IMG/VR virus record: IMGVR_UViG_3300029305_004474
Span: 36,752-100,751 of that record
Strand: one strand, 5' to 3'
DNA length: 64,000 nucleotides
DNA from: a virus
Lineage: Duplodnaviria > Caudoviricetes
Shown here: positions 1 to 64,000 of the stretch, piece by piece
How positions within the stretch are numbered: position 1 is the stretch's first letter
How the letters are laid out: the number at the start of each line of letters is the position of its first letter
Position numbers and translations under genes: made by a program
The notes under the pieces: generated by a model
Databases searched by the model: none
What the model was told of the DNA's origin: nothing
What the model saw: the letters and a program-made list of their open reading frames with translations, nothing else

Positions 1-3000
1 TTTGAACAGCATTGAATCCTTTGCCGATAAGATTCATGCTACCATCTTTTTTTGTGGTGAAACTATCATACCATCTACGCTTATGCGTATCTGCAAAATG
101 ATCTTTACCTTCTTCAGCCTCTGCTCCAAGAGCTTGAGCTGCTGCAGTTTCCTCAGCTTCTCTTATTAGTTCAGCCTCTGCTAAATCTTCTTCGTCTTCT
201 TCTTTATCTATGTCTTCATATGCATCCATAATCGAATCACTAATAAGATTTTTTATGGTTGCTAACCAATTATGCAGTCCTATTTTTTTACCTTTGGATT
301 CTAAGTCAGCTTGATGAATAATGGCACGACTTGCAATATCCTCACCAACCCAATTAGCCTCGGTAAATTCTTGCATAGTTTCAGTCATATCAACATCATT
401 ATCTACGCTAGTTTTTGGCTTGAGCCCTTCATATAAATAATCATACTTATCCTGAACCACATCGATTAATCTATTCAAAGAACTAAAGTCTTCATTTTTA
501 TATTCTCGCATTAATTCAGTATGAATAAAAGGAGGAATAATTTTTCTATTTAAAAGATCATCAAATAAATCTGTATTGTCAATGCTAGCTTTTCTTTCTT
601 CTTCACGAAGTTTAATTTCTTCTTCTTTCTCTTCTGCTCTGATTTCTTCGATAACTTCTTCATATGATTTCACATTTACTACATTTTTTCTCTGTTCCAT
701 CATACGGTCATATGTTTCTTTATCTATATAAAATTCTCTACCTTCGGCTTCTGCTAAAGCTTGAGCTTCTTGAAATCTTTCTAATATATCTTCTGATAAA
801 TCAATATCACCTCTAAGAAATTTAGATATCATACCAATATCTTTAGTAGTAACATTAAATTTCTTATATAATCTAGAATTTCTAGTATCAATAGCTTTAT
901 CAACTTCTTCAGTTACTATATCTGCACTACGAGCAGCAGATGTAACTCTAAGGTGTTCAAAAATATTCTCAAGAATATTTAATACTTTACCCTGGTATTT
1001 TTCGGTAGCCTCTTTATGGGCATCATCTTTAGTTTTTGATTCCTCGATTTTTGCTTCAAGAGTTTTAGCTAATAAATTCTCCGTACCGAATTCTCCGTAC
1101 TTAGATTGCCAATCTTTTCGACGGTACATGAACTCTTTAACTTGAGATTCAGTTTTAATCCCGTCCCCAATAATACCAAGTTTTCTCAATTGTCTAACGC
1201 GCTCATCTAATACTTCATCAGTCCAGCCCATGTCTTCATTATATCTGTCTTGCTTTTTCCATTTAGATGCTAAGCGTTCACTTTGTCTGAAATTCTCACG
1301 ATTTTGTTTTTCGACGTCATGCTTCTTCTTTGCTAAGTTGTAATTTGCCAACGCTTGAAACCATCCCAAACGGTTTCTTCCAGCCGCATCCATGCCCTCT
1401 CCCCATTCTCCTCGGGCTGCCGCTTCAACTGCTTCATCAGCAAATCCACCCATTCCTAATAAATCTTTAGCACGATCTCTTAGTCTAAGTAAAGAACCAA
1501 ATCTTCTATTGTATTTATCGCCTGCATCATCTACAGTCCATTTACCAGTTAAATCATCAAATAATGCATTTCTATATGCTTTATCTTCTTGCTTACGTTT
1601 ACGATATTGAGTAAGAGCCAATAACTTAAGTGGCATTGTAGCAGCTCCGCCAACAAACTGTGCAGTATATCTAGTAGCTTTACCTGCTAAATTAAATCCT
1701 CCACTTACTGCCCTGGTAATAGGAGACAATAATCTTTCAATGCCACCACTAAAGATAGCAATAATATTTTCTCCAACTGTATCAAATGTTTCTTTTACAG
1801 TATCGGTTAATTCTCTCTTAAATTTAGAAAAATCGTCTGCTATTGGACCAAATGCCAATTTAAATGGTAATTCTATATTTTTCTTAGCCCATATTCCAAA
1901 ATCGCTAAGATTATCTTCTATAGTATGCTTCATAGGTATAATAGCTTCATCCATGATAAGTTCCATACTTCTATGAATTAAACCATTCTTATGACGAGAT
2001 GCAACACCTTCTTCATCTATATATTCATCACCAAAGAGATACCTATTGAATCTATCTGTATTCGAAGCAATGCCTAATCCAAGACCAGCAATAGCCATTC
2101 CCACAGGTCCACCAAGTGTAAGTGCTCCACCTAATAATCCCATCTCGGCTAAAGCAGCTCCACCAATTAATCCAAAACCTGCTCCTTTAATACCTTTTTT
2201 GAGATATTCGCTACTACTTTTAACTACTTTAGAAGTAGCATTCAGTGTTCCGGATAATATTCCTCCAGAACGTTTGTTATCAGCACCTTTGGTACCAAAC
2301 AATTTTTTCTGAAGAGTCTCATTATTTTTAAGAATACCAAGACCTAATCCTACAATACCAGCACCTATTGGTCCTGTGCCTAATAACGCACCAGTGATTA
2401 ATCCTGTAGGGGTAGGCAATCCAATTGCTCCACCTATTACATGTTTTAGCACACCTAAGGTAGCTCCACCTATCGCATATGGCATTGCTTGTTTAAAAGC
2501 ATCTGCTTGAGATTTGGTGATGATACCCTCGTGCATAATACCGTCTTTATCTTCACCGCCGAATAAAATTCGGTTCATCGTTTTAGATTTAGCAAGTAAA
2601 GTAGTACCTAAACCTACTATAGCACCACCTACCAAACCAGTAGGAAGAAACATGCTCGTTAATAATCCCCGACCACCAAGATGTAAAAGACCAATAGCAC
2701 CACCAGCCAAAGCTCCCTTTGCTAATGATTTAGGAAGATCTTTATATTTAGCATTTATCTGAGACATCTGTCTCATAAATCTATCTTTAAAATGTTTAGG
2801 ATCCTCTATAGTATCAGAAATTATAGTACTAGCATTTCCTGCACCTACAGTTATTGCATCCTCGAGTTTTTGAATTTCGTCTTTAAGCTGTTCATTCTTA
2901 GTTTCTTCAAGTTTTGCATCAATCTTTGAATCTAGTTCATTAATAGGTGTAGGTAAAGGAATTTGTGTATTAATTTGATCACCTTGATCAATAACCTCAC

Positions 3001-6000
3001 CAATTTGCTTAATTAATGCTTTACCAGTAATATTAATAACTGCATTAGTGACACCTATGGTCGCATTTTCATATCCTGCTTCATATATATGAACATTCTG
3101 TTCATTTTTCACAACTTGAGTGGTACTTTTTTGTGCTATGTTTAAATTCTGACCGCTATTTGTCAATCCCTGTATCTGTTGATTAGGTGAGCCAAATAAA
3201 TGATAATATGCCCCATATATAAGCTCATGTATATCAGCAATAGCATTATATAATATATGGGTTCGTTTTTGTGGAAGAATTTTTGAATTGATCTCGGATA
3301 ATACTTTATTAGTAGTATCTATAGGATTCACTCTTTGAGTTCTAGAAGGGTTAATATTGGTACTTTGCGGTTGTGTACTTGAGATAGAGGATTCATTGCT
3401 AAAACCTAAAGGTTTTTCATAACTAAATGCATCACTAACACCTTTAAATTTAGACATATCTTGTTTAGATATAAATCCTGTCTCAGGATCCATAACTGCC
3501 AATTTATCATCATCTGCACCTACTAAAGCTACAATGTGACCTTGCTTAGAGAATATAGAAGATAATCCTCTACTCTTACCAGCAATGATTGAAGGAATTC
3601 CATTCTTTGCATTATCAATTGCTGCAGAAAAAGAAATTTTCCTTCCTTTCAATCCTATCATAGATGCACCTTTAGTAAATAAATCCTCAGTAGCACCACC
3701 ACCAGATAAAAATCCATTCTCTCTAGCAATTTTTAATATCTCACCAGGTTTAATATTCTTATGATATAAAGAAGCTAAAAAAGATAAAGCTGTAGGTCCA
3801 CATCCCGCATTATCCATAGTACTAACTTCACCATTATCCATAATGCCAGTAATGATATTAGACCACAATGGATTATGCTGACTATAATATCCAATACCTG
3901 TACCGAAGAATTTTCGTGGTTTCTTCTTTTTAAATTCCATGGTAATACCAAGACCAGCCAATTCGTCAAAAAGATCTTCGTTTTTCTTAGTAATCCTTTT
4001 ATAAATTCCAGGATGTTCATCTCGCAATAAAGCAACGCTATTAAGCATTCTCTTAGCAAGGGTTAAATCTGCTGAGGTTATAACTTCATTTCTAATAATA
4101 CGATCTCTTATACTTTTCAATTTAGCATCGTATTCGGCTTCTATTTTTAAGTCATCTTTATATTTACCAAAACTATTTTTAATGTCTCTTAACCCTTCTG
4201 GACTAGCCCATCTAAAATATTTTTGATATTGCTCGGATTTTGCATAATCTGAATCAAATAAGCTTACCATACTACTATTAAAGAAATCACCATATAAATC
4301 CTTAGCGTATGCCAAAAGATTTTGATCCTTATCTTCATATACAGTACCATCTCTAGCAGTATAACCTTTACCAGTAATTTGATATTTTAGCCAATTAATC
4401 ATTGGTGTTAAAATACCTTCTTCGTCCCCGAATAATTTTTCTCTAAGAAGGTTGAGAGTGCTATTTGGATCATCCCCAAATACTTTTTGAATCATACCAT
4501 CTTTACTGAAAAAATCCCTATACATAGGAACAAGAAGATTGCTATGAAGACTCATAACAAGACCTTGAATCATATTCTCGGTTCTGCCAGTAGCGATAGA
4601 TTCACCTATTGTCATATTGATCGATTTATTCTTAGCATCGTTCATGCTATCATAATCAATATTACCATATTCATCAAATTTATATCCTGAACGTTTTCTG
4701 AATTTATCTGCTTGAGAAGATGCAATTTTACCTTCTTTCTCAAGTCCGATTCTTTCTCTTTCGGCATTTTCTTCATATATTTCACGATGGAATTCAGGAA
4801 TGAATGCTCTAACAGTAATGCCTTCTCCAATTGTTTTAATTGCATCTCCTATAGCACTACCTATCTCATCTCCTCCGAGTAAGTCACGTTCTCCTGTTTT
4901 TCTAATCTGATCGTAAATTCTTTTTCCAAATGCGTCTTCTCTAGAAGCAGTATACCCACCATCGTCTAATCCTAAAGCAGAATTAAACTGTCTTGGACTC
5001 ATACGAGCTTTGGATGCTTTGTCAAACGCTTCTGCTTTTCGTCTAGTGCTTTCATTAAACGCATTGAATATATTTCTATATTTTAATGATTCGGTAGATT
5101 CATCAGATATAGTGGCATAAAATTCATTCATAGATCTGGTTATTTCATTTAACGATTCTTCTATAGATGCTTGAATCTTTGCACTATCCTTTTCACTTAT
5201 CTTAGCATTACCTAAGAGAGTATTTATTCGCATTCTATACTCATCGGTATACCCAGTACCTAAAGAACCATCGTCATTAATAGTAAACATTCTCTTATTT
5301 AAAAGATCATTAATACTATTAACTAATTTTGTAACATCGTAGCTACTTGCCCCGTTTCGTTCAAGACCTTTGATCAACCTGCTAACTGGTTCAGAAAATG
5401 CTGCGTTATTCATTTCAACCATCTTTACTACAAGATCGTCCATCAACTCTTCCTGAGTTTTAAATACACCACTATCATAATCGTAATATTTCATTGCAGA
5501 ACCAGTAATAGAACTTTCAATAGATGCTAAATAGTTAGGAATTACTTGAGTCAATGCTGTTTGAGCTACACCATTCCACCCAATTACTTCATCCTTTCTA
5601 CCTTTAGACATATCTATTCTAGTCATTTGAGGTCTTTTTATACCAAGTAACCTACCAAGTAATATTTCTAAACCATTTCTTCCATTGGTTTCTAAATCAC
5701 CCAATCTATATAAAAGATGCGTAATAGCAGACGTAATTTCTCTATCTGCGTCCATTAATTTAGATTTGGTATCTACACCAATAGCTCCTCCTACAATAGA
5801 CTTTGCAAAAAACTTAGCAAAATCTTTACCCATACCTTTAACAGAACCACCCACACCACCTCTAGCAGCTGGTGCATATGTGCTGGCTAAGGTTCTTATA
5901 GCATTTATGCCCTGACCCACGGTAGTAGTATCAAAGCCTTCTCTTACTTTCTTTTTATATTCCCCTATATTAAATCCAGCACCATCCGAAAAGAATTTTT

Positions 6001-6775
6001 CTAAAGGATTCTCTTCTGGAGAATGTTCTCTAGCAATACTATTGCTTTTATTAGATGACATTTCATCTAACTTTGCTGCTATAGTAGATAATGCATTGGT
6101 AATATTTTCATTACTTGGAGATACATTTGTATTCATAAAATCTAATATACTAGATAGCAAACTATTCGTGGTACTGATACCACTCTTCATTTCTGACAAT
6201 CCGCCGTGAAGTATATTAGTTTGAGCCATGCTCATATTTTCAATAGTAGCAGCAATGGCTTTGGTACCTTCTAAATTTACATTGGCTAATGTATTAGTCA
6301 TATTAGCATTGCTTTTAATTTGTGCCAGTCCATTTACATTAATACTGCGATTTACTGCAGCCATAGCTTTAACACTTTGACTATTTGCATAATTAAAAGA
6401 ATCATTACCCTCGTCACTACTAGAAAAACTATCCTCATCAAAATCCAATGATGAATGTTCTAATTCCATAGACAATTGTCTACTTGAATAATTGGAGGAA
6501 TCGATTTTATCAACTGCTTTTATAAAAGCACTTTGAATCTTCCTCCCAAGTTTAGTCCTAGCAACATGGTTGCTATATTTATCCATGTCCGATCTAACCC
6601 TATTCAATGATTGATTAAGAGTGTTAGATGCTTCGTTATGTGCAGATGCTAAGGTTTGAGAAGTATTTGGCATTACTTCTGTAACTACTTCCTTAGTAGA
6701 CTCTGCTATCATCTGTGTCGCTGATTTGATACCTTTGACAACAGACCTAACTGTAAGTGGCGGTTTATTAGCCAT
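1..6775 (-). CDS. Very large tape-measure-like/lytic tail virion protein (>2258 aa, 3' end outside window) with internal C39-like cysteine peptidase domain
   Basis: Missing from the ORF track because it has no stop in the window. ATG at 6775 with AGGAGGT RBS at 6783-6789; same frame still open at base 2 (..DGSMNLIGKGFNAVQ). Starts MANKPPLTVRSVVKG; contains TALTQVIPNYLASIE and Gly/Ala-rich hydrophobic stretches. At ~3480-3900: YYSQHNPLW..AGCGPTALS..GHIVAL..VMDP (Q-C-H-D of C39-like peptidases). Confidence 0.8.
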   Translation of the reverse strand, partial: MANKPPLTVRSVVKGIKSATQMIAESTKEVVTEVMPNTSQTLASAHNEASNTLNQSLNRVRSDMDKYSNHVARTKLGRKIQSAFIKAVDKIDSSNYSSRQLSMELEHSSLDFDEDSFSSSDEGNDSFNYANSQSVKAMAAVNRSINVNGLAQIKSNANMTNTLANVNLEGTKAIAATIENMSMAQTNILHGGLSEMKSGISTTNSLLSSILDFMNTNVSPSNENITNALSTIAAKLDEMSSNKSNSIAREHSPEENPLEKFFSDGAGFNIGEYKKKVREGFDTTTVGQGINAIRTLASTYAPAARGGVGGSVKGMGKDFAKFFAKSIVGGAIGVDTKSKLMDADREITSAITHLLYRLGDLETNGRNGLEILLGRLLGIKRPQMTRIDMSKGRKDEVIGWNGVAQTALTQVIPNYLASIESSITGSAMKYYDYDSGVFKTQEELMDDLVVKMVEMNNAAFSEPVSRLIKGLERNGASSYDVTKLVNSINDLLNKRMFTINDDGSLGTGYTDEYRMRINTLLGNAKISEKDSAKIQASIEESLNEITRSMNEFYATISDESTESLKYRNIFNAFNESTRRKAEAFDKASKARMSPRQFNSALGLDDGGYTASREDAFGKRIYDQIRKTGERDLLGGDEIGSAIGDAIKTIGEGITVRAFIPEFHREIYEENAERERIGLEKEGKIASSQADKFRKRSGYKFDEYGNIDYDSMNDAKNKSINMTIGESIATGRTENMIQGLVMSLHSNLLVPMYRDFFSKDGMIQKVFGDDPNSTLNLLREKLFGDEEGILTPMINWLKYQITGKGYTARDGTVYEDKDQNLLAYAKDLYGDFFNSSMVSLFDSDYAKSEQYQKYFRWASPEGLRDIKNSFGKYKDDLKIEAEYDAKLKSIRDRIIRNEVITSADLTLAKRMLNSVALLRDEHPGIYKRITKKNEDLFDELAGLGITMEFKKKKPRKFFGTGIGYYSQHNPLWSNIITGIMDNGEVSTMDNAGCGPTALSFLASLYHKNIKPGEILKIARENGFLSGGGATEDLFTKGASMIGLKGRKISFSAAIDNAKNGIPSIIAGKSRGLSSIFSKQGHIVALVGADDDKLAVMDPETGFISKQDMSKFKGVSDAFSYEKPLGFSNESSISSTQPQSTNINPSRTQRVNPIDTTNKVLSEINSKILPQKRTHILYNAIADIHELIYGAYYHLFGSPNQQIQGLTNSGQNLNIAQKSTTQVVKNEQNVHIYEAGYENATIGVTNAVINITGKALIKQIGEVIDQGDQINTQIPLPTPINELDSKIDAKLEETKNEQLKDEIQKLEDAITVGAGNASTIISDTIEDPKHFKDRFMRQMSQINAKYKDLPKSLAKGALAGGAIGLLHLGGRGLLTSMFLPTGLVGGAIVGLGTTLLAKSKTMNRILFGGEDKDGIMHEGIITKSQADAFKQAMPYAIGGATLGVLKHVIGGAIGLPTPTGLITGALLGTGPIGAGIVGLGLGILKNNETLQKKLFGTKGADNKRSGGILSGTLNATSKVVKSSSEYLKKGIKGAGFGLIGGAALAEMGLLGGALTLGGPVGMAIAGLGLGIASNTDRFNRYLFGDEYIDEEGVASRHKNGLIHRSMELIMDEAIIPMKHTIEDNLSDFGIWAKKNIELPFKLAFGPIADDFSKFKRELTDTVKETFDTVGENIIAIFSGGIERLLSPITRAVSGGFNLAGKATRYTAQFVGGAATMPLKLLALTQYRKRKQEDKAYRNALFDDLTGKWTVDDAGDKYNRRFGSLLRLRDRAKDLLGMGGFADEAVEAAARGEWGEGMDAAGRNRLGWFQALANYNLAKKKHDVEKQNRENFRQSERLASKWKKQDRYNEDMGWTDEVLDERVRQLRKLGIIGDGIKTESQVKEFMYRRKDWQSKYGEFGTENLLAKTLEAKIEESKTKDDAHKEATEKYQGKVLNILENIFEHLRVTSAARSADIVTEEVDKAIDTRNSRLYKKFNVTTKDIGMISKFLRGDIDLSEDILERFQEAQALAEAEGREFYIDKETYDRMMEQRKNVVNVKSYEEVIEEIRAEEKEEEIKLREEERKASIDNTDLFDDLLNRKIIPPFIHTELMREYKNEDFSSLNRLIDVVQDKYDYLYEGLKPKTSVDNDVDMTETMQEFTEANWVGEDIASRAIIHQADLESKGKKIGLHNWLATIKNLISDSIMDAYEDIDKEEDEEDLAEAELIREAEETAAAQALGAEAEEGKDHFADTHKRRWYDSFTTKKDGSMNLIGKGFNAVQ

Positions 6776-6826
6776 ATAATATACCTCCTTTTACATTAAT
6801 TATTATACTATAATACCATTATAGCT

Positions 6827-6838
6827 TAACCTCGTGTT
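6827..6838 (-). promoter_or_regulatory. Late-type phage promoter AACA-N6-TA upstream of the giant tail gene
   Basis: Minus strand AACA cgaggt TA, about 50 nt upstream of the ATG; same motif precedes most structural genes in the window. Confidence 0.7.
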
Positions 6839-6867
6839 TTAATGCTATTTATACTAGAAAAGGGGAA

Positions 6868-6902
6868 TAAAAACCCCGTGGGACATTTCCCACAGGGTTT
6901 TA
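6868..6902 (-). terminator. Intrinsic terminator-like hairpin
   Basis: Minus strand AAAACCCTGTGGGA aatg TCCCACGGGGTTTT; the U-G pair only forms on the minus strand; followed by U-rich sequence. Confidence 0.6.
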
Positions 6903-8081
6903 TCCGATCTCTATATATTTTTCTTTATGTTTTCATAATGATTCCGTATTCCAACTTCAAAATATCTTTAACGACTGCTAATCTATAAATAAACCTACCT
7001 CATCATCCTGTCCTCACAAACATATCATATACTAACAAACAACTGGATCTATATTTTTACTGCACCAAAAACTATTCAACTTTTTGAAACTCATTTAAGA
7101 GCTTCTTAGAATAATTTCATTTTCCTCTTAGCAGATATAATATTAGATGCTGGGAATGTCTAACATATAATACATCATCCATAATCTGATGACTTGCCAA
7201 GTTTGCCTATATAATACTGCCTTATTTTGATAGGGAATAAACCTTCCTCTTTGATCAAAATTACTTCCATTAAATACAAAATCTATATTTCGATCTTTTA
7301 ATCATAAGTTATATTATAATTTTTAAATAATCATTTATAAAGATTAATAGTCATCTCTAATATCTCCATTGAAGTACCACTTCAATTATTCTATAGGAGA
7401 TTATAAAAGATTATCAAGATTTCAGTATATCTATTAATTATACATATAAAGGATTGGATACAGTATATCTGCTATATCGTTCTACTTTACGACGAATAAT
7501 ACTTATGTCTATATTCTATCTATCTAATTAGATATGGCTATTTACATATCCTATATTCGTATTGAATATATACCCTTTATATTCTATATTGATATAACTA
7601 TATAGAATATACTAAGTTAATTAGCAAAAGTAATACACCCTTTATCGAAATCTTTATATTGGAATAATCTATATACCATATAGATTCTAATTAATTCCAA
7701 TCTTATTAAGATTTATGTTAATGCTACATATATAAAAATTTCTATATAGGGGTTAAAAAAATAGGATTTATTCTAAATCCTATCTAAATAATACTATCCC
7801 CCTTCAAAAAACGGAGTACTGTTCCGCTCGTCATCTTCCTCATTCTCTCGCTTGTCTTCACTCGATGATTAATCATCTTCGTGAATCCATAGAAGCTCCT
7901 TCTCTCAGTCGATTTCCTCTCGTGGGTATTTCGCTCAGGTTTCCTCCCCACTCGGGTCCCCTCCTATCGCTCCATTTAACATTCTCTGAGTTTGTATCGA
8001 TATATTTCATATAGCAAACCTCATAATCATTATGTCTTCGCTTTCTACTATTTAATATTCTATTTAGTAGTTTTATACTAA

Positions 8082-8147
8082 CTCTCTCTTCCCTATTTCC
8101 TCTTCCCCCCTTCGTCCCCCCTCCTCCTCTTCCCCCTCTCTCTCTTT
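8082..8147 (-). repeat. Polypurine/polypyrimidine tract with four G-runs on the minus strand
   Basis: Plus strand ctctctcttccctatttcctcttccccccttcgtcccccctcctcctcttccccctctctctcttt. Confidence 0.85.
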
Positions 8148-8372
8148 AGTAAGAAGTTAGTATAGGAATTTTTTTATAACATAGATTTCTGAATAAAAAA
8201 TAAAATTGTGTACTACACTTAGGTAACCTTGTAAAGATGATAAGGTGTACCATTGGTATGACAACATGTTCTTTTTCTTCTACTACAACATCAAAAAAAT
8301 AAAGAACTTGTAAACATTTTTCGCCCGTTCTCCCCATTAGGATTGAGAACGGGCTCTCTCCCTTAAAAAGGA

Positions 8373-8413
8373 AAAAAAGAGTGCAAGATAAATCATATCT
8401 TGCACTCTTTTTT
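8373..8413. terminator. Bidirectional intrinsic terminator
   Basis: AAAAAAGAGTGCAAGAT aaatcat ATCTTGCACTCTTTTTT perfect stem with A/T tails. Confidence 0.75.
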
Positions 8414-8673
8414 GTTTCGTTTACAAAGCTTCCTAGTATTGCCAATAGATACTTCGGAGAGGGATGATAGTATTCAATATAAGTAATGGGAATATTTATG
8501 GAAAAATATTTTTGATAAGGTAATATCAAGTTTTATCCCTCTCAACGTTGTATCTATTTACTAAAGCAACAAAAAAATACTAGAAAGGAGATCCCTACAT
8601 CCAAAACCCAACAACAAGTTTCAGACACAAAGAAAGTTATCTAAACGTGATACAAAAAATAGTATCACAAATA

Positions 8674-8701
8674 GCTTAGGTGGCGATGAAACCACCTAAG
8701 C
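8674..8701 (-). terminator. Terminator of the HU-like gene
   Basis: GCTTAGGTGG cgatgaaa CCACCTAAGC, 10 nt past the stop at 8711. Confidence 0.7.
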
Positions 8702-8710
8702 CAAACCCAC

Positions 8711-9259
8711 CTATTTAACTTCTGCTTTAAGCCATCCTGGTACTTTGTTACCAGCCTTAAGCACAGATCGTTCCGCGGTTTTCATTGTTTTACCTGTTGG
8801 AACTTGAAGACCATTTTCGATCTTCTTTGTGGCTTCCACCTTTTCAGGTAAAATAGCCATTCCTAATGTTACTGTTGTTTCGTTTTCTTCCAATTGTGGA
8901 AGACGAATTTTTTTACCTGTTGAAAGATAATCATGCTGCACAACTTGTGCAACGTCCACGATTGCTTCTGCATGTTTCTTGCTAAATTCCATTGCATCTA
9001 ATTTAGCAAGTTCATTTTTATCCACTCCAAATTTAGCAACCACGTCTTTAAGAGAATCTCTATAAGCTTTTGCTGGGTTTTTGGATACCACTACCGGTGA
9101 ATCTGCCGACGGATTTGTATAGTAATCTACTTCACAATCTGGTTCATTAATAAACGCCGTTGCGAGTTCTACATAATCACCTTTACTATATCGTGTAGAT
9201 GTTTTTGCACTTTCATTGAGTGCTTTCATAATTTCAATGTATGACTTTGACTTTGCCAT
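8711..9259 (-). CDS. Divergent HU/IHF-like DNA-binding protein with N-terminal extension (182 aa)
   Basis: AAGGAGG RBS. C-terminal half KHAEAIVDVAQVVQHDYLSTGKKIRL...VPTGKTMKTAERSVLKAGNKVPGWLKAEVK aligns by eye to HU ([48 protein letters not shown]). Confidence 0.55.
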   Translation of the reverse strand: MAKSKSYIEIMKALNESAKTSTRYSKGDYVELATAFINEPDCEVDYYTNPSADSPVVVSKNPAKAYRDSLKDVVAKFGVDKNELAKLDAMEFSKKHAEAIVDVAQVVQHDYLSTGKKIRLPQLEENETTVTLGMAILPEKVEATKKIENGLQVPTGKTMKTAERSVLKAGNKVPGWLKAEVK

Positions 9260-9294
9260 ATAATAATGTGCCTCCTTTTGTAAGATTACTTATA

Positions 9295-9332
9295 GTGTAA
9301 ATGGCTATATAAGATATTATAGCCATTTACAC
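9295..9332 (-). terminator. Hairpin between the 370-aa gene and the HU-like gene
   Basis: GTGTAAATGGCTAT...ATAGCCATTTACAC inverted repeat. Confidence 0.55.
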
Positions 9333-9347
9333 CTACTCTAGTTTATT

Positions 9348-10460
9348 TTAAATTGTCCCATTCCTGTTTTTAATTAATTCTGGGATTGGGTTTTCTGAAT
9401 GTGATTCAATACCAATCGGTGTATCAGAATACTCGACTTCTTGATATATTTCTTCGGTTTCTGGTTCTAGCATTCTGGTTAATGCTACAGAAGCCTCGTT
9501 ATCCAAAGGACCAGTGATATATTCTTCGTCCTCATCCTCTTCATCCTCATAAAGACCTTCAATCTGTGAGGATAAATTCAGACAAATTTTTTCTAATCTA
9601 TCTAAACGAAAATCCATGTTATTAGGTATAGAAATAGGATTGTTATATCCATTTGCTGTCTCTTTTGTCATAACAGGATGATTTGGTTGCTGGTTAGTTT
9701 GCATGGACAATATAGCACCAAGAGCAGATAAAACTTTTTCCATTTTATCATTCTGCTCTTCCATTAATGCTGCCATTTGATTTTCGTCGTCGTCCTCTTC
9801 GTCCTCTTCGTCATCGTCATCTTCTAATCTGCGATAATTAACCTTGGATGAGCCACGTTTACGACTATTAATAATTCTTTCAATATCATAATCCTCCTCT
9901 TCGTCCTCTTCGTCATCGTCATAATCATCATAAATATCAGACAAATAACTTTCGTAAGTATTCCCGGAGTATTTTTTATTGAAATCTATCAACAATGAAT
10001 ACTTTTTCTTCGGTTTAGAACTATTAGAACCTTTGTCAATCCCAAGAATTGAACGAAAACGCTTTATCGTTTTCTTATATATCTTATAAAGCTTTTCATA
10101 TCTATTCTTGGTACCTTTACATTTTTTTCCCTTCTTCGTAAGACGTTTAATCTTACGTTTTAACGACTGAATCTCTTTATCTAATTCAATTAGTGATGCT
10201 AATGCACCTAACTGGGATTCAGTATTAACGATATTTAAAATATCCATTAAATGAGCCCCATTGAATATGAGTCTAAGCTCTACATCATTTTTTATATTAC
10301 ATAACCTAGTGAAAAATTTTCTTTGACCTGTAATGTCTTTCATTACCCGGTCAAGAGCTTTTGCATTAATTGGTTGACCTGTATTATCACAGGCTAGTGC
10401 TACAAACGTTTCAGCAACTCTGCGATAATTCTTTTTATCAACTCTAATACGTTTTTCCAT
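9348..10460 (-). CDS. Hypothetical protein, basic N-half and D/E-rich disordered C-half (370 aa)
   Basis: AAAGGAG RBS; long ORF. Confidence 0.8.
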   Translation of the reverse strand: MEKRIRVDKKNYRRVAETFVALACDNTGQPINAKALDRVMKDITGQRKFFTRLCNIKNDVELRLIFNGAHLMDILNIVNTESQLGALASLIELDKEIQSLKRKIKRLTKKGKKCKGTKNRYEKLYKIYKKTIKRFRSILGIDKGSNSSKPKKKYSLLIDFNKKYSGNTYESYLSDIYDDYDDDEEDEEEDYDIERIINSRKRGSSKVNYRRLEDDDDEEDEEDDDENQMAALMEEQNDKMEKVLSALGAILSMQTNQQPNHPVMTKETANGYNNPISIPNNMDFRLDRLEKICLNLSSQIEGLYEDEEDEDEEYITGPLDNEASVALTRMLEPETEEIYQEVEYSDTPIGIESHSENPIPELIKNRNGTI

Positions 10461-10475
10461 ATTATTTCTCCTTTT

Positions 10476-11003
10476 CTAATAATCAGAATCTTCCTCTTCA
10501 TCGAAATCGTATTCACTAAATTCCAATTCTTCATCTTCTGATTCTGGAAGTTTTATGTTTTCTTCTACCGCATCGGATATGATGCCCATTAATGATGACG
10601 CACTACTAGAGATATCCTGACCAGCAATTAAATTAGCTGGTGGTATTGTTATATCTAACAATTCATCTACTGCAGAATGTACTGCAGTCGCTAATACTAC
10701 GTCATGAAAATCTTCAGCATACGCTAAAGAAGTATTTTCCAGTTCAGGTTTAATTTCTTTGAAGTCTTCAGCTAATTCTTCTGGAAGATAATCTTTAGCT
10801 GCATCCAACATTTTAGATATACTTTTTCGATCAAAATAGTCTGCTGTACCGTCACCGAATACTTCATTTAATGTTTGCTTGTATTCTCGACGGTCTGCCA
10901 TTGAACTTGGATTAGACAATGCCGCCAAATTATCAACGATTTGTTTTTCATCTTCGGATAAATCTGAAGATGTGATTGTTTGAAGAAATTTTTTAAAGTT
11001 CAT
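10476..11003 (-). CDS. Hypothetical acidic protein (175 aa)
   Basis: AAAGGAG RBS; early-type TATATTAT motif upstream at 11151-11158. Confidence 0.8.
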   Translation of the reverse strand: MNFKKFLQTITSSDLSEDEKQIVDNLAALSNPSSMADRREYKQTLNEVFGDGTADYFDRKSISKMLDAAKDYLPEELAEDFKEIKPELENTSLAYAEDFHDVVLATAVHSAVDELLDITIPPANLIAGQDISSSASSLMGIISDAVEENIKLPESEDEELEFSEYDFDEEEDSDY

Positions 11004-11242
11004 TTTTTGATTCTCCTTTTTGTATTTTTTGTATGAAAAAGTTTTATAGTTACAATGTAATTATTTTTAATAACCACATTGCAATTTTTGATTTATAGTT
11101 ACAATAATGAAACGTATCAAATACGTCTCACCCTATACACATTCAAGTTTATAATATATACTTAAAACGCTATTCGAAAGTTAATAAATGTGTATTTATA
11201 GGTATTATATTTAATATAATAAGCATTTACTATCAGTAAAAA

Positions 11243-11254
11243 AACACCGTTGTA
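11243..11254 (+). promoter_or_regulatory. Late-type promoter AACA-N6-TA of the RNAP beta gene
   Basis: AACA ccgttg TA, 20 nt upstream of the ATG. Confidence 0.7.
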
Positions 11255-11274
11255 AATATACTGAAAGGAAGGGT

Positions 11275-14200
11275 ATGACTATGCTTTTTAAAAGTTTAGT
11301 ACCACTCACCTTATATCAAGGACAGAAGGATTGTCCTACTCCTAAAGGTGAACCAATAGGAAAAGGTGAGATGATTTGTTTATTGAGTCCTAATACAAAT
11401 GCTACTATAAACCTCCTTACTAGTGGTTTTTTAGACTACGGCGAAGGTTTATTTAAGAAGCTATATATGGACTATGCATATTATGAAACGATTGGAACTG
11501 TTCCAGTCAGAGAAAGGTTAGATACTGATGAAATTAAAAAGATAAATGAAACCAAATTCCCTAATGAAATGGATCTTATCCCTAAAGGCGGTTTGAATAC
11601 TATCCTTAAAAGTGAAAGAAATTTTATTTTTGATTTTGGAAAATGGAACGAGATTTATTTTACTTATAGAAGAAAGACTACCCCTCTTAAGATGAGTAAT
11701 GATTATATTTCATTCATATATAAGAAGATATCTTCTGATTTATATGATAAATATCACAAGACTATCTTTATTGACGTAGCTGCGTGGAATAAACAAATAG
11801 GAGCAAAGATGGCATTATCTACTAGCAATATTAATAATCCTATTGCTATTCTATTATTTCTTTTATACAAGAATCCAGATGCTCTTACATTCATTCGAAG
11901 ATTTGATTTTATGATTTTTAATTCGTCCAATGGTACTATGACATATATTCCTGGTAATTACTTAACCAGCGAAAATTTCTCTAAAATAAAAAGTAGATTA
12001 TCTTCTATTTGTGGAACTGAACTAGAACCTGAGAATATTGAAGATTTGGATGCTGAAGCTGAAAGAGTTGCTCTTAGTATAAGCGGAGATATGTCAGCAG
12101 ATAAAAAAAGGGAAATGCGTGTTCGAAAGAAACTTAGAGAAAGAATCTCTAAGAATTTTGAAGATTACGTTCCTGAGAATGAGCTTATCAATATTGAAGA
12201 TGATGACATGTACAGATCTGAATATGAAGAAGATGAAGAAACTGGGGATGAAGATAATTTAGAGAAACAGTTTGTGCTTAAACAGAGTAAAGATTTTGAG
12301 GACGATAAAGCAGATGAAAAATCTATTGAAGATCAAATTGAAGATGAAATTGATAAATTGATTGCAGAAAAAGGTTTAGACGAAGCCGAATTAATTGCTA
12401 ATGATGAAAGCGATATTCAAGTTAATCAAATGGCTAGATCTGCCGCTAAAGTTATTTATAAAAACACATTTATTCCAGAATATACTAAAGTTCAATTAAA
12501 TAGAATCGATAGGTTAACTGAAAAGCAGAATAGTATTATTAGACCTAGAAATGCCAAAGAGAAATTAGAAGCTCTTAAAATTGACGAAACCTCATTAGAA
12601 GGTGCAGTTGATATTCCTACTAAAGAATATTTACATCCTAAATTCTCAAATTTTGATAAGTCGTATAACAATAAGAAACTTGAAAGAGATCTTGATGAAT
12701 CTGTAGCAATATTATCAACTGCTAGAAAGAAGATATTTGTAACAGATTTAAAGGTTGAAGATACATCAGATCAGATGACTCTTAAAGAAACTAGAACTTA
12801 CCATTTAGAAGATGAAGATGGTAAAAAGATGAGTATAAAAATAGATGTGCCTAAAGTTTTTGATAATCATTATGTATATATTGGAGGTAACAAAAAGATT
12901 TTAGGTCATCAGATTATCATTCTTCCTATTATAAAAAATAAGTCAGATGAAGTAAAAATTAATACTTTTTATAATAAATCTATTCTTAAAAGAAAAGGTA
13001 GGGAGGATGCTAGTGCTTCTCCATTATTAAAATATCTTATGAAAAATCAAAAGAAGTTTGATGTTAAATTGGGTAATGGCGAAAGAACTAATGAAAACTA
13101 TTTAGTTCCATTAGAATTTTCCTTAATTGGGAAGAGAATATACACATTTAATATTGGAGATTATAAGGTAAATACTTCAGTAGATATGCTATGTGAAGAA
13201 ATGAGACAAAGTGGAATTAGTTTTAAGAAACCTACAAAAACTGTATATCCTATAGCATATAATACGGCAAAGAAAGAAATTGTTTATTTCGATGCAGAAA
13301 AAGATTCTTATGCAGAAAAGTTATTAGGATTATTAGGAGAAGATATTGAAAAAGAGATTAGAAGAATGGGTATTTCTACTAGACAATTCTATGCTACATG
13401 TGAAATTATGCAAGAGACCATACCTTTAGCCCTTTTAATTCTTCATGCAGTCGGATTGACTGAGATGCTTAAGAAAGCAAATATCAAATATGAATGGATT
13501 CCTAGAGACGATGAAGCTAAAAAGAAGCTAAAAGAATATCATCCACATGATTATGGTAGAACTGAATTAGCCGATGGTACTATTGTATGGTCGAGAAAAC
13601 CAGACGAGGCTGCATTTCTCATGAATGGTATTAATAAAATCAATTTTGATGCATTCACACGAGAAGAAATGGATGATAAAGATACATTTATTTTTACCCT
13701 CAATAAGTACTATGCACATTCTAATATGTCATATAATATTGATCAGTTTACTGATTTTATGGTAGATCCGGTAAGCAAAGAAATATTAGAGCATTATGGC
13801 TATCCTACAAACTATATTGACTTATTAATATTAGGAAACAAGATGCTTACTAAAGTAGATTATATTCCAGAAACTGATATTCGAAATCAGAGAATTCGTA
13901 GTAATGATATTATTGCTCAATATACCTATAAAGCTATAGCAAATGCGTATAATGATTATCGTAAGACCGCTAATAATGTACATCCTAAACCTATTAGTGT
14001 CAAACAAGATATAGTTATGCAAAAAATATCTACCAATAGCACTACTGAAGAAGCATCAATTATTAACCCATATTTCGAAATAGATAGAATATTCGGTGCT
14101 ACATTTCACGGTGAAAACGGTATTAATGAAGCTAGAGCATTTAGTGTTGGTAAACGTGCGTTTACTGAGTCTATGTTAGGCATAATTGCACCTGTTACCG

Positions 14201-15600
14201 ATAACGCTGGTAATGTAGGTATTAACAGATATCTTACACTCGAACCTAATCTTGTAAATACAAGAGGTATTATCGATATTAAGACGAAGAAAGATTTGGA
14301 TGATATGAGTGCTACTCAGTTATTATCTCCTAGTGAATTACTTACTCCTATGGGTGTTGAACATGATGATCCTGCACGTATGGCGATGGCTGTAAAACAG
14401 TCAAGAGTAATGATACCAGTAGATGCATCTGAACCAGGTATGATTTCTAACTGTATGGACAAAACTCTTCCTTATTATCTTTCTAAAGAATTTACCGTGG
14501 TTGCAGAAGATGATGGTGAGGTAGTTGATGTTAAAGGAAATCTTATCGTAGTCAAATATAATAATGGAAGATATCAGACTATTGATACATCACCTCAAAT
14601 GAAGCATAATAGTGATGCAGGTTTTTATATTGAAACTCAAATGCAGTGTGATAAGAAAAAGGGAGATAAAGTAAAGAAGAATGAAATTATAGGTTATGAC
14701 AAAACTGCATTTAGTAAGAATAATAATGATTTGGGTGCTACTATGACTAGAGGTCCTGTTGCCAAAATGGCTATTGTTCCTAGATGGGATTGTTATGAAG
14801 ACTCTGTACCTATCAGCGAAGGTTTATCCGAAAAGATGGCTTCCACTATGGTAATGGAAGAAACCGCTTCAATCAAACCTAGTATGCCTATTCATTACAT
14901 AGTTAAAGTAGGAGACACTGTTAAAACAGGTGAACCTCTCATAACATTTGATCAATATTCACAAGATGAAGAAGTACAAGCATTTATGAATATTATTAGA
15001 GATAAACTTAGAAGCGATGGTGATGCATTTATTGAAAATTCATCTACAAGTGTAAAGGCTCATTATACAGGTGAAATAGCAGATATAAAAATATTCTCTA
15101 CTGTTCCTTTGGAAGACATGTGTCCTGAGACTAGAGCAGTTGTGGAAGCTTATTATAAGCAAATTGATGATAAGATTAAAGTTCTTAAGAAATATCAGAA
15201 TCCAGGAGATAATGACTATTATACAAGTGGTCAGAGAGTATCTGAATTTCCAGAACCAGTTAAAGCAAATTCAACTGGATTTATTAAAGGTGAAAGGGTT
15301 GGAGATGAAGGTATTGTATTCTGTTTCTATATAAAGTTTAAAGATTATATTAAGAAAGGTGATAAGGTAACAGCAGAGTTTGCACTTAAGGGCATTAATT
15401 CTCAAGTATTTCCAGAGGGAATGGAACCTTATAGCGAATTTAGACCGGATGAACCAATAGAATTTGTGCTGGCTCCACATTCTCCGCTGGCTCGAAAAAC
15501 AAGTGGTGTATTCAAAACTATGTTTGTAAATAAATTGCTTATTGAAAAGAAGAGACAACTTATGGAGTATTGGAATAGCGTAAAAGATCAGTTGAAATAA
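11275..15600 (+). CDS. Phage multisubunit RNA polymerase beta subunit, N-terminal/central part (1441 aa; phiKZ gp178-like, probably virion RNAP)
   Basis: RpoB-like motifs YIGGNKKILGHQ, TDNAGNVGINRYL, VEHDDPARMAMAVKQSRVMIP, CYEDS, KGDKVTAEFALKGINSQVFP, VLAPHSPLARK. Ends before the beta C-terminal region (split subunit); long phage-specific N-extension. Confidence 0.93.
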   Translation: MTMLFKSLVPLTLYQGQKDCPTPKGEPIGKGEMICLLSPNTNATINLLTSGFLDYGEGLFKKLYMDYAYYETIGTVPVRERLDTDEIKKINETKFPNEMDLIPKGGLNTILKSERNFIFDFGKWNEIYFTYRRKTTPLKMSNDYISFIYKKISSDLYDKYHKTIFIDVAAWNKQIGAKMALSTSNINNPIAILLFLLYKNPDALTFIRRFDFMIFNSSNGTMTYIPGNYLTSENFSKIKSRLSSICGTELEPENIEDLDAEAERVALSISGDMSADKKREMRVRKKLRERISKNFEDYVPENELINIEDDDMYRSEYEEDEETGDEDNLEKQFVLKQSKDFEDDKADEKSIEDQIEDEIDKLIAEKGLDEAELIANDESDIQVNQMARSAAKVIYKNTFIPEYTKVQLNRIDRLTEKQNSIIRPRNAKEKLEALKIDETSLEGAVDIPTKEYLHPKFSNFDKSYNNKKLERDLDESVAILSTARKKIFVTDLKVEDTSDQMTLKETRTYHLEDEDGKKMSIKIDVPKVFDNHYVYIGGNKKILGHQIIILPIIKNKSDEVKINTFYNKSILKRKGREDASASPLLKYLMKNQKKFDVKLGNGERTNENYLVPLEFSLIGKRIYTFNIGDYKVNTSVDMLCEEMRQSGISFKKPTKTVYPIAYNTAKKEIVYFDAEKDSYAEKLLGLLGEDIEKEIRRMGISTRQFYATCEIMQETIPLALLILHAVGLTEMLKKANIKYEWIPRDDEAKKKLKEYHPHDYGRTELADGTIVWSRKPDEAAFLMNGINKINFDAFTREEMDDKDTFIFTLNKYYAHSNMSYNIDQFTDFMVDPVSKEILEHYGYPTNYIDLLILGNKMLTKVDYIPETDIRNQRIRSNDIIAQYTYKAIANAYNDYRKTANNVHPKPISVKQDIVMQKISTNSTTEEASIINPYFEIDRIFGATFHGENGINEARAFSVGKRAFTESMLGIIAPVTDNAGNVGINRYLTLEPNLVNTRGIIDIKTKKDLDDMSATQLLSPSELLTPMGVEHDDPARMAMAVKQSRVMIPVDASEPGMISNCMDKTLPYYLSKEFTVVAEDDGEVVDVKGNLIVVKYNNGRYQTIDTSPQMKHNSDAGFYIETQMQCDKKKGDKVKKNEIIGYDKTAFSKNNNDLGATMTRGPVAKMAIVPRWDCYEDSVPISEGLSEKMASTMVMEETASIKPSMPIHYIVKVGDTVKTGEPLITFDQYSQDEEVQAFMNIIRDKLRSDGDAFIENSSTSVKAHYTGEIADIKIFSTVPLEDMCPETRAVVEAYYKQIDDKIKVLKKYQNPGDNDYYTSGQRVSEFPEPVKANSTGFIKGERVGDEGIVFCFYIKFKDYIKKGDKVTAEFALKGINSQVFPEGMEPYSEFRPDEPIEFVLAPHSPLARKTSGVFKTMFVNKLLIEKKRQLMEYWNSVKDQLK

Positions 15601-15605
15601 AGCCA

Positions 15606-15645
15606 TAAAATAGGCTATGGATTTTAAATCCATAGCCTATTTTAT
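15606..15645 (+). terminator. Intrinsic terminator after RNAP beta
   Basis: AAAATAGGCTATGGATT tta AATCCATAGCCTATTTT. Confidence 0.8.
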
Positions 15646-15776
15646 ATATAGAATTAACATATTTCACATTATAACAGCAAAAGAAATATATATACATATA
15701 CAAATAAGATGAAGGTCATAAAAGAACCCATATAATCGTTTCGGTGTAAGTAATAAAAATTTTATAAGGAGTTCGT

Positions 15777-15836
15777 ATGAGCTATGAAAAAATTAACAAA
15801 AAATATGCAATTTGGCAAGTACAAAAATCATGGTGA
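15777..15836 (+). CDS. Possible 19-aa peptide MSYEKINKKYAIWQVQKSW
   Basis: AAGGAG about 5 nt upstream of the ATG; too short to support further. Confidence 0.25.
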   Translation: MSYEKINKKYAIWQVQKSW

Positions 15837-15977
15837 AATATGTTAATTTCCAAAGTAATTATTAACTATGTTATTTAAAAATCTTTCATCAATAATTACA
15901 CTTATATATTATTTTCATATAAAAAGCTTAAAGCTGATACATTAAATCAAATAATATTTATAAGAAAGGAGAAAATA

Positions 15978-16628
15978 ATGAATAAAAGCGATTTTAAATC
16001 AAATTTATCTTTAGAATTATCTAATGATGAAAAAGAAATAGTGGATTCAATGAATTATATCTCAAGTTTATATAATGAAAGCAAAGAGCCAGTAAAAATA
16101 ATCGATCGTAGTTTTGGAAAAAATGTTGCTTATTGTGCATTTTATAAGAATATCTTATATGCAATTTCCGAGTATAAGGAAAGAGTTGTACATTATATGG
16201 AAGAAAATCGGTATTGCTTAAATTATGAAATTAGAATTTATGATTTAGATCATATTGCATTAATTGGTAATCCTGAATTATTTCTTTATAAATTTAATGG
16301 GGTTTATATAACCGAAAGAGATATTATAATGATAGAAATGAATCTCACTCCAATCGCTGACGAAATTGATGATACATATGATAAATTGTATTCATTAGTT
16401 AAAAAAATTGGTCAAAGTGGGAAAAAGAAAAAAACAATATCAAAATTAATTGATGCATTGAATGCGTTAACAACACTAAAACTGGATTCTAAGTTTATGG
16501 AAGAATTAGAAGAAATAAATGGATTGGATAATAGTATCATTTATTGTCCGATAGATAAATATAATAACTATCTTAAAGAATATGAAGAATATTTCAATGC
16601 TTATAATAGATGGTTTTATAAGGATTAA
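15978..16628 (+). CDS. Hypothetical protein (216 aa)
   Basis: AAAGGAG RBS; TATATTAT at 15905-15912. Confidence 0.8.
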   Translation: MNKSDFKSNLSLELSNDEKEIVDSMNYISSLYNESKEPVKIIDRSFGKNVAYCAFYKNILYAISEYKERVVHYMEENRYCLNYEIRIYDLDHIALIGNPELFLYKFNGVYITERDIIMIEMNLTPIADEIDDTYDKLYSLVKKIGQSGKKKKTISKLIDALNALTTLKLDSKFMEELEEINGLDNSIIYCPIDKYNNYLKEYEEYFNAYNRWFYKD

Positions 16629-16663
16629 TAAAGGTGGAAAGGTTCTAACCTTCCACCTTTATT
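16627..16663. terminator. Bidirectional terminator between convergent genes
   Basis: AATAAAGGTGGAA...TTCCACCTTTATT. Confidence 0.7.
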
Positions 16664-17142
16664 TGTGGTTTATATACTTTTATAATTTCTAAAAGATGCC
16701 TTCCTAATATAGGCATTTGTTCGGGTGCTCTCCAGAAATTTGGAGCTTTTGTATTAGTACTCAGTTTTAGCGTATTCAAAATGCTCATGAAAGTATTAGC
16801 TTCTAGTGGAACCATTGCAAGAAAAGTGTCTTCAAAAAATTCTTTTACTTTATCTTGTAATAAGCAATAATAAAATCCTTGAATAGAATGTCTATCCCCG
16901 AGTACTGGCAACATATATAATACAAATGGCATGTTCATTGTATTTGTAGTTTCAAATAACATGAAATAGTCATACTGATCTTCCATATTCCAGTTAAGAT
17001 ATGCTCCTAAAAATTTAAGATTTGGGAATTTCTTAGGCATATCAGTAACTATAGTCTTGAATAATTTCTTTCGAAGTTCAGGTTCTATTTTTTGATAATA
17101 ATATGCCAACGGTACATCAAACTTCTTATTGACTTCTAGCAT
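16645..17142 (-). CDS. Hypothetical protein (165 aa)
   Basis: AGGAGGT RBS; AACT-N6-TA at 17170-17181. Confidence 0.8.
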   Translation of the reverse strand: MLEVNKKFDVPLAYYYQKIEPELRKKLFKTIVTDMPKKFPNLKFLGAYLNWNMEDQYDYFMLFETTNTMNMPFVLYMLPVLGDRHSIQGFYYCLLQDKVKEFFEDTFLAMVPLEANTFMSILNTLKLSTNTKAPNFWRAPEQMPILGRHLLEIIKVYKPQIKVEG

Positions 17143-17225
17143 TTGTGTATACCTCCTATGCTTTTTAATTAATAAGAAGTTATAGATGAGTAGTTAAAAT
17201 AAACCTTTGACAAAGGAGATTTCTT

Positions 17226-18332
17226 ATGAAAAAATCTAAGAAGAAAAAAGATTCGAATATTATGACATTTATGAAAGATCATAATATTCAAGTTATCCCA
17301 GAAAATAAAATCCCTAATGCAAAAGATATAAAATTTATATTAGTGCCTATGATAGGTTTTGATACAGTAGGATATTTTCATATAAAAAATAAAGAAATTA
17401 TGAGTTTTAAAAGAGCTACTGTCTCCTATCAATTTTCAATTGAGTACTATACCGATGGTATTGGTAATGAATATACAGTAACCATGGATGAGTATTCTGA
17501 AGAACTTCGCTCAATTACAAAATTATGTAATATGCTTTATTCATTTGAAAGATATGAAAAAGTGATGATGTTAGAAAATACTTATTTGTTGGATAATGTT
17601 CCAAGTGAAATGGTAATCTATCCAGTATACTTTTATATGAGTTTGTATGATGAAGACGATAATATTATTTATAATATATCTATTAATCCATCTATGAATG
17701 GAGTAGAAAAAAGTTCATTGATTGATGAGATGAAAAGAGATATATTTGGTACGTTTGGGTGTAGATTTAAAGATCCTAGTTATATAGTGATTAGAAACAA
17801 TCTGTGGAAAAAGATTAATAAATCGGAAATAAAAATGTCAGATATAGTAGGAGTATGTTCTTATATGACAAATACTGTAGTGTTTGTAGAAGCAAAAGAG
17901 TTGAACTGCTTATATGATTCAGTATCTTCATTATCTATCGAATTTGCGATATTGGATATGAATGAATATGGTGATTATTTTAAAAATGGAGATTTTCTAG
18001 ATCAGATGTCTATTGATTCGTGTAGTGGTCTCATGGATACAAACATAGAACCATATAAAATGGCATCTATATGGGTAAATGACAATGATAGTATCTTGGG
18101 CATGATAGATAATTTAAAGTCATATGCTTTAATTCTTAATTCATTTATAGAATTACTATACAAATTCTTTAGCGATAGATATAAGAAAATGAATTTGATG
18201 CCATTAGTTATAATTCACAATGAGTTACTCAGTAACTCATTAAGAAATCATTCAGATTTTTTCGTCGGAAATGATATATTGAATATAGAATCATATATTA
18301 GTATGATACATGATTTGCAGGAATATTTATAA
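17226..18332 (+). CDS. Hypothetical protein, tandem paralog family member 1 (368 aa)
   Basis: AAAGGAG RBS; shares motifs with the next two ORFs. Confidence 0.8.
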   Translation: MKKSKKKKDSNIMTFMKDHNIQVIPENKIPNAKDIKFILVPMIGFDTVGYFHIKNKEIMSFKRATVSYQFSIEYYTDGIGNEYTVTMDEYSEELRSITKLCNMLYSFERYEKVMMLENTYLLDNVPSEMVIYPVYFYMSLYDEDDNIIYNISINPSMNGVEKSSLIDEMKRDIFGTFGCRFKDPSYIVIRNNLWKKINKSEIKMSDIVGVCSYMTNTVVFVEAKELNCLYDSVSSLSIEFAILDMNEYGDYFKNGDFLDQMSIDSCSGLMDTNIEPYKMASIWVNDNDSILGMIDNLKSYALILNSFIELLYKFFSDRYKKMNLMPLVIIHNELLSNSLRNHSDFFVGNDILNIESYISMIHDLQEYL

Positions 18333-18349
18333 AACGAAAGGAGAATATT

Positions 18350-19426
18350 ATGAAGAAAGAACGAGATAATGTAATACTTATGTCATACAGTGGCTCAATT
18401 AAATATATGAGATTAGAAGAATTTATGAAACTGACTGATAGGAAGAAATATCAATACATTCTTTTTCCAAATATTGATGATGCCAATTATATCATATGCA
18501 TGAATAGTAAGATTATGGATATGCTTCATGGTTATATACGATATAATATGAGTATTTATTCATATACAGACGAATCTGTTGCAGAAGATGATCCCAGAGA
18601 GTTTAAAGATGAACAAAGAGAACAGATTATAGAGGTTGAAAATTGCTATGATTTTTATAGTGCGTTATACAGTATACTCAAACTAAGATACGCTATATAT
18701 TTATTACATGATACATTTGTAAATTCTGACGAAGATATTAATGGATTTTCTATTGATGATTTATACGCGGAAGTAACATTATCCGATAATTCGGTTATTA
18801 AATATGAATGGAAATACATCGATAAAATCAGTATATTTAGTAATTATGATAAACTATGTAAAGGGATATCTATTGCATTTAACGTTCCTTGGAAAGATTT
18901 TAGATCTACTGAAGATGTATTTAGAATTAAGAACGATGATTGGGATCTCATTCATTATACTAAAATAAAGAAAGATGATTTAATAGGATTTATTAGTCAG
19001 GATACATTGGCAGTTCAATTTATATCTATAGATATGAACTACGCATACTTCTTTGATTCACAAATAGATATCGAAATTTATGGAGCCGAAATAGACGAAA
19101 TAAAAAAAGAGTATCCAGACATTAAGAAATATAAGCATGATGGAGCATATCTTAATCGAATAGATATTGGTAATTTTATGAGGGTTGTGATGTGTTATAT
19201 GATTTCTTTATCAGTTGGCAGATCCCCAATAGAAAAAGCTCAGATTATATCTAACATGATTTATTTATGTAAATATATAGAAGCTTTATCATCTGAATAT
19301 TGTGGTATGCATACTATAGATGAAATGATATGTTTAATACGTATGACATACGATAAATACACAAAGTATGATTGTAAACGAGGTGAAGTGATTTTGAGTA
19401 AGTATAATACAAATATTTTTAGATAG
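18350..19426 (+). CDS. Hypothetical protein, tandem paralog family member 2 (358 aa)
   Basis: AAAGGAG RBS. Confidence 0.8.
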   Translation: MKKERDNVILMSYSGSIKYMRLEEFMKLTDRKKYQYILFPNIDDANYIICMNSKIMDMLHGYIRYNMSIYSYTDESVAEDDPREFKDEQREQIIEVENCYDFYSALYSILKLRYAIYLLHDTFVNSDEDINGFSIDDLYAEVTLSDNSVIKYEWKYIDKISIFSNYDKLCKGISIAFNVPWKDFRSTEDVFRIKNDDWDLIHYTKIKKDDLIGFISQDTLAVQFISIDMNYAYFFDSQIDIEIYGAEIDEIKKEYPDIKKYKHDGAYLNRIDIGNFMRVVMCYMISLSVGRSPIEKAQIISNMIYLCKYIEALSSEYCGMHTIDEMICLIRMTYDKYTKYDCKRGEVILSKYNTNIFR

Positions 19427-19437
19427 GAGGTATTTCG

Positions 19438-20376
19438 ATGTACGTTGGATTAATGGAAAATGGAAAATACGAAATTCTTAAGTCTGATAAAGATATCTTT
19501 AATAATAAAAGTAGATATAAACTTTGTATATTTGATTGCTCCAGTAGTTTAAAAGGACCAGCTCATGTAATTGTAAAATCTAAAGATATTAGATACTTAC
19601 CAGATGAACTTAGAATAGAAGTAACCGTCAATATAATCAATCCCAATAGTGGATTATCGTATATAGATTCTGTTAAATTAGACTATGAAATCGAAAATTT
19701 AAGCATGTTGTACTCGGTAGTTAGCAATATATATCAATATGATTTATTTAATGCTTATATGGCAGAAATAACATATGATTTAGATATTGTCGAATATACT
19801 ATGATGATTGAAGATATACGAATATTTCATACAAAATCTAATAGTGATACTACTCTAACATTCAAGTATTATTACGATGTACCTTGTGATTTTCTTGACA
19901 AATTTTTAAAAAGTGTAAATATGAATGTAGTAACAGATAAAGTGTTTAAAATCCATCAGTATCTTATACTTGATACTGATGGATTTTGGTATTTCGCAGA
20001 AAAAGTTCCAAGCACTGCTAAATATATAGGTATATCTATAGGTGGGAATACTATGTATTTTATAAATTATAAGAAATATAAAAGAATCAATAAAGTATCT
20101 ACTATAGAAGTATCTATAGGTGGCATAGGATTATACGAAGTTTCAGAATATGATCAAATATTCACATTTTATGAATGTTGCTTAAATTATTCGGCACTTA
20201 TAGTTATACCACAATATATTCTTTTATTTATCAACTTTATTAATCCAAATATTCTAATATATACTTCCATAACATTAGATGATGGCACAGAATATAAACT
20301 TACAACTTCTACGGATGAATTAATGAAGTATGGATATAGTTTATTTAGTATTATTGATAAATTAACTAAAATATAA
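19438..20376 (+). CDS. Hypothetical protein, tandem paralog family member 3 (312 aa)
   Basis: AGGAGGT RBS overlapping the upstream stop. Confidence 0.8.
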   Translation: MYVGLMENGKYEILKSDKDIFNNKSRYKLCIFDCSSSLKGPAHVIVKSKDIRYLPDELRIEVTVNIINPNSGLSYIDSVKLDYEIENLSMLYSVVSNIYQYDLFNAYMAEITYDLDIVEYTMMIEDIRIFHTKSNSDTTLTFKYYYDVPCDFLDKFLKSVNMNVVTDKVFKIHQYLILDTDGFWYFAEKVPSTAKYIGISIGGNTMYFINYKKYKRINKVSTIEVSIGGIGLYEVSEYDQIFTFYECCLNYSALIVIPQYILLFINFINPNILIYTSITLDDGTEYKLTTSTDELMKYGYSLFSIIDKLTKI

Positions 20377-20393
20377 TTTTATAGAAAGGAGAA

Positions 20394-20630
20394 ATGTCAA
20401 TGAAGCAGTATGAGAACGATGTAATATTAAATATAGCAAACGAACTGAAAATCATTTCAAGCAAATACAAATATAATTTTAATAAAGAGTCTGAGAAAAT
20501 AGTTTATGATGTTCTTGCATCTGATGGTATTAGAATAATTAATATCTCTGTATCTAAAGATAGACCAATTGTTAATGCTATAATTCGAGTTCCTGCTGTG
20601 ATTTGTGAGGTAAATTTAAATGATAGGTGA
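20394..20630 (+). CDS. Hypothetical protein (78 aa)
   Basis: AAAGGAG RBS; overlaps next gene. Confidence 0.7.
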   Translation: MSMKQYENDVILNIANELKIISSKYKYNFNKESEKIVYDVLASDGIRIINISVSKDRPIVNAIIRVPAVICEVNLNDR

Positions 20631-21105
20631 ATTTAATAGGCAAAATCCTTATGTTGTTCAGATTATGGAAAACATAGAACCTTTAGCAGCATTAACATTG
20701 GAAACAACTAAAGGTTTCACTATTAATTTTATACTTGGTAGTGTAGTGGGTGCATTAGCAACTGTATCATCAATTGGATTTAAGATTGGATGTGATAAAT
20801 TCATTTGTATATATATAGCATATGTATGGATTATAGTTTCATTATTTAAATATATTATGAAGCGTAATCCAAATGCGGAGGCTACACGAATTATATACGG
20901 AAATCAGTATGAAAATATTTATGTGAATAATGAATTGCTTCTGGAACTTATCGAAGATATGGCAGGATTTAAAAATTCTTTAATTGTGTTCGATGAAGCA
21001 TGCCGTCTCATGTATAAAGCATATTTGATATTGAATTGCGTACTGATAGCGATTCCGTTTATTACACCATTAATAATAGGAGGTATAAAAATATTATGGG
21101 ATTAG
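20620..21105 (+). CDS. Predicted membrane protein (161 aa, about 3 TM segments)
   Basis: GAGGT RBS; hydrophobic stretches FILGSVVGALATVSSIGF, FICIYIAYVWIIVSLF, LILNCVLIAIPFITPLIIGG. Confidence 0.75.
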   Translation: MIGEFNRQNPYVVQIMENIEPLAALTLETTKGFTINFILGSVVGALATVSSIGFKIGCDKFICIYIAYVWIIVSLFKYIMKRNPNAEATRIIYGNQYENIYVNNELLLELIEDMAGFKNSLIVFDEACRLMYKAYLILNCVLIAIPFITPLIIGGIKILWD

Positions 21106-22022
21106 GATTAGAAGGGATGAAGTCATTATTTGGATCCAAGAAAAATGAAATGCGAGGAGTAACTCTTAGTCAGCTTTTAGTTAATAATGATGGATTTCCA
21201 TTAAATTACTTACCACAGGTGAGACATTTAGATGGTCAAGATTACATTAAGACCACTGCAAATGGCAATGATGTAAATAATATGCCAGTATTCTATAAAT
21301 GGATTTTTATAAATACGATCGATTTATCAGCAACCCCTGACTCTAATTTAGAGTATGCACGAATTCCAGAATCAGGATATATTATGAGAATTATGCAACG
21401 TTCTTTATTACCATATCACGAAAACTTTGTAATTGATTATTTTGAGAATATTAATTCAATTAATGTTATTACATTAGATCAGGAAACCAGAGCACAATAT
21501 GGTTATCAACAAGATAAGGCATATCGAACATTTAGAATAGGTGATAGTGCAGTTCCTAAGCAATTAAAAGATGAAATCTTTAGCTATCCAGATGTATTCT
21601 TTAAAGCTTATATAGAGGAAGCAATTCCACCTAGTTTGCTTTATAATGAATCTGGCTCTAGTTCGAATCACATTTCTGCGTATGGTGGAAGTTATACAAA
21701 TAATAATAATGGATATAATAATCATATTGATATGAATATTATGTCACACGGATTAAAATCTCCTACAAGCAAGAGTGTGAATAATAGTCAATATTCTCCA
21801 TCGGGTAATAGACCAAAAGCTCCAAATAATGGTAGGGTATATTATCCTAGAGGTACAAATATGAACGCCAATACGATTCAAAATAAAATTAATCAACAGG
21901 TTGCATCACAACATAATATGTATGGGGGTCCAGCTAGAGGGGAACATATTCAACCTCAGAAATCAACAAATCAATCTAAACCATTATCAATTAGTGAAAC
22001 TGGATTTAGATATCAGATTTAA
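21096..22022 (+). CDS. Hypothetical protein with N/Q/S-rich low-complexity C-terminus (about 308 aa)
   Basis: AGGAGGT precedes ATG 21096, so start moved from 21036; terminator at 22024-22055. Confidence 0.78.
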   Translation: MGLGLEGMKSLFGSKKNEMRGVTLSQLLVNNDGFPLNYLPQVRHLDGQDYIKTTANGNDVNNMPVFYKWIFINTIDLSATPDSNLEYARIPESGYIMRIMQRSLLPYHENFVIDYFENINSINVITLDQETRAQYGYQQDKAYRTFRIGDSAVPKQLKDEIFSYPDVFFKAYIEEAIPPSLLYNESGSSSNHISAYGGSYTNNNNGYNNHIDMNIMSHGLKSPTSKSVNNSQYSPSGNRPKAPNNGRVYYPRGTNMNANTIQNKINQQVASQHNMYGGPARGEHIQPQKSTNQSKPLSISETGFRYQI

Positions 22023-22038
22023 AAAAAGGCAGGTGTTA

Positions 22039-22848
22039 TTATACACCTGCCTTTTGAGTATATTGATCTGCAACAAGAAGAAAATTATTTACATCTTTAC
22101 CCATTCTTTCTATTGCTCTACTAGCTTCAGGATGATCTTCAGCAATACTTGTATTAGGTTTTATATATAAATCTCCCATAGCGGAAATAATAATAGAACC
22201 CATCTGAGCGATTTCTTTTTTATTCAGATTTAGTAACGTATCTACATGAGAACCCATACCCACATCATTAGCTCTTATTCTACTTATAAGATTCGCTTTC
22301 CATTTTTTCATATTGGTTCTTACCATGATGGACAGATTCAACATTCTTTTTTGTACTTTTACAGTCTCTTGATATGATAAGAAATCATCTTTTTTAAAAT
22401 AACCTTTGGATACCAGTTCTTTATGTTTTTCATGCATCTTAACTGCAGCACTTATAAGATTCATATTAGTTTGCATAGAAGTAATGGGTGAAGCATTGAA
22501 TATTTGAACACCCTGTTCAGCTTCTTTTCTTGTCATGCCTCTAAATAATCTTTCGTAATTATACGTGCTATTTTTGATAATTTCCTCGAAAATATCTAGA
22601 ATTTTATTAATTAACGTTCCTGAGATTCGATGCATTCTATACCCTTCTAAATTCTTTGAAAATACTATTATATTGGCAGCTACTGATTCACCGATGCTAA
22701 GCAAACCATCAATAGCAGTTTTTGATAATTTATTAGTTACTTTTTCTGCTGCTGCTATTACGTCAGATAGTGATTCTTCAGCTGGCATACCATATATATT
22801 AATCAAATCTCTAGACAATACAGATTCATATTCCTCATATCTATTCAT
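22039..22848 (-). CDS. Probable virion (inner head) protein with propeptide
   Basis: GAGGTG RBS before ATG 22848; PAEES motif near the N-terminus; AACA-N6-TA promoter at 22874-22885. Confidence 0.65.
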   Translation of the reverse strand: MNRYEEYESVLSRDLINIYGMPAEESLSDVIAAAEKVTNKLSKTAIDGLLSIGESVAANIIVFSKNLEGYRMHRISGTLINKILDIFEEIIKNSTYNYERLFRGMTRKEAEQGVQIFNASPITSMQTNMNLISAAVKMHEKHKELVSKGYFKKDDFLSYQETVKVQKRMLNLSIMVRTNMKKWKANLISRIRANDVGMGSHVDTLLNLNKKEIAQMGSIIISAMGDLYIKPNTSIAEDHPEASRAIERMGKDVNNFLLVADQYTQKAGV

Positions 22849-22916
22849 ATCTATCACCTCACATTTATGAAATTAGTGAACTGTTAAAATAAATATCAAT
22901 ACTAAAACATATTAGT

Positions 22917-23068
22917 AGGAATCAGCTATTTCAAGTACAAAACAGTTTTTACTTATCTAAGAAACAATAATAATTTAAAACTCTAGTACCTTGCATACTA
23001 GAGTGCTCCTTTGGTAAATAATTGAAAACAAAAAAAGAGGTAACCGTTTATTGGTTACCTCTTTTTTT
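22917..23068 (+). ncRNA. Candidate small RNA (about 150 nt)
   Basis: Perfect late promoter AACA tattag TA at 22906-22917; no plus-strand ORF; hairpin 22980-23004, CTCCTTT, GGTAAAT, terminator 23031-23068. Confidence 0.45.
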
Positions 23069-23086
23069 CCTTAACCGGAAAAAGAC

Positions 23087-23806
23087 TTATTTCTTTTTCT
23101 TTTTCTTTTTATTAGATTTATCTTTTTTGAACAGATCGTTTTTTGTCGATTTCTCTGCAAACTGAGCAGAAATGTGATTGATAAATGCCAATCGATCGGA
23201 TTCATCTAGCATCTTCAGCATTTCCTTTAACATATGCTCTTTGACAGAAGCATAATTTTTGGAAAAACCGTAGCCTATACAAACATTAGTACATTTATGC
23301 TTTATAGTATCTAACATTGATTTTTCAGCAAAGAATAATTCTTTATATTTCTTAATGTATTCTACTGAAAGTTTATCTAATTTATCAGCATCATATAAAA
23401 TTGCAAGATAAGGATTCTTCTTACACTTTTCAGCCATGTTCTCTGCGCCAGAATGAAATTTAACCGCATGAATTACTTTTTTCCATTCTTTTCTTTCTTC
23501 CGAAGACATGTCCCATTGATCCACGATACTTAACATAAAATCTGCAGTTAAATGACCATGATCTTCACGCACTGCAACATATTTGTGCATATCATGAATT
23601 TGACATGCAATCATAAGTTTATGAATATCTATGCTATCATATCCTTTTGCCAAACCCATGGCAATAGCTTGTACTCTAGTTATATGATCGTTTCTAAATG
23701 AAACAATCTCCTCTTCTGCAGCCGTACATTCAATCATTTTGATTGCTATACCTGCAAAATCAACCTTTGCTAAGTTATCTCTAGTTAGCTTATTATAATC
23801 TGCCAT
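23087..23806 (-). CDS. HD-domain metal-dependent phosphohydrolase (239 aa)
   Basis: DHITRV...IHDMHK...DHG...FHS...LYDADKLD; AAAGGAG RBS; poly-Lys tail. Confidence 0.85.
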   Translation of the reverse strand: MADYNKLTRDNLAKVDFAGIAIKMIECTAAEEEIVSFRNDHITRVQAIAMGLAKGYDSIDIHKLMIACQIHDMHKYVAVREDHGHLTADFMLSIVDQWDMSSEERKEWKKVIHAVKFHSGAENMAEKCKKNPYLAILYDADKLDKLSVEYIKKYKELFFAEKSMLDTIKHKCTNVCIGYGFSKNYASVKEHMLKEMLKMLDESDRLAFINHISAQFAEKSTKNDLFKKDKSNKKKKKKK

Positions 23807-23950
23807 AATAGGCTCCTTTCTGCACTCTTTAGTGCTTTAAAGTAAAATTATAGAAGAGTTAAAATCATCTTCATTGTATCTACCTAATGATATATATTCA
23901 AAAAACAAAAGAAAGTACGGAATGGATTTCGTATATCCATTCCGTACTTA

Positions 23951-24334
23951 TTAATTTACTTTAGATGCTAAATAGCTTTTTACTTTTCTTGCAATCAGCG
24001 TATATACAAATTCTTCTGTGATATATACAGTAATCGCTTTCATAAAATCTTCCGATATATGTTCTTGAATGCTTAAGCATAAATCGTGATAGAAGTTTTT
24101 GAAGTTGGCATTTGTGATCCCTTCCCTATCACTAAAAATTTCTTTTTCGTATAAATCTAATTCGATGGCTATCATTCCGTGCAAGATTTCGATAAGATTT
24201 CCGAAATCGCCAAACTCAACATTTTTCTTATATTTTTGACGATAGATAACCACGAGTTTAAATATTGTAAAACATATTATCTCTAATAAAGCAAATACTA
24301 TGAATATTAAAATTATCCGTTGGATAAAACTCAT
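23951..24334 (-). CDS. Hypothetical protein with N-terminal TM helix (127 aa)
   Basis: IILIFIVFALLEIICFTIF; terminator hairpin at 23912-23949. Confidence 0.75.
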   Translation of the reverse strand: MSFIQRIILIFIVFALLEIICFTIFKLVVIYRQKYKKNVEFGDFGNLIEILHGMIAIELDLYEKEIFSDREGITNANFKNFYHDLCLSIQEHISEDFMKAITVYITEEFVYTLIARKVKSYLASKVN

Positions 24335-24344
24335 GATAATTCAC

Positions 24345-24563
24345 CTACTCTCTTTTTGTAGCTTTACATAATGGGGCGGGCCATTCATTAGGAGTTTTAT
24401 AAAGTTCTCTAGCTTTAGATTCTGCGACAAACTCATTTGGAGCCTGTACTACATCGGTTTTAACACACTCATCGAGGTCAAACCAATGCACTTCAAATGT
24501 ATAAAGTTTAGTCTTTGAATGCTGATTCCCACAAGCCAGCATCTTCATCATCTCCTTCGTCAT
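24345..24563 (-). CDS. Hypothetical protein (about 66-72 aa)
   Basis: Operonic position; AAGGAG just upstream of internal Met codons. Confidence 0.55.
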   Translation of the reverse strand: MTKEMMKMLACGNQHSKTKLYTFEVHWFDLDECVKTDVVQAPNEFVAESKARELYKTPNEWPAPLCKATKRE

Positions 24564-25164
24564 TGTCTAATCCTATACTAACATAACCATCGTCATCATT
24601 ATTATCGCTATCATTACATGCTTCTTCAACGGAGATAATCTCGATTTCATCCTCGTTTCTAGAGATTACTTTCTTGACTGCTTCATCCTCGTCTTCTGCA
24701 AAAACACTAATTGTTAATTCTTTGTCAAGTCCTGCGATAGTATATGTTACGGAGAACTCGATATCTGTGAACTTACCTAAGAAAGATTTTTCTTTTTTCT
24801 TTTTTTTCTTATCTTTCTTCTTTTTCTTTGGGATTTCTTCCTTTTTTTCTAATTTCTCCGTAATTGACTTTCTCTTTTCATTTTTGTAAGTGTCATTATT
24901 ATCCCATCTGGAGTCACGACCATGTTGGTTGTTTCTATTCTTTTCGTTATTTTGAAAAGTCCTTTCTTGTCTTCTGAAATTTCTACCGGATGAAGATTCT
25001 GTATTGGATACTGGTACTTCCTTAACTTTCTCTTCATGTTTAGTTTCTTTTTCTGGTTCTTCAAGGAAAACAACCTCAGACACCGATACATCTTTTTTCG
25101 TTTCTTCTACTTTAGGAATATCATTAATTTCCTCTTTAGTAGCTTCTGGCATGATTCGTCTCAT
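24508..25164 (-). CDS. Hypothetical highly charged protein (218 aa)
   Basis: AGGAGG RBS; AACG-N6-TA at 25188-25199; poly-Lys segment. Confidence 0.75.
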   Translation of the reverse strand: MRRIMPEATKEEINDIPKVEETKKDVSVSEVVFLEEPEKETKHEEKVKEVPVSNTESSSGRNFRRQERTFQNNEKNRNNQHGRDSRWDNNDTYKNEKRKSITEKLEKKEEIPKKKKKDKKKKKKEKSFLGKFTDIEFSVTYTIAGLDKELTISVFAEDEDEAVKKVISRNEDEIEIISVEEACNDSDNNDDDGYVSIGLDNDEGDDEDAGLWESAFKD

Positions 25165-25216
25165 ACTTTACCCTCCTATTTGTTTTTTACCATTACGTTA
25201 ATAACGGTTTATTTTA

Positions 25217-25987
25217 TTATCTTAAAAGCCTTATCAATGGAAGAATTACTTTTTCATAATTATAAGTAATATCCACCAAATCTAATAACTCATCAGAATC
25301 AATATTATCAACAAGTGTTTCTGTACCATATAGATTTAATCTAAACTTAGAAGTTTGATTGAATTCTCTATAGAAATCATATAGTAGCTCTCGTTTTTTA
25401 TATTTTAAAACCAGATCACTAAATAACTCATTTATATCTTTAAGAGGATTAGCCGAGCCCATGCAGTTACATATAATTTTTATTAGCGATATTATACCAT
25501 TTTCATGTAACTGAATTAGCTCATCCCCTATACCCTTTATATCTATTTTATCGTCATTACTTACATATATATCTAGATCTTTCCCTTTATCGGGTTTAAG
25601 ATATATATGATGAGAGTAAACCCCTTTGGGTCTAAATAAAATATTAGTACCTACAAGGGGTTTATTAATTTCTTTATTTATTATAAAAGCAGCATCTTTT
25701 CTAATCGATAGAATATCCCAATCTAAGTCTAATTCATTTTGCTCAATAAATTTGTTCATGACTATATCAAACTTAGATTCTAATGCTTTTGAAAAATCTT
25801 TATCTTTTTTCATTAATAAACCAATTTTTACTTCTCTTTTAGACTTATGCATAGATTCAATTCTATTAATGGTTGATTCAGGTAGAAGATGAAACTCTCT
25901 ACAAATAGATGTATTTGCAGACTTAATATCCCATTCTATGATGGAAACATTAAAATCTTCTAACCTGTATTTGTTTTGATAATTCAT
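25217..25987 (-). CDS. Short DNA polymerase palm-like protein (256 aa)
   Basis: IIEWDIKSAN resembles PolB motif A (DxxS); ILSIRKDAAFII resembles motif C; KIDIKGI resembles the downstream KG motif; AAGGAG RBS. Confidence 0.5.
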   Translation of the reverse strand: MNYQNKYRLEDFNVSIIEWDIKSANTSICREFHLLPESTINRIESMHKSKREVKIGLLMKKDKDFSKALESKFDIVMNKFIEQNELDLDWDILSIRKDAAFIINKEINKPLVGTNILFRPKGVYSHHIYLKPDKGKDLDIYVSNDDKIDIKGIGDELIQLHENGIISLIKIICNCMGSANPLKDINELFSDLVLKYKKRELLYDFYREFNQTSKFRLNLYGTETLVDNIDSDELLDLVDITYNYEKVILPLIRLLR

Positions 25988-25999
25988 CTTTCTATCTCC

Positions 26000-26179
26000 T
26001 TATATATTAAATTTTGTAATATTCATGGCTACTTCGTCAGAAGTCACATAGTCAATTATTTCATCTTTTGTTCGCTCTATCCTTTTTTGTAGTAATTCCG
26101 ATTTCTCACTATATTTCTTAAGAAGTTCTTTATCGGTATTATACCGATTAATCAGATTGTAAAGTCTAGGTTTATTCAT
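26000..26179 (-). CDS. Hypothetical protein (59 aa, MNKPRLYNLINRY...), below the ORF-track cutoff
   Basis: GAGGAGGT RBS; fills the gap between flanking genes. Confidence 0.7.
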   Translation of the reverse strand: MNKPRLYNLINRYNTDKELLKKYSEKSELLQKRIERTKDEIIDYVTSDEVAMNITKFNI

Positions 26180-26192
26180 GATAACCTCCTCA

Positions 26193-26822
26193 TTATTTTA
26201 TTTTCTCATTTAAGTACTTGATCATTTCTGTCTTCAGAGATGAATATGTAGGAGTGAATCCAGGATAATCTTTTATAGCATTGATCAGATTATTCTTAGT
26301 TTCAGACAGTGTCTGATTCTTCAAGAATCCTCCATTCAATGATTTAACGTGTTGAATATGAATCTTATCCAACGTATCGGCATCTGCAAGTATTGCCAAG
26401 TATGGATTTATAACTTGAATAAATCTATCCTTATCGCTATGCATTGCTATAGCGTCAATTACTTTTTCCCACTCCATTCTTTCTTGACCATGTGGATAAT
26501 ATTCGTCGATTATAATTCTTAAATATGCTGCGGCGCATTTACCATGATCATGTGTATCCGCAACATACTTAAACATATCATGTACATAGCACATTACTTG
26601 TACTTTATGCATATCTATATTAACATTTGTATACGCTAAAGCCAATTTTCTAGCTATTTTGTAAACTCGTTTGGTATGATCGATTCTAAAATGAGCGTAT
26701 GGTTTGCAAATAGCAGTTGCGTGGATAGTACTTTCTGCTAATTTTAAAAAATCAATTTTTTTAAAGGGTTTATCCCTGTATTTTTTCTGTTGAGCAATTT
26801 CATTCATTTTATTTTCCTCCAT
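26193..26822 (-). CDS. HD-domain phosphohydrolase, paralog of 23087-23806 (209 aa)
   Basis: DHTKRV...VHDMFK...DHG...MHS...NPYLAILADADTLD. Confidence 0.85.
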   Translation of the reverse strand: MEENKMNEIAQQKKYRDKPFKKIDFLKLAESTIHATAICKPYAHFRIDHTKRVYKIARKLALAYTNVNIDMHKVQVMCYVHDMFKYVADTHDHGKCAAAYLRIIIDEYYPHGQERMEWEKVIDAIAMHSDKDRFIQVINPYLAILADADTLDKIHIQHVKSLNGGFLKNQTLSETKNNLINAIKDYPGFTPTYSSLKTEMIKYLNEKIK

Positions 26823-26889
26823 TATAAAAGTAAAAAAGGAGAGTAAGGTCTTTTACAACCCCACTCTCCTACCAAAGACAGGAATAATC

Positions 26890-27489
26890 TTAATCTGCGA
26901 AGAGGAACTTGTTTTTCTTCTTTTTCTTCTTTTTATCCTTGTCTTTCTTCTTTTTCTTCTTATCGTGTTTCTTTTCTTTTTCTTCCTTGTCTAATTTATC
27001 AGATACTTTTTGAGCGGCTTTATTAAGCTCTCTTCTACTTTCCTCAGAGATTTTCTTGCTGAGAATTTTGTCATTCGTATCTTTTAAAAGGAAGAAAATA
27101 TCATCGCTTGTTGGGAATAATTCTTTAAATTTCTTATAGATTTTCTTTCCATAAGCTTTGAAGTCTTTATTCTTAAAGACTATGAAATAATTTAAGTCGG
27201 ATTTAGCCTGAGAAAATGCTAAACCCATAGCTGCATTCAGGAATTCTGGAGATTTGAAAAATCTTTTCCCCATTTTATCTACTTTATCCGGATCGAGTTT
27301 TACAGAATCTGCCATAATTGCTCGTACTAAAGGCTTTGGTGGTTTCAATCCATCCAAGGATGTAGAATGAGCAAATTTACTCAGTTCACCTGTAGTCTCA
27401 TCTGTAGCATCCCCAATTACGTAATCTTTTGGTTCTACTAAAGACTTCTTATGTTTTAAAAAATCTTTTTCTTTCATAAATACAATCAT
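26890..27489 (-). CDS. Hypothetical Lys-rich protein (199 aa)
   Basis: AAAGGAGG RBS; early-type motif 27522-27529. Confidence 0.8.
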   Translation of the reverse strand: MIVFMKEKDFLKHKKSLVEPKDYVIGDATDETTGELSKFAHSTSLDGLKPPKPLVRAIMADSVKLDPDKVDKMGKRFFKSPEFLNAAMGLAFSQAKSDLNYFIVFKNKDFKAYGKKIYKKFKELFPTSDDIFFLLKDTNDKILSKKISEESRRELNKAAQKVSDKLDKEEKEKKHDKKKKKKDKDKKKKKKKNKFLFAD

Positions 27490-27550
27490 AATTTAAAAAC
27501 CTCCTTTGTTTATTCATAGGAATCATATATATTTCATAATAATTTTAGAA

Positions 27551-28567
27551 TTACTGATTTCTAATAGCATCTAATAATTTATTACCAGAAGTTCCTTCAT
27601 AAAAGATAGATATCATAGAAATAGCATCCTGGGATGTAGAATTAATATCGCAGTGATAAGAGTATTTAGCACCGTAATCTTCACCAGCAATTGCTGCAAA
27701 CTCTCCTCCTACGTTATTAACAATCATTGAATATGTTCGTTCCATTGCTAATAAAATATATCCAATAATCATTCCACCGTATTGATTAATATACTGACTA
27801 AGAATTTCTTCGCCATTGATAGATTCATCTCCTTTATTAAGCTGAGGAATCCATATACATAAATGAGAAATGAATAAATTAATCAATGTATTATTAACGT
27901 GAGATGGAGTGAGAGCAATTGCTGCAATACATTTAGGATCTGCTGCTTTCAGTACCTCATCCCTTGCTCCAATTTTCATAAGTTCTTCTTCTCTATATAC
28001 AATGATTGTTCTATTACCATAGCTAGGCAATGAAATAATTTCATATCCAATGCTATGATCTTTAAATCCATTAGCTGATTCTTTTGCTGCAACTAAAGTA
28101 TGATATAAAATCGCATTCTGTTTGCTGAGAATACAATTTTCTGCAGTGTTCATTTCAATAGATTCATATGATTCTATCATTATATTAGAATTGACATTAC
28201 TTGCATAATCTACGATATCATTACGCATTTCCTCTGGGAATAAATTAATAATTGAATATACTAATTGCATTTTTTCTCTGTTGAGCAATGCAGTAAAGTT
28301 ATCAATAAATTGGAATGTCAGATACCTTCTAATATTTCCATTTGTATAGAATCGAATTTCTTCTGGAGAAAGTTCTTGAACTAATTCCATACTATTATCT
28401 TCTGTTGTAGTATCTTCTTCTTCGATATTTTCTTCGTTGACTTCTTCTACGTTTTCAATCTCTGTTTCTGCTTCCACATTTTCCTCTACTATTACAGGGT
28501 TTTCGACAGGATTTACAACCTCGGGTCTTTTTCTCATATGGGCACCTTTAACTACATTTTTTGCCAT
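27551..28567 (-). CDS. Hypothetical protein (338 aa)
   Basis: AAGGAGG RBS; acidic N-terminal segment. Confidence 0.8.
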   Translation of the reverse strand: MAKNVVKGAHMRKRPEVVNPVENPVIVEENVEAETEIENVEEVNEENIEEEDTTTEDNSMELVQELSPEEIRFYTNGNIRRYLTFQFIDNFTALLNREKMQLVYSIINLFPEEMRNDIVDYASNVNSNIMIESYESIEMNTAENCILSKQNAILYHTLVAAKESANGFKDHSIGYEIISLPSYGNRTIIVYREEELMKIGARDEVLKAADPKCIAAIALTPSHVNNTLINLFISHLCIWIPQLNKGDESINGEEILSQYINQYGGMIIGYILLAMERTYSMIVNNVGGEFAAIAGEDYGAKYSYHCDINSTSQDAISMISIFYEGTSGNKLLDAIRNQ

Positions 28568-28604
28568 CTTTAAATCCTCCTTAGAATTAATTTTATGGAG
28601 CTTT

Positions 28605-29363
28605 CTAATCGAAAGCTCCAGCGTATTTAGAACAAAACTGAATTGTAAATTCTCCGATATCTGGTATCGTCGTATTGTGTAATTTGGCTAATGTCTTATT
28701 TTCCAAATTTGTTTGTGTGACATCCATACGTCTGAGAATGTCTTCAGTGCTGTAACTTATGTTACAATCTTTATTCTGACACTTGAAGCCAGTATAATTT
28801 GAATTATATTTAAGGCTTCCTTTACAATGCGGACATGATAACAAATGTTCCTGTCCTCTAAGTGAGTATACATAACCTAAATCTAGACATACAATGTCAC
28901 CATTAGATCTGTATCCCCAGTTTTCATAATTTTTTGTTGTGAACCCAATATCTTCAAAAATATAAGCTTTACTTAGATCTTCGAGAATTTGTTTTATTCC
29001 AGCTTCGTTTTCTATGAACTCTCGTTCGTCCATGAGAGTAACATATTCTTCTATTAGTATTAACATGTTAGTCTCATACGCTTTAACGAAATATTCCGGA
29101 ACCTCAATTGAACGTTTAAATTCTGTCCAATTGTCGAGGCATCCACGTCTATCAAGAGCAATTATTACAATCATGCCATTATACAAAAATGACATTCTAT
29201 TGGTACCTAGTCCAATTTCCTCAAAATCTGGACCTAATAAAGCTTTAACAATATCTGCCTTATCATTATTATCTGGAAATACAGGAGCTAAACAATGAAA
29301 ATACAATTGCTTTATTAGCTCCTTACTGAAATATTTAGGAATTAACTTTAATTCCGTATCCAT
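28605..29363 (-). CDS. Protein kinase-like fold protein with C-terminal Zn ribbon (252 aa)
   Basis: EIGLGTNR glycine loop, DNWTE (alphaC Glu), LIEEYV hinge, EDIG..ENWG catalytic loop, CLDLGY (DFG-like), CPHC..C..C. Confidence 0.7.
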   Translation of the reverse strand: MDTELKLIPKYFSKELIKQLYFHCLAPVFPDNNDKADIVKALLGPDFEEIGLGTNRMSFLYNGMIVIIALDRRGCLDNWTEFKRSIEVPEYFVKAYETNMLILIEEYVTLMDEREFIENEAGIKQILEDLSKAYIFEDIGFTTKNYENWGYRSNGDIVCLDLGYVYSLRGQEHLLSCPHCKGSLKYNSNYTGFKCQNKDCNISYSTEDILRRMDVTQTNLENKTLAKLHNTTIPDIGEFTIQFCSKYAGAFD

Positions 29364-29377
29364 AATATAAAACCCTC

Positions 29378-29503
29378 CTAGCCAATTTTATTATGGTAAT
29401 TCATTTTACTCACGTTAATATTTCCTAAAACTTTCTTGTTAATTGTAGAATATCCGTGATTTTTCTTTTTGCCTGTTGCTTGTTTCTTTGATTTCTTTGC
29501 CAT
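29378..29503 (-). CDS. Small basic protein (41 aa, MAKKSKKQATGKKKNHG...)
   Basis: AGGAGG RBS; stop overlaps the RBS of the kinase-like gene. Confidence 0.65.
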   Translation of the reverse strand: MAKKSKKQATGKKKNHGYSTINKKVLGNINVSKMNYHNKIG

Positions 29504-29530
29504 TTGTTTTCCTCCTAATTATACTACTAT

Positions 29531-30634
29531 TTATCTGATTAGATCTGACATTCTCATACTAATGGCATTACCTTCGTCTGTGAATGTATATCTATTTTTT
29601 AGAAGAGTCTTTTCTAACAACGCATCATTGTTACGTTTATTAGCCATCCTCTTCTTTTCTTGCTTTAATCGTTTCTTTTCTTTTTTTCGCTCTTTCTTAG
29701 TAAGAGGACCCCCATCACCCACAGCAGATCTAACCATCTTAACTGCGGTCTTAGACATATTCTTACCATAAGAGCCAAAGACGTCTATGCCCATATTGTA
29801 CATAGCGGTCATTATTTCGGCCTGTTTTTCATCTACTCTACTTACCATTCTAGCATTTCTCAATACTTTTGTATTAGGTGCTAAATATACTTCCATCAAT
29901 TCTGGTGGAGTTTCTTCTTCAAAACGAACATCTTCTAAAATTTCATTCAGTGGTTTGTCGTCTGAAATCGAATTTAAATTTCTACTTGGGTATGCAGAGC
30001 CATTTGCATTTGCTAAGAAATTAAGCATAAAATCGATTTCGGTATTTGTAGTAGATGATGCTCTGTAAAGATTTCTCTTTCTGCTACGGCTTGCCATATC
30101 TTCACTTACGGCATCGAGCCGTTTTCTAATCTTCTTTGACACATCCTTTTTCATTTCGCTATCAGTTAAGGATTCACCGGTTAATGTAGGATATGCTTTT
30201 CTTGCATATTTCATAATTGCATCAGATGATTCCCTATCAATCATTTGTCTTGATGGAACAATTTCGGATGTGAGGAACATTCGGTTCTTTTTTGTATTTT
30301 TGAGTTTAGGCTTTGGTGGAATATATATATCAATATATCCATCTCTAGCCGCAACTTTTGCTAGTTTGGTTGAACCAAATTCTTCTTCTAAGCTATCCAT
30401 GTATTCTTTATAAGTATCCATGGCATCGCAGAAGTCGAAGAAATCGTTGTATTTTCTTCTTATTTTCTTAGCTTCTTTCATTAATGGAGTATCGGCAAGA
30501 CCTCGATGATAATAATCGTCATCGTCAAAATCATTACTTATAAAAGTAAATAAGAAATCTGGAAAACGATCATCTTCGACTAATGCAACAGTCTTGAGAT
30601 CTTTAAGATATTCCAACAATAGTTCATTGTCCAT
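29531..30634 (-). CDS. Hypothetical protein (367 aa)
   Basis: AAAGGAG RBS; TATATTAT at 30674-30681. Confidence 0.8.
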   Translation of the reverse strand: MDNELLLEYLKDLKTVALVEDDRFPDFLFTFISNDFDDDDYYHRGLADTPLMKEAKKIRRKYNDFFDFCDAMDTYKEYMDSLEEEFGSTKLAKVAARDGYIDIYIPPKPKLKNTKKNRMFLTSEIVPSRQMIDRESSDAIMKYARKAYPTLTGESLTDSEMKKDVSKKIRKRLDAVSEDMASRSRKRNLYRASSTTNTEIDFMLNFLANANGSAYPSRNLNSISDDKPLNEILEDVRFEEETPPELMEVYLAPNTKVLRNARMVSRVDEKQAEIMTAMYNMGIDVFGSYGKNMSKTAVKMVRSAVGDGGPLTKKERKKEKKRLKQEKKRMANKRNNDALLEKTLLKNRYTFTDEGNAISMRMSDLIR

Positions 30635-30700
30635 TGGTATTTTCTCCTTTCGTTTTATATTTATTGCAAATCAATAATATATAACTATTTTCATGAATAA

Positions 30701-30738
30701 AAAATAGACCATAGTTTATATAAACTATGGTCTATTTT
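30701..30738. terminator. Terminator downstream of the holin-like pair
   Basis: AAAATAGACCATAGTTTA ta TAAACTATGGTCTATTTT. Confidence 0.75.
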
Positions 30739-30758
30739 AAATTAGAATATAACGTATT

Positions 30759-31352
30759 TTATTCCTCATCTTCAGAATTTGGAATCTTTGTATCTACGTT
30801 GGTTTTTAAAGGGTTATCGTTGCCAGAACTTGTTGACACAGTCTTCTCTTTACTGTCAGTTCTGAATAAGGGACTTAATACATTCATAGCACTATTTAAT
30901 AAATTTGCTGTTTCTGTTTCTACCGCAATTATTTCTTGCGGAATCTCACTGGATACTGCCCTATTCGCATCTACAAAAGATTCTCCCAAAATATAAATTG
31001 CTACAGATGCTACAGCTAAAATTAATGCCTTAACCTGTTCGATTGTTAACGTGTCACAACCTAAAGATATCATTAATACTGTAGAGAAACTGATCAACGC
31101 TGCCCAAAACTTTCTAGATTGTAGTTTTGAGATAATAGTGGTTTCTACAGTCTTTTTTCCAGAATTTACATTCTTTGAGTCATTATAACTTTCACCAATG
31201 ACGTATATGATAAGTATGGCGAATGATGCCATTACACCCATAACACGTTCGGTTGTAAGTCTATCAATATTTAGGATTATGGCGATTAAACCAAAAAATG
31301 CTAATACTGTGACCCAAAGTTTTCTGGAGGATAGTTTTCTTAGAACTTCCAT
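30759..31352 (-). CDS. Holin-like membrane protein with internal duplication (4 TM)
   Basis: Two repeats KLSSRKLWV..IYVIGES and KLQSRKFWA..IYILGES; AAAGGAGG RBS before ATG 31352. Confidence 0.65.
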   Translation of the reverse strand: MEVLRKLSSRKLWVTVLAFFGLIAIILNIDRLTTERVMGVMASFAILIIYVIGESYNDSKNVNSGKKTVETTIISKLQSRKFWAALISFSTVLMISLGCDTLTIEQVKALILAVASVAIYILGESFVDANRAVSSEIPQEIIAVETETANLLNSAMNVLSPLFRTDSKEKTVSTSSGNDNPLKTNVDTKIPNSEDEE

Positions 31353-31377
31353 ATATTCAAACCCTCCTTTCATTTTT

Positions 31378-31755
31378 TTATCCAGTACAATCTTCTTCAG
31401 ATATATTGCTGATTAATTCTGTGTTAGTTTCATATGAATTTTCATTTTCTATATTTTTTATAGGTAATTTAAAGTTACCATACTTGAATATGTTCTCAAA
31501 TAAGGATTTGCATAAATAAGGAATAAATGTATAGATAATAATCTTTATTACAGTAATCGATAATTGCTCTGCAATATCGCCCTTATCAAAAAATGCCAGT
31601 GCGTATGATAGATATACCCAAATAATAGCGTTCCATAAAATGATTTGTACCCATCGTTTTGTAAAAGATTCTGGCTTTTTTCTATTAGCGATAAAATTTT
31701 TAATTTTAGAGGATAATGATACTTTCTTTTCTTTAGATCGATTGAATAATCCCAT
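31378..31755 (-). CDS. Membrane protein, possible holin/antiholin partner (125 aa, 2 TM)
   Basis: WVQIILWNAIIWVYLSYALAF and ITVIKIIIYTFIPYLCKSLFEN; late promoter AACA taccaa TA at 31782-31793. Confidence 0.65.
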   Translation of the reverse strand: MGLFNRSKEKKVSLSSKIKNFIANRKKPESFTKRWVQIILWNAIIWVYLSYALAFFDKGDIAEQLSITVIKIIIYTFIPYLCKSLFENIFKYGNFKLPIKNIENENSYETNTELISNISEEDCTG

Positions 31756-32107
31756 AATACTAATCTCCTTTTCTGAAATATTATTGGTATGTTAGAAAAG
31801 GCAATATATAGACAAATTCAAAAAAAAAATTTTTTTTTTTCATCTTTCGATGAGGAGCTTGTTTTACGTCTAGCTCCTAAAAACGCGGATGTCTATACTC
31901 TATTTTCTAGAAATCTTACATATCGTTTTTTCGTTGTTTATCTTTGCCACAATGACCTCTTTCTGCCCGATATGAAGGGCTCTATATTTTATTCACATAA
32001 ATAATATATTTTCTAGGAGAAGATGAATACGGATAAATATACCCTTAATGGCTTAATAATCCCCATAATTTAATGACTATTCCTAATAATATTGAATATA
32101 TCATAAA

Positions 32108-32413
32108 TTATGGGGATTTCTTTAAATTTTTTATTTTGGATTCTATAAGAGATATTCTATCGTGATATATAGATAGTTTTTCGTTAATGACAGTTATCTT
32201 CATACATATTTTAGATAACTCGATAGATTTTTCAGACTCATATTTAGTTTTTTCTGGTCCGAAATAGTTATTATACTTTAAGCAATCTATAATTCTATAT
32301 TTTTCACTTAATGTATTATTTCGATTTATATTCGTTATATATATTCTTTTGGTTATTCTTTTTATTTTCCATTTATACCACTTAATTTTTATATGTTTTA
32401 TGGGGTCAATCAT
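32108..32413 (-). CDS. Hypothetical basic protein (about 101 aa)
   Basis: ATG 32413 overlaps the upstream stop with GAGGA RBS; ORF track start is 32494. Confidence 0.6.
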   Translation of the reverse strand: MIDPIKHIKIKWYKWKIKRITKRIYITNINRNNTLSEKYRIIDCLKYNNYFGPEKTKYESEKSIELSKICMKITVINEKLSIYHDRISLIESKIKNLKKSP

Positions 32414-32882
32414 TGTAGTAGTAATCCTCTTCCCATTCTGAATCTTCTTCAGGATTGTAAATATACTTAACATAAAATTCTTCGAAGTTTTCAAATACCT
32501 CTTTAAAATTTTCTATTAAATAAGTGGTAAGATCTCTAATAATGTATACAATTTCATCATCAGTTTTGATATCCTCATCCGATACTGACATTACAATGTA
32601 GTCTTTACTAACTATTTCAATTGGTTTGTCGGTATTAGCTACTATAATTAGTAAACCTTTCAATGGATACATAAATTCAGACTTACATAGTACCGCAACA
32701 GCTAATTGACCACTCGAAATTTGATTTCTACATCTAGAATTACTTGGATATGTATTATTGATGTTTCTAAGGATATCAGAAATAGATAGATCTGAAATGT
32801 CTAAATCTATCTGTGCGAACGTAATTTCTTCGATTTTGTCATTTAGAAATTCTCTTATGAATTCTCTTTTATCATAAATCAT
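32406..32882 (-). CDS. Hypothetical acidic protein (158 aa)
   Basis: AAGGA RBS. Confidence 0.75.
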   Translation of the reverse strand: MIYDKREFIREFLNDKIEEITFAQIDLDISDLSISDILRNINNTYPSNSRCRNQISSGQLAVAVLCKSEFMYPLKGLLIIVANTDKPIEIVSKDYIVMSVSDEDIKTDDEIVYIIRDLTTYLIENFKEVFENFEEFYVKYIYNPEEDSEWEEDYYYND

Positions 32883-32984
32883 TTATATTCCTTCTTTCTT
32901 GAAAAATGTGGTTTATATAGAAGGTATTCTTAGAATACCTTCTATATACTATGTTAAGATTAATTCTTTTTATATAATATTAAA

Positions 32985-33506
32985 TTATTCTGGTAATGAT
33001 GTATCAACTATAATCCAGTCATTAGCTAATACATCATTAATTGATGGAACCCACATAGAATGTGACCCATCGACATTTTTAATTTGGAGATAAGGATTAC
33101 ACACAAATAAATCTCCTTCTTTCATTCCCCATGCTTCGGCAGTTTGCTTATTGCAAGGAATACCATCTGGATATCCCTTTTGATACACTATGAACATTCC
33201 TTTACCATTCCAGCCTTTTCTAGCCATAGGAATACCAGATTTTACAAGTTCTAATGCTCTGCCAAATTTAAATTCTCTTACAGGAAGTTTGAATGTATTT
33301 GGATCTTCCTCCACAATAAGCCATTCTGAGGAAGTAATATTATCAAATGTGTAGAATACGTCATCTGTTTCTCTAATATCTAATATTTTTCCATCATGAC
33401 AGTGCATTTTGATTGTACCATCTTCAATCTTCCAATAACCTGTCCATGATGGTAGTTTTACTTTATAACCTCTTTGCATTGCTAAATAAGCTTCTCTAAA
33501 TTCCAT
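32985..33506 (-). CDS. Tandem DUF2829 / Tad2-like anti-defence protein (about 173 aa)
   Basis: Two copies of the M/F-x-F-x-x-A..G..V/M...W...W pattern: MEFREAYLAMQRGYKVKLPSW...SEWLIVE and FKFGRALELVKSGIPMARKGWNGKGMF...WVPSINDVLANDWIIVD; AAGGAG RBS before ATG 33506. Confidence 0.8.
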   Translation of the reverse strand: MEFREAYLAMQRGYKVKLPSWTGYWKIEDGTIKMHCHDGKILDIRETDDVFYTFDNITSSEWLIVEEDPNTFKLPVREFKFGRALELVKSGIPMARKGWNGKGMFIVYQKGYPDGIPCNKQTAEAWGMKEGDLFVCNPYLQIKNVDGSHSMWVPSINDVLANDWIIVDTSLPE

Positions 33507-33532
33507 ATTTTTATTCTCCTTTTTTATATTAT

Positions 33533-33895
33533 TCAACTAGAATGATATGACCAACTGAGTTTATTTTCAATTACTCTTGGATATATAGGATCATCGTCAT
33601 ATACACTAATTTGAATGTTATTTAATTCTCTAAATTTATCCACTATCTCTTTTCTTTTATTGAGTACATCACAAAGCTCATCACGTAATTGGAATTTGCG
33701 TTTTTGCCATTCATCGAATGATTCTTTGTGCGATTTGTGATCTTCTTTATTACAGGCATCATTATAAAGTCTCATACGTTTACAGACTTCTAAATGAATT
33801 TTTTTGTATTCTTTTACAAGTTCCGCACTTTCTTCATTTAGATTATCTTGTATCATGGATTTTGGTATAATATGTTTAAATTGAGAATCTGGCAT
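33533..33895 (-). CDS. Hypothetical coiled-coil protein (120 aa)
   Basis: AAAGGAG RBS before ATG 33895. Confidence 0.7.
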   Translation of the reverse strand: MPDSQFKHIIPKSMIQDNLNEESAELVKEYKKIHLEVCKRMRLYNDACNKEDHKSHKESFDEWQKRKFQLRDELCDVLNKRKEIVDKFRELNNIQISVYDDDPIYPRVIENKLSWSYHSS

Positions 33896-33986
33896 ATTTT
33901 TCTCCTTTTCAATGTTTATTGGTAAAATGTATATACAATAATAAAAAATGTGTCCATGATTTATCACTATAAATCATGGACACAAT

Positions 33987-34286
33987 CTATTCGTTTTCTT
34001 TGGTTTTTATCTGCGGACTTTCCACATAACTTTGAGTAATCTCGTCAAATTCATAGAAAATAAATTTACCAGTTATTCGATTTTTATTAGAGCTCTTTAA
34101 CAATGATTCGAAAATAGAGCTTTCTTTATTTTCTTCTTTAATTTTAATTTCCTTTGCTTTATTAACGACGTCATTGATATACTCTACCATTAATGGAAGT
34201 GCATCAGTTATATCACCTTCGAAGTCATCGGGTAATATGAATATTAAGTTAGATACACCTAAGAATTTCTTTGGGACTGAGTCCAC
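33987..34286 (-). CDS. Hypothetical protein (99 aa)
   Basis: GGGGTG RBS; terminator hairpin at 33949-33984. Confidence 0.7.
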   Translation of the reverse strand: MDSVPKKFLGVSNLIFILPDDFEGDITDALPLMVEYINDVVNKAKEIKIKEENKESSIFESLLKSSNKNRITGKFIFYEFDEITQSYVESPQIKTKENE

Positions 34287-34342
34287 ATTACATCACCCCA
34301 ATCACTTCATAATAATTATAGTCTTGTAGTATTATCGTATTC

Positions 34343-35086
34343 TTAATTCTTTAAATAAATTTCTTGATTATTAATAGATAACAATTTGCTCCAGTCTTCT
34401 GGTACTTCAGGAAATTTAAACCCGTTTATTTCGAAATAAGTAAATTCTGGATTAAGCATATCAGACATTACAAGACCAGATTCTAATTGCTCTGACAATT
34501 CTATTTTGATTTCGATTTTCTTTTTAATCTTTTCCGGTATTTCGCATAAAGCATTATACTCGTCAAAGAATAAATCATATCTATGATAGATATCTTGTAA
34601 AGGAATAAAAATAAGATTTTTTTCACATAATTCATGTGAAGTAACATCTAACGGTACCAATCCTACTTTATCGTCGTAATGCAATTCTAAAACTTCTTCC
34701 ATGATATCATATGGCCTAATACTTTCACCCATAGTCTCTCGTCTAGTAAGCACAATATCAATGATTTCAAACATGGAAAAAGGTTCATGATGTAATTCAA
34801 TAGAATATTTTTTACCATTACCCATTGATACATTTGGTAGTACATGTGATTTAGACATTCCTTTATATTTCTTAAGAAATTCGATATATTGTCTATATTC
34901 GGGTGTATTTCTAACTCGATTTTTAATCATGGTAATGAATTTATATCTACCATTTTTTGAAAGGGTGTTATATTCTTTTCTTTGAGGCTTTTCCTCAATT
35001 TGCATTTTTACGGTTCGAATAGGTCTTTCTCTTTTACCGACTGTAAAAGTTGTAGGTTTATAATTCATCATACTAAACTCATCCAC
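34343..35086 (-). CDS. HNH-like fold protein, paralog of 51095-51727 (247 aa)
   Basis: VRNTPEYRQYI...IELHHEPFSMFEI...LELHY...VPLDVTSHELCE. Confidence 0.6.
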   Translation of the reverse strand: MDEFSMMNYKPTTFTVGKRERPIRTVKMQIEEKPQRKEYNTLSKNGRYKFITMIKNRVRNTPEYRQYIEFLKKYKGMSKSHVLPNVSMGNGKKYSIELHHEPFSMFEIIDIVLTRRETMGESIRPYDIMEEVLELHYDDKVGLVPLDVTSHELCEKNLIFIPLQDIYHRYDLFFDEYNALCEIPEKIKKKIEIKIELSEQLESGLVMSDMLNPEFTYFEINGFKFPEVPEDWSKLLSINNQEIYLKN

Positions 35087-35754
35087 CTTTCTAAATCATA
35101 ACCAAGTTGTCCTTTATTTCTAAAATACAATGCGGATTGCTTATTCCTCATATTAAAGAATATATATGAAGCATCATATGGTAATTCTAATCCACATAAA
35201 CCACCATGTCTACTAGGATCTCCGTTCATATGAACTTCGGTATTATTTTCTTTATATAAAGCAAGTTTGTCTTCTGTAATAAATTGACTGAATATTTTTT
35301 CGAATCTACTACTGCTTATTCTAACATCGTACAACTTTTCTATGCCGCTTTCCTCAAAAGATAAGTGTATATCAGGTTCTACTTCATTGTGATAAGTGTT
35401 ACATTGAATAAGAGATAAATCAAACTCCTCGGAAAAATAAGGAGGTTTTTTTGGAAATACCCATTTGAGATTTAAGTTTAAATCATTTAGTTCAAATGAT
35501 CTTTTAGCAACCGTGATAGCATTGTATATATCTGAAATATAATCATACTCTATCGACATAGGGAATATTCTTATTTTGCTTTTATGGAGTGCAAATTGCA
35601 TAATTCGATTATATAAATCTTTAAATGTACCTATAGTAAGAGGTATGATGTCTACCTCTCCTAAGGCAGAATCCGAAATTGCATATATGCTTGATTCTAC
35701 ATTTTCGATATTGCCAAATGCACTGTAACCAAAATAACCTTTACTACAGTTCAT
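35068..35754 (-). CDS. Hypothetical protein, possibly a degenerate metallo-beta-lactamase/RNase Z fold (228 aa)
   Basis: GYFGYSAF...SSIY N-terminus and SIEYDYISDI where THxHxDH is expected; late promoter at 35778-35789. Confidence 0.5.
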   Translation of the reverse strand: MNCSKGYFGYSAFGNIENVESSIYAISDSALGEVDIIPLTIGTFKDLYNRIMQFALHKSKIRIFPMSIEYDYISDIYNAITVAKRSFELNDLNLNLKWVFPKKPPYFSEEFDLSLIQCNTYHNEVEPDIHLSFEESGIEKLYDVRISSSRFEKIFSQFITEDKLALYKENNTEVHMNGDPSRHGGLCGLELPYDASYIFFNMRNKQSALYFRNKGQLGYDLERWMSLV

Positions 35755-35867
35755 ATATTTAATCTCCTTTCATACGTTATTAAGATGTTAAATCCAGCTA
35801 TATGTGGTCATTTTAATCATTTCCGTTTTAACACTTCAATAAAATTTAAACGGAAAGGAGTGGAATT

Positions 35868-38800
35868 ATGGCGGAAGAATTAACAGCTGCATCATCGTTT
35901 ATGAATGAATTGATGAAGATTTCTAGTGATATCGTATGGAAAGATGAGTACACTGCTAATCTTTACGAAACTCGTTCTATTATGAGTGAAGTAGCTCTTT
36001 ATATGGCTGCTAAAGATGGAGAACTTAATTTCACAGTCATTCCTTCATTTGACCTTGAGGTCTTAGATAAAGTTGGTATATCTGCTGAAGATAAACTTTA
36101 TTGTTTTTATGACAAATATAAGATACCTACCAAATATAGAAATGAATGTGTAAGATTACAATCTGAGATTATTTTAGCTTCATATGAAGAAAAAAATAAT
36201 TACTATCGAATGTTATCGGGACTACCAGATATGGAAGATACAGAGTATTTATATAATACTAAATATCCGGATATATCAGATGCAGAAACTCCAGTTCACG
36301 AATTATCTTTGGTAGCAATTTATGCTTTAGAAAGTTATGGATATTTCGACGAATTACTGAAAGAAAATCCTAGTAAGAAATACCTATATTATATAGGCAA
36401 AAGAAGAATAGAACCTTATCATGCAAGAACTGCAGAAAGGTTTGCTTTATTATATATGCCTTCTTCTAACTTTGTACGAATCAATACAGATTTCAGAGAT
36501 TTGTATGCAGTGTGTAGATATGCAATATTGAGATCTGTATATTCTGGAGATAGAAGGAAAGAAAATGAATATTATGATAGTTTTATGGCTATGCTGATAA
36601 TGTTTATGACTATACAGCAAATGCTGGCTAGATATTTGGACGCTGATACAGATAGGGACTTCTATGATTATGAAAGTATTAAGTATGTTTATGATCATTA
36701 TGGAGTTCCATTTTATCCAGATATTCCATTAGATTATCATATTAAAATTATTAAAAATATCAATATACTTCTTAAATATAAGGGTTCTACCACAGTATTC
36801 TATAAGTTATTTGATATTTTTAATTTTGGTACCATGGAAGTATTTGATTTCTATATTATGAAGACTCACAAATTTGAAAATGGTAGACCTGTATTCAAAT
36901 ACAAAGAAGACGGTTCTGAAGATTTAAGGGCTATGTATGATATTAAATTCGGTCAGGTTGAATTATACAATAACCCACCATTGGAACTATCTAATCCAGA
37001 CAATATAGTTGAATATAGTGAAATTACCGAATTCGATCCGTATTGGATAAACGATTCTGAATTATTAGATAAGCTTTATAATATGGATTTTAATTACATT
37101 GAATCAAAATATGTAGGGTTTAGTGCAGTATTTGATTTAATGGCAATCACATATGAATCTGCTGTATTTTTCAAGCTTATGTTCGATAATAGGGATAAGC
37201 TCGAAACATTTTTTATCTATTTTAGTGCAATATCTAGAAATATTACAATGTATGATATGATTATTTATACATGTGCTCTTATATGTAAGAGATATGGATA
37301 TGATATAGCACTTAATAGACCATCGTTATATATTGCAGGTATTTTAGGTTTTAACCTTAAGGCTGATTTGGCTACTATCATCGAAGATATTAAGAAGAAT
37401 CCTACTATTAATGATGATAAGGAGTTAGTAGAACTCCTTATGAATACAAATATAAATACTCTTAGCGATATAACTAAGGTGTTTGAAAATGTACAAGCTT
37501 TAAGAAAGCATTTAGTATTGGGTAAAGCATATGCTAAAACAAAGGAAGAGTTTCAGGCTTATAGTCAATTAGAAAAGCTTTTGATGACTTCCGAAATGAT
37601 GGAAGAGGCTTTCTTAGAAGATTGTAAACTAGAGTTTGATCCAGACAATGATGCTACATGGTATGGATTTGATGAATTGTTGGCATCTGTAAATATGATT
37701 CTTTGGCAGAGATTACAAGATATGAGTTCACAAGGTGACACTTCGAATATGGATTTAGAAATTCAGACTATGCTTGTATTAATAAGACAAACTGTAACTT
37801 CTTTGAAATATATCGAGATGTGCTGCTCCAATGGTATTGAAGCTCTATTAGATCATTTATTCAAGTTATTAGATTTTTTTAAATCTGCTAAGGCTGAATT
37901 AACAGGATTTCAAGTGTCTTATAATCTTGGCAAGAGAGGTGAAGCTCAGATTAAATTGTTTGAGCAGACCATGTTAATTCAGAATGAGATAAAAACTATA
38001 TTACCATCTTGGATTAATAAATTGACTTTTGATTACATAATTGCGTTTCACGAATTTATGAAGTACTCATTTAATATGTGGTGGGATGATAATTGTAATT
38101 GGGATTGGTCTCATGTATATATTAATGTACTATTTCCATTAGCATTGAGATTCAAGTATCTTAAGACTGTTATAATGGAACATAGATTTGATATGGATAT
38201 ACACGATATTCTTCATAGAATTCACACAAGTCAACAATTTAGAGATTCCTTTCATATGGAAGATGAAATGTCGTTATTATATGAAAAGATTTTCTTTGAT
38301 TTGGTCGAGGTAATTATTAATGATGGATTCGAAGAATTAACTGATAGGATGATTAAATGTGCTACCATCTATAGATATCATGAAGATATCAACGTGCCTA
38401 TATTAGATGAGGTTAAATGGAATTTCGAAATACTTACTAAAAAGTATACTATTACACATAAAATAGAAGAGATTTTACATCAATACACATTAGATGATTT
38501 AATTAAAAATGGATTCAAGGTGAAGATTGATTATAGTGCTATAGATCTTGCTGGTGATTTTGGTTATCTGATCTCTAATTTTGGCAATGTGTTAATTAGA
38601 TTTATAGATCATATCAAGATCGAACAAATTGAGATGAAGGATAAGATAATTAATGATATCACTTATCTTTTAAAGCATACTCTTGGTATTTATTGCATGT
38701 GGAATAGAGCTAGTATGTATTTTATTACTGATGATCTAAATATGATATATAGTAATACATATTTAGATGCTTTAATTAGTTTTGCTTTGGTACACCATCA

Positions 38801-40670
38801 TCAGTTAGATATCATTTATGGAGAAAGATCATCTTATTTAGAATTGCATGATTTGATCGATAGGCATATCACATACACTAAAATTGAAGACATCATTTCC
38901 ATGGATGATAAAGAAGACTTAAATCTTATATACGAGAAATTATACTTTGATTTGATCGATTACCTAATCAACGATCAGTTTAATATATTGACGAGTGATG
39001 TTGAGAAGCATATCATGGTTCAATTAACCACAAATGTTATTGTAAGAGAATTCTTTGCAGATATTCATCTTGATCAATTAAAGGGATGGTATGAGAGTAA
39101 AAATCTTAGAATACTTATAGATCAAATTCTTCAACAGAACTCTATTGTCAAAGTGGTTGATGGTACATACACATTCGATTCTGATTTTTCTAATATTGAC
39201 TGTGTTGATATTGTAGGAGAACTAGGTGCAAGTATGCTTAAATGGTATGCCGATATTTGGGTCTATCATCCAACTATGGCAGAAAATATCAAAGGTTATT
39301 TTACGATGCTCATGTCTAGAATAACTATTTTGTATCATTTCTTAATAGATGAGCCGGAAGTATTTAAAATGAAAATAGAACCAGAGTTTCATAATATACA
39401 AATGGGAGTATTATTAAATATTATATTGAAATGCCATTTACTTCAAACTAGAAATATACCTATTCATAGAATGTATCATTACTTAGATGATTTATGTAAA
39501 TTATTAGAAACTCATCAAAATTTTGAAGGTGAGATGAATATATTCGACGGAGAGGAATTGTTGGAATATAAGCTTATATACGATATATTGGGATTTGTAA
39601 TTAATAAAGAATTCAACGGTATAAGCGTAGCAATTATTAAAAATTCCAGTATTTGTAAAGATATAAATAAATGGTTTATAACCCATATATTCGAGCACGT
39701 TGGTTCTAGAATAGAGCAAATATTTATTGTGAAAGATTCGGTCAAATTCCTTTTCGATCAAATTTTTACCGAGACTAATATTCTGCATTATATTGAAGAC
39801 AATGATTTATTCAAATTTGAGTATACAAATATTGATTTATATGGTTCGTATCCATATCTGATAAGTACATTAACACAATCAATTCTTAAATGGTATTTAA
39901 GATTTAGGGATTCTAATAATCTCATAATATCAAAGATGAGAGTTAATATAACACATTTATTCGATCATATTCTTAGGGAAATTAATAGATGGATCAGTGT
40001 AAAATTAACGTATGGAGATGATATTGATGCGATTCAATTACATGTACCTAGAGTAAAAGCATTTATAACCACATTATTCAAATTTAAGTTTGTAGAGAGT
40101 GTTATATACGAGCATAGGTTTGAAGAAGTTTTACAAGACGAATGTAGACAAATGAATGAAGGTAAATTTATAAAAGATTCATTATCAATGGATGATGAGA
40201 TGGAGTTAATTTATGAGAAGATATTTAGAGAATTGATAGAGTATTTATTAAATGATCAATTTGATATTATCACAGATAAACTCATGAATTATATCTATAT
40301 CAACAGATACAATAAATTGGATATCTCACCCGTAGATATATTGGAGTGGGATGAAAGCTATTCCTCGTTCAATATAGAAGCAATGCCATATTTTCTTCAT
40401 CATCTTTTAGTAGACGATCCTAAGTATCTTTTAAAAGATAATCAACCTTATATTTTTGATGGTAAAAATGATAATAATAAAGTTTATGAGAATCAGTCAC
40501 GTCCTCTATCTCTTGAATTTATTGCAAGAGATACGAATAATATATTTTATAAATATCTTAATCCATTCAAAATAGTGTATAAGCCTATCCAGTTAGAGCA
40601 ATCTTTAAAGATTGATGCTGGATTTAAGACGGCATTGATTTTAGAATATGAGCGAATTATTAAAGATTAA
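35868..40670 (+). CDS. Large virion structural protein, baseplate wedge-like N-half plus about four 215-aa C-terminal repeats (1600 aa)
   Basis: AAAGGAG RBS; late promoter at 35830-35841; INILLKYKGSTTVFYKLFDIF resembles the wedge-protein KG(T/S) motif; repeats L(L/I)YEK(I/L)(F/Y)..L....IND.F. Confidence 0.7.
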   Translation: MAEELTAASSFMNELMKISSDIVWKDEYTANLYETRSIMSEVALYMAAKDGELNFTVIPSFDLEVLDKVGISAEDKLYCFYDKYKIPTKYRNECVRLQSEIILASYEEKNNYYRMLSGLPDMEDTEYLYNTKYPDISDAETPVHELSLVAIYALESYGYFDELLKENPSKKYLYYIGKRRIEPYHARTAERFALLYMPSSNFVRINTDFRDLYAVCRYAILRSVYSGDRRKENEYYDSFMAMLIMFMTIQQMLARYLDADTDRDFYDYESIKYVYDHYGVPFYPDIPLDYHIKIIKNINILLKYKGSTTVFYKLFDIFNFGTMEVFDFYIMKTHKFENGRPVFKYKEDGSEDLRAMYDIKFGQVELYNNPPLELSNPDNIVEYSEITEFDPYWINDSELLDKLYNMDFNYIESKYVGFSAVFDLMAITYESAVFFKLMFDNRDKLETFFIYFSAISRNITMYDMIIYTCALICKRYGYDIALNRPSLYIAGILGFNLKADLATIIEDIKKNPTINDDKELVELLMNTNINTLSDITKVFENVQALRKHLVLGKAYAKTKEEFQAYSQLEKLLMTSEMMEEAFLEDCKLEFDPDNDATWYGFDELLASVNMILWQRLQDMSSQGDTSNMDLEIQTMLVLIRQTVTSLKYIEMCCSNGIEALLDHLFKLLDFFKSAKAELTGFQVSYNLGKRGEAQIKLFEQTMLIQNEIKTILPSWINKLTFDYIIAFHEFMKYSFNMWWDDNCNWDWSHVYINVLFPLALRFKYLKTVIMEHRFDMDIHDILHRIHTSQQFRDSFHMEDEMSLLYEKIFFDLVEVIINDGFEELTDRMIKCATIYRYHEDINVPILDEVKWNFEILTKKYTITHKIEEILHQYTLDDLIKNGFKVKIDYSAIDLAGDFGYLISNFGNVLIRFIDHIKIEQIEMKDKIINDITYLLKHTLGIYCMWNRASMYFITDDLNMIYSNTYLDALISFALVHHHQLDIIYGERSSYLELHDLIDRHITYTKIEDIISMDDKEDLNLIYEKLYFDLIDYLINDQFNILTSDVEKHIMVQLTTNVIVREFFADIHLDQLKGWYESKNLRILIDQILQQNSIVKVVDGTYTFDSDFSNIDCVDIVGELGASMLKWYADIWVYHPTMAENIKGYFTMLMSRITILYHFLIDEPEVFKMKIEPEFHNIQMGVLLNIILKCHLLQTRNIPIHRMYHYLDDLCKLLETHQNFEGEMNIFDGEELLEYKLIYDILGFVINKEFNGISVAIIKNSSICKDINKWFITHIFEHVGSRIEQIFIVKDSVKFLFDQIFTETNILHYIEDNDLFKFEYTNIDLYGSYPYLISTLTQSILKWYLRFRDSNNLIISKMRVNITHLFDHILREINRWISVKLTYGDDIDAIQLHVPRVKAFITTLFKFKFVESVIYEHRFEEVLQDECRQMNEGKFIKDSLSMDDEMELIYEKIFRELIEYLLNDQFDIITDKLMNYIYINRYNKLDISPVDILEWDESYSSFNIEAMPYFLHHLLVDDPKYLLKDNQPYIFDGKNDNNKVYENQSRPLSLEFIARDTNNIFYKYLNPFKIVYKPIQLEQSLKIDAGFKTALILEYERIIKD

Positions 40671-40693
40671 TATAAAGGAGGATTTTAATTAAC

Positions 40694-41560
40694 ATGAGTG
40701 AATTAATTAAAGACTATTTACCATTAGCTGCTAAGGATTTAGTACCTATGGGAGATTCAAAATCTTTTAATCCAAAACCAACTAAACCAGCTTTTAGAGG
40801 TGTATTGTATGAAAATACATTTGATGAATTCGGAAAACCTATGTTAAAAAAGCTCAGTGATAATACAGTAGTTCTCGGTGGTGCAATTTTAGCATTGGAG
40901 CATCTTGCAAATGTTGATTCGCCATTTATTCCAAGTACATTAAATAGCATTCTTGGTGTAAATGCAGATGTGGAATATGAAGGTTCTAGACCTACAGTAG
41001 TATTATTTGGTTTAGGTATCGGTGGTTCTGAACTTGAATTCGGCTCTATTAATGCAAAGGATGTTAAGAGCAGAGATATTCCAGCGATGGTTCCATTGCG
41101 TGTAAGTACAGATACTCAGCTCACTGGTGAAAACGCTGAACAGTATTTCATGAAGAAGTTGAATGATGACGGTGTTACTTATTCCTGGTATCTTAAGGAA
41201 TTTAATGAAACTCTTAGAATTTCTTCTCATTGGAAGAATGCTCCTTCTGATGATGAAGACGGTGATGAAATTCTTAGTGATGTTTATGCATCTGAATCTA
41301 CAGATGAAATTGAATCTTTCATGGAAATCAAGATTTATTTAAACGTAAACGATGTTCGTGAATATTTCGAAAGTATTGGTATGCTGGACAGTGCACGTTA
41401 TAATACTCTTGGTATTTACACGGGTAATAAAGTTACTCTTGAAAACGGCGAAGTTGATTACGTAAACGTAAGATTATTTGCATATACAAACTTCAATAAC
41501 AAGGATCTTACTCAGAAGACAGAATCTTTATATACATACAGAATTTATTCTTTAGTGTAA
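40694..41560 (+). CDS. Virion structural protein, probably baseplate/tail (288 aa)
   Basis: AAAGGAGG RBS; co-transcribed with the 1600-aa gene; NTVVLGG..LFGLGIGG pattern; terminator at 41573-41606. Confidence 0.65.
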   Translation: MSELIKDYLPLAAKDLVPMGDSKSFNPKPTKPAFRGVLYENTFDEFGKPMLKKLSDNTVVLGGAILALEHLANVDSPFIPSTLNSILGVNADVEYEGSRPTVVLFGLGIGGSELEFGSINAKDVKSRDIPAMVPLRVSTDTQLTGENAEQYFMKKLNDDGVTYSWYLKEFNETLRISSHWKNAPSDDEDGDEILSDVYASESTDEIESFMEIKIYLNVNDVREYFESIGMLDSARYNTLGIYTGNKVTLENGEVDYVNVRLFAYTNFNNKDLTQKTESLYTYRIYSLV

Positions 41561-41605
41561 AAATGCAGCAGCAAACACCCACTAGATTTAGCTCTAGTGG
41601 GTGTT

Positions 41606-42088
41606 TCATTCGTTTTTATCAGCAAAAATTTTCAATATATAATTTCCAATATATTCGTGCTGTTGCAAAACTTGTTTATTTGGAGTAGGATCGGTGATGC
41701 AATTCTTTATCATCGAATCCCAATGAATTGCAATGTCTTGTATATATTTATCGGTGTATGCATTTAAATAAGCTCTACCAATATATTCATTCTTCAGCGA
41801 TATGTCTGGAAAAACTAAATGATACTCTATATTATATGCTTTTAACAAATCTCTTATTTCTCTATCGGACGACACTAATATGAAATCATGAGATTTTCTT
41901 AAATTATTTATTTGATTGATATACACTTTTGGATAACTTAACCCAAAATCTTTTAATATGGTGCCTATCCATTTAAATTCCAATTCATCTACATATGCTA
42001 CTTTACATATATCTTTTAATCTTTGTAATGCATATCTTTTACCAGTACCTGGAAATCCACATATAACAATACCTTGTTTGCTGTTCAA
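41606..42088 (-). CDS. P-loop nucleotide-kinase-like protein (160 aa)
   Basis: VICGFPGTGK Walker A; TTG start with GAGGTG RBS. Confidence 0.7.
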   Translation of the reverse strand: MNSKQGIVICGFPGTGKRYALQRLKDICKVAYVDELEFKWIGTILKDFGLSYPKVYINQINNLRKSHDFILVSSDREIRDLLKAYNIEYHLVFPDISLKNEYIGRAYLNAYTDKYIQDIAIHWDSMIKNCITDPTPNKQVLQQHEYIGNYILKIFADKNE

Positions 42089-42103
42089 TTATAATCACCT
42101 CGT

Positions 42104-42826
42104 TTATTTCTTAGTGAAATTAAAATATTTATTATCAAGATTTATACAATTCTTGAATATTTCATATACCATAGCTGCAGTATTATTTGGATCTTCATGA
42201 ATGGAATCTATATCTTTCCATTTCTTTAATTGACTAATGGTTCTACTTGCGGATGCTTCTTCTTTAATATAACTCGGATCGTTAGATAGATAAAATCCTT
42301 TATTATTTTTTGCATCTTCGATAGTATCGTCTTGACTTCCATCAAAGTGAAATACTATGTCTGGTCTAGGAATAGATAGTATATTATATGCCAGATTTTC
42401 AATTTGATCTATAATCTTCTTCAACTCATTGTAAAAGCTAAAATAGCTAGCATCTGGTAAATATGGTGCAACTCTCGATATAATGGTACCTATGTAACTA
42501 GTTATAACAACTATTTCTCCATCAGAGATAGATTTTTTAATACTAGATACCGAATGAGTAATATCTACCAAAAACATATTTGCTATTTGGATAGGAGTTA
42601 ACCAATCATTATAATTATTAAATACATTTACATTCATTATGGTTTTACCAGTATCTCCATGTGATGGAAAACTAAAATGATGTACTATATATCCATCCGA
42701 TTCCAAATTTGATATTAGAAGATCGCTTTGTATATCTTTTTCCTGTTCATTGAAACCTTCTATTGCTATAATTGCTCCCATTTTATCAAATTTGGATATC
42801 GTGGGTTCTACATTTATCTGATTCAT
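42104..42826 (-). CDS. Thymidylate-kinase-like protein with degenerate P-loop (240 aa)
   Basis: IIAIEGFNEQEKDIQ (vs EGVDGCGKTTQ), FSFPS, VVITSYIGT (vs IDRYIGT), AYNILSIPRPDIVFHF. Confidence 0.75.
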   Translation of the reverse strand: MNQINVEPTISKFDKMGAIIAIEGFNEQEKDIQSDLLISNLESDGYIVHHFSFPSHGDTGKTIMNVNVFNNYNDWLTPIQIANMFLVDITHSVSSIKKSISDGEIVVITSYIGTIISRVAPYLPDASYFSFYNELKKIIDQIENLAYNILSIPRPDIVFHFDGSQDDTIEDAKNNKGFYLSNDPSYIKEEASASRTISQLKKWKDIDSIHEDPNNTAAMVYEIFKNCINLDNKYFNFTKK

Positions 42827-42938
42827 AATATCACCCCAATTCTTTAAATTATTTAAAAGTCCTAACTCTTTTCGTATTAAAGTACAATGAAACGATTTAT
42901 TAAATTTAAAATAATAAAGGAAAGGAGATAGATGAAAT

Positions 42939-45900
42939 ATGAATAAGAAAGATGAATTTCTTAATCAATATTTTGAAGAAACATTTGAGCAAATTGCTAT
43001 TGAAGGAAAGATAGATGATGAACTGGATACTGAAAAAGTATTTAAAATTCATTGTAAAACAAACGATTTGGTTGAAAACATGCTTGGTGAATTATGCAAG
43101 TTAAGAGATTCTAAGGACAAAAATGAAATGAAGAAAAAGATAGGCAAGTTAAAAGCCGAAGCTTTAAAAATTATTTCTAATGGTAGAGCCAAATATAAAG
43201 ATCTCGAATCCAAAATGGAATCAAATGATTATATTGGAGAATGTATTGCTAACTATGAGTATACTGTAGAATTGATCAATGATTGTATTAATAATATTGA
43301 AGCTATAGTAGGAAGTTCAGAATCTATTTCTGAAGCCGAAGAGGGATTGTTCTTTAATAAATATGATTCCACAAAAGATCCAAGATATCTCGAAACGCTT
43401 TTTAGACGACTGACAGAAAAAAGAATTGAATGTACTAAAAAACTTAACGATATCGAAAAAAGGATTACAATCTGTGAGAATAGAGGTACTTCTACTGAAC
43501 TTAATATACTGGAACAAGAATTATGGAAAATAAGAGATAAATATAATTCAGAATATGATAGTATCTATGACAGCATATGTGAAATCGATAAAGATTATTC
43601 TTTTAATATAGTCCCTAATTCCATATCCGGTCCCAAACGTGAGTATTTGAAGAAATGTTGGACTATCGGAGTAACCAATAATAAAATAGATAAGTTGCAA
43701 AATCAAATTAGGTATATAAGGAATAAGAAATTTAAAGGGTACCATACATCATATGCAGCTAAAATAAATCAAATAGATAATGATTATATTAAAGGAGATC
43801 TAACACGTTTTAATTCATATTATGATAATAAAACTGGAAAATATCAATCCTTTAAGACTCGTGATAGTTCTATGATTGGTAATTACGCAACTGACATTTT
43901 AAACGAGATTATTAACTCGAATAGAATGGTAAAGGATCTTTCTGTTAATGACCGTCAGATCAATTGGATTATTACGCAAATGAAATATTTTGCAAAAAGA
44001 AGAATTGAAATTCTCAAGAGTAATAATTCATATGATGCAGATATGCTCTATGAGGAATTTAAAATTTTTGAAAAGAAATTCGATATAATTATAAATTCAT
44101 ATAAATATATCCAAGATCCAAACATTATTAAAATTCTAAATGAGTTGAAGGGAAACATTAATTGGCTTAGTAAAGATCTATTTAATTTAGCAGAAGATAC
44201 TGGCTACTGTTATGCACAATATAAAAATTATAACGATAAACCAAGTATTTATGCAAGGGAAGGATGTGAAAAACCGATGAGCGAAACTAAAGAATATCTA
44301 AACCAGAGTTTCGAAGACGCACTCGAACAGATCGCTATCGAAAGTAAATCGGAATTTAATTTTAAATCAAAGATAGATGTATCTTTATCAAAAAAAATTC
44401 ATAAACAAATTCAGGAAACTTACGATGCTTTAAATAAATTAATCTCTGAAGAGGATGAGGAAACTGTTCGTAATAAGTTAAAAGAATTAAAACCTAAAGT
44501 TCTTGAATTAACTAAAGATGTAAGAAGTTTAATCGATGAATCGAAAAAAAAATATCCTGAAGAATCAGATATGATAGATGATTTTATTGCCGATAATTAT
44601 GATGGTACATTAGATCAAATGACTGAATATATCAAAGATTTAGAGAAAAAAATTGGTGAAACTTCCGAAGAAGGATTTGAAAGTTATTTAGATTCTTTAT
44701 CAGAATCTAAGAATGATGATTCTGCTACAGAAGCTCTGACATTTACACACAAGCAAAAAGCTGAGAAATATTGGAACGAAAACAAACCTCGTTACGAATC
44801 TATGATTAACAATGCATTATCTGGAGTAGTAAGGGATACAATATCACAACTTCAAGATGCAAAAGCAGATATTTTACATAAGTTACGTGGTACATCTGAT
44901 GAAAAAAGTACAAGAATTGATAGTTTAGGTTCTAAATATGCACAATGTATTGTGGAACTTAATAGGAAAGAGTCTCAAGAAAAAAGAAATTTACTCTCTA
45001 AATACGATTCAATGAAAACATATCAGTATGTTGAGGGTATTCAAGCCGCAATAGCTGAAATTAAAGAAAAAGACCTCGAAGAAGCAAAGAAAAGATTACA
45101 ACAAGCTTGTGATGATTGTGAAAAAGAAATTCTTAAGCTAAAAAATGAGGAGATTGAGGGTAACATTAAAGGAAATACCAAAAATATTAATTCTCGTGGA
45201 AATAGAAGCAATAACTCATCGCCTGATATTAATGGACCAGCTGCTGCATCTTTTAGTAATTTTCATATAGAAGATGTATCAGAATTATCTGAAGCATTAG
45301 AAGCTGATTTAGTTACTTTGGCAGGATTTGGAATTGGTGCTAGTATTGGATATCATTTATTCAAAAATAAAATTGGTGAAAAAGTTGGAGTTACAATTAA
45401 AGGTTTAAACAAACCAGAAGCGAAAGCATATTATTATATGCTTAATAATGATTTTAGAAGATCTGAAAATGCAATTAAAACCTTATTAAAATCTAAGAAA
45501 AAGTTTATTGTTAGTCAGCCTGCATTAACCGAATTAGTAGCTTTTAGAAAGAAATACTATAATAAAGTAGCAGTAGTGGTAAATCAGTTCTTAGAAGCAT
45601 ATGAAAAACTTGAAGATATTGCTGGTAAAGAAAAATCATTTATTTTCAATGATAATAATCCTATTAGAGATAAAGCTATCTGTAATAAAATGGAAAAACA
45701 GGCAAATGATTATTATCAATTAAAGAATTCTGATTTCTTAAATGAAGCTAGAACCATTCTTACTTATGAACCAAGTTATATGAAATCCGGTGATAATAGT
45801 AATATCACTATAACATGTGATTATCTCGAAAAATTGTTAAATCCTACTGAAACATTTAAGATTATTAATTCATTAGAAGCAATGATTGAAAAATTACCAG

Positions 45901-47189
45901 ATTTAGATACAGCTTCAAATCATGCAGAATTGATGATTGGTAGTACTATGGAAATTCCTCCTATTAAGAAGTATATGGAGATTATGTATGATATTAATCA
46001 AACTGCTATGGAGATTAGAGGAATCTTAAATGCATATGTAACTATTGTATATGCTATCTTAGATTATGCAGTTTTGGCAAATGATAAGAAGAACTACGCA
46101 AATGAATCATATGTTATAATTGATGAAGATAGTGAACCTGCGACGGAAGAACTTAAAAATATTAGAGGTTCTGGTACATTATGGGCTTTATTAGGTTTCC
46201 ATACGATGTCTGCTAGAAGACAGTCAATGAATATTAAAATAACTGATCGTAATGTAAGAAATTTATCTGATAAAGTCGATACTTTGGATTATAACCTTTA
46301 TAAGGTGGAAGACAGTGTTAGAGATTTATCTGGAAAGGTTTATAATATAGGTAATGCAACTTCTAAGATTGGCAACTTGGCATCAAACTTATCGAAGAAA
46401 GTTAATTATCTTTATGCAATCGATATGCTTAATCCAATATTCAATATTATCGATATGACTATGAATATTCAGCAAATTGAAGCAGAGAATGCTATGAATA
46501 TGGATACAAGTATTCCAGGTCCTAAAGTATATATTGCAGTATTAAACGGTGATTATGACAAAGCTTTAAAGTTTTATAAGAAGTTCCAAAACATAGATGA
46601 TAGAACTACATATATCGTAAATTCAAGAGCATATGAACTTTCTAAGAAGGCAACTTCAATGTTTGCTAATAATGCTAAGAGTTTATTATCCGATATACTT
46701 AAAATGCATAATATTATGAGTTCAATTATGTCTAATGCTAATAAACATAAGAAATCCGATAAAGCTTCTAAAGAAGTTACAGATGCTTTTGAGAAATTAC
46801 TTTATGCAGAGCAAAGTTTTAAACTTATTGACGAAGATAAACTTGAGGATGTTATGTCTCAAACTCCATTTGGTCCTACCGATCCTAGTATTGAAGTGAA
46901 TAAAAAAGAAATTTTAGATTGGATTCAATTAGAAAAAATTATTGCGGATTTAAGAAGAATCAATGAAATTCATTCTAAGTGTCCAGATCCTATGAACCTT
47001 TCTTTATCATTATCATATAAGAGAAAATCTAAGATTTTACACGAATATGATGATAGAATTGGTTACATGAATGGAAAAGATGCATATATGAAACTCGTGT
47101 ATAGATATAGAAATTATGTAGAGGCAATCTATAATGAATATATCAAAATTGTATGTTTCAGACTCATGATGTTATCTTTTAGTAAATAA
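42939..47189 (+). CDS. Large modular virion/inner-head protein (1416 aa) with repeated A-x-E sites
   Basis: GGAAAGGAG RBS; AACG-N6-TA at 42891-42902; duplicated N-terminus at residue 447; several AxE motifs. Confidence 0.75.
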   Translation: MNKKDEFLNQYFEETFEQIAIEGKIDDELDTEKVFKIHCKTNDLVENMLGELCKLRDSKDKNEMKKKIGKLKAEALKIISNGRAKYKDLESKMESNDYIGECIANYEYTVELINDCINNIEAIVGSSESISEAEEGLFFNKYDSTKDPRYLETLFRRLTEKRIECTKKLNDIEKRITICENRGTSTELNILEQELWKIRDKYNSEYDSIYDSICEIDKDYSFNIVPNSISGPKREYLKKCWTIGVTNNKIDKLQNQIRYIRNKKFKGYHTSYAAKINQIDNDYIKGDLTRFNSYYDNKTGKYQSFKTRDSSMIGNYATDILNEIINSNRMVKDLSVNDRQINWIITQMKYFAKRRIEILKSNNSYDADMLYEEFKIFEKKFDIIINSYKYIQDPNIIKILNELKGNINWLSKDLFNLAEDTGYCYAQYKNYNDKPSIYAREGCEKPMSETKEYLNQSFEDALEQIAIESKSEFNFKSKIDVSLSKKIHKQIQETYDALNKLISEEDEETVRNKLKELKPKVLELTKDVRSLIDESKKKYPEESDMIDDFIADNYDGTLDQMTEYIKDLEKKIGETSEEGFESYLDSLSESKNDDSATEALTFTHKQKAEKYWNENKPRYESMINNALSGVVRDTISQLQDAKADILHKLRGTSDEKSTRIDSLGSKYAQCIVELNRKESQEKRNLLSKYDSMKTYQYVEGIQAAIAEIKEKDLEEAKKRLQQACDDCEKEILKLKNEEIEGNIKGNTKNINSRGNRSNNSSPDINGPAAASFSNFHIEDVSELSEALEADLVTLAGFGIGASIGYHLFKNKIGEKVGVTIKGLNKPEAKAYYYMLNNDFRRSENAIKTLLKSKKKFIVSQPALTELVAFRKKYYNKVAVVVNQFLEAYEKLEDIAGKEKSFIFNDNNPIRDKAICNKMEKQANDYYQLKNSDFLNEARTILTYEPSYMKSGDNSNITITCDYLEKLLNPTETFKIINSLEAMIEKLPDLDTASNHAELMIGSTMEIPPIKKYMEIMYDINQTAMEIRGILNAYVTIVYAILDYAVLANDKKNYANESYVIIDEDSEPATEELKNIRGSGTLWALLGFHTMSARRQSMNIKITDRNVRNLSDKVDTLDYNLYKVEDSVRDLSGKVYNIGNATSKIGNLASNLSKKVNYLYAIDMLNPIFNIIDMTMNIQQIEAENAMNMDTSIPGPKVYIAVLNGDYDKALKFYKKFQNIDDRTTYIVNSRAYELSKKATSMFANNAKSLLSDILKMHNIMSSIMSNANKHKKSDKASKEVTDAFEKLLYAEQSFKLIDEDKLEDVMSQTPFGPTDPSIEVNKKEILDWIQLEKIIADLRRINEIHSKCPDPMNLSLSLSYKRKSKILHEYDDRIGYMNGKDAYMKLVYRYRNYVEAIYNEYIKIVCFRLMMLSFSK

Positions 47190-47699
47190 TAAGAAAAAAG
47201 AGCATACCAGAAAAGGTATGCTCTTTAAATCCATTATTACTAGACTAAAATCGATTTTAGGGATTGGAAGATTAACCTCCAATGCTTTTTTTGCTACTAA
47301 ATCTGCCGCTTCGTTATGTTGAATGCCCGTATGAGCAGCTACTTTTACAAAGCTAATATCTATCTGTTTACTAGCTTCTGACATATACATGGAATATTCT
47401 TTTGTAAGGTCATTATTTCTTTTCCATTCTTTGGCTGCCCATTTTTCAATTCCGATATAATCATAATAAATAGTTATTTTTTTATATCCGTTCTTTATAG
47501 CCCATGTTACTGCATATACTGCTCCTAAAATTTCACCTGCAACATTTCTAAATTTAGAAACCTTATTAAAATCATTCGAACCTCCGTGAATAGATACATT
47601 ATCTTCATCGTCTGGTTCAAACATTATACAACCAAAGCTATATCTTTTGAGTGGATGATTATAACTTCCATCTACAAATGCAATTATTTCTTTATTCAT
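47172..47699 (-). CDS. rnhA: Ribonuclease HI (175 aa)
   Basis: AFVDGSYN, RNVAGEILGA, YYDYIGIEKWA, KVAAHTG..HNEAADLVAK: complete D-E-D-D set. Confidence 0.92.
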   Translation of the reverse strand: MNKEIIAFVDGSYNHPLKRYSFGCIMFEPDDEDNVSIHGGSNDFNKVSKFRNVAGEILGAVYAVTWAIKNGYKKITIYYDYIGIEKWAAKEWKRNNDLTKEYSMYMSEASKQIDISFVKVAAHTGIQHNEAADLVAKKALEVNLPIPKIDFSLVIMDLKSIPFLVCSFFLLFTKR

Positions 47700-47704
47700 A
47701 ATTT

Positions 47705-47983
47705 CTACCTTCTTAATTTTTTAATTACAAGAATGAATGTAAAATAAAACATATATAAATCAAATAGAATGAATTTAAGAATGGTAATAAATTTATCAAT
47801 TATACCATATGGATCTAAATCCTTAAAACTGCAAGTATAAATTGCTGGGTCATCTGCTCTTTTGAGTATATACTCTTTTGCTATTGACAATAAATTCATA
47901 ATGATTGAAAAAATTAGATGATTTAAATATGCATGTTCAGTAAATTCCGATGCGATATATAATAATAAACATAAAAATGTCAT
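47705..47983 (-). CDS. Predicted membrane protein (92 aa)
   Basis: AAGGAG RBS; hydrophobic segments. Confidence 0.6.
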   Translation of the reverse strand: MTFLCLLLYIASEFTEHAYLNHLIFSIIMNLLSIAKEYILKRADDPAIYTCSFKDLDPYGIIDKFITILKFILFDLYMFYFTFILVIKKLRR

Positions 47984-47986
47984 TTT

Positions 47987-48304
47987 TTATTTTCTCCTTT
48001 TTATATGATCTATACTTATTAGATGACCGTAAATTTTTCTACAACGTTTTAGTACGCTATTAAAGGCAATGGTCATCATAATAGTTATTAATATAAATAT
48101 AGTACACATTGCTGCCGAATAATATTGTCTCGGAATTGTGAAAAAGAATATCGCACCAACACCCAAGGCTATACCGATCATATTATTAAATAATCCTATG
48201 GTCAATTCGACATACCTTGTAAAATTGTAAAGCATTTCTCTTGCATATTCTGCACTTTCTCTGTCGTGAATTTGATTGTTTAATTCTGTTTCGTTGTGTT
48301 TCAT
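47987..48304 (-). CDS. Predicted membrane protein (105 aa, 2 TM)
   Basis: AGGAGGT RBS; early-type TACATCAT at 48345-48352. Confidence 0.75.
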   Translation of the reverse strand: MKHNETELNNQIHDRESAEYAREMLYNFTRYVELTIGLFNNMIGIALGVGAIFFFTIPRQYYSAAMCTIFILITIMMTIAFNSVLKRCRKIYGHLISIDHIKRRK

Positions 48305-48498
48305 TATGAATACCTCCTATGTATTTATTAGTTTTACCATATTAATGATGTATACTTAAATTAAAATATGTATTATACATGTAATTAAATTCTGATATTT
48401 AACTATTAAATTTTGGGGATGCGTTCACCCAAATACCATTACTTCGTATCTAATAGGGCATAAGAGTAAAAATCTTATGCCCTATTAAGCCCTTGGTA

Positions 48499-50807
48499 TT
48501 ATTTTAAGAGTTTGTCTATATCCACTTCATTAAATTTAATCTTTGCTTCATGGAAAAGTTTCATCTTTTTAGCCATAATGGTATTTGGAACACGCCCTGT
48601 AATTAATCCAACTGTATCAATTCCCAATGTTTTCGGAGCTTCCCCAACACAATGTCGACAGAGTTTTTCACTACCACAAAACATAGGAGAGCGTAGTTTA
48701 ATCGGTTTACCTATGTATGATTTTACATTATCGTCGGTTAATAATACACATTTACCGTTCTCTTCAATATATTGAAGAACTAAATCTTTTGCCATTGCTT
48801 CTGGCATTACAAAATTCAATGTATGTTTTGTACCGCAATCTTCTAATTCTGGGTCAGCCATAATACACTGATATGCAGAATAAAATTGCTTGGTAATATA
48901 ACCAGAAACGGCCGTGCCACAAAATCTTCATATCTTGTCGTTACTCAAGATACCGTAATTAAAATTACTGCTCTACTTTCATTTATATGTAGAAGTTGAG
49001 ACTATATCATCATCCAATATATACTGTTACCATATATATTGGAGCCTTGTGCTTCCACCCACTTGGGTGTACTCTACTCCCTTCGAGCGAATAAAAATCG
49101 CCTTATATTCAATCCATCTAGGTTGAGACAAATGAAGTCTCAACCTATTTGTGTATTTCTACAAATATGGATGTCTAGGTTTCGATAGTCGTTGAACGTC
49201 ATGTTTGATATTTATACAAATAAGAAATTCTATTATATGTTAATAATTAGAAAGCATAATTCTTCGATATGTGCTTCCAACATTCTCTATATCTAATATG
49301 AGATACTAAGCTTCTGGACACATTTAATGAATTTGCTATCGTGTTAATAGTATGACCTTTTGACAAAAGATCACAAATATGTATAGCAGTACTTTCATCT
49401 ATTTTTGCAAGATGAGAGTTCTCTCCCATAGAAATAGATGCTAATCCACTTTCAAAAGCATGAATTGTATTTCCTCTTGGAGTAGTCCATTCTAAATTAT
49501 TCAAATCACAATTTAATCTATCGCCATCTATATGATTTGGTTCTAGACTATATTGTGAATATCCTTGATTTAGATATTTCTCCGGAATTGGAATAAATAA
49601 TATTGCTAATAATCTGTGAAGAGAAATCTTTTTATGTTTCCCTTTTATTCCGAGAATTACACGTTTATATCCGTTAGATGAAATTTCATACTTTAGAATA
49701 TTTCTGGTATTCATATTTCTTACTACTCCAGTGGATTTGACTTCATAATTTGTAGATATCCCATCGTATATAATATGTTTCCACTCTGAATCTGGATGAG
49801 AATCAGTTGATATATGATGATGTGTAATATTAACAATCTTATTTTTCTTTTTCATATTATTCACCTCCTTTCTCTTGTGAATAATATATATTTTATTTCT
49901 TACTTATACAATTATCAAATATTTTCGCTGCTGATTATCTTATTATATTAAGACTTCCCAGCAATTCGCAAGGTTTTCTTAATGCATATTACTATGCATT
50001 GGCGGCTGTGCACCATTTAACCGCCTTTGGGTAAGAAGCATTTACGTTCAAGTTACCCATGGCTATAAGATCTTCTTTTTTCAGTCCTTCTAAGTAACCA
50101 TGAGTAATAAAGTCATATTCATTTGTAGCTTCATTTTTAACTGCACCTATCATAATATTAATATTTTTATAGTCATTTCCAAAGCTACCACGAGCACCAG
50201 AGTCAAAAAGAGTCATACCAGGATTACCTTTTAATTCACTTTTAGCATAATCAACTAATGCGTCTTCTGTTTTAACCATGTTATCCAATGTACGTTCTTT
50301 CATATTATCTAGAAGCTCTTTCTTCTTCTTTTTAAGTCCAGGGCTAGTTTGGAATAATTGCTGTGTATATGATGGACTAAATACCGTAACTAGTTTCATA
50401 GAATAGAATTCATAATTCTTTAAAAATGGAATGAGTTGTGTTTCAATATTAATCTCGTTACTTCTCAAAGCCTTTTCTATATACCCTAAGAATTTTTTAA
50501 AATGACTATTTGTAACTTCGCCATCAAAAAAATGATTAGGAATAAATTCTTCTACAGTACCTTCTACGAATAATTTATTCCATAAAATACTTCCCACAGT
50601 TGTATCAACTGCTTCGATGTTGATATATTCACCAGCATCAAGATGTACATGATCCATAGTGTTATATTTAGGAGCGATTCTTACAAATTTTCCATTTACT
50701 TTTTTAGCAGTCCATCCAAATAACTTAGTTAAATTCGATACTGCTAAATCGTATCCGTGCAATTTAATTAATGCTTCTTTATCAGGACCGGTTAAGATGT
50801 TAGCCAT
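48499..50807 (-). CDS. Phage RNA polymerase beta' C-terminal piece (phiKZ gp80-like), spliced: exon1 50807-50020, exon2 48919-48499, 402 aa
   Basis: Exon1 has NPGMTLFDSGARGS and YLEGL. Spliced junction YPKAV-GTAVSGYITKQ corresponds to the bridge helix. Exon2 has the Zn site DCGT..LRSPMFC....LCRHCVG and trigger-loop-like VGLITG...KMKLFH. 788+421 nt = 403 codons. Confidence 0.9.
48920..50019 (-). mobile_element. Group I self-splicing intron (1100 nt)
   Basis: 5' exon GGCGGU pairs with intron GCCGCC (P1, U-G at the splice site); terminal G at 48920; core elements GAATTGCTGGGAA, AATCAGCAG, GTTCAACGACTA, GATATAGTC; removal restores the frame. Confidence 0.92.
49247..49864 (-). CDS. Intron-encoded HNH homing endonuclease (NUMOD4-like + HNH + C-terminal HTH, 205 aa)
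   Basis: EWKHI..YEVKSTGVVRN, LHRLLAILFIP, PNHIDGDRLNCDLNNLEWTTPRGNTIHA; AAAGGAGGT RBS. Confidence 0.92.
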   Translation of the reverse strand: MNNMKKKNKIVNITHHHISTDSHPDSEWKHIIYDGISTNYEVKSTGVVRNMNTRNILKYEISSNGYKRVILGIKGKHKKISLHRLLAILFIPIPEKYLNQGYSQYSLEPNHIDGDRLNCDLNNLEWTTPRGNTIHAFESGLASISMGENSHLAKIDESTAIHICDLLSKGHTINTIANSLNVSRSLVSHIRYRECWKHISKNYAF

Positions 50808-50810
50808 AGT

Positions 50811-51023
50811 TTATCTCCTTTTCTTTACATAGTCTATTAAATAAATCGTTATAATTAAAAATGTAAAAGCTATAAGTAATAATCCATAAAAAGCGACTGT
50901 TTCATATGCTTCTATAAATAGTTTAGAATGGTTAAGATATTTCTTACTAATTTCTATAAAGATTACTATTAATAATACCTGTAATTCAAAAGAAATAGTT
51001 ATGATAAAATCTTTCCATTTCAT
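50811..51023 (-). CDS. Small membrane protein (70 aa, 2 TM)
   Basis: AAGGAGG RBS; AACT-N6-TA at 51042-51053. Confidence 0.7.
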   Translation of the reverse strand: MKWKDFIITISFELQVLLIVIFIEISKKYLNHSKLFIEAYETVAFYGLLLIAFTFLIITIYLIDYVKKRR

Positions 51024-51094
51024 ACTGTATAACCTCCTTTTTATATAAAAGTTAAAAATAGAGTGAATCTGAATTATGATTCACTCTATAATAT

Positions 51095-51727
51095 TTACAT
51101 TTTAAACATTGGTTTTATTCTGTCTACATCAAGAACACCTTTATCGAAACTATCATTATTTTTAGAAAGATTGATGTAGTTCCAGATTTTATATTTTTGA
51201 TTATCTTCGAAATAAGCCTGATAATCTTCGATAAACCGAGCTATATCACCAATACCTTGCTTTAAGTTAAGAAACATGTCTTTATTATGAACTGCTTCGT
51301 GTGATGTAACTGCTAACATCACTATTTGTATCCTAAGATCAAAATGTTCTTGTAATACTATATCAGCAATTCTCATAGTATTGATTTTATAACCTTTTTT
51401 AATAAATTTGAGTAGTACTACTTCACATATATCGTATAACGTGAACAGTGGTCCATGATGCATTTCAATAGTTACATCTTGACCAGTTAATTGTCTACAT
51501 GCCTGACAAAAATCTAGTCCATATTTCTGCTTAAGTTGACTTATAAAATGCTTATAATCTGGATCGCTTCTAACCATTTTTTCCACATTCTTTATGAACG
51601 AAGTATAAACGATATCATCTTCAAAATATTCTCTATCTTTATACAGAGATATGCAATCATTATTATCTTCAGTTGCATATATATACTTACACACATCTCG
51701 TTTATAGATAATATTAGGCCAATTCAT
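51095..51727 (-). CDS. HNH-like fold protein (210 aa)
   Basis: CQAC..IEMHHGPLFTLYDI...LQEHF...LAVTSHEAVHN; GAGGTG RBS; GACA-N6-TA at 51759-51770. Confidence 0.65.
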   Translation of the reverse strand: MNWPNIIYKRDVCKYIYATEDNNDCISLYKDREYFEDDIVYTSFIKNVEKMVRSDPDYKHFISQLKQKYGLDFCQACRQLTGQDVTIEMHHGPLFTLYDICEVVLLKFIKKGYKINTMRIADIVLQEHFDLRIQIVMLAVTSHEAVHNKDMFLNLKQGIGDIARFIEDYQAYFEDNQKYKIWNYINLSKNNDSFDKGVLDVDRIKPMFKM

Positions 51728-51819
51728 ATAATCACCTCTTTTTATAATATAAATTAGTTACCTTACTGTCGCTCAGACAAACCTATAATCATCATAAAGG
51801 AAAGGTTGGGTTATAGGGT

Positions 51820-52548
51820 ATGTTAGAAATTCCGTATACGATGTTAATAGAAGCTGAAGCTTTAAGGGCCCATGTAAAGTTCAATAAGCACGCAATGGAA
51901 TCTTTCGAAGAATGTGAAGCAAACGAAAGTGCGGTTTCTCAAATAAAATCTATGAATAAGATAATAGATGGTTCTATGAATTATGCTACTATATCTAGTG
52001 GTACTAAAATAAGAAATTTTATGAATGAATTTGTAAGAAATGCAAAATCTTCGATTCAAGATGTAAAACGAAGTTTAATCTATGATAAAATAATGACAGA
52101 TGAATGTGTTGATTGTACTGGAGCTATTACATTTATTAAATCCAGATGGAAAGATATTAAACAATTACAAGATTTAATTCATCGTGAATTTAAAATAGTA
52201 AAAAATGGTTCTATGAAAAGAGATAGAAGTTCCTCATATGCAGAAATTGATAAAAAGAAATATGCATTGATGAAGGATTTTATTTCTGCAATAGAGTCGT
52301 CAGATAAAAAAGATAAAGAGGTAAAATTATCTGAAGTAAAAGAAGTGTTGAATAATTTAGATGAATTGATAATGGATATGGGTCGAACAGCTGATGATTT
52401 AAATGTCATATTAAAAAGATTAGAAATGACGACTACAGATATTTATATTTGTGAGTCTATTAGTAACCTACTTCAATATATAACTTATATAATAAATACT
52501 TATACATATATGACGAACGAAGTTCTTAAATCTATCAAACCTGTGTAG
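51820..52548 (+). CDS. Probable virion protein with propeptide (242 aa)
   Basis: AMES and EANES motifs near the N-terminus; GACA-N6-TA at 51776-51787. Confidence 0.65.
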   Translation: MLEIPYTMLIEAEALRAHVKFNKHAMESFEECEANESAVSQIKSMNKIIDGSMNYATISSGTKIRNFMNEFVRNAKSSIQDVKRSLIYDKIMTDECVDCTGAITFIKSRWKDIKQLQDLIHREFKIVKNGSMKRDRSSSYAEIDKKKYALMKDFISAIESSDKKDKEVKLSEVKEVLNNLDELIMDMGRTADDLNVILKRLEMTTTDIYICESISNLLQYITYIINTYTYMTNEVLKSIKPV

Positions 52549-52583
52549 CAATATAAACATAAATACTGAATAGACAATAAGAT

Positions 52584-52734
52584 AAAAATATAACCTATCC
52601 AATGATATGGGCCTGGAAGTTTCTTATTGGATAAATTTCGGTTGTATTTTTCCTCCTATTTTTTATTTATGGTAAATCAAATTTTTGTGTGAAAGAGCAT
52701 TTGGACAATATGATTTTGTCTGAGTGCTCTTTTT
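52584..52734 (+). ncRNA. Candidate small RNA (about 150 nt)
   Basis: GACA ataaga TA at 52573-52584; long 5' hairpin starting at the predicted +1, then CCTCCT, GGTAAAT and a terminator; G-U pairs favour the plus strand. Confidence 0.45.
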
Positions 52735-52761
52735 GCACTATTATTTGAAAGGAGAATTCAT

Positions 52762-53424
52762 ATGAGTAAAGGATTTATTATTGAATTTGAAGGTGTTGAT
52801 GGATGTGGTAAAACAACACAAATTGAAAAACTTAAGGATTATTTTACAAGTATAGGAAGGAGTTTTACTATTCTTAAATTTCCTACGGAGAATCATGTTT
52901 CTAGCAAATTAGCTCGTGCATATTTGAATCAGGAGATTGATTCAGAATCGTTTAATGGGTATCAGGCGGAAATGTTCTATATCGTAGATTTTATTTGTCA
53001 TGCTAAAACAATTCGCGAAGCCTTAAATCGAGGCGATGTTGTTATTATTGATAGATATATTGGTACAGCGTATACTCATCAGACCATTAGAGATTTTGAT
53101 CCTGGAAATAAATTTTTTTATAATTATATGCTAAAGTATATTGAAAATATCGATGAAATAGCATATAATGTTTTGGATCTACCTGAACCAGATCTTGTAT
53201 TATATTTCAGTATTAGCCCAGGATGCGTTGAAGCTCGGAGAAAGAATGATTTGAGTAGAGCCGGAGACTATCATGAAAATAATGAAGAAATGATGAGACG
53301 AATTTATCATTCAGGATTAACAGCTGCATCTATAAAAAACTGGGATATTGTAGATTGTGATGATAAGACTATTGATCAGATTCATGCTGAAGTAATAAAA
53401 ATTGTTAAAGATTATCATTTATAA
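52762..53424 (+). CDS. tmk: Thymidylate (dTMP/dUMP) kinase (220 aa)
   Basis: IEFEGVDGCGKTTQ, KFP, IIDRYIGT, LPEPDLVLYF, DYHE. Confidence 0.9.
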   Translation: MSKGFIIEFEGVDGCGKTTQIEKLKDYFTSIGRSFTILKFPTENHVSSKLARAYLNQEIDSESFNGYQAEMFYIVDFICHAKTIREALNRGDVVIIDRYIGTAYTHQTIRDFDPGNKFFYNYMLKYIENIDEIAYNVLDLPEPDLVLYFSISPGCVEARRKNDLSRAGDYHENNEEMMRRIYHSGLTAASIKNWDIVDCDDKTIDQIHAEVIKIVKDYHL

Positions 53425-53510
53425 GATATTTTTCTTTTTCGAAATCATTTATAGATATCATTTAAATGATACTAATAAATGTACAGTAGAAAAAGAAAGG
53501 AGTTACGACA

Positions 53511-54389
53511 ATGATTAAAACATTGACAGAAAAACTATTTAAGAAGCAAAGAAAATCTATAACTAAAGCACCATCCAATCTTTTCAACAAAAAGTTGGTA
53601 GATAGTGCTATGTATCAACTATTGATAAGATATTTAGAGGTTGAATATGGATTTAATACTGCAGTAAATTGGACCTATAATAAAATGGAAAAATGCGAAT
53701 ATTTATTTATAGGTGAAGATGAAATGCATCACTATGCATACGAATTAAATTATGATGCTATTCCAGTAGAGGATCTTACTCTTCCTCAATATCAAGATAT
53801 CATGTTTGAAATTCTTGTATCCATAGCAGATAAATTACCAGATAATCCTTTGATTATTACAAATCCAGAAGTTGAGTATGGTAATATGATTTGGATTAGA
53901 AGAAGAGTTGATACAATATGTAGGGTATTATATGAATTTTATCTTAATCATGCTTCAATTGATTTAGTCGAAAAGCTTTCTCAGAATATACAATTACATA
54001 GACTGGTTAAATCATATAAAAGAATGTGGAGAGAGCTAGATGGTAGGGTAATATTTCATACATGTACTACTATGATGGATGAAAACAAGTATAATGTATT
54101 GGATGTGGCATTAAATCACCCTGATATCATACACGATGTAGAATATGCTGTAATGGTATATGTAGGAAACAATTTCAATCCTTGTGAGAGAACTTCTCCT
54201 CTTATTCCTTCAATGGAATATATTGTAGCCAGAAGTAAATATGCAAAGCATGAGATTGGAGAAACTATAGGGTTTGAAGATATTCATGATGACCAATACA
54301 TCGAAAAAATGCTTTACAAAGCAAAAGCAAAACATGCAGAAATGGCACATCAATTCTGTATAGATTATGTGCATAAACACGGAAACTAG
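53511..54389 (+). CDS. Hypothetical protein (292 aa)
   Basis: AAAGGAG RBS; terminator at 54402-54444. Confidence 0.8.
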   Translation: MIKTLTEKLFKKQRKSITKAPSNLFNKKLVDSAMYQLLIRYLEVEYGFNTAVNWTYNKMEKCEYLFIGEDEMHHYAYELNYDAIPVEDLTLPQYQDIMFEILVSIADKLPDNPLIITNPEVEYGNMIWIRRRVDTICRVLYEFYLNHASIDLVEKLSQNIQLHRLVKSYKRMWRELDGRVIFHTCTTMMDENKYNVLDVALNHPDIIHDVEYAVMVYVGNNFNPCERTSPLIPSMEYIVARSKYAKHEIGETIGFEDIHDDQYIEKMLYKAKAKHAEMAHQFCIDYVHKHGN

Positions 54390-54466
54390 ATAAAAATTCT
54401 GAAAATAGTATGTAAAGTTTTTAGCATTTTACATACTATTTTTTATTCTATGAAGGAGGTAATTAT

Positions 54467-55732
54467 ATGGCTTACGATAGTGATATACGAGTATTAAGTT
54501 CTGACGATGATATAATTCTTTATCTTATTCAAGAATTATATCATCAGGTAAATGTGCGGGTTAGCGCTTCTTTGATTCCTGCTCTTATCGTAAAAGAATT
54601 AGACGAGGAAAACAGTGAAGAAGGAAACGAAATTTTTATAGATAAAATCGATTCTCTTAGAAATATAATTCTCATAGATGAATCAATGCTTAGATATCAA
54701 CTTAGAGAAGATAACTATAAAAAAGATTTTAGATATAGATTAATTTATGATATTCCATGTATTAAGGTTTATTATGACAAAGAGCGAGGTTTTTTCATTT
54801 TGCTCCCTATTGTTACAAAACGATTGATAAAAGAATTAAAAAAATATCAGGAAAAATGTAAGAGAACTAACTCTACAAAGAGTAGAATCCCGAAAATGCT
54901 GTTTGATAAAATCGCTAGCTTCTACTGTAAAGGATTAATAGAAGCTATGAAATCTATTTATAATTATTATACTAAATCTATATCAATTTTTCAAATATAT
55001 GATCGTAGAAAAGATAAAGATAATGTGTTGCATATAATGAACGATTCTACTATCGTATGTGAACTTATGAATATATCTCATTCTATCTATATACTTCAAA
55101 CATTTTTAAATGATTGGGAACCTGTATATATTACAGAAAATGAAATATATTATTATGAAAGATTTAGTGTATTAAGATCTCTATCTTCAATTTATGCCCT
55201 AATTGCATCTAATGTTGAAATTCCTCATGATGATAGATTGTTAATTGATCCTTTAATAGATTTCTTTGATATTCATAATTTATCTATTAAGAAAAATGAT
55301 TATAAATTTCTTGATAAACACGATCTGTTATGTAAACTATACAAGATTGGCTCAAAAGATAGTTATAACCGCAGTGAAATAAATAATTATTCATTTTTTG
55401 TAATGAATTTTTATTGGTTGAATTGTACATATCATGTATGCAAGAGACTTGATAAGACTGAAAGATGTAGAGAAAAGTATCAACGAGAATTAGATCTCTA
55501 TTCTCACATTCTTTTACTCGATAAAATAAAGAACATTTGTACTATTTCTGATACTAAAAATCCTATAAATGATGAGATTAATAATAGTATGATAGGCGTA
55601 TTAGAAGACATACTTAAATATAATCAGCCACGTTCTATGGAAAAACCTGAGAATATGCCATTCTTGTATGACTATAGATTATATATGCCAGATAATGTAT
55701 CATCTTATATGGCAATCAATGATGGGAGGTGA
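54467..55732 (+). CDS. Hypothetical protein (421 aa)
   Basis: AAGGAGGT RBS. Confidence 0.8.
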   Translation: MAYDSDIRVLSSDDDIILYLIQELYHQVNVRVSASLIPALIVKELDEENSEEGNEIFIDKIDSLRNIILIDESMLRYQLREDNYKKDFRYRLIYDIPCIKVYYDKERGFFILLPIVTKRLIKELKKYQEKCKRTNSTKSRIPKMLFDKIASFYCKGLIEAMKSIYNYYTKSISIFQIYDRRKDKDNVLHIMNDSTIVCELMNISHSIYILQTFLNDWEPVYITENEIYYYERFSVLRSLSSIYALIASNVEIPHDDRLLIDPLIDFFDIHNLSIKKNDYKFLDKHDLLCKLYKIGSKDSYNRSEINNYSFFVMNFYWLNCTYHVCKRLDKTERCREKYQRELDLYSHILLLDKIKNICTISDTKNPINDEINNSMIGVLEDILKYNQPRSMEKPENMPFLYDYRLYMPDNVSSYMAINDGR

Positions 55733-56337
55733 GTAATATTAAAACTACATTAGAAGATATTATTGATTTTAATAAGAAGACAAATCTTATGGAATATATA
55801 GTACCAAATAATGGTGACATTATATATCAAATATCTGCCGAAGACTATTTTAATAAATATAAGTGTCTTACACCTTCCGAGTTTGAAAAATACAACGGAG
55901 GTGTGTGCTGGGATTATGTGATATACGAAGCAGCTAATTTTAACTCTAGATTTAGAGATATTAAATATGATACTTTTTATATTATTGCAGATAATCCACC
56001 AGAATATTCTACACATACATTTTTAGTATTTTATTTAAATGGCAAAGTATATTGGTATGAATCATCGTGGAAGCCTATGATAGGAATATGGGAATTTGAT
56101 AATGTAGATGATTTACTATCATATATGGAAATTAATCATAGAAAATTGGCTAATAATGCTAAACAGGTACAGGTTATTATTTACGATGCGTTAGATAAGA
56201 ACTTTTTTGGGATGAGATGTAATCAATACATGGACTATATGCACAAAAATTTTTCTGATTATGTTTATAAATTTAATAAAGATGCTAAACCAAATAGAGT
56301 ATTTAACAATAATCAGAAGTTACCAAAAGGTATTTAA
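55729..56337 (+). CDS. Transglutaminase/papain-like cysteine-protease-fold protein (202 aa)
   Basis: GGVCWDYV...THTFLVF...VYWYESSW (C-H-E triad order); GTGA overlap with the upstream gene. Confidence 0.65.
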   Translation: MSNIKTTLEDIIDFNKKTNLMEYIVPNNGDIIYQISAEDYFNKYKCLTPSEFEKYNGGVCWDYVIYEAANFNSRFRDIKYDTFYIIADNPPEYSTHTFLVFYLNGKVYWYESSWKPMIGIWEFDNVDDLLSYMEINHRKLANNAKQVQVIIYDALDKNFFGMRCNQYMDYMHKNFSDYVYKFNKDAKPNRVFNNNQKLPKGI

Positions 56338-56343
56338 GAATTA

Positions 56344-56378
56344 AAAAGAGAGAGTGATATATATCACTCTCTCTTTTT
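56344..56378. terminator. Bidirectional terminator
   Basis: AAAAAGAGAGAGTGAT ata ATCACTCTCTCTTTTT-type perfect inverted repeat between convergent genes. Confidence 0.8.
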
Positions 56379-57282
56379 ATCCCTCGTATACTGAAAGTAA
56401 AACACCTCTAGCCACATTTATTTTATTTATCTTGATTTTTACATATTCGTCAATCATTCTACCATACATATTTTGTATCAAAATCATTCTATCTGTATAT
56501 TTTTTTGCTCTATTTCTTATTTCTTTGCTTAGATTAGTATTGGTAGAAACTAATTTGAAGTTTGCATTTATTTTTGCCATAGTATCTCTATTCTTAGCTT
56601 TGTCAGTACTAATTTTAACATGAATAGCATCTTTTCTACCGGCGGCAATATCTTCATATGATTTTACATCTCCTTCGTAAATCGGTATTGCTACTTGATT
56701 TCCTTTACATACTTTATGCAAATATTTATAAAAATCGTCCATAGTTTTACAAAATTCCGGAGCACCTAGTTTTTTTAGTATTGTTTTAATTAATTCCTCA
56801 TGGGTCATTTCTAGTAATGAATCTTCTGGTAATCTAGAACCAAATGCATTACCAGATACAATTCTATTTGTATTATCTACCAACAATCTAAATCTTGCTA
56901 ATGCAATATCTGCAGGTTTTGTATTACATTTATATGTAGGTACTGTCACTGGAAAGTTTGGTTTGCTTTTTTTACCTTCCTCTATTCTTTTCAAAAAGTC
57001 ATTGTCTGAAGCAAATAAGAGATCTAATTTAGCATCAATTCCATTAAATAGACTAGCAAAAAATTCTACTAATTTAGAAATAGCTTCACTTAAAACATCA
57101 GACATTTCATTTATTTTTTCTCTGCTTTTCACTACTTCTTCTTGGGTCAATGTAGATTTCCCTTTATCACTATCTTGATCTACTTCTGCAGGTTTGCTAA
57201 TTGGTGTAGTTATAGGTTTTGTCATATCCGCTTCTAGTGCAGTAGATTTATTATTAAACCTATTAAAAGATGAGTATAACAT
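56377..57282 (-). CDS. Probable virion protein with propeptide (301 aa)
   Basis: TALEA motif at residues 14-18; AACA ttttga TA at 57310-57321; AAAGGA RBS. Confidence 0.65.
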   Translation of the reverse strand: MLYSSFNRFNNKSTALEADMTKPITTPISKPAEVDQDSDKGKSTLTQEEVVKSREKINEMSDVLSEAISKLVEFFASLFNGIDAKLDLLFASDNDFLKRIEEGKKSKPNFPVTVPTYKCNTKPADIALARFRLLVDNTNRIVSGNAFGSRLPEDSLLEMTHEELIKTILKKLGAPEFCKTMDDFYKYLHKVCKGNQVAIPIYEGDVKSYEDIAAGRKDAIHVKISTDKAKNRDTMAKINANFKLVSTNTNLSKEIRNRAKKYTDRMILIQNMYGRMIDEYVKIKINKINVARGVLLSVYEG

Positions 57283-57569
57283 AAATACATCAATCCTTTC
57301 TTATAAAATTATCAAAATGTTGATTAGGGGATTTTAAAGAGATTACCTGTTAGCCAGATAGGTAATCTCTTTACATACGTGGAAATTTACAACTCCTTTA
57401 GAGAATAAAAAACGACTTGCTCTAATATAATGTTGCTTAATTATAATTACGTAATCAATTTAAAATTAAATATATATCATAAATAAGATATCTAATAGAG
57501 ATGGTAAAAGCTATATTCGGGTCTCTTATAGCTATCAAAAAAAAAAAAGAAAGCGGAGGTAAATAAAAA

Positions 57570-57698
57570 ATGGATGAACTGGAGTTATTACAGGAATTAA
57601 TTGATATGCGTGACGCAATGTGTGATCAGGACATGGAGGACTGGATGGGGGATTACGATAGAGAAGTTTGTGGTTTAGACCCCGACGCATTTAATTAA
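57570..57698 (+). CDS. Small highly acidic protein (42 aa, MDELELLQELIDMRDAMCDQDMEDWMGDYDREVCGLDPDAFN)
   Basis: GGAGGT RBS; TATATCAT at 57473-57480; own terminator at 57712-57742. Confidence 0.7.
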   Translation: MDELELLQELIDMRDAMCDQDMEDWMGDYDREVCGLDPDAFN

Positions 57699-57810
57699 TT
57701 CTAAAATTTTTAAAAGGGTATAATGATTCATTATACCCTTTCTTTTTTCTTTTCTTTTTCGCTATTTATATTGACAAATTACTAAGCTTTTAAGAAAGGA
57801 GAGATATACT

Positions 57811-60800
57811 TTGAGAAAAGTTAAAATTATTCATTGTCCTTTTTGTAATCGTAACTTTAAAGGAAGTACTAATTGGTGTAGGCATGCTACTTTAAAACAT
57901 CTAGATCAGCTTCCCGAAGGTTATACTCCTATGAGATATGCATATGGATTGGTTACTCATAAATATAAAGGTAAATGTATGTATTGTGATAAAGAAACAG
58001 AATGGAACGAAGCAAGTGGCAAATACGCACGTTTATGTGGTTCGAAAGAGTGTAGGGAAGAATATGCTAGAAAACATCAGCTTCTTTCTCCAGAAAAACA
58101 AAGAGAAATGTTATCCAAGAGAGGTATAACTAAAGTGTATAATTACGATGGAGTGGAAATGCTTTATACGGGAACGTATGAATTAGATTTTCTAAAATTT
58201 ATGCACGATGTTATGCAATGGCCTGCGAATGATATAATGTCACCATCTCCGAATACATACTACTATGATTATATAAATCCAAATGATGAAAAGAATGAAG
58301 GAAAGAAATTTTATTTTCCTGATTTTTATATTCCTTCTTTAAATTTAGAGATCGAAATAAAGGATCAAACTACTACACATGATAAAATGCTTCGAATTGA
58401 TAAGGTTAAAGAAGAATGCAAAGATAAAAGAATGGAAGAATTGGTAAAATATAACAAGATTTTTTATTTCAAAGTAAATGATAAGAAATATCAGCCATTT
58501 ATCAATTTTTTAGATGAAATGAAAGATACTTTCTCTGATAGAGAATTAAATGTCAGATTAAGTACCTATCATATGAGAGCAACTGAGTCTATTGAAATAA
58601 ATGAAACTATTGATGCAATTACTAGAGAATTGGAATATGAAGAGGAAGCTTCGTATTGGATGAATGATACTCATCTTACACTTATTCATTATTGTGAGTC
58701 TTTAGGTGAATTAGAAGATCTTAAAGAAGAATGGGAAGAAATGAGTATTAGTGATAAAGCTATTTCGGATACACAATGTAAGAATATGTATGGGATGGAT
58801 AATATGGAACATTATTTCTATCTTAAGAATCTTCTTAGCGATAACACAACATTCTTACCACACGTATTTGAAGCCGGAGAAGGTGCTGCTGAATCATTTA
58901 ATTCTGGTAATAGTTTTTCATATAATTTTGGTCAGACATTCTCACCTAGAAAACCTATTGTAGAAGTGGACGATGAGAGAATTCATATTAGAAACATCTT
59001 CGTTCACGGTTTATTTGCAAGAATTTATAAGCATTATAGTTCGAAATCTATTAGAAATATTTTCGCTATCGAATATGATCCAAAGTCATTAGAGAAGTAT
59101 CATAATAGAAGAATTAGTAAAGCAGATCTTAAGATTAAAGAACTAACTTCTCCTATTTTTTTCGCTATGGAACTACATGAAATCTTTAGTGATTTGGGCG
59201 AAGTATATAAAGACTCTTCATACTTAGACATTGCAGCTAAGATTAATGAAAAGACTTGGGTTGGAAGAAAAGTAGATGTTAGCAATGTTGGTTCTATGGA
59301 TATGAATAGATTAAAGAATCTTAGTTTAACTTTACTACCACATCAGAAAGAATTCATCACAAATTATCCAACTTATAAAGCATCCTTACAGCTTAATGGA
59401 TGCATACTTGCATTTGATCAAGGTTTAGGTAAGACTCTTACTGCTATTGCATTAGCAGAATGTGGTGCATATGATCATGTGTATATTGTATGTCCTAATG
59501 CACTTACATCAAACTGGGCATCCGAGATTAGGAAGTATTATTTGAAATATGATAAAGAGAAAACTTTCGACGCAGAAGTTATTCAATGTAAGTCTAAGCA
59601 AGATGGTAAGAAAGGTAAATTCTTTATTGTAAATAATGAATCTATTAAATTAATGGAGCCTTATATTAAACCTGGCAGAAATATTCTCATTGTGGATGAA
59701 TGTCATAATTTCAGAAATATAGATAGAAAAGGATCTCAGGATTTAGTTAGAATTCATGAAAAGATTAAACCTGAAGATACAGTTATGCTATCTGGTACTC
59801 CTATTAAAGCAGCACCATCCGAAATTACTCCAGCTTTAAGACTCATCGACCCATTAATGACAGACGAAGCAGCTTCTATGTATAGTAAAGCATTTAAGTT
59901 GAATAATACAGATGCATCTGATATTGTCAATAGGAGATTAGGTAAAGTAATTTATAGAAAGGATAAATCTATTCTTACCGGTTTACCTAAGAAGAATATT
60001 GAAGAAGTATTCTTAGATATTCAAGACCCAGTTAGATTTACAGTAACAAACTTAAAGAAGGATGTACTTAACCTTTATAGAGATATTTATGCAACGATGG
60101 TTAAAGAAAATGAATCTCTTTATAATGAAATGAAGTATTATGTCCAGAAATATGGTCAGAATGAATTAGGATACGAGCAATATATGAAGTGGCTTACTAC
60201 AGTCAATGCTTCAAATAATCTATATTTCCACGACTACGATATGGAATTAATTAGATCATTCTTGTCTAGAGCAGTATATCCTAAAGTGACTGATCCAGAA
60301 GAATCTAAGAAAATCAGATGGTTAGAAAGTAAGTTTATTAATATGATTGATTCTGCTAAAGGTAAAGCAATAGGTCAGGTATTGCCTCCTGCTAGAAGAG
60401 ATTTGTTTATTGCTTTATTTGAAGAAAATATTGATAGATTTATTAATGATATTATTAACTGTGAAAAGAAGACAATTATCTTTTCTCAATACAAGCCAGT
60501 AGTATATCATATTTCTAAGAAACTCAAAGAGAGTGGAATTGAAAATGTATGTATTACAGGTGATAATCCTAGAGAAAGAGATGAATTGATAACTTCATTT
60601 AAGGAAGTAGATACTGTTAGATGTTTAGTAGCTACATCCGATACAATGGGTACAGGATTTACATTAATTGAGGCATCTCAGATGTTCTTCTTCGGTGTAC
60701 CTTGGAGAGATTCAGATTTCAATCAATGCTGTGACCGTATTTATCGTATTGGACAGAATGTAGATGTCAATATTACTATTGTATCATTGAATACTGGTAG

Positions 60801-63522
60801 TGAGCTTAATCTTTCTACTAGAATGAGTGGTATTATGAATTGGAGTAGAGATATGTTTGATTCAGTCATCTCTAATACAGAATTAGAGAATATGGAAGGA
60901 TTCTTAACTGGATTAGAATCTATGGAGAAAGTATTTAATGATTCATACGAAATTGCTACTGAATCAATGAGTTCTATGGATGATACTCTAATGGCTTGTA
61001 CACCTAATCATTCTATTTCTGAAGTAGACTATATTGCTTCTATGAAGGATAAAACCAACGATGAAGTTTATGAATATATTAAGAGCATCTCATGTGCTAA
61101 TATTAAATGTAATATTCGTATGGTAACTGTTCTTAGTGGACAATACTGTACTACTGAAAAGAAGGTTCATATTTTCTATATTCCTACTTATACTCTTCCT
61201 TTATATTATGATAATGGATTATTTACAGCTAAATCGGTTAAAGATATCTTAAACGCTATTGCTGATGACATTTATGAAAAGACTTCAGATAAAGGAAAAA
61301 CTGCAACTATTGCTATTTATAGTAATAACTATCCAGATCAAGGCGAGAAAAAATACGTGAAGTCAAATTCTAAATTACAGCCTATCATGTCAATGGACGA
61401 TTTAGTATATTTTACTGAAAGAATGGCAGAATTACCTACTGAAGAAGTGGATGAATTAGAAGGAATTGCACACCTTCCTAATCCTAAAGGTAAAGAGTTT
61501 AAGCATATGATTAATGGTATTTATGAATTACCACTTAGGATTAACGAATACTCAGATTATTGCATACCTCATATTCTTAATAATATTTATGAAGAAGCAA
61601 ATGAAATATATAAAATTAGATTAAGTAGATTTACAGATGATTTAGCTATGTTATTCCAAAGAACTGAAACAATGTTTGCAAATCAAAGAGATTTAGATGA
61701 GCGTAAGAGACTATTTTTAGAAGATTTGGTTCATATCTATCACGGTATAGATTTAATGGAAACAGTTGAACATGGAAAAGAAGTTAGAAAATTAACAGAT
61801 CTTTTCTTAGACAATCACATTCTTCCTCATCTTAAATCAACTTATGGCAATCAAGTAAAATCACTTGTATCGACATTAAAGAAATTAAAGAGCGAGTGTT
61901 ATTTGAATGCTTTCACAAATATGTTTAATGGGCATAGATCTCAAATGTATTCAAATATAATCGTAGAAAATTCTGATTTTTTTATTAGTTTTATTAAGAA
62001 TACACCTGGTAAGATTTTATTTGTAAGTCCTTATGCTGGTCCTTGTTGTGATTTGTTTTATCTTCTTAAAAGATCGGAATTGATTGATTGGGGTAGTATT
62101 GATGATAGGGAACATCATGTATGTATAGTTACCGAAAAAGAGTTATTGGAATCTAAAGAACCATTTGAAGTAGATTCATGTTTTGTATTAGGTATCACGC
62201 CAGATGAAAATAATGAATATGGGATGCCATATAAGAATCATTTGAAAGCTAATAAGATATTTATAGTGACTCTTTATACTGGTGATAAAGTTAATATGTC
62301 TTCAAATGTATTGCAGGCTATTAAGGAAACAGAAGAGGTATTGCCATTTATTGACGAATATGATATTAATTCTCTTATTGGTTATGAATCTTTTAGTTCA
62401 TATGTAGATTACGATCAAGAAGCACTAGAATCAATGTTTTTTAATAAAAGTGTGGCAATAAAACTTAACGAACTCCATTATCGTAAAGACGAGAATATTC
62501 TTTTTATCCTTACGGATAGAGAAGATTTCTGTAAGAAGCAACCTATTATCGATGGATTTGAAAGAGTTGAATTTATTAATCTTGATAATGTGCTTATAGG
62601 TGTGAATAACGAGAAAATAATATCTGACATCGTTAAAGATTATCCTGAATATATGACTATGGCTAAAGGATTCTTCAATCATCTTTATAAAAATATGCAA
62701 AGACCTAAAGCAAAACAAAGACCGTTTGGAGAGGACCATTTAACTCATAGAGAAAAAGTTTTAGATTCTATTTATAATATCGCATTAAAGAATTATTCGA
62801 CTATTTATGTAATCTATGGATTGTCTATAGTTAAGTACTATTCACAGGTAATTGTAAATAGACCATTTATTATTGATGATTTTGCATATATTAGTTTTGG
62901 TATAAGCAAGTATAGTGGAAATAATGGCATTGTTTCTAAACTATTTATGAGAGACTATGAAAGAGAAGATACCACTAAGATCTTGGTTAAAAATACTAAA
63001 TCTATCAATCCTTTAAATGTAAAGAAAGCTAGGGGTGATAGAAAAGATCCTCTATTCTATCATATTTCTAACGACTCCGAACTTGAATGTTTGGTGCCTA
63101 GAGTACCAAACTCTATGTTATTTGGTGAGAATTTAATAGTTCCTAGATCTTGTGTAAGTACATATGTAGGTGGTTGTATATATGCAGTTCCACAAAGTGT
63201 AGTTGATAAGGGTAAGGTAGTATATGTATATAATCCTAGATTAATTAAGGGAATTAGATACTATAAACCGTCTAGTGTTGAAGTACCAGATCAAGAAGAA
63301 AGTGATGAATGGTGGATTCTTGATGATGTATTGTTGGATTATGCCTATGGTATAGTATTTACAGATATTGTGAAAGATAATAAAGATCGAGTAACAAGAA
63401 TTGATGGTATAAAAATTAGTGATAAATCTTTACTAGATAAGGTAAAGGAAAAAGGTTTAAAAGTACTAGAAGAATCAGATATAAAATATGAAAGTGAAGT
63501 TATAGTACAATATGAATATTAA
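57811..63522 (+). CDS. Multidomain protein (1903 aa): Zn-finger + PD-(D/E)xK nuclease, SNF2-family helicase, degenerate helicase C-lobe, C-terminal putative ADP-ribosyltransferase-like domain
   Basis: CPFC..H...H, CMYC; YFPDFYIPSLNLEIEIKD; FDQGLGKT, IVDECH, LSGTP, IIFSQY, GTGFTL, QCCDRIYRIGQ; FYHIS..LVPRVP..PRSCVS..VPD....EWW; TTG start with AAAGGAG RBS; GACA-N6-TA at 57773-57784. Confidence 0.85.
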   Translation: MRKVKIIHCPFCNRNFKGSTNWCRHATLKHLDQLPEGYTPMRYAYGLVTHKYKGKCMYCDKETEWNEASGKYARLCGSKECREEYARKHQLLSPEKQREMLSKRGITKVYNYDGVEMLYTGTYELDFLKFMHDVMQWPANDIMSPSPNTYYYDYINPNDEKNEGKKFYFPDFYIPSLNLEIEIKDQTTTHDKMLRIDKVKEECKDKRMEELVKYNKIFYFKVNDKKYQPFINFLDEMKDTFSDRELNVRLSTYHMRATESIEINETIDAITRELEYEEEASYWMNDTHLTLIHYCESLGELEDLKEEWEEMSISDKAISDTQCKNMYGMDNMEHYFYLKNLLSDNTTFLPHVFEAGEGAAESFNSGNSFSYNFGQTFSPRKPIVEVDDERIHIRNIFVHGLFARIYKHYSSKSIRNIFAIEYDPKSLEKYHNRRISKADLKIKELTSPIFFAMELHEIFSDLGEVYKDSSYLDIAAKINEKTWVGRKVDVSNVGSMDMNRLKNLSLTLLPHQKEFITNYPTYKASLQLNGCILAFDQGLGKTLTAIALAECGAYDHVYIVCPNALTSNWASEIRKYYLKYDKEKTFDAEVIQCKSKQDGKKGKFFIVNNESIKLMEPYIKPGRNILIVDECHNFRNIDRKGSQDLVRIHEKIKPEDTVMLSGTPIKAAPSEITPALRLIDPLMTDEAASMYSKAFKLNNTDASDIVNRRLGKVIYRKDKSILTGLPKKNIEEVFLDIQDPVRFTVTNLKKDVLNLYRDIYATMVKENESLYNEMKYYVQKYGQNELGYEQYMKWLTTVNASNNLYFHDYDMELIRSFLSRAVYPKVTDPEESKKIRWLESKFINMIDSAKGKAIGQVLPPARRDLFIALFEENIDRFINDIINCEKKTIIFSQYKPVVYHISKKLKESGIENVCITGDNPRERDELITSFKEVDTVRCLVATSDTMGTGFTLIEASQMFFFGVPWRDSDFNQCCDRIYRIGQNVDVNITIVSLNTGSELNLSTRMSGIMNWSRDMFDSVISNTELENMEGFLTGLESMEKVFNDSYEIATESMSSMDDTLMACTPNHSISEVDYIASMKDKTNDEVYEYIKSISCANIKCNIRMVTVLSGQYCTTEKKVHIFYIPTYTLPLYYDNGLFTAKSVKDILNAIADDIYEKTSDKGKTATIAIYSNNYPDQGEKKYVKSNSKLQPIMSMDDLVYFTERMAELPTEEVDELEGIAHLPNPKGKEFKHMINGIYELPLRINEYSDYCIPHILNNIYEEANEIYKIRLSRFTDDLAMLFQRTETMFANQRDLDERKRLFLEDLVHIYHGIDLMETVEHGKEVRKLTDLFLDNHILPHLKSTYGNQVKSLVSTLKKLKSECYLNAFTNMFNGHRSQMYSNIIVENSDFFISFIKNTPGKILFVSPYAGPCCDLFYLLKRSELIDWGSIDDREHHVCIVTEKELLESKEPFEVDSCFVLGITPDENNEYGMPYKNHLKANKIFIVTLYTGDKVNMSSNVLQAIKETEEVLPFIDEYDINSLIGYESFSSYVDYDQEALESMFFNKSVAIKLNELHYRKDENILFILTDREDFCKKQPIIDGFERVEFINLDNVLIGVNNEKIISDIVKDYPEYMTMAKGFFNHLYKNMQRPKAKQRPFGEDHLTHREKVLDSIYNIALKNYSTIYVIYGLSIVKYYSQVIVNRPFIIDDFAYISFGISKYSGNNGIVSKLFMRDYEREDTTKILVKNTKSINPLNVKKARGDRKDPLFYHISNDSELECLVPRVPNSMLFGENLIVPRSCVSTYVGGCIYAVPQSVVDKGKVVYVYNPRLIKGIRYYKPSSVEVPDQEESDEWWILDDVLLDYAYGIVFTDIVKDNKDRVTRIDGIKISDKSLLDKVKEKGLKVLEESDIKYESEVIVQYEY

Positions 63523-63528
63523 CGAGTT

Positions 63529-63564
63529 TAAAGACGGTATAGATTATTCTATACCGTCTTTTTT
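63529..63564 (+). terminator. Intrinsic terminator
   Basis: AAAGACGGTATAGA ttat TCTATACCGTCTTTTTT. Confidence 0.8.
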
Positions 63565-63641
63565 ATCTTATAGATATAATCTGACAAAGGTAAAGAGTCA
63601 GACATATTGTTAATCTTATAACTATATAAAGAGAGGAGAGG

Positions 63642-64000
63642 ATGAACCAAATGATCAAATCGTTTTTAATGAGCTCTGCGGGAAAAAAAGATCCAAGATT
63701 TACTGATCTATATGTATTTCATGGTAAATCTGCTTATCAATCTGCTGTAGAGCAAGGATATAAAGATACCGAAGAAGAATGGATTTATACATTAAGAGAA
63801 TTAAGATTTGGTACAATGGACACATTCGAGCATACCTATAACTACCTTCTCTACATAGATACTGAGAAAAATTCTATTTACAGATATGATTCAGTTAATA
63901 ATAAATATCAAAGAATTGGTGTTGATTTAGGTGAAACTGAAATTACAGCATATCGTGGAGATAGAGGAAAGATAGCATATGATCATGCTATAAGTGATCA
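63642..64000 (+). CDS. Tail-fibre-like protein, 5' part (runs off window)
   Basis: GKSAYQSAVEQGYKDTEEEW and LGETEITAYRGDRGKIAYDHA motifs typical of phage tail-fibre proteins; GAGGAG RBS; GACA tattgt TA at 63601-63612. Confidence 0.7.
   Translation, partial: MNQMIKSFLMSSAGKKDPRFTDLYVFHGKSAYQSAVEQGYKDTEEEWIYTLRELRFGTMDTFEHTYNYLLYIDTEKNSIYRYDSVNNKYQRIGVDLGETEITAYRGDRGKIAYDHAISD

Follow-up and report, generated by a model that had tools for sequence, protein, structure and literature searches.

Putative back-to-back late promoters and a predicted late non-coding transcript in an intergenic spacer of an uncultured jumbo phage

A 238-bp spacer (22849-23086) located between two minus-strand genes of an uncultured phage is read here as an ordinary regulatory region, of the kind expected in an AR9-like jumbo phage, with two back-to-back late promoters, of which the plus-strand one would likely fire; the chances that this reading as a whole is correct are about even. 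The existence of a late, plus-strand non-coding transcript of ~150 nt, starting at position 22917, is somewhat favoured over its absence, and this estimate is based on an analysis of motif avoidance and on a calibration with the mapped late start sites of phage AR9. It is rather unlikely that such a transcript has a selected function.

Source phage and layout of the spacer

The window, i.e. the whole 64,000-nt stretch of DNA that was analyzed, corresponds to bases 36752-100751 of a 100,751-bp IMG/VR virus contig, whose completeness was estimated at ~42% with CheckV. The GC content is ~30% and very large proteins are encoded, including a 1441-aa RNA polymerase beta-like protein (11275-15600). 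This protein matched the PHROG RNA polymerase beta families (E = 1e-142) as well as Pfam Rpb2 domain 6, and tblastn searches revealed its 27-29% identity to proteins of Listeria phage LPJP1, Bacillus phage PBS1 and Staphylococcus jumbo phages. A multisubunit RNA polymerase of the jumbo-phage type was recognized from this beta-like protein alone. Closer relatives of the RNA polymerase beta protein (54-70% identity) are encoded on ENA/Logan contigs of up to 270 kb. The identical sequence was detected, at low depth, in runs labelled as faeces metagenome (of animal origin, according to the run records); all four faecal DNA runs carry it without any sequence variants. Considering the RNA polymerase beta matches together with the presence of AR9-type early and late motifs before genes, the source, judged by its sequence, is an uncultured jumbo phage of animal faeces that is distantly AR9/PBS1-like.

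Downstream of the spacer, a minus-strand gene (22039-22848) encodes an orphan protein of 268/269 aa that matched no Pfam or PHROG family and, among 5.8 billion proteins, matched only itself. It is preceded by an AR9-type late promoter AACA-N6-TAA (22873-22885, minus strand), with a predicted start at ~22874, 26 nt before the ATG. On the other side of the spacer, an HD-domain phosphohydrolase gene (23087-23806, minus strand; Pfam PF01966) is found, with an AR9-type early motif ATATATATCAT-N6-G (23897-23880, minus strand) and a late-type AACT-N6-TAA with a variant core (23860-23848, minus strand) in front of it. A lone relative of the HD protein (70% identity) was identified, on a contig of 759 bp. 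Searches of IMG/VR and of JGI metagenomes yielded no locus for either flanking protein. Four IMG/VR relatives (29-38% identity) lack the two genes as well as the RNA described below, and no other copy of this RNA was found in the contig.

The promoter, hairpin, CTCCT stretch, GGTAAAT, terminator and minus-strand frame that the initial annotation had described in the spacer are all present where it placed them. On the plus strand, AACATATTAGTA at 22906-22917, followed by G, forms an AR9-type late promoter sequence AACA-N6-TAG (22906-22918) with a predicted start at A22917. This site is arranged back-to-back with the minus-strand late promoter of the orphan gene, at a distance of 20 bp. The predicted late non-coding transcript (22917-23072, plus strand; ~150 nt) would be composed of an AU-rich 5' part, a hairpin (H2), a 25-nt linker with CUCCUUUGGUAAAU and a terminator (T1).

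H2 (22980-23004), with the arms ACTCTAGTA / TACTAGAGT, has 9 perfect pairs on both strands, or 10 with a G-U pair in the minus-strand RNA, and its predicted stability is -10.4 kcal/mol as plus-strand and -12.6 kcal/mol as minus-strand RNA. The hairpin resembles a terminator, weakly, on the minus strand only, with TTTTAAATTATT / UUUUAAAUUAUU following the stem there; H2 may also be read as a back-up terminator behind T1 on this strand. In the linker, GCTCCTTT (23005-23012, plus strand) is directly followed by GGTAAAT (23013-23019), both highlighted in the initial annotation. T1 (23030-23068) is a symmetric intrinsic terminator with a 16-pair stem, a 9-bp GC-containing core, an A7 tract before and a T7 tract after the stem; it has the features of an intrinsic terminator on both strands (-22.0 and -22.9 kcal/mol). 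The symmetry of T1 was dropped as evidence for plus-strand transcription, since symmetric terminators occur in other co-directional spacers of this phage.

The region folds with z-scores of -4.5 to -4.8, and thus the hairpins of the spacer are beyond chance. The centroid fold of the predicted RNA consists of H2, a free linker with unpaired CUCCU, and T1. No credible plus-strand ORF is present; the only frame is a TTG-started one of 47 aa (23022-23165) that is not preceded by a ribosome-binding site. The elements of the proposed minus-strand peptide (22949-23012) are also in place, namely AAAGGAG (23012-23006), a 9-nt spacer and an ATG at 22996, at the H2 loop, opening a 15-codon frame (MQGTRVLNYYCFLDK). 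No match to Rfam 15 was found in the window at gathering thresholds, and sub-threshold matches had E-values of at least 0.04 and were terminator-driven (the best one, GibS, reached 28.8 bits versus 115). BLASTn searches of the spacer against phages gave chance matches only, and neither an exact 23-mer nor the H2 palindrome was found in viral contigs.

Late-promoter grammar and the plus-strand candidate

In AR9, the early promoter consensus is AAATATATATTAT-N6-G and the late one is AACA-N6-T-A/G, the last base of which is the start site (PMC5312081); positions -11 to -8 of the late promoter are essential (PMC5449584). In the contig analyzed here, the AR9-type late motif precedes many genes, and the early motif ATATATATNAT-N6-G precedes several, including the HD gene. 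Twelve intergenic AACA-N6-TAA sites were identified, and each one closely precedes a start codon and has the same orientation as this codon; the distance to the start codon is 13-62 nt for 11 sites, and the twelfth overlaps a crude ORF call. Sites with variant cores (GACA, AACG, AACT, AACC and GACT, each followed by N6-TAA) are located 19-79 nt (most of them <45 nt) before many other start codons.

The late motif is strongly avoided in coding DNA. AACA-N6-TW is depleted in the window (88 versus 148 expected), and among the 669 AACA sites in coding DNA (both strands) N6 is followed by TAA at a single site (22.7 expected) and by TAG at none (11.9 expected), which together gives 1 occurrence versus 34.7 expected (P = 3e-14). 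The frequencies of TAT and TAC in the same position are near expectation. Changes of the motif at -11 or -8 left a partial depletion, and changes at -10 or -9 abolished it; thus, variants in the middle AC of AACA are the ones that are not purged from coding DNA. Similar purging was observed in the coding DNA of a distant relative with a complete genome of 254,592 bp (G001), where TAA was found 15 times (79.4 expected) and TAG 9 times (28.2 expected). The intergenic AACA-N6-TAR sites of this relative comprise 27 with TAA and a single one with TAG, overlapping a TAA site.

In 100 kb of the contig, AACA-N6-TAG occurs at two sites only, both intergenic: the candidate at 22906 (plus strand) and a site at 57434 (minus strand), which precedes gene 57282 by 141 nt and lies farther upstream than the proper promoter of this gene. 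Since TAG is purged from coding DNA both here and in G001, it behaves as an active form of the motif, one that is not affordable within genes. As AACA-N6-TAA/TAG is almost completely purged from coding DNA, the specificity of the late promoters can be defined for an uncultured phage by means of its sequence only. This also shows that phages with polymerases that are <30% identical retain the AR9-type grammar of early and late promoters.

The candidate carries AACA at 22906-22909 (positions -11 to -8), followed by TATTAG, T22916 (-1) and A22917 (+1). Based on the avoidance analysis, the promoter motif is beyond chance, and the plus-strand AACA-N6-TAG is probably an active late promoter. It is also probably weak, as no gene-proximal promoter of this phage has TAG and nearly all sites in G001 have TAA: the candidate has G at +2, where the phage's own preference is A (TAA in 12 of the 12 gene-proximal AACA sites). 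In a weight matrix built from these 12 sites, the candidate scored 6.3 bits, which falls within the leave-one-out range (2.1-14.3) but toward its lower end; this score was reached by 47 other positions of the genome. The promoter call of the initial annotation is supported, and with it a probable late, non-coding plus-strand transcript of ~150 nt.

For calibration, 56 late start sites from Table S3 of PMC5312081, located in the first 150 kb, were read onto the AR9 genome. The triplet that includes the +1/+2 bases reads TAT at 17 of these starts, TAA at 16 and TAG at 6, and among the intergenic sites of AR9, 5 of the 7 AACA-N6-TAG and 13 of the 14 AACA-N6-TAA sites are mapped late starts.

These data bear on an explanation without any plus-strand transcription, in which the spacer carries minus-strand signals only: T1 and H2 as tandem terminators that separate the early HD unit from the late orphan gene, and the late promoter of the latter. 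AACA-N6-TAG would then be a neutral chance match, tolerated because it is bounded by a terminator. This is possible but rather doubtful. It agrees with the location of both flanking genes on the minus strand, with the higher stability and exclusively minus-strand terminator character of H2, and with the absence of TAG from gene-proximal promoters and the 47 positions equalling the matrix score of the candidate. Moreover, by our own estimate from AACA-N6 triplet counts, ~1.2 intergenic TAG sites are expected without selection, and two were seen. On the other hand, the purging of TAG from coding DNA, both in this phage and in its relative, implies that this form is active, and the majority of the intergenic TAG sites in AR9 are mapped starts. 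Our initial reading of the plus-strand promoter was likewise that of a chance match, and it was revised after the avoidance analysis and the AR9 calibration.

Comparison with AR9 and possible roles of the transcript

Two late start sites of AR9, 115851+ and 75478-, both classed as antisense (Lavysh et al. 2017, PMC5312081), provide the closest parallel to the candidate. The first is located between the minus-strand genes g141 and g142, and a plus-strand terminator-like hairpin is found 46 nt on. The second lies between the plus-strand genes g090 and g091, and its transcript, which is abundant (step height of 3757; PMC5312081 Table S3), runs into the 3' hairpin of g090. This RNA carries CCUCCU at +6 to +11, and its start adjoins an unannotated, SD-led 21-codon frame.

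The two AR9 sites and the candidate share the AACA-N6-T-A/G motif, placed on the opposite strand in a spacer between co-oriented genes, the orientation toward the 3' hairpin of the upstream gene and the lack of an ORF behind; late timing would be expected here from the class of polymerase reading the motif. They differ in that the AR9 starts were mapped experimentally, whereas the candidate is predicted, and in that there is no sequence similarity between the loci (the RNA polymerase beta proteins being 27-29% identical). In addition, the AR9 RNAs were reported as antisense to a neighbour gene, while here the two-way terminator should cut the RNA to ~150 nt. By this analogy it is plausible that the candidate is a further case of AR9-like orphan or antisense late transcripts, a kind that is already known. 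Provided that the RNA exists, a jumbo phage of the gut, as yet uncultured, would join the few phages whose late polymerase makes short non-coding or antisense transcripts.

In the preferred reading, with two late promoters in a normal control region, minus-strand transcription of the HD gene would end at the strong, symmetric T1, followed by the weaker H2, and after H2 the AACA-N6-TAA late promoter would drive the orphan gene. On the plus strand, AACA-N6-TAG would be fired late by the non-virion RNA polymerase of the phage, with the start at A22917, giving a non-coding RNA of ~150 nt that includes H2 and is terminated by T1. Over the length of T1, such an RNA would have cis complementarity to the HD mRNA at its 3' end, and it would likewise be complementary to any T1 read-through. 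Its likeliest effect, if any, would be local, through pairing or interference with the read-through from the early unit into the late gene; equally possibly, the RNA may be a tolerated by-product.

Bidirectional intrinsic terminators serving convergent transcripts are a general feature of bacteria and phages. Correspondingly, T1, with its A-tract, stem and T-tract, would terminate the HD mRNA as well as the plus-strand RNA, which would acquire complementary 3' ends; the difference is that in this phage symmetric terminators are also found where no convergent transcript is predicted, and symmetry therefore has no diagnostic value. For phiKZ, another jumbo phage with its own multisubunit polymerases, a candidate small non-coding RNA was also predicted (Wicke et al. 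2020, PMC8244752). According to its authors, late expression would be expected of such RNAs, should there be any, and the 75-nt phiKZ candidate was not confirmed by northern blot (PMC8244752). It differs from the present one in its promoter type and is unrelated in sequence.

The initial annotation had also offered an antisense/peptide pair, in which the 15-codon minus-strand frame would be translated from the T1 read-through and repressed by the late plus-strand RNA. The geometry fits this proposal: the SD sequence and the 9-nt spacing are optimal for this phage, the predicted RNA (22917-23068) is fully complementary to the frame and its SD, and an SD-led short frame also lies beside the AR9 75478- start. 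The frame, however, lacks a promoter of its own between T1 and the SD, and could be transcribed only by read-through of a strong terminator; its start codon is buried in H2, and the peptide has no recognisable features or homologues. Furthermore, ~18 orphan SD-like motifs occur in the intergenic DNA, and the 4-5 of them that are followed by a start codon correspond to the chance rate, by our own rough estimate. The frame is therefore not distinguishable from chance and the pair is quite unlikely.

Another role considered for H2 was that of a DNA operator, an inverted repeat bound by a phage helix-turn-helix protein that controls the adjacent late promoters. In favour of this role, the two 9-bp arms of H2 form a perfect inverted repeat, 7 bp apart, and two promoters are nearby, but the half-site is found nowhere else in the contig, and the 36 metagenome matches to the palindrome proved to be unrelated chance matches. 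Moreover, ~40 comparable perfect hairpins are present in the spacers of this phage, most of them obvious terminators. An operator function is thus scarcely credible.

The anti-Shine-Dalgarno proposal and the second region

According to the initial annotation, the RNA of the spacer and a second region (52573-52761, plus strand) are members of a family of late trans-acting sRNAs, in which CUCCU pairs with AAGGAG sites and silences early or host mRNAs. We consider this very unlikely. In the second region, a GACA-N6-TAA promoter (52573-52585) is followed by a long predicted hairpin (~52584-52650), CCTCCT (52652-52657), GGTAAAT (52671-52677) and a terminator-like hairpin (~52687-52735), all on the plus strand. 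Both regions thus have a probable late-type promoter without a gene directly after it, a hairpin, a CUCCU stretch, GGUAAAU and a terminator-like hairpin, which speaks for the proposal. The unpaired state of CUCCU in the centroid fold of the spacer RNA also agrees with it, as does the CCUCCU in the abundant AR9 late antisense RNA (75478-).

A scan for CTCCT-GGTAAAT units (with the two elements no more than 25 nt apart) indeed returned the two regions, versus 0.07-0.32 units expected, but this pair of elements was chosen post hoc. A third look-alike, at 33902, was rejected, being the SD of gene 33533-33895. In the relative G001, GGTAAAT shows no enrichment (1 versus 4.7 expected), which argues against a family. 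GGTAAAT/TGGTAAA was also tried as a promoter or signal and rejected for the same lack of enrichment and for an orientation that is inconsistent with such a role in the spacer RNA. ATGGTAAA is enriched in the spacers of the contig, but the RNA analyzed here has TTGGTAAAT.

As regards CTCCT, it is the reverse of AAAGGAG, the most enriched intergenic word in the contig (26 versus 2.4 expected). About 15-18 orphan SD-like motifs were counted in the intergenic DNA, several of which are simply terminator stems; with ~15 or more such motifs, CTCCT alone is not beyond chance.

Silencing through pairing with AAGGAG sites found no support in target predictions. Exact complementarity of the RNA (22917-23029) to mRNAs of the contig does not exceed 11 nt, and shuffled sequences gave 11-13 nt. 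The best duplex of the linker with initiation regions reached -17.2 kcal/mol, versus -15.0 +/- 2.0 kcal/mol for shuffled linkers retaining CTCCT, of which 14% equalled it; the search space was the contig, i.e. ~42% of the phage genome. CUCCUUU would, moreover, equally hit the phage's own late ribosome-binding sites, with the consensus AAAGGAG / GAAAGGAG, and the promoter of the spacer RNA, a TAG variant, looks weak. In the preferred reading, CUCCU and GGUAAAU are incidental to this RNA.

A wider version of the idea, in which the RNAs of the spacer and the second region, and perhaps the AR9 75478- RNA, form a class that mimics the 3' tail of 16S rRNA and masks or titrates the SDs of early or host messages late in infection, is highly improbable. 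C-rich base-pairing sRNAs that target SD regions, such as RsaE/RoxS and the loops of RNAIII, are found in Firmicutes. The spacer RNA would share with them an unpaired pyrimidine-rich motif, complementary to ribosome-binding sites and placed between hairpins, as well as its own promoter and an intrinsic terminator. It differs from them in that those RNAs are conserved and have repeated C-rich motifs and defined regulons; here there is one CUCCU and no preferred target.

The recurrence of the arrangement at 52584-52734 holds for the short elements that had been listed, but the two regions do not align, share no homology and do not form a repeat family. The second region also folds unlike the spacer RNA, into one long hairpin in which CCUCC is paired. 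With non-homologous members, different folds and no enrichment of GGTAAAT in G001, the claim of a family of related members is not supported. Another reading is available for the second region. Its GACA variant of the promoter is probably active, as 5 of the 6 intergenic GACA-N6-TAA sites directly precede genes. It is located 178 nt upstream of the thymidylate kinase gene, and the 213-nt spacer in front of this gene has no other promoter-like site; a distance of 27 nt separates the end of the terminator-like hairpin from the ATG (52762). Given this position of the promoter and of the hairpin, the second region is best read as a putative long, structured leader of the thymidylate kinase gene, possibly acting as an attenuator.

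Promoter specificity of the phage RNA polymerase

The late-promoter word is purged from coding DNA. In the coding DNA of the whole 100.7-kb contig (G000) of this uncultured AR9/PBS1-like jumbo phage, AACA-N6-TAA/TAG was observed once, against 34.7 expected occurrences. In the distant complete relative G001 (IMGVR_UViG_3300010163_000001), both forms were also depleted (AACA-N6-TAA, 15 vs 79.4 expected; AACA-N6-TAG, 9 vs 28.2 expected). Such depletion constitutes a culture-free read-out of the promoter specificity of the polymerase, and it includes a purine preference at position +2 that is not seen in Bacillus phage AR9 itself. The RNA polymerase beta-like protein is encoded as a single 1441-aa chain (11275-15600). 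Since relatives of similar length (54–70% identity) were found on ENA/Logan contigs of up to 270 kb, this phage and the carriers of those proteins appear to form a sizeable uncultured clade.

Promoter arrangements and a possible leader of individual genes

The HD-domain gene has two promoters at 23848-23897 (minus strand), one early and of the AR9 type (ATATATATCAT-N6-G), the other late-type (AACT-N6-TAA), a pair in keeping with the class of genes that AR9 expresses continuously. Besides the candidate late promoter at 22906-22918, AACA-N6-TAG occurs in the contig only once (57423-57434, minus strand); the gene at 56377-57282 has its proper late promoter 113 nt downstream of this copy. An orphan AAAGGAG and a hairpin come after the copy, which may thus serve as a second promoter, upstream of the proper one.

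In the spacer (52549-52761) preceding the thymidylate kinase gene (52762-53424), GACA-N6-TAA (52573-52585) is the sole candidate promoter of this gene and has a long hairpin downstream. The terminator-like hairpin (about 52687-52735) stops 27 nt short of the ATG, with no promoter-like site between the two, and the layout looks like that of a leader or an attenuator.

Shine-Dalgarno-like words and possible late non-coding transcripts

The stems of some terminator hairpins of the contig have AAGGAG...CTCCTT as their ends (counted from the window start, -34773..-34734 and -11925..-11899), so an orphan Shine-Dalgarno-like word in a spacer often has a structural role, not a translational one. In AR9 (KU878088, region 75401-75550 examined), an abundant late antisense RNA (transcription start site 75478, minus strand) carries CCUCCU at +6 to +11; this is the reverse of the AGGAGG leading an unannotated 21-codon plus-strand frame (75486-75550) that overlaps the start of g091. 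In G001, orphan AACA-N6-TAA sites (160051-, 169057+ and 184812+/184861+) are followed by long perfect hairpins with no ORF behind them, and a minus-strand tRNA-like sequence adjoins sites 184812/184861. Non-coding RNAs made late in infection may be widespread in this group of phages.

Enriched intergenic word and a small frame

Outside ribosome-binding sites, the most enriched intergenic 8-mer of the contig was ATGGTAAA (7 copies vs 0.86 expected; e.g. 25186-, 48333-, 52670+ and 57502+), every intergenic copy of which lies on the same strand as the next gene; it was not enriched in G001. A 167-nt spacer contains a lysine-rich frame of 41 codons (about 29378-29503, minus strand) that is unannotated and has a strong ribosome-binding site (TTAGGAGGAAAA).
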